From Bdellovibrio sp. (GTDB lineage Bacteria; Bdellovibrionota; Bdellovibrionia; Bdellovibrionales; Bdellovibrionaceae), in contig JBKCUU010000041.1 in NCBI GenBank assembly GCA_046318155.1, forward strand, positions 1 to 18,734: DNA of 18,734 bases, written 5' to 3'. Shown piece after piece: positions 1-18,734 of this stretch. Below the pieces are notes generated by a model that worked only from the letters and a program-made list of their open reading frames with translations, was not told the DNA's origin and did no database searches. The stretch's first letter is position 1. Each line of letters opens with the position of its first letter. A program made the translations under genes and the position numbers.

Positions 1-98
1 GCTTTAGCTTAAGACGGGCACGGCCATCCATGGCCTCGAGCCGCCTGAATACCGCATCCTGCGGCGGCGGAGGCCCATCTTAAGCTAAAGCAGGATTT
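1..98 (+). repeat. Palindromic structured element A (long stem plus branched core); probably truncated by the window start
   Basis: 1-19 gctttagcttaagacgggc is the reverse complement of 73-91 gcccatcttaagctaaagc (18/19). The interior holds hairpins ggcca-tcca-tggcc (22-35) and ccgc-atcct-gcgg (52-64), the latter inside ccgcc(41-45)/ggcgg(66-70). The core is homologous to the reverse complement of 1740-1794. Confidence 0.8.
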
Positions 99-233
99 GC
101 AGTTCTGAAAAGGGATTCCCGAAGTTCCCGTCGCGAACAAAACCGAGATGTCTCCCGGGCTTTGGCTTGACCTCATTTCCAGCACAGTTGGGTGCGTAGA
201 GAATTAGAGTGTTTCTTGAAACGCCGTGGAGGA

Positions 234-261
234 TTGACAGGATTTTTTAAAGTGGAATACT
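234..261 (+). promoter_or_regulatory. Putative sigma70 promoter for the lipoprotein triplet
   Basis: Perfect TTGACA at 234-239, 16 nt spacer, then AATACT (256-261) preceded by TG at 253-254 (extended -10-like), ~20 nt before the ORF start. Confidence 0.45.
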
Positions 262-281
262 GAAGGCGATTTTGAATTGGG

Positions 282-788
282 GTGAACTTGGCGAATTTTA
301 TTCGGGGCTTTGTTGTTTTGAGTTTGGCGGGATTGCTCTCGTCTTGCGCTTTTCTTCATCATTATCAGCTTGGGGATATTGATTCGCGCAATGAGAAACA
401 GGTTTGGATCCCGTTTGATATTAAGATGAGCGAAGTCGGCGTCAGTGCTGAAGAGATTGGGGGGATTGCTCGCGCGGCCCAAACTCGTGGCGGCGATGAT
501 GTTAGTAATGTGGCTGCCGTGGTTTCGCTCTTTCAGATGGGCCCGCGTACCGGCAATCCCGTTTACGATGCAAGATATGCCGAAAAATTGATCTATGAAA
601 TTTATCAAAAGTGTCCGAGTGGACGTATCACAGGTCTGACTTCGATTCGGGAGATGCGCAAGTACCCCGTGATCTCTGGTGAGATCGTCAAGGTCACAGG
701 CTTCTGCGCTAAGGACCGTGTTGCTCGCAAATCCACCTCTGATGACCCTCAAATAACTGAGGACGACGCCGTCCCGGGAGATATTTAA
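282..788 (+). CDS. Hypothetical lipoprotein (C-x30-C family, paralog 1)
   Basis: 168 aa ORF with GTG start (TTG at 288 is an alternative). Signal peptide with lipobox LSSC; motif KCPSGRITG...VTGFC. The stop overlaps the next start (TAATG). Confidence 0.85.
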   Translation: MNLANFIRGFVVLSLAGLLSSCAFLHHYQLGDIDSRNEKQVWIPFDIKMSEVGVSAEEIGGIARAAQTRGGDDVSNVAAVVSLFQMGPRTGNPVYDARYAEKLIYEIYQKCPSGRITGLTSIREMRKYPVISGEIVKVTGFCAKDRVARKSTSDDPQITEDDAVPGDI

Positions 789-1123
789 TGTTGAAGTTCT
801 GGTCCCTCCTTCTTGTTTTGCCCTTGCTCGCTGGATGCGCGTCTGTCAACTCGGTCTCGATGACAACGATCCCAAAAGATCGCAATCAAGTGGTGCGGGC
901 TGAGGTCAGCAAAACCATTTTTTTGGCCTTCAACTTTGATAACGATTTTGTCGACCCTTTGGTCGAAAAATTAAAAGTCCAATGCCCGCAAGGGATCGTC
1001 ACCGGAATTTTGACCAAAGATGAAGTGATCAGCTACGTCCTCGTCCACACCCGCCGTGTGGTGGCGACTGGATTCTGCGTTAGCGGTCATGGCACTCAAG
1101 CTTCGGCGACGTCGAGGAATTAA
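788..1123 (+). CDS. Hypothetical lipoprotein (C-x30-C family, paralog 2)
   Basis: 111 aa; MLKFWSLLLVLPLLAGC with canonical lipobox LAGC; motif QCPQGIVTG...ATGFC; coupled to both neighbours. Confidence 0.87.
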   Translation: MLKFWSLLLVLPLLAGCASVNSVSMTTIPKDRNQVVRAEVSKTIFLAFNFDNDFVDPLVEKLKVQCPQGIVTGILTKDEVISYVLVHTRRVVATGFCVSGHGTQASATSRN

Positions 1124-1441
1124 ATGAAACTGAGCCACTCGATCCTCCCGCTGCTGTTGTTTTCATTGGGATGCGCGCACTCGATTCACGAAGTGCACGT
1201 GTCTGATTTCAATCCACCAGCAAAAGTTCAAAACGGCGATATCATCAAAGCCTCGACCGAACAATTTGTCGTTCTGGGATTCGTGACCCAAACCGATTAC
1301 GTCGACCAAGCAAAAACCCAGTTGCTCGCGGCATGCCCAAAGGGCCAAATCACAGGAATCACAACCCAGTACTCAACAAGCCTGGGCTTCTTCTCGTGGA
1401 CCAACAAAATCCTCATGCAGGGCCTCTGCCTCGAAAACTAA
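1124..1441 (+). CDS. Hypothetical lipoprotein (C-x30-C family, paralog 3)
   Basis: 105 aa; MKLSHSILPLLLFSLGC lipobox; motif ACPKGQITG...MQGLC; ATG immediately follows the previous TAA. Confidence 0.87.
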   Translation: MKLSHSILPLLLFSLGCAHSIHEVHVSDFNPPAKVQNGDIIKASTEQFVVLGFVTQTDYVDQAKTQLLAACPKGQITGITTQYSTSLGFFSWTNKILMQGLCLEN

Positions 1442-1446
1442 AATCC

Positions 1447-1465
1447 CGCCCTGATCCTCAGGGCG
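1447..1465 (+). other. GC-rich hairpin just downstream of the lipoprotein operon (possible 3' stabiliser or weak terminator)
   Basis: cgccctga-tcc-tcagggcg, perfect 8 bp stem, 5 nt after the stop codon; no U-tract. Confidence 0.45.
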
Positions 1466-1698
1466 CCGACCACTGAAGCCATCCAGAACCGAACCCGGAG
1501 TCACCCCGCAAGCCGTGGTGACTCTGATCCATTCGAAACGACCTCGTTTTTAGCCTCCAAATGCAGGGCCGAAGTTTTTGGGTTCTGCCGCGGGGGTTCT
1601 TTGGTTCCTGCTGGGAGAGGGCTCTCGGTCTTATTTTCAGCACAGTCAGATCCAAGCGCCCAAGATCCTCCGAACCAGACAGAGATCGATTTCTCGAA

Positions 1699-1835
1699 GG
1701 TTCTGGGAGTCTAAATCCTAAACTCCCTCCACCAAGGGGCTCCGCCCCCGCCTGGACGGCGGTATTCTGGGCGGCGTGAGGGCTGGAGGCCCGTCCCCTT
1801 GGTGGAGGGAGTTTAGGATTTAGACTCCCAGAACC
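1699..1835 (-). repeat. Palindromic structured element B (perfect 41 bp inverted repeat plus branched core), inverted relative to element A
   Basis: 1699-1739 ggttctgggagtctaaatcctaaactccctccaccaagggg is the exact reverse complement of 1795-1835. The 55 nt interior, read on the minus strand, aligns with the element A core. Confidence 0.9.
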
Positions 1836-1980
1836 CATGAGGAGCCGCAGCTCCGCCCGCGGCGAGGTCAAGGGGACGGGATAAACTATTTGATTTTGCG
1901 GGACTGGGGCGGTACGACCATCCTTCGGTTTTAATTAAAAAACCCCGTGTTTCGCAATTCAGCGAGACCGGTTTAAGTGG

Positions 1981-2001
1981 GGAACGAGATTGTCTCGTTC
2001 C
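1981..2001 (+). promoter_or_regulatory. Hairpin in the rplK leader (candidate part of an L1 autoregulatory site)
   Basis: ggaacgaga-ttg-tctcgttcc 9 bp stem just before the AGGAG/AGGA SD region. The position matches known L1 feedback on rplK-rplA, but the canonical L1-site internal loop is not clearly recognisable. Confidence 0.35.
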
Positions 2002-2021
2002 GTATGCAGGAGAGGATACAT

Positions 2022-2447
2022 ATGGCTAAAAAGGTCACAGGTATGATCAAGCTGCAGATTCCGGCAGGGAAAGCGAACCCCGCTCCTCCCGTGGGACCGG
2101 CACTTGGACAGCATGGTGTGAACATCATGGAGTTTTGTAAGCAGTTTAATGCCCGTACGCAGGCCTTAGGTGATTCGATCATCCCGATCATCATCACTGT
2201 TTATCAAGATCGTTCGTTCACATTCATCACCAAGACGCCTCCCGTGTCGAGTCTGCTGAAAAAGGCACTCAAATTGGAATCAGGTTCCAAGATGCCTCAG
2301 AAAGACAAGGTTGGAAAAGTGAAGTCGGCGGATATTCGTAAGATCGCCGAAACAAAACTTCCAGATCTCAACTGCATTAAAGTTGAATCTGCAATGTCTC
2401 AAGTTGCTGGCACTGCGAAAAGCATGGGCCTCGAGCTTGCGGATTAA
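2022..2447 (+). CDS. rplK: 50S ribosomal protein L11
   Basis: [46 protein letters not shown] signature. Start moved to ATG 2022, downstream of the purine-rich SD region; 141 aa. Confidence 0.99.
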
Positions 2448-2458
2448 GGTGGTGAATC

Positions 2459-3172
2459 ATGGCTGAAGGAAAACGTTTAAAAAACGCCCGTAAAAATATT
2501 GATTCACAAAAACGCTATTCAGTAGCTCCTGCTTTTGACTCTGTCATTGCAGCAGCCACTGCTAAATTTGACGAATCTGTTGATGTGGCTCTTCGCTTGG
2601 GTGTTGATCCCAAACAAGGGGACCAGCAAGTTCGTGGTGCGATCTCTTTGCCCAATGGTTTGGGTAAAAACGTTCGCGTCGTTGTTTTCGCTAAAGGACC
2701 CAAAGAGGCCGAAGCAAAAGCAGCCGGAGCTGACTTCGTCGGCGCTGATGACCTCGTTGCAAAAATCAACGAAGGCTGGCTCGAATTCGACAAAGCCATC
2801 GCGACTCCCGATATGATGGCAACTGTTTCTAAAGTTGCTAAAGTTCTGGGACCACGTGGTTTGATGCCGAATCCTAAAGTTGGAACCGTCACCATGAATG
2901 TGGGCGACGCAGTTGCAGCTGAGAAAAAAGGAAAATTGGACTACCGTATCGACAAAGCCGGAATCGTTCACGCGATGATCGGAAAAAAATCGATGGGGGC
3001 AGCAAAACTGCAAGAAAACTTTTGGGCACTCATGGGTTCGGTGATGAAAGCCAAGCCTTCGACGTCTAAAGGAGTTTACCTCCGTTCGGTGACTTTGTCG
3101 TCTACGATGGGCCCCGGTGTTGCGATTGACCCCAATGAAGTGGCCAACAGCAACTCGGAAAAAGAAGCGTAA
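2459..3172 (+). CDS. rplA: 50S ribosomal protein L1
   Basis: [34 protein letters not shown] and SSTMGPG motifs; SD AAGGTGGTG. Confidence 0.99.
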
Positions 3173-3243
3173 GTTATTTTTGTTTTGGTTTGTTAGTTTT
3201 TAAAACTGAAGGCCTTCATAGAGGAGGTCTTCTTGACCTTGCG

Positions 3244-3364
3244 GTTAGAGACAGTCGGTGCCAAGCGCGTTTGGCCTAAAGACAGAGAGTTCGTTCTGTC
3301 GCCTACCTAGACGGGCAAGTGTGAGCTTGAAACTCCCACGCAGCCTGGGCAGCGATCGCTGCCC
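3244..3364 (+). promoter_or_regulatory. L10 leader (rplJ-rplL autoregulatory RNA)
   Basis: gagacagtcggtgcc...ggcctaaa-gacagagag-ttcg-ttctgtc-gcctacctagac resembles the L10-leader consensus (AGAC.GUAGG...UUAA...CCUAC..AG). It is followed by the palindrome gggcagcgatcgctgccc (3347-3364) and lies in the expected position before rplJ. Confidence 0.75.
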
Positions 3365-3402
3365 TGACAGCGAGTAAAAATTTAGAGAAAGGAGAATGCC
3401 GT

Positions 3403-3927
3403 ATGATGACTCGTGCTACAAAAGAGCAAGAAGTTAAAGCTTTGACGGAGAAATTCCAAAAAGCAAAAGCGGCCTTCCTCATCGATTTCAAAGGGATGAA
3501 AGTGGAGCAAGTCACACAGCTCCGTAAAAAGCTTCACCCCGTTGAGTCTGAGATGAAGGTTGTACGCAATACTCTTGCGAAACGAGCATTGAAAGATTAC
3601 CCCGAAATGGAAAAAGCCATTTCAGGATCTTTCAAAGGAACAAACGCGATTGTGTTTGCCTACGGAGATGTTTCAGCTTCTGCAAAGACGCTGGCGACAT
3701 TTGCGAAGGACGTTGAACTTCTTCAGCTGAAAACCGGTGTCATGGACAACCAGGCGATGGATGCTGGAAAAATCAACTTCTTGGCGACCCTGCCATCGAA
3801 AGATGTGCTCCGCGCTCAGTTCTTGGGTGTTTTGCAAGCCCCCGCATCGAAATTGGTTCGTACTTTCAACGAAGTACCTGCTGGTCTTGCGCGTGTGCTC
3901 AATGCAAAAGCCACTCAGGCTTCGTAA
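3403..3927 (+). CDS. rplJ: 50S ribosomal protein L10
   Basis: [29 protein letters not shown] and [13 protein letters not shown] motifs; SD AAAGGAG. The start could be 3403 or 3406. Confidence 0.98.
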
Positions 3928-4022
3928 ACAGAAACTTGGAATTTAGAATTGCAGCCTAAGGGCCGCTTAACTTTTTAAAAAATTTAGTGTTCAGGCGAAC
4001 ACACAGATTACAGGAGATTTAT

Positions 4023-4400
4023 ATGTCATTGACGAATGAGCAATTGGTTGAAGAGCTTTCTAAAAAAACAGTCATGGAGATCGCGGATCTCGTGAAAATG
4101 CTGGAAGAAAAATGGGGCGTTTCTGCTGCTGCTCCAGTAGCAGTCGCTGCTGCTGGTGGCGCTGCTGCAGGTGCACCTGCTGAAGAGAAAACGGCTTTTG
4201 ACGTGATCTTGAAAGACGCGGGCGCCAACAAAATCAACGTTATTAAAGAAGTCCGTGCTTTGACTGGCTTGGGTCTTGCTGAAGCAAAAGCGCTTGTTGA
4301 AGGCGCTCCCAAAACAGTAAAAGAAGGCGCGACTAAAGACGACGCTGATAAAATGAAAAAACAGCTCGAAGCAGCTGGCGCAAAAGTAGAAGTGAAGTAA
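4023..4400 (+). CDS. rplL: 50S ribosomal protein L7/L12
   Basis: [17 protein letters not shown] hinge and [23 protein letters not shown] 4023 after AGGAG; 125 aa. Confidence 0.99.
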
Positions 4401-4433
4401 TTTTTTTCTGACTTGAGCGAACACTTATGTGTT

Positions 4434-4473
4434 TAAAAAACCCTCGGCTAAACCCCGGGGGTTTTTTATTTTT
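4434..4473 (+). terminator. Rho-independent terminator after rplL (likely bidirectional)
   Basis: taaaaaaccctcgg-ctaaacc-ccgggggtttttta hairpin flanked by A and T runs. Confidence 0.85.
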
Positions 4474-4541
4474 GCCAAAGGCCCTAAAGCCTGTTTTGAT
4501 TCCTTCACCAATCATCTGTTCAAAACGAACTCAGGGGCTTT

Positions 4542-5388
4542 ATGAAAAACCTTTGTTTTCTTTTATTTGCGGGCATTGTGTTTCTTCAAACGGGCTGCGC
4601 GATGATCAAAAAACTCACCTGCAATGAAGGCGTCGCCACTCGCAATGCCGAGAGTGATGTGAAAAACGGCAGCACCGATCAGCCCGGCATTCGCGGCGGC
4701 GAATCTTGTGACGGGGAGTATGGGCGTTCGCAATTTGAAAGCGACTATCGACGAGCGTACGCCGATACGGTGAAGAAAACCCGCATCGCTGAAAACGCGG
4801 TCAAAGCAGAGGCGGCGGAAGGAGATGCGGGCGCCACCGTTAAGCCTCAATTCAAACAATTTAAGTCTTGCAAAAAATGGCCTCTTACAAATCTCTCGTA
4901 GCCAGTTATCAGCGTGAATATTCACGCACTCGTTGCTCCGAGAAGCGCGCGGTCCTTGCGGCCGAAGATCTCGCAGGCAAAATGGAAGCATCAAACTTTG
5001 AAGCCACTTTTGCTTCTTGTGAGTCTTCGCACAAATCTTTGCAAGCCGCTTATGACTCTGTCTGCAAAGCTAGGTATGGACAGGCCGCAAAAGAAAAAAC
5101 TGAAGAATTCGTGTGCAACACCGGGACCTCAAGTTTTCTCTTTCAGAACCGACCCTACACGGCTTCGTGCCGAATTTTATCAGGCAAGGGTCAGCTCCAA
5201 GTCACGGTTTCAAATCCCCATGCGGCTCAGGTTTTGCTACTTACTACGACAGGTCTTTTCAACGCATGATGGACGACACTTCGCAAGAGGCGGTTCTTCT
5301 CAATGATGGCAACGCCAAAACTTCTAATAAAATGACACTTCCTCGTGATGCTGAATTTTGCCGGGCCGAGTTCGCAACAGTTCAGTAA
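4542..5388 (+). pseudogene. Frameshifted Cys-repeat lipoprotein gene (three overlapping fragments)
   Basis: Fragment 1 (4542-4901) has lipobox-like QTGC. Coding continues in the -1 frame at the A6 run 4872-4877 (SCKK|MASYKSL...) and again in the -1 frame near 5225-5245 (YYDRSFQR...LPRDAEFCRAEF, stop 5388). Joined product is about 280 aa. Confidence 0.7.
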
Positions 5389-5460
5389 ATTCGAAAAAAG
5401 TTTAAGTTCGAGGGCTGGGCGAACTAAGAATAATCAGAAGCTAAAGGCATTCGAAGCTGC

Positions 5461-6060
5461 CTAATCCTGATCTTTTTCCTTTTCTTTTTTCTTTGCTTTG
5501 AGCTCCAGCCTACATGAGGCGACCTTTTCCTGCATGTCTTCAGTGCGAACTTCCAAGACCGCTTTGTACTCACGGTAGCGAACCAAGCGGTCGTTCAAAA
5601 ACTCTTCAGTCAGGCCGGCAATCTTGCCTTTTTCGTCGAGGCCCATCTGAACTTTATCGGTATCCTGAATGACGTACTCCCGTTTTTCAGCCCATTTCAG
5701 TTTGCCGTCCTCTAAAAGTGACAACTGCTCGCGGCAATCTTTAAGAACACCCCAGTAGCCACGATTGTCTAAATAACGGGGACCGCCATAAAGAGCCGAC
5801 TCCATTTCGTGGGTCTTTATCTGCAAATTTCGAAGCTCCTCCGCAATCAGGACTTTCTTTTGGTAAATCATGTTGCCGTCCTTCACGCCAATCGAGGAGC
5901 GGTCGTTAATCGCCTCAGACTTTTCGATCGAGGCGTCTAAATCCTTGGCTTTGTTGGGGTTTGAGGCGCAGGCACCTAGAGCAAGCGCGGCCAAAATCAT
6001 GGGGGCAAGGGCGAGAGAGGGGCAAAGCGAGCGGCAAAGCGAGCGGTGAGCGAGAGTCAT
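5461..6060 (-). CDS. Hypothetical lipoprotein with helical/coiled-coil character
   Basis: Start reassigned to ATG 6060 (GGAGG SD 6 nt upstream); lipobox LGAC followed by ASNPNKAK; 199 aa; charged helical C-terminal half. Confidence 0.85.
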   Translation of the reverse strand: MTLAHRSLCRSLCPSLALAPMILAALALGACASNPNKAKDLDASIEKSEAINDRSSIGVKDGNMIYQKKVLIAEELRNLQIKTHEMESALYGGPRYLDNRGYWGVLKDCREQLSLLEDGKLKWAEKREYVIQDTDKVQMGLDEKGKIAGLTEEFLNDRLVRYREYKAVLEVRTEDMQEKVASCRLELKAKKKEKEKDQD

Positions 6061-6248
6061 CTGAGTCCTCCGGGACTGTTTTTTGGACTGCTTTTGAATG
6101 CAGATTGATACTAGAGTACTGTTGAAGCAAAGCTCGGGCGGCTCGAATTGTTTCAATGAAACAGCGTTTCTTGCTGGGGCGTCTTTGTGGCTTTTTGCAC
6201 ATAGACCGAGAGCGTCAATTACACCCTTTCAAAAATGGGGCCGAGCCT

Positions 6249-6277
6249 TTGACAAGGCCCTCATTTCAATGTTTTAT
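6249..6277 (+). promoter_or_regulatory. Candidate rpoBC promoter
   Basis: Perfect TTGACA at 6249-6254, but the hexamer at 17 nt (TTTTAT) is a poor -10. A promoter is expected because of the upstream terminator and the divergent gene. Confidence 0.35.
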
Positions 6278-6406
6278 GGCCGTTCGCCACAAAAATGTGG
6301 GGTCTCGAACTTCCTCCGCACAAAGAGTTCGCACTTTTTTCTTGAACGGCAATCAAGAAAACAAAAGTGGATCAGCAAATTGCTGTAACCTTCCGAAGGA
6401 GAGAGA

Positions 6407-9400
6407 ATGGCATTGACTCCGGTCACCGCTTCGAACCTGCGCGTTCGAAAGTCATTTGCAAAAAACAAACAAGTTATCGACATTCCCAATTTGATCGTGC
6501 TGCAAAAAAGTTCATACGAAGCTTTCTTGCAAAAAGATGTCGATTCCGATCGCCGTAACGAGGCGGGTTTACAGTCTGTCTTTAAGTCTGTATTTCCCAT
6601 TGCAGATTTCAACAATACAGCGAGCCTCGAGTTCGTGTCGTATTCACTTGAGCCCGCAAAATACGACGTCGATGAGTGCCGCCAGCGCGGGATGACTTTC
6701 GCAGCTCCCGTGAAGGTGACTCTGCGATTGATCGTGTTTGACGTTGATGAAGAGACCGAAGCACGCAGTATCCGTGACGTGAAAGAGCAAGAGGTTTACC
6801 TTGGTGAAATCCCTCTCATGACCGCCAACGGATCTTTCATCATCAACGGAACTGAGCGCGTTGTTGTGTCTCAGCTCCACCGATCTCCCGGTGTGTTCTT
6901 TGACCATGACCATGGTAAGAACAACGCCTCTGGAAAATTGATCTACAATGCCCGCGTGATTCCTTACCGTGGATCTTGGCTCGATTTCGAATTCGACCAA
7001 AAAGATTTGATCCATGTTCGGATCGATCGCCGGCGTAAATTCCCCGCAACGATTGTGCTCAAAGCTTTGGGTTACAACACTGATCAGTTGCTTGAGTTTT
7101 TCTATGATCTTGATGAAGTGACGATCCGTGGCAGCAAATTGTTCCGTAAGCTCGATATCGAGCGTATGAGTGGACAGCGTGCTATCGTCGACATCTTCGA
7201 CCCCAAGACAGGCGAAGCGCTTGTTAAAGCGGGCCGTCGTATTACACGCGCGGTTGTTAAAAAAGTTCAGCAGCTGGGCCTGACTGAAATCGAAGTCACG
7301 CCCGAAGATTTGGCTGGCAAAGTTTTGGCGAAGCCTTTGATCGATGAGTCGACGGGAGAGATCATTGCTGATTCAAACATGGAGCTCGAAAAAAGCTTCG
7401 TAATGAAGGCGATGGCAGCGGGTATCGACAAGTTCTACCTCATTTTCTTTGATGGTCTGACTGTGGGTCCCTTTCTGCGCAACACTTTGCTTGTTGATAA
7501 GGTCACCAGCAAAGAAGAAGCGCTGCTTAAAATCTATCAACACTTGAGGCCCGGAGAGCCACCGACGCTCGAAGCCGCAACGACGTTCTTCCACCGTTTG
7601 TTCTTTGATCCCGAGACCTATGACCTCTCTGAAGTTGGTCGTATCAAGATCAATCACAAATTCAATATTCCGATGGAAGAGTGCCCGCCTGAGCACCGCA
7701 CTTTGACGAATAAAGACATCTTGTCGACTGTTAAACATTTGATCGACCTCAAAAACGGCCGCGGTGTTGTGGATGATATCGATCATCTCGGAAACCGCCG
7801 CGTTCGTTCAGTTGGTGAGTTGCTCGAGAATCAATACCGTATCGGTTTGGTTCGGATGGAGCGCGCGATCCGCGAGCGCATGAGCTTGCAAGATGTCGAA
7901 ACGATGATGCCTCACGATCTCGTGAACGCAAAACCCGTCAACGCGGTCGTTAAGGAATTCTTCGGTTCTTCGCAATTGTCTCAGTTCATGGATCAAACGA
8001 ATCCACTTTCTGAAATTACGCACAAACGACGATTGTCGGCTCTTGGGCCCGGCGGTTTGACTCGTGACCGCGCTGGTTTCGAAGTGCGCGACGTTCATCC
8101 TACGCACTACGGGCGTATTTGCCCGATCGAGACTCCAGAGGGACCAAACATCGGTTTGATCGCCTCACTGGCAACTTACGCCCGCATCAACAACTACGGT
8201 TTCATTGAGACTCCGTACCGCAAAGTTGATGAGGGCCGCATTCACTCAAAAATCACGTACATGTCGGCTCTCGAAGAGGCCGGTCAAGTCATCGCTCCCG
8301 CGACACGTGATTCAGGTTCCACTGAAGTGGCTTATGCTTCAACGGTTTGCCGCCGCGACGGTGAGTACGAAGTGACCGAGAAGAATAAAATCAACTTGAT
8401 GGACGTTTCTCCCTCACAGTTGGTTTCGATTGCTGCCTCTTTGATTCCGTTCCTTGAGCACGATGATGCCAACCGAGCCCTCATGGGATCGAATATGCAA
8501 CGTCAAGCCGTTCCACTCTTGCGTTCGCGCGCGCCACTCGTAGGAACTGGCGTTGAGCACTTGGTGGCACGTGACTCTGGGACGTCGGTCGTCGCGACCA
8601 ACGAGGGTGTCGTCGAAGAAGTCGATGCGGGCCGTGTCGTTGTTCGTCGTTTAGCGAAGGGCGGAGAGCTCGGCGCCAACGTCGATATCTACAACTTAAC
8701 AAAATATCAACGAACCAATCAAAACACCTGCTTCAATCAAAAGCCGATCGTTCAGGTCGGCGACCGTGTGAAGCGTGGTGATATCATCGCCGATGGTCCT
8801 TCGACCGAACTTGGTGAGTTGGCCCTTGGTCAGAACGTGCTCGTCGCGTTTACGCCTTGGATGGGTTACAACTTCGAAGATTCGATCTTGATCAGCGAGC
8901 GCTTGATTAAAGAAGACGTTTACACATCAATTCACATCGAGGAGTTCGAGTGCGTTGCTCGTGATACAAAACTCGGAAAAGAAGAGATCTCGCGTGATAT
9001 CGCCAACGTTGGTGAAGAAGCCCTCAAAGATCTCGACAGCTCAGGTATCATCCGTGTTGGTGCGGAAGTTAAGCCGGGTTGCATTTTGGTCGGTAAAGTG
9101 ACTCCTAAGGGCGAGACTCAGCTCTCTCCTGAAGAAAAACTTTTGCGCGCGATCTTCGGCGATAAAGCCGGCGACGTTCGTGATACCTCACTCCGCGCGC
9201 CTTCTGGCGTTTACGGAACGGTCATCGACGCTCAAGTTTACAGCCGTGAAGGTTCTGAGCGCGATGAGCGTTTGGCACAAATTATCGAAGAAAAACGACG
9301 CAAACTCGAAAAAGATTTGGCCGTCGAGCAGAACGTGATCCGCAATAATGCCCTCGAGAAGTTGAAAGACATCTTGATCGGCAAAAAAACGACGGGTGTT

Positions 9401-10627
9401 CTCTTGAATGAGGACGGAAGCCAAAAGCTTCTGAGTAAAGGTCAAGACATCAGCGGCGCAGAGCTCGAGTCCATTCCTTTCGAACTTTTGACGTACATCC
9501 CCCTCGAGCAAGAGCTGGAGTTCCAAGTGACTCGCATCTTGGACGGTTCTCGTAACCAGCTTGAAGCGGTTAAAATGGTCTTCAATGAGAAGATCGACCG
9601 TCTTAAAAAAGGTGATGAGCTTCCTCCTGGTGTTATTAAAATGGTTAAAGTTTACGTTGCGATTAAACGTAAATTGCAAGTCGGTGATAAGTTCGCCGGC
9701 CGCCACGGAAATAAGGGTGTCGTTTCTAAAGTCCTTCCTCTTGAAGATATGCCGTACCTTGCTGACGGAACTCCCGTTGACATGGTCCTCAATCCTCTCG
9801 GGGTTCCTTCGCGTATGAACATTGGGCAAATTCTCGAGGTTCATTTGGGCTGGGCTGCTCGTAACTTGGGCGTTCAGTTGGCTGAAGGTCTGCAAAAATG
9901 GAATATGGAACATTCGCGAAAGCATCTTAAAGACACTTTCGACGACGAAGAAATCAGCAAGAAAATCGATTCAGCGGACGAGGGTTCGCTGAAAAAGATG
10001 ATCACCACGATGAAGCACGGAATCCACGTTGGAACTCCTGTCTTTGACGGTGCTCGCGAAGCCGACGTGAAAGAACTTCTCAAGCGTTGCAACATGCCCA
10101 CCTCAGGACAGTCGATTTTGTTCGACGGGCGTACTGGTGAGCCCTTCAAGAATCCAGTGACGGTGGGAATCATGTACATGCTCAAACTGCATCACTTGGT
10201 TGAAGAGAAGATTCACGCTCGGTCGATTGGTCCTTACTCACTCGTTTCGCAGCAGCCTCTGGGTGGTAAAGCTCAGTTCGGTGGTCAGCGTCTCGGAGAG
10301 ATGGAAGTTTGGGCGATCGAGGCTTATGGAGCCGCTTACAGCTTGCAAGAGTTCCTGACCGTGAAGTCCGATGACGTCGCTGGAAGAACGCGCATGTATG
10401 AAAGCATCGTGAAAGGCGAAAATATCCTCGAACCGGGACTTCCTGAATCTTTCAACGTTCTTGTGAACGAGCTTAAAGCGCTCGCCCTCAACGTTGAACT
10501 CATGGAATCTGATATCCTGACCGACGACTCTGGTGATGATGGAATGCGGATGTTGGAAGAAGACATGCCAGCTCCCGCAGCAATCGGCATTGGAAGCAGC
10601 GAGCCAACAGGCGGTCAGGCGCACTAG
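6407..10627 (+). CDS. rpoB: DNA-directed RNA polymerase subunit beta
   Basis: 1406 aa; [29 protein letters not shown] (wild-type RRDR), [21 protein letters not shown] and [12 protein letters not shown] motifs; SD AAGGAG. Confidence 0.99.
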
Positions 10628-10714
10628 GTGAATTCGGCCCCAAAGAGCCGGTCATCTAAGGACCTGATCTGATACGGGAAGTGTGATTTTTAAATTTAAA
10701 ACAAGGAGAGACCC

Positions 10715-13700
10715 TTGAGAGACCTGTTAAACTTTTTCGATAAGCCTAAAGATCCACTGTCGTTTGACGCTGTACGAGTGTCACTGGCATCTCCGGAGAT
10801 GATCCGAGAGTGGTCTTACGGTGAAGTAAAAAAGCCCGAAACCATCAATTACCGAACGTTTAAACCCGAACGCGACGGTTTGTTCTGCGCCAAAATTTTT
10901 GGTCCAATCAAGGATTACGAATGCTTGTGCGGTAAGTACAAACGCATGAAGTATCGCGGTGTAGTCTGCGAAAAGTGCGGCGTCGAAGTGACTCAGTCCA
11001 AAGTGCGCCGCGAACGCATGGGGCACATCGAGCTCGCGACTCCCGTTGCTCACATCTGGTTCTTGCGATCATTGCCCTCGCGTATCGGAAACTTGCTCAA
11101 TCTTTCTTTGAAAGAAGTTGAGAAAGTTCTGTATTGCGAAGCCTACATCGTCATCGATCCGATGGAGACCGCTTTGCTTGAAGGGCAAGTTCTCAGCGAA
11201 GAAGCTTACCAAACAGCTCTCAATGAATACGGTCCGAACTTCAAAGCCGGTATGGGCGGTGAAGCCGTTCGTGATTTGATGCGCAAAGTAGATCCTGAGT
11301 ACTTGTCTCGCAAGCTCCGCGTTGAGCTCAAAGAGACCAAGTCTGAGGCTCAAATAAAAAAAATCTCGAAACGTTTGAAAGTTGTCGAGGCTTTCAAAAA
11401 CTCGATCAACAAGCCTGACTGGATGATGCTCGAGGCGCTGCCTGTTCTTCCTCCAGACTTGCGTCCTCTCGTTCCACTCGATGGTGGACGTTTCGCGACG
11501 TCAGATCTGAATGATCTGTACCGACGCGTTATCAACCGTAATAACCGGTTGAAGCGCCTTCAAGAGCTCAACGCTCCTGACATCATCATTCGCAATGAAA
11601 AGCGCATGCTTCAAGAAGCAACGGATGCTCTTCTTGATAACGGACGCCGTGGTAAAACTTTTACCGGTCCCAACAAGCGCCCCTTGCGTTCATTGAGCGA
11701 CATGCTCAAAGGTAAACACGGTCGTTTCCGTCAGAATCTTCTCGGTAAACGGGTCGATTACTCGGGCCGTTCGGTTATCGTTGTTGGTCCTACCTTGAAA
11801 TTGCACCAGTGCGGTCTTCCCAAAAAGATGGCCCTCGAGTTGTTTAAGCCCTTCGTTTACAACAAACTTGAAGAGCGTGGTTTGGCCACGACGATCAAGC
11901 AAGCCAAGCGCTTGGTTGATCAAGAGACTGTCGAGGTCTGGGACATCTTGGCTGACGTTGTTAAGGAGCACCCCGTTCTCTTGAATCGAGCGCCCACACT
12001 TCACCGACTTGGAATCCAGGCTTTCGAGCCCGTTCTTCACGAAGGTAAAGCCATCCAATTGCACCCTCTCGTTTGTACGGCGTTCAACGCGGACTTCGAT
12101 GGTGACCAAATGGCCGTCCACGTTCCTCTTTCGATCGAAGCTCAGGTTGAGGCCCGCGTCTTGATGATGTCGACAAACAACATTTTGTCGCCTGCCAATG
12201 GTAAACCAATCATCAATCCTTCACAGGATATCGTGCTTGGTCTTTACTGGTTGACTCGGATCCGACCCGGCGCCAGAGGCACCGGCAAGGCCTTCTCGTC
12301 GATTCAAGAGGCTCTTTACGCTTACGAAACAGGGAGCGTCGACCTTCAAGCGGCTTGTAAAGTGCGCCTGAACGGAAAAGTCCGCGAGACTTCAGTTGGA
12401 CGCGCGATCTTGAGCGACGTGGTTCCCCAAGAAGTGCCTTTCGAAGAAGTGAACGTCATCTTGACCAAAAAACAAATCGCCACTTTGATCGATAAGACGT
12501 TCCGTCTTGCCGGTGCAAAGGCGACCTGTATCTTGGCCGATAAACTTATGGAGCTTGGTTTCAAATACTCAACAGGTGCCGGTCTGTCGATTTGTATCGA
12601 CGACATGGTGATCCCCGAATCAAAAGTTCCTTCAATCCTCGATGCTGAAAAGCAAGTCGGCGAGATTCAAACTCAGTACGACGAAGGTTTGATCACGGAC
12701 GGTGAGCGTTACAATAAGGTCGTGGACATCTGGGCACAGACAGCTGACAAAATCTCGAAAGAGATGATGACCAAGATCGAAAAACAAAAGTTCGTCATCG
12801 ATGGCAAAGAATCCATCGGACCTTCTTTCAATCCGATCTTCATCATGGCGGACTCGGGAGCGCGCGGTTCTGCGGCTCAGCTTCGTCAGTTGGGTGCGAT
12901 GCGCGGTCTGATGGCAAAGCCATCGGGTGAAATCATCGAAACTCCAATCACAGCCAACTTCCGTGAAGGTCTCACGGTCATTCAATACTTCATCTCGACT
13001 CACGGAGCGCGTAAAGGTTTGGCCGATACCGCTCTGAAAACTGCCAACTCGGGTTACTTGACTCGACGGTTGGTGGACGTGGCTCAAGACGTGATCGTTT
13101 CTGAACACGACTGCGGCACAAAAGATGGTCTTGAAGTGACGCCTTTGTACGACTCAGGAGAAATTATTCAGCCCTTAGGTGAGCGGATCTTGGGCCGTAC
13201 CGTTCGGCAGGACGTGATTGACCCCACGAACAATTCTGTGATCGTGCGCCAGAACGAGGAGATCACCGAAAACCAAATGAAGAAAATCGATGAGCTGGGG
13301 ATCGAAAAAGTTTACATCCGCTCTGCGCTGACCTGCCAAGCTAAACGTGGCGTTTGCATGAAGTGCTACGGACGTGATTTGGCTCGTGGTAACACGGTCA
13401 ACTTGGGTGAGGCTGTCGGTATCATCGCTGCTCAGTCGATCGGTGAGCCTGGAACTCAGCTTACAATGCGTACCTTCCACTTGGGTGGAGCGGCTTCGCG
13501 TGCTGTTGAGCAATCTGTTCACACATCTCGTTATGACGGAACTCTGAAGCTTTCAAATGTTCACGCGGTACCAAACCGCGCGGGCAAACTCACCGTCATG
13601 AATCGTAACGGCGAAGCCATCGTTGTTGATGAAACAGGCCGTGAGCGCGAACACTTCAAGCTGGTTTACGGTGCGGTTTTGAACTTCAAAGAAGGTCAAA

Positions 13701-14842
13701 AGGTATCGAAAGGCGCGACTGTAGCTGAATGGGATCCTTACGCCAATCCGATCATCTCCGAAGTGACTGGTAAAATTCAGTTCCAGGACGTTGAAGAGGG
13801 CGTGACGATGGCCGAGCAGGTCGATGCCGTGACTGGTTTCGCGACCAAAGTCATCATCGAGTCAAAATCATCAGACATCAAACCCGCGGTTTACGTTGCG
13901 GATGAATCTGGTAAGCACATTATTCTTCCTGGTCGGGACATCCCCGCTCGTTACTTGGTTCCCGTTGGCGCTCAGCTTCTTGTGACAGATGGTGCGGATG
14001 TTCACTCTGGTGACATCATTGCTAAGCTTCACCGAGAAACTTCGAAAACCCGCGATATCACGGGTGGTCTTCCTCGCGTTGCCGAGCTTTTCGAAGCTCG
14101 CAAACCTAAAGAGGCAGCCATCATCTCAGAGATCGATGGATATGTGACTTTCGGTAAAGACGTTAAAGGTAAACAGCGTGTGATCGTGACTCCAGAAGTC
14201 GGCGAACAAAAAGAGTACCTGATCCCCAAAGGTAAGCACGTCGCTGTTCGAGAAGGTGAGTACGTTAAAGCCGGCGAGGCTTTGATGGATGGACCAACGA
14301 ACCCGCATGACGTTCTTGCGGTTTTGGGCGACAAAGCGTTGTCAGCTTATCTCGTGAACGAAATCCAAGAGGTTTATCGCCTGCAAGGTGTGGGAATCAA
14401 TGATAAGCACATCGAGGTCATCGTTCGCCAGATGCTGCGCAAAGTTCAAGTCAACGATCCCGGCGATACTCGCTTTTTAGCGGGCGAACACGTCGAGAAA
14501 GTTACTTTTGAGTTTGAAAATGAGCGCGTGACTAAAGAAGGCGGACAAATCGCGACGAGCGAGCCTCTCCTCTTGGGTATCACGAAAGTCTCTCTAAGCA
14601 CCGAGTCATGGATTTCTGCGGCCTCTTTCCAAGAGACCACAAAAGTTCTGACCGAAGCTGCGATCAACTCAAAAACAGATCACTTGCGCGGTCTCAAAGA
14701 GAACATCATCATGGGTCGCTTGATCCCTGCTGGTACCGGCTTAACAGCCTACAAACGCTGGAAAGTCTCTCTCGTTGAGGATGAAGAGGTGCCCGTGGCG
14801 ACTTTGCCAGGTTTCGGTGGAGCACCCACGAACCCTGTCTAA
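10715..14842 (+). CDS. rpoC: DNA-directed RNA polymerase subunit beta'
   Basis: 1375 aa with TTG start and AAGGAG SD; N-terminal Zn-binding cysteines, catalytic NADFDGD, and a proteobacterial-type insert between TMRTFH and DITGGLPRV. Confidence 0.99.
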
Positions 14843-14871
14843 GCCTCTGGCTACAGTTTAAAGTTCCAACT

Positions 14872-14908
14872 GACCCCCGTGATGAAAATCCCGGGGGTTC
14901 GTTTTTTT
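14872..14908 (+). terminator. Rho-independent terminator after rpoC
   Basis: acccccg(14873-14879)...cgggggt(14892-14898) stem with inner gat-gaaa-atc, followed by T7 (14902-14908). Confidence 0.85.
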
Positions 14909-14930
14909 CAAGAGCAGGCCGCGGTCAGGC

Positions 14931-15066
14931 CTATTTATTGGGAAATCCCCTCCGGGGCTTTCCGTAATCAAAGATGGCCGTTCGTGCTTCGCCCATCCTG
15001 GGCTCTATTTATTGCGAAATCCGCTTCGCGGCTTTCCATAATCAAAGATGACCTCTCGTGCTCCGC
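14931..15066. repeat. Imperfect tandem direct repeat, 2 x 62 bp with 74 bp period and internal hairpins
   Basis: 14931-14992 vs 15005-15066 are 53/62 identical; inner hairpins are cccc-tcc-gggg and ccgc-ttc-gcgg; the junction contains gccc-atcct-gggc. Confidence 0.9.
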
Positions 15067-15143
15067 GCCCCTCAAGTCGCTTTGGTGGGTCTTATTGACT
15101 AACGCATAAATAAAGGCGCATTGGTTTTGTCCTCGCTGGCTAC

Positions 15144-15220
15144 AAAATGGCGCACAGAGAAAAAGCTCCTCGACGTGGCTTTAGCCACGCCTCCGGGACT
15201 TTTTCTCTGTGCGCCATTTT
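15144..15220. repeat. Perfect 22 bp inverted repeat with nested hairpin (REP/MITE-like)
   Basis: aaaatggcgcacagagaaaaag (15144-15165) / ctttttctctgtgcgccatttt (15199-15220), with inner cgtggct-tt-agccacg. Confidence 0.88.
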
Positions 15221-15237
15221 TCGCGCAACAATTCCAT

Positions 15238-15307
15238 CGCCCACTGCTCCTTTGGTCACGAAAAGCCCCTAGGGAGCTTTTCCAAATAATTAATGGAGTG
15301 GTGGGCG
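15238..15307 (+). repeat. Long imperfect stem-loop
   Basis: cgcccactgctcc / ggagtggtgggcg (13 bp with 2 G-U pairs on the + strand) encloses tttg/caaa and gaaaagc...gcttttc. Confidence 0.65.
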
Positions 15308-15362
15308 CCTGGTCTGCATCGGCAAAGAGGGGCTTCAGCTACAAAAAAATGCCGTAAATCTC

Positions 15363-15391
15363 TTGACCGGCAGGCTCTCGCACCCTATTTT
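15363..15391 (+). promoter_or_regulatory. Putative sigma70 promoter of rpsL-rpsG
   Basis: TTGACC (15363-15368) - 17 nt - TATTTT (15386-15391), preceded by an A-rich tract and ~115 nt upstream of rpsL. Confidence 0.6.
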
Positions 15392-15505
15392 CGTCCTTCC
15401 GTTTGGAGTCCAGACGGTGATTGAGTAATCGAGGGAGCAATCCCCCGGTGAAGATTCGGATAGCGGCGTATGACCGTGGTCCTACAGGCATCACAAGGAG
15501 CAATA

Positions 15506-15880
15506 ATGCCAACGATTAATCAGCTCATTAAAAAAGAGCGAGTGGTTCAAAAGAACCAAACTAAGTCACCCGCGTTGGAAGGCTGCCCTCAGAGACGAGG
15601 CGTCTGCACACGCGTTTACACGACAACTCCAAAGAAACCGAATTCGGCACTTCGTAAAGTCGCCAAAGTTCGTCTATCAAATGGTTTTGAAGTGATCTCT
15701 TACATCCCTGGCATCGGCCACAACCTCCAAGAACATAGCGTTGTTCTGATTCGCGGAGGCCGGGTTAAAGATCTTCCCGGCGTTCGTTACCATATCGTTC
15801 GTGGAGTTTTGGATTTGCAAGGTGTTAACGGACGTTTGCGTGCTCGTTCTAAATACGGCGCGAAACGACCTAAAAAATAA
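15506..15880 (+). CDS. rpsL: 30S ribosomal protein S12
   Basis: MPTINQL...[21 protein letters not shown]...[16 protein letters not shown] 15506 after AAGGAG; 124 aa. Confidence 0.99.
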
Positions 15881-15882
15881 AG

Positions 15883-15930
15883 TCACACCAAAGGTGTGAA
15901 AATAAGCTCACACCAAAGGTGTGAAAATAA
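15883..15930. repeat. Exact 23 bp direct repeat x2, each copy containing a palindrome
   Basis: tcacaccaaaggtgtgaaaataa at 15883-15905 and 15908-15930; each contains tcacacc-aaa-ggtgtga. Confidence 0.95.
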
Positions 15931-15939
15931 AGGTGAAAT

Positions 15940-16413
15940 ATGTCTCGTCGTTCAAGAACTTTTAAAAGAGAAGTCCTTCCCGATCCCGTCCACAAAGACG
16001 TGGTCATCACTAAATTCATCAACAAAATGATGGTTAACGGAAAGAAAGCCGTGGCTCAGAAAATGTTCTACGGAGCACTTGAAGAGATTAAAGGCAAAGT
16101 TCCTAATGAAGAGCCGATTGCCGTATTCCGCAAAGCGCTCGAAAATTGCAAACCTTCACTTGAAGTCCGTTCACGCCGCGTCGGTGGAGCGACTTACCAA
16201 GTTCCCGTTGATGTTCGCCCTTCACGCCGCCTAGCTTTGGCAATGCGTTGGCTGGTTGCTTACTCACGTGACCGTGGTGAGAAAGATTTCTCAAAACGGT
16301 TGGCGGCTGAGATCATGGACGCGTTCAACAATCGTGGTAACGCGATCAAAAAACGTGAAGATGTTCACAAAATGGCCGAAGCCAACAAAGCCTTCTCTCA
16401 CTACAACTGGTGA
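15940..16413 (+). CDS. rpsG: 30S ribosomal protein S7
   Basis: [18 protein letters not shown] and [13 protein letters not shown] motifs; SD AAGGTG. Confidence 0.99.
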
Positions 16414-16482
16414 TTATTCTCCCAAACTCGGGACCGCCCCGATGGGGTGGTTAGAACTGTCGATCCACTCCATGCGGATCGT

Positions 16483-16514
16483 CTCAAAAAGCTGCTTCAG
16501 GGCAGCTTTTTGAG
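16483..16514. terminator. Bidirectional rho-independent terminator between rpsG and fusA
   Basis: ctcaaaaagctgc-ttcagg-gcagctttttgag, a perfect 13 bp inverted repeat including A5/T5. Confidence 0.8.
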
Positions 16515-16545
16515 TTTCTGGGGCTGCCCGTTGTGGCCTACAGTT

Positions 16546-16576
16546 TTGACAAGTCAGCAAAATGAGTTCACATTCT
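16546..16576 (+). promoter_or_regulatory. Candidate dedicated fusA promoter
   Basis: TTGACA at 16546-16551; -10 candidates CACATT (17 nt spacer) or CATTCT (19 nt spacer); lies downstream of the terminator. Confidence 0.45.
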
Positions 16577-16638
16577 CATCTTAGATTCGATCACAGGAGC
16601 CGCCAGGTGCGGCCTTCAACGCAGGTGGATTTTTAACC

Positions 16639-18708
16639 ATGTCAGCACATGATCCCAAAACTGTTTCTGAGCTCAAATGGACACGAAACTTCGGCATCAT
16701 GGCCCATATTGACGCGGGCAAAACCACCACCACCGAGCGCATTCTTTATTATTCAGGCAAAAGCCATAAGCTCGGCGAGGTCCATGATGGTGATGCGACT
16801 ATGGATTGGATGGAGCAAGAGCAAGAGCGCGGGATTACGATCACCGCGGCTGCGACAACGCTTTCTTGGAAAGACCATCGCATTAACGTCATTGATACTC
16901 CTGGGCACGTCGATTTCACGATCGAAGTCGAACGTTCGCTCCGCGTACTCGATGGCGCCATTGCTGTCTTTGACGGCGTGAACGGTGTTGAGCCTCAGTC
17001 TGAAACTGTTTGGCGACAAGGGGACAAGCATAAAGTTCCCCGCATTTGCTTTATCAATAAAATGGACCGCGTCGGTGCCGATTTCGTGATGAGCGTGAAT
17101 TCGATTCGCGATCGCCTTCAAGCGAATCCAATTCCCATTCAAATTCCAATTGGTCTCGAAGATACCTTTACGGGTGTTGTCGATTTGATCGAGAACAAGG
17201 CCTACGTCTGGGACGACAGTGGCAAAGGTGAGAAATTTCGCACGACCGATATTCCTGATGACATGAAAGAGATCGCCGCAAAAACCCGCCTCGATATGGT
17301 CGAGAAGATCGTCGAGTTCGATGATGCTTTGATCGAAAAATATTTGGGCGGCGAGGCCCTCACTCCGAATGAACTCAAGTCCGCCTTACGTAAGGGTGTT
17401 TTGTCTCTCAAAGCCTTTCCCGTTCTTTGCGGGGCTGCCTTTAAAAACAAAGGGGTGCAGCCGCTCTTGGACGCGGCGATTGAGTATTTGCCTAGCCCTC
17501 TCGATGTCCCCGCCATTGTCGGACACGATCCCGAAAGGCCGGACAAAGAAATCATCTGCAAGACCCATTTCGACGAGCCCGTAGCGGCTCTCGCGTTTAA
17601 AATTGCGACGGATCCTTTTGCGGGTTCGCTAACCTACATCCGCGTCTACTCTGGTATCGTCAGTGTCGGAGATCAGCTTTACAATCCTCGTACCGAAAAA
17701 AAAGAACGCATTCAAAAACTGGTGAAGATGCACGCAAACTCTCGCTCCGAAATTCAAGAGCTTCGCGCCGGTGATTTGGGAGCCGTGGTCGGTCTTAAAT
17801 TCAGCGGAACCGGAGACACTCTTTGTGAATCCAAACGCATCGTTGTTCTCGAAACCATCACGTTTCCTGAACCTGTGATTGCCGTGGCCGTTGAGGCAAA
17901 GTCTTCGGCAGATCAAGACAAAATGATGGCGGGTCTCGAGAAGCTCGTCAAAGAAGATCCATCAGCGCGCCTGCGAGCAGATGCTGAGACTGGACAGACC
18001 CTTCTGTCGGGAATGGGCGAGCTCCACCTCGAAATTTTGGTCGATCGCTTGCTTCGGGAACACAAAGTTCAAGCCAATGTCGGCCGCCCTCAGGTTTCTT
18101 ACCGTGAAACGATTACAAAGTCGGCAAACGGGGAGTACACCTACGACCGTCAAGTGGCTGGCGAAGACCAGTTCGCCAAAGTCGCATTCCACATCGAGCC
18201 GTTGTCTCGCGGAACAGGGATTCAGTTCGTGAACAAATCCCAGGTCCCTTTAGCGGCTCCACTTCTCAAAGCCATCGAAGCTGGATTCCGCGAAGCCGCC
18301 GAAGTCGGCCCCATCGCGAGTTACCCCATGATCGATGTTAAGGGGACATTGACCGCCTTTGAGGTCCGCGAGGACAAAGAGGCCTCGGAGATGAGCTTCA
18401 AGGCTGCTGCGTCGCTCGCGCTGCGTGAGGCCGTTAAAAACTCACACGCTGAATTGCTTGAACCCATGTTCAAACTTGAAGTCACGGCTCCCGACAATTT
18501 CGTGGGCAATGTCGTCGGAGATCTCAACAGCCGCCGCGGAAAAGTTCATTCGATGAACGTCAAGCCCGGGGGCGGACAGGTCATCTCGGCGGAGGCGCCT
18601 TTGGCGACGCTATTTGGGTACGCGACCGACCTGCGAAGTTTGACGCAGGGGCGCGCAAGCGTCTCGATGGAGTTCCTCGAGTATGCGTCGGTCCCCGCTC
18701 GTGTGTAG
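16639..18708 (+). CDS. fusA: Elongation factor G family GTPase (divergent domain IV; possibly recycling-type EF-G paralog)
   Basis: [19 protein letters not shown] and NKMD G-motifs are intact; [10 protein letters not shown] and [13 protein letters not shown] present; str-locus position. TAG at 18706 may be premature. Confidence 0.95.
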
Positions 18709-18734
18709 CAGGATATCCTCACCCATGTAGTTCG

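Follow-up and report, generated by a model that had tools for sequence, protein, structure and literature searches.

The two branched palindromes, here elements A and B, that stand on either side of three predicted lipoprotein genes at the start of the window (the whole stretch of 18,734 nucleotides analysed, from a Bdellovibrio sp.) belong to a dispersed intergenic repeat of Bdellovibrio-type predators, of which that genome has nine copies in all. The repeat is probably a diverged offshoot of the TwoAYGGAY family (RF01731). In what follows, G000 is the genome that carries the window, the other G-numbers are other genomes, C-numbers are contigs and L-numbers are extracted loci.

Structure and folding strand of the repeat

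The core of element A (20-72) is a three-way junction with two hairpins, and the census of stem mismatches described below assigns it to the minus strand, where its loops read AGGAU (56-60) and AUGGAU (26-31). The visible part of its left arm (1-19) is 95% complementary over 19 nt to positions 73-91 and is cut by the contig end, the window starting at the first base of contig C41. The preliminary description had predicted that this arm goes on with aaatcct; contig C4, which overlaps the window start and carries nusG just upstream, continues it exactly so, and with C4 included the right arm (73-115) is complementary to the left one at 42 of 43 bp. The core of element B (1740-1794) is assigned to the plus strand by the same census, with the loops UGGAC (1753-1757) and UGGAG (1784-1788); its left arm (1699-1739) and its right arm (1795-1835), upstream of rplK, are 41 nt long and 100% complementary (41/41 bp). 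The covariance model R1 scores element A 73.5 bits at 6-86 and element B 71.3 bits at 1726-1808. The folding z-scores of the two elements run from -5.1 to -12.9, with 0 of 200 shuffles equally stable on either strand, and both elements fold into the three-way junctions first proposed for them. The AGGATTT that had been pointed out in both right arms is indeed present in A and B, and none of the seven remaining copies of the genome has it in its arms.

A profile search of G000 gave 10 hits, which make nine distinct copies with A and B included, the end of C82 and the start of C3 being counted as one because they look like a single copy. Their cores have a median identity of 83% and their arms of 27%. 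In the family as a whole, two hairpins form a conserved core of about 52-65 nt, and the stem beneath it, at least about 30 bp long, varies in sequence from copy to copy while staying paired and holds no conserved boxes. The uninterrupted stem has a median length of 38 bp, and of 78 dissimilar copies 76 have one of 30 bp or more; weaker pairing beyond it often extends to about 75 bp. A bulge of 7 nt interrupts the first arm, except in several subfamilies (the four-way variants), where a third hairpin takes its place; this extra hairpin ends in a C-AAA/GAA/GGA-G triloop in 20 of the 24 scored. In an alignment of 21 sequences, which includes kin and from which the structure itself was derived, 19 of 28 pairs show changes on both sides and the covariation score is 0.523, whereas shuffling gives 0.143 and sliding the partners no more than 0.165. 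It is therefore the structure rather than the sequence that is kept, as had been supposed from A and B alone. The loci L190 and L199 and a four-way subfamily (e.g. L118, L121) share a further conserved feature, an internal GCA/GGA loop placed 6-8 bp away from the junction, whose GGA lies on one arm or the other depending on the copy.

The mismatches that interrupt the stems are strongly asymmetric. Read on the strand with TCC loops, 102 copies, a set from which three partial hits were omitted, contain 93 A.C against 24 G.T and 147 C.T against 14 A.G mismatches. On the opposite strand, with GGA loops, the 81 arms that were left after the removal of similar arms contain 53 G.T against 2 A.C and 82 G.A against 3 C.T. 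This bias identifies the GGA strand as the one that is kept foldable, namely the minus strand for A and the plus strand for B, and it reverses the preliminary description, which had read the TCC-loop strand.

On the GGA strand, the second loop contains GGA in 106 of 111 cores, while the first is more permissive (GGA 85, CGA 22, TGA 4); at least one loop contains GGA in 110 of the 111, and the loop consensus is N-(G/C)-GA-N. Both loops are CGA in 6 of 34 further copies, including one that lies directly behind csrA (L307:1110-1190, on C15 of G038). The site A(N)GGA occurs in 93 of 109 cores and twice in only 37 of them. At least one strict AYGGAY is found in 29/109 cores, including element A, which has one, and not in element B.

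Distribution of the repeat and its probable kinship with TwoAYGGAY

The covariance-model scan that had been recommended, run with R1, detects members of the family in 60 of the 151 Bdellovibrionaceae genomes searched, with 1 to 36 copies in each. The copy number ranges from none found up to 36, and subfamilies are specific to lineages. With R1 the element is seen in 29 of 32 genomes of genus g10 and in 0 of 33 of genus g3. Single genomes gave 36, 14 and 16-18 matches, and about 30 when a subfamily copy served as query. In a phylum sample searched with the same model, 10 of 151 genomes matched, three of them outside the Bdellovibrionaceae. A pattern scan of GTDB returned 40 matches in 38 loci, in which arms are present only in the 10 from Bdellovibrionaceae records (one of them cut by a contig end); the remaining 30, armless, were discarded as chance matches. 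Two exact patterns had no hit in viral contigs, and the arms, considered as guides, have no match longer than 16-17 nt elsewhere in G000. Replication-strand bias was not seen (19/33, 20/33 and 13/25, with the origin assumed at base 1). A literature search returned no description of the repeat in Bdellovibrio, and the available portion of PMC3627812 contains neither the word 'repeat' nor the word 'CsrA'.

Rfam gives no match at E<=1 on the whole window, and no hit to A and B alone. On short loci, the GGA strand of the copy on C80 matches TwoAYGGAY at 36.8 bits, the best score in G000, for a gathering threshold of 43 bits. Matches of miRNA families to such loci were set aside, because they involve the long stem alone. 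One copy of G275, which belongs to another family of the phylum, passes RF01731 at 49.1 bits and is also matched by the R models. Of 12 sub-threshold RF01731 loci, 10 overlap a hit of R2, the second covariance model, on the opposite strand, which is the expected relation given that Rfam describes the GGA strand; one overlaps on the same strand and one is without an R2 hit. The preliminary description, in presenting the repeat as a possible undescribed structured RNA, had missed this resemblance, which lies on the other strand.

The likeness to TwoAYGGAY extends to architecture and genomic behaviour. Two sequential hairpins with GGA-containing loops top a long basal stem whose sequence is free, a GAG-stem-GGA-stem-GWGU module is common to the family here and to the seed rows available, and the repeat is multi-copy, intergenic, variable in number and arranged in divergent doublets. 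In Pseudomonas, TwoAYGGAY likewise shows extreme copy-number variation, with doublets that are 68.4% divergent at a median of 249 bp, according to the available part of the 2026 preprint by Li et al. (10.64898/2026.09.22.753630). The same text describes an extension of the motif and upstream 5-mer arrays, the extension being largely confined to Pseudomonadota, and its main text, as far as available, is without mention of the phylum Bdellovibrionota. In our judgement, the repeat can be classed as working in the manner of TwoAYGGAY and is probably homologous to it. It is not, however, a formal member of that family, because AYGGAY occurs in both loops in only 4 of 109 cores and because none of the 151 Bdellovibrionaceae genomes holds a copy that reaches the gathering score. 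The 7-nt bulge or extra hairpin of the first arm is a further difference.

Many copies lie directly behind rplL, groEL, ssb, rpoN, aspS, nusG or a tRNA. The copy behind rplL is present, with compensated stems, in all 16 rplL-rpoB regions inspected (regions chosen for holding a hit), which suggests that selection maintains it at this site. Such locations could suggest host signals for RNA processing or termination behind highly expressed genes, the stem serving RNase III or 3' protection. We find this very unlikely: the sense RNA at these places is the TCC strand, which the mismatches disfavour, the rplL copy comes after an ordinary terminator-like hairpin, and most relatives are without the element at nusG-rplK. 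As to the rplL-rpoB junction itself, it holds one or two elements in genus g10 and none in the window, where several genes without assignment lie between rplL and rpoB (4542-6156).

Other repeats accompany the family. Between rpoC and rpsL, the window contains a different, MITE-like repeat of about 180 bp with conserved terminal inverted repeats (15093-15250), whose end motif has 34 matches in G000. Behind rpoC lies a 62-nt direct repeat, 85% identical (14931-14992 and 15005-15066), and between rpsL and rpsG a 25-nt tandem pair (15874-15923). A third repeat family of G000 consists of perfect palindromes and half copies, with 17 motif matches (C81:16774-16833, C42:1275-1328, C114:20524-20573). 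At L026:344-481 (G000:C5:37343-37480), directly behind a tRNA, there is a 44-bp stem whose branched tip differs; it may be more distantly related to the family and has no R-model match in the genome search. At L027 (G000:C104:5156-5290), a long stem with an unrelated tip has a tyrosine recombinase gene about 2 kb away.

Back-to-back pairs and the lipoprotein genes at the nusG-rplK junction

The inverted orientation of A and B, already noticed in the preliminary description, is not due to chance. Pairs of copies within 2 kb of each other are divergent (back to back) on the GGA strand in 28 of 28 cases, which represent about 16 distinct loci, nine of the pairs being rplL-rpoB orthologues and four ssb orthologues. 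The hit lists behind this count are incomplete for some genomes, and same-strand partial copies beside N gaps in G032 (L128, L148, L304) and an internal partial copy (L130) were omitted from it as probable assembly artefacts. The spacing is 213-502 bp in 23 of the 28 pairs; five enclose genes, which are the lipoprotein trio in one case, gene pairs resembling toxin-antitoxin systems in three (a naming by eye, on the basis of their translations) and an IS200-like gene in the last. Between tandem genes, as delimited by a simple gene caller and with orthologues included, 25 copies face one way and 27 the other.

The trio between A and B, outside the elements, is encoded on the plus strand. It consists of a predicted lipoprotein of 168 residues (282-788) and of two paralogous ones (27% identity) of 111 (788-1123) and 105 residues (1124-1441), none of which has a Pfam family; a likeness of the third to DUF6567/TRL-like clusters is a lead only. 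Upstream, a match to a sigma-70-like promoter (10 of 12 positions; 234-261, plus strand) is of a kind expected once by chance.

The preliminary description had suggested that A and B delimit a mobilisable unit, that is, that they are the ends of a composite mobile element which brought the trio into the nusG-rplK junction. Among 30 rplK loci, 25 of which have nusG within about 210 bp, the element and the trio occur together at this junction in G000 alone, and the cargo of the five gene-containing pairs is typical of mobile DNA. The trio is nevertheless free of nearby elements in 7 of the 7 other genomes where it was found, two of which hold at least 12 copies elsewhere, and most pairs are gene-free, their short spacing leaving little room for cargo. 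Furthermore, G001, a genome of the same genus, and G014 carry other inserts without any element at this junction, and the arm sequences of A and B are too different for a recent pair of ends. The junction is an insertion spot in this clade and pairing is a habit of the family; a transfer of the trio by A and B is possible yet unsupported, and we regard such a composite unit as unlikely.

Mobile DNA or CsrA-binding RNA: two possible readings

The model that we prefer, and to which we grant about an even chance of being right, is that the repeat is a non-autonomous mobile DNA which is predicted to fold on its GGA strand, the folded single strand being recognised by an enzyme encoded elsewhere. 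It retains the folded single-strand substrate of the preliminary description. A dimeric protein would read the two N-(G/C)-GA-N loops together with the junction, and new copies would be made in trans. The spacer between back-to-back copies would collect unrelated passenger genes, which may explain the presence of the lipoprotein trio between A and B. Some copies, such as those behind rplL, groEL and ssb, would have been retained over long periods and may since have taken on a function for the host.

We lean towards this DNA model rather than a CsrA-binding RNA on account of several observations: CGA loops are tolerated, no common promoter is seen, the preference for one folding strand appears with DNA energies, the triloops are of a DNA type, and copies between tandem genes face either way about equally often. 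Indeed, among 121 copies, which are not independent of one another, the GGA strand folds more stably than its complement in 92 with DNA energies and in only 68 with RNA energies. The AAA triloop of the four-way variants is of a kind that is more stable in DNA. According to the available part of PMC13037366, GNA mini-hairpins too are far more stable as DNA than as RNA. Against the model, no cognate enzyme was recognised among the 68 Y1 loci scanned and no clean insertion at three sites, the rplL copy has long been kept, GGA is near-universal in the second loop, and the G.U bias of the stems is also RNA-like. The three polymorphic sites show imprecise deletions or gene replacement, with no clean empty site or target duplication. 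Several copies of G014 (L133, L139, L143) have in common an inverted motif at their ends, about 75 bp away from the junction. One arm of L100, in G127 of another genus, finishes in a similar motif, and this copy occupies the place where relatives have a gene of about 1 kb.

The search for the enzyme bears on the more specific proposal of the preliminary description, attC- or REP-like substrates. The folding of the repeat, favoured on one strand, is reminiscent of integron attC sites, imperfect palindromes in which one strand is favoured for folding and in which structure is kept while sequence is free. It differs from them in its branched tip, in the absence of R/L boxes from the stem, and in having neither an integrase nor cassette arrays in direct orientation: no integron integrase scores over the cut-off in G000, a genome 95% complete (TIGR02249, 70.4 bits at best against 265). 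With the REPs or REPINs of RAYT transposases, as described in the part of the literature available, it has in common a non-autonomous, palindromic, intergenic and vertically inherited character and inverted pairs, while its conserved tip and variable stem are the reverse of REPINs. Nor is it tied to a RAYT. The RAYT-like Y1 gene of G000 (C86:35693-36471) lies between inverted copies of a different, ordinary REP family with 26 motif matches, many of them hairpin doublets. Of the 68 Y1-transposase loci, several cut by contig ends, a single one is flanked by elements, an IS200-like gene inside a divergent pair in G032 (L148:1501-2873, C50). This gene has two partial sister copies without a downstream element and 76%-identical homologues outside pairs, and is therefore likely cargo. 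A genome with 18 copies has no Pfam Y1 hit, yet two matches by protein query. That the elements are the REPs of a RAYT or the attC sites of an integron is accordingly hardly credible. A reverse transcriptase was also considered as carrier and rejected, none being found in 3 of 5 carrier genomes, G000 included.

A less probable alternative to the mobile DNA, though one with a real chance, is that the elements act as RNAs that bind CsrA. Their GGA strand would be copied into RNA, either from the spacer of a pair outwards or within the transcript of a neighbour, and would serve as a sponge; the long stem would protect the RNA and the two loops would fill both sites of the CsrA dimer. Sponges of the CsrB/RsmZ type, grouped in the Rfam clan CL00106, present GGA in hairpin loops, and Rfam places TwoAYGGAY in the same clan. 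Several loops of the family here match CAGGAUG or CAUGGAUG, the GGA in at least one loop of nearly every core and the frequent A(N)GGA sites described above suit such a role, and CsrA is encoded in 145 of the 151 genomes. A match to the CsrA site, or CsrA binding, has been proposed for TwoAYGGAY in RMfam (PMC4333381, available part), a proposal also cited in the accessible text of the 2026 preprint (10.64898/2026.09.22.753630), and the CsrA of B. bacteriovorus represses a target with a GGA loop in B. subtilis (PMC13443453, in the part available).

Other features fit such a sponge poorly. The elements offer only two sites on a duplex of 30-50 bp and exist in many copies, and most cores lack a second A(N)GGA site. 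Copies in which both loops are CGA include the very one behind csrA. Inspection by eye of the 165 nt that precede the junction on the GGA strand showed no common promoter-like motif. Genera in which the element was not found also have CsrA, and the copy number swings as it does in mobile DNA. In RNA-seq at the locus L186 of a relative (4 of 24 listed runs), one contig spans the element and three runs break inside or beside it, with no deep contig confined to it; these contigs are unstranded, and palindromes break contigs. Some copies could be of one kind and some of the other, and in its available text the Li et al. preprint leaves CsrA sponge, mobility or both open for TwoAYGGAY itself.

In conclusion, our observations extend the question to TwoAYGGAY at large. 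Could its elements be single-stranded DNA recombination sites with their own trans-acting enzyme, in which a branched GA-loop tip sits on a duplex ruler of about 38 bp and back-to-back pairs capture passenger genes and move them? We put this forward as a tentative and rather doubtful generalisation. Since the Rfam cut-off misses the Bdellovibrio branch, up to dozens of long palindromes per genome are left unannotated, and these often break assemblies, as at the start of the window and at the several copies found at contig ends. If the mobile DNA reading is true, the enzyme of a widespread repeat remains to be found. TwoAYGGAY has been a motif without function since its publication in 2010 by Weinberg et al. 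(PMC2864571, available part), and the Bdellovibrio branch offers natural variants which separate a sponge from a mobile DNA: switches between GGA and CGA loops, a clear folding strand, four-way forms whose triloops are of the DNA type, and the copies fixed behind rplL in cultured Bdellovibrio, an organism with an active CsrA.
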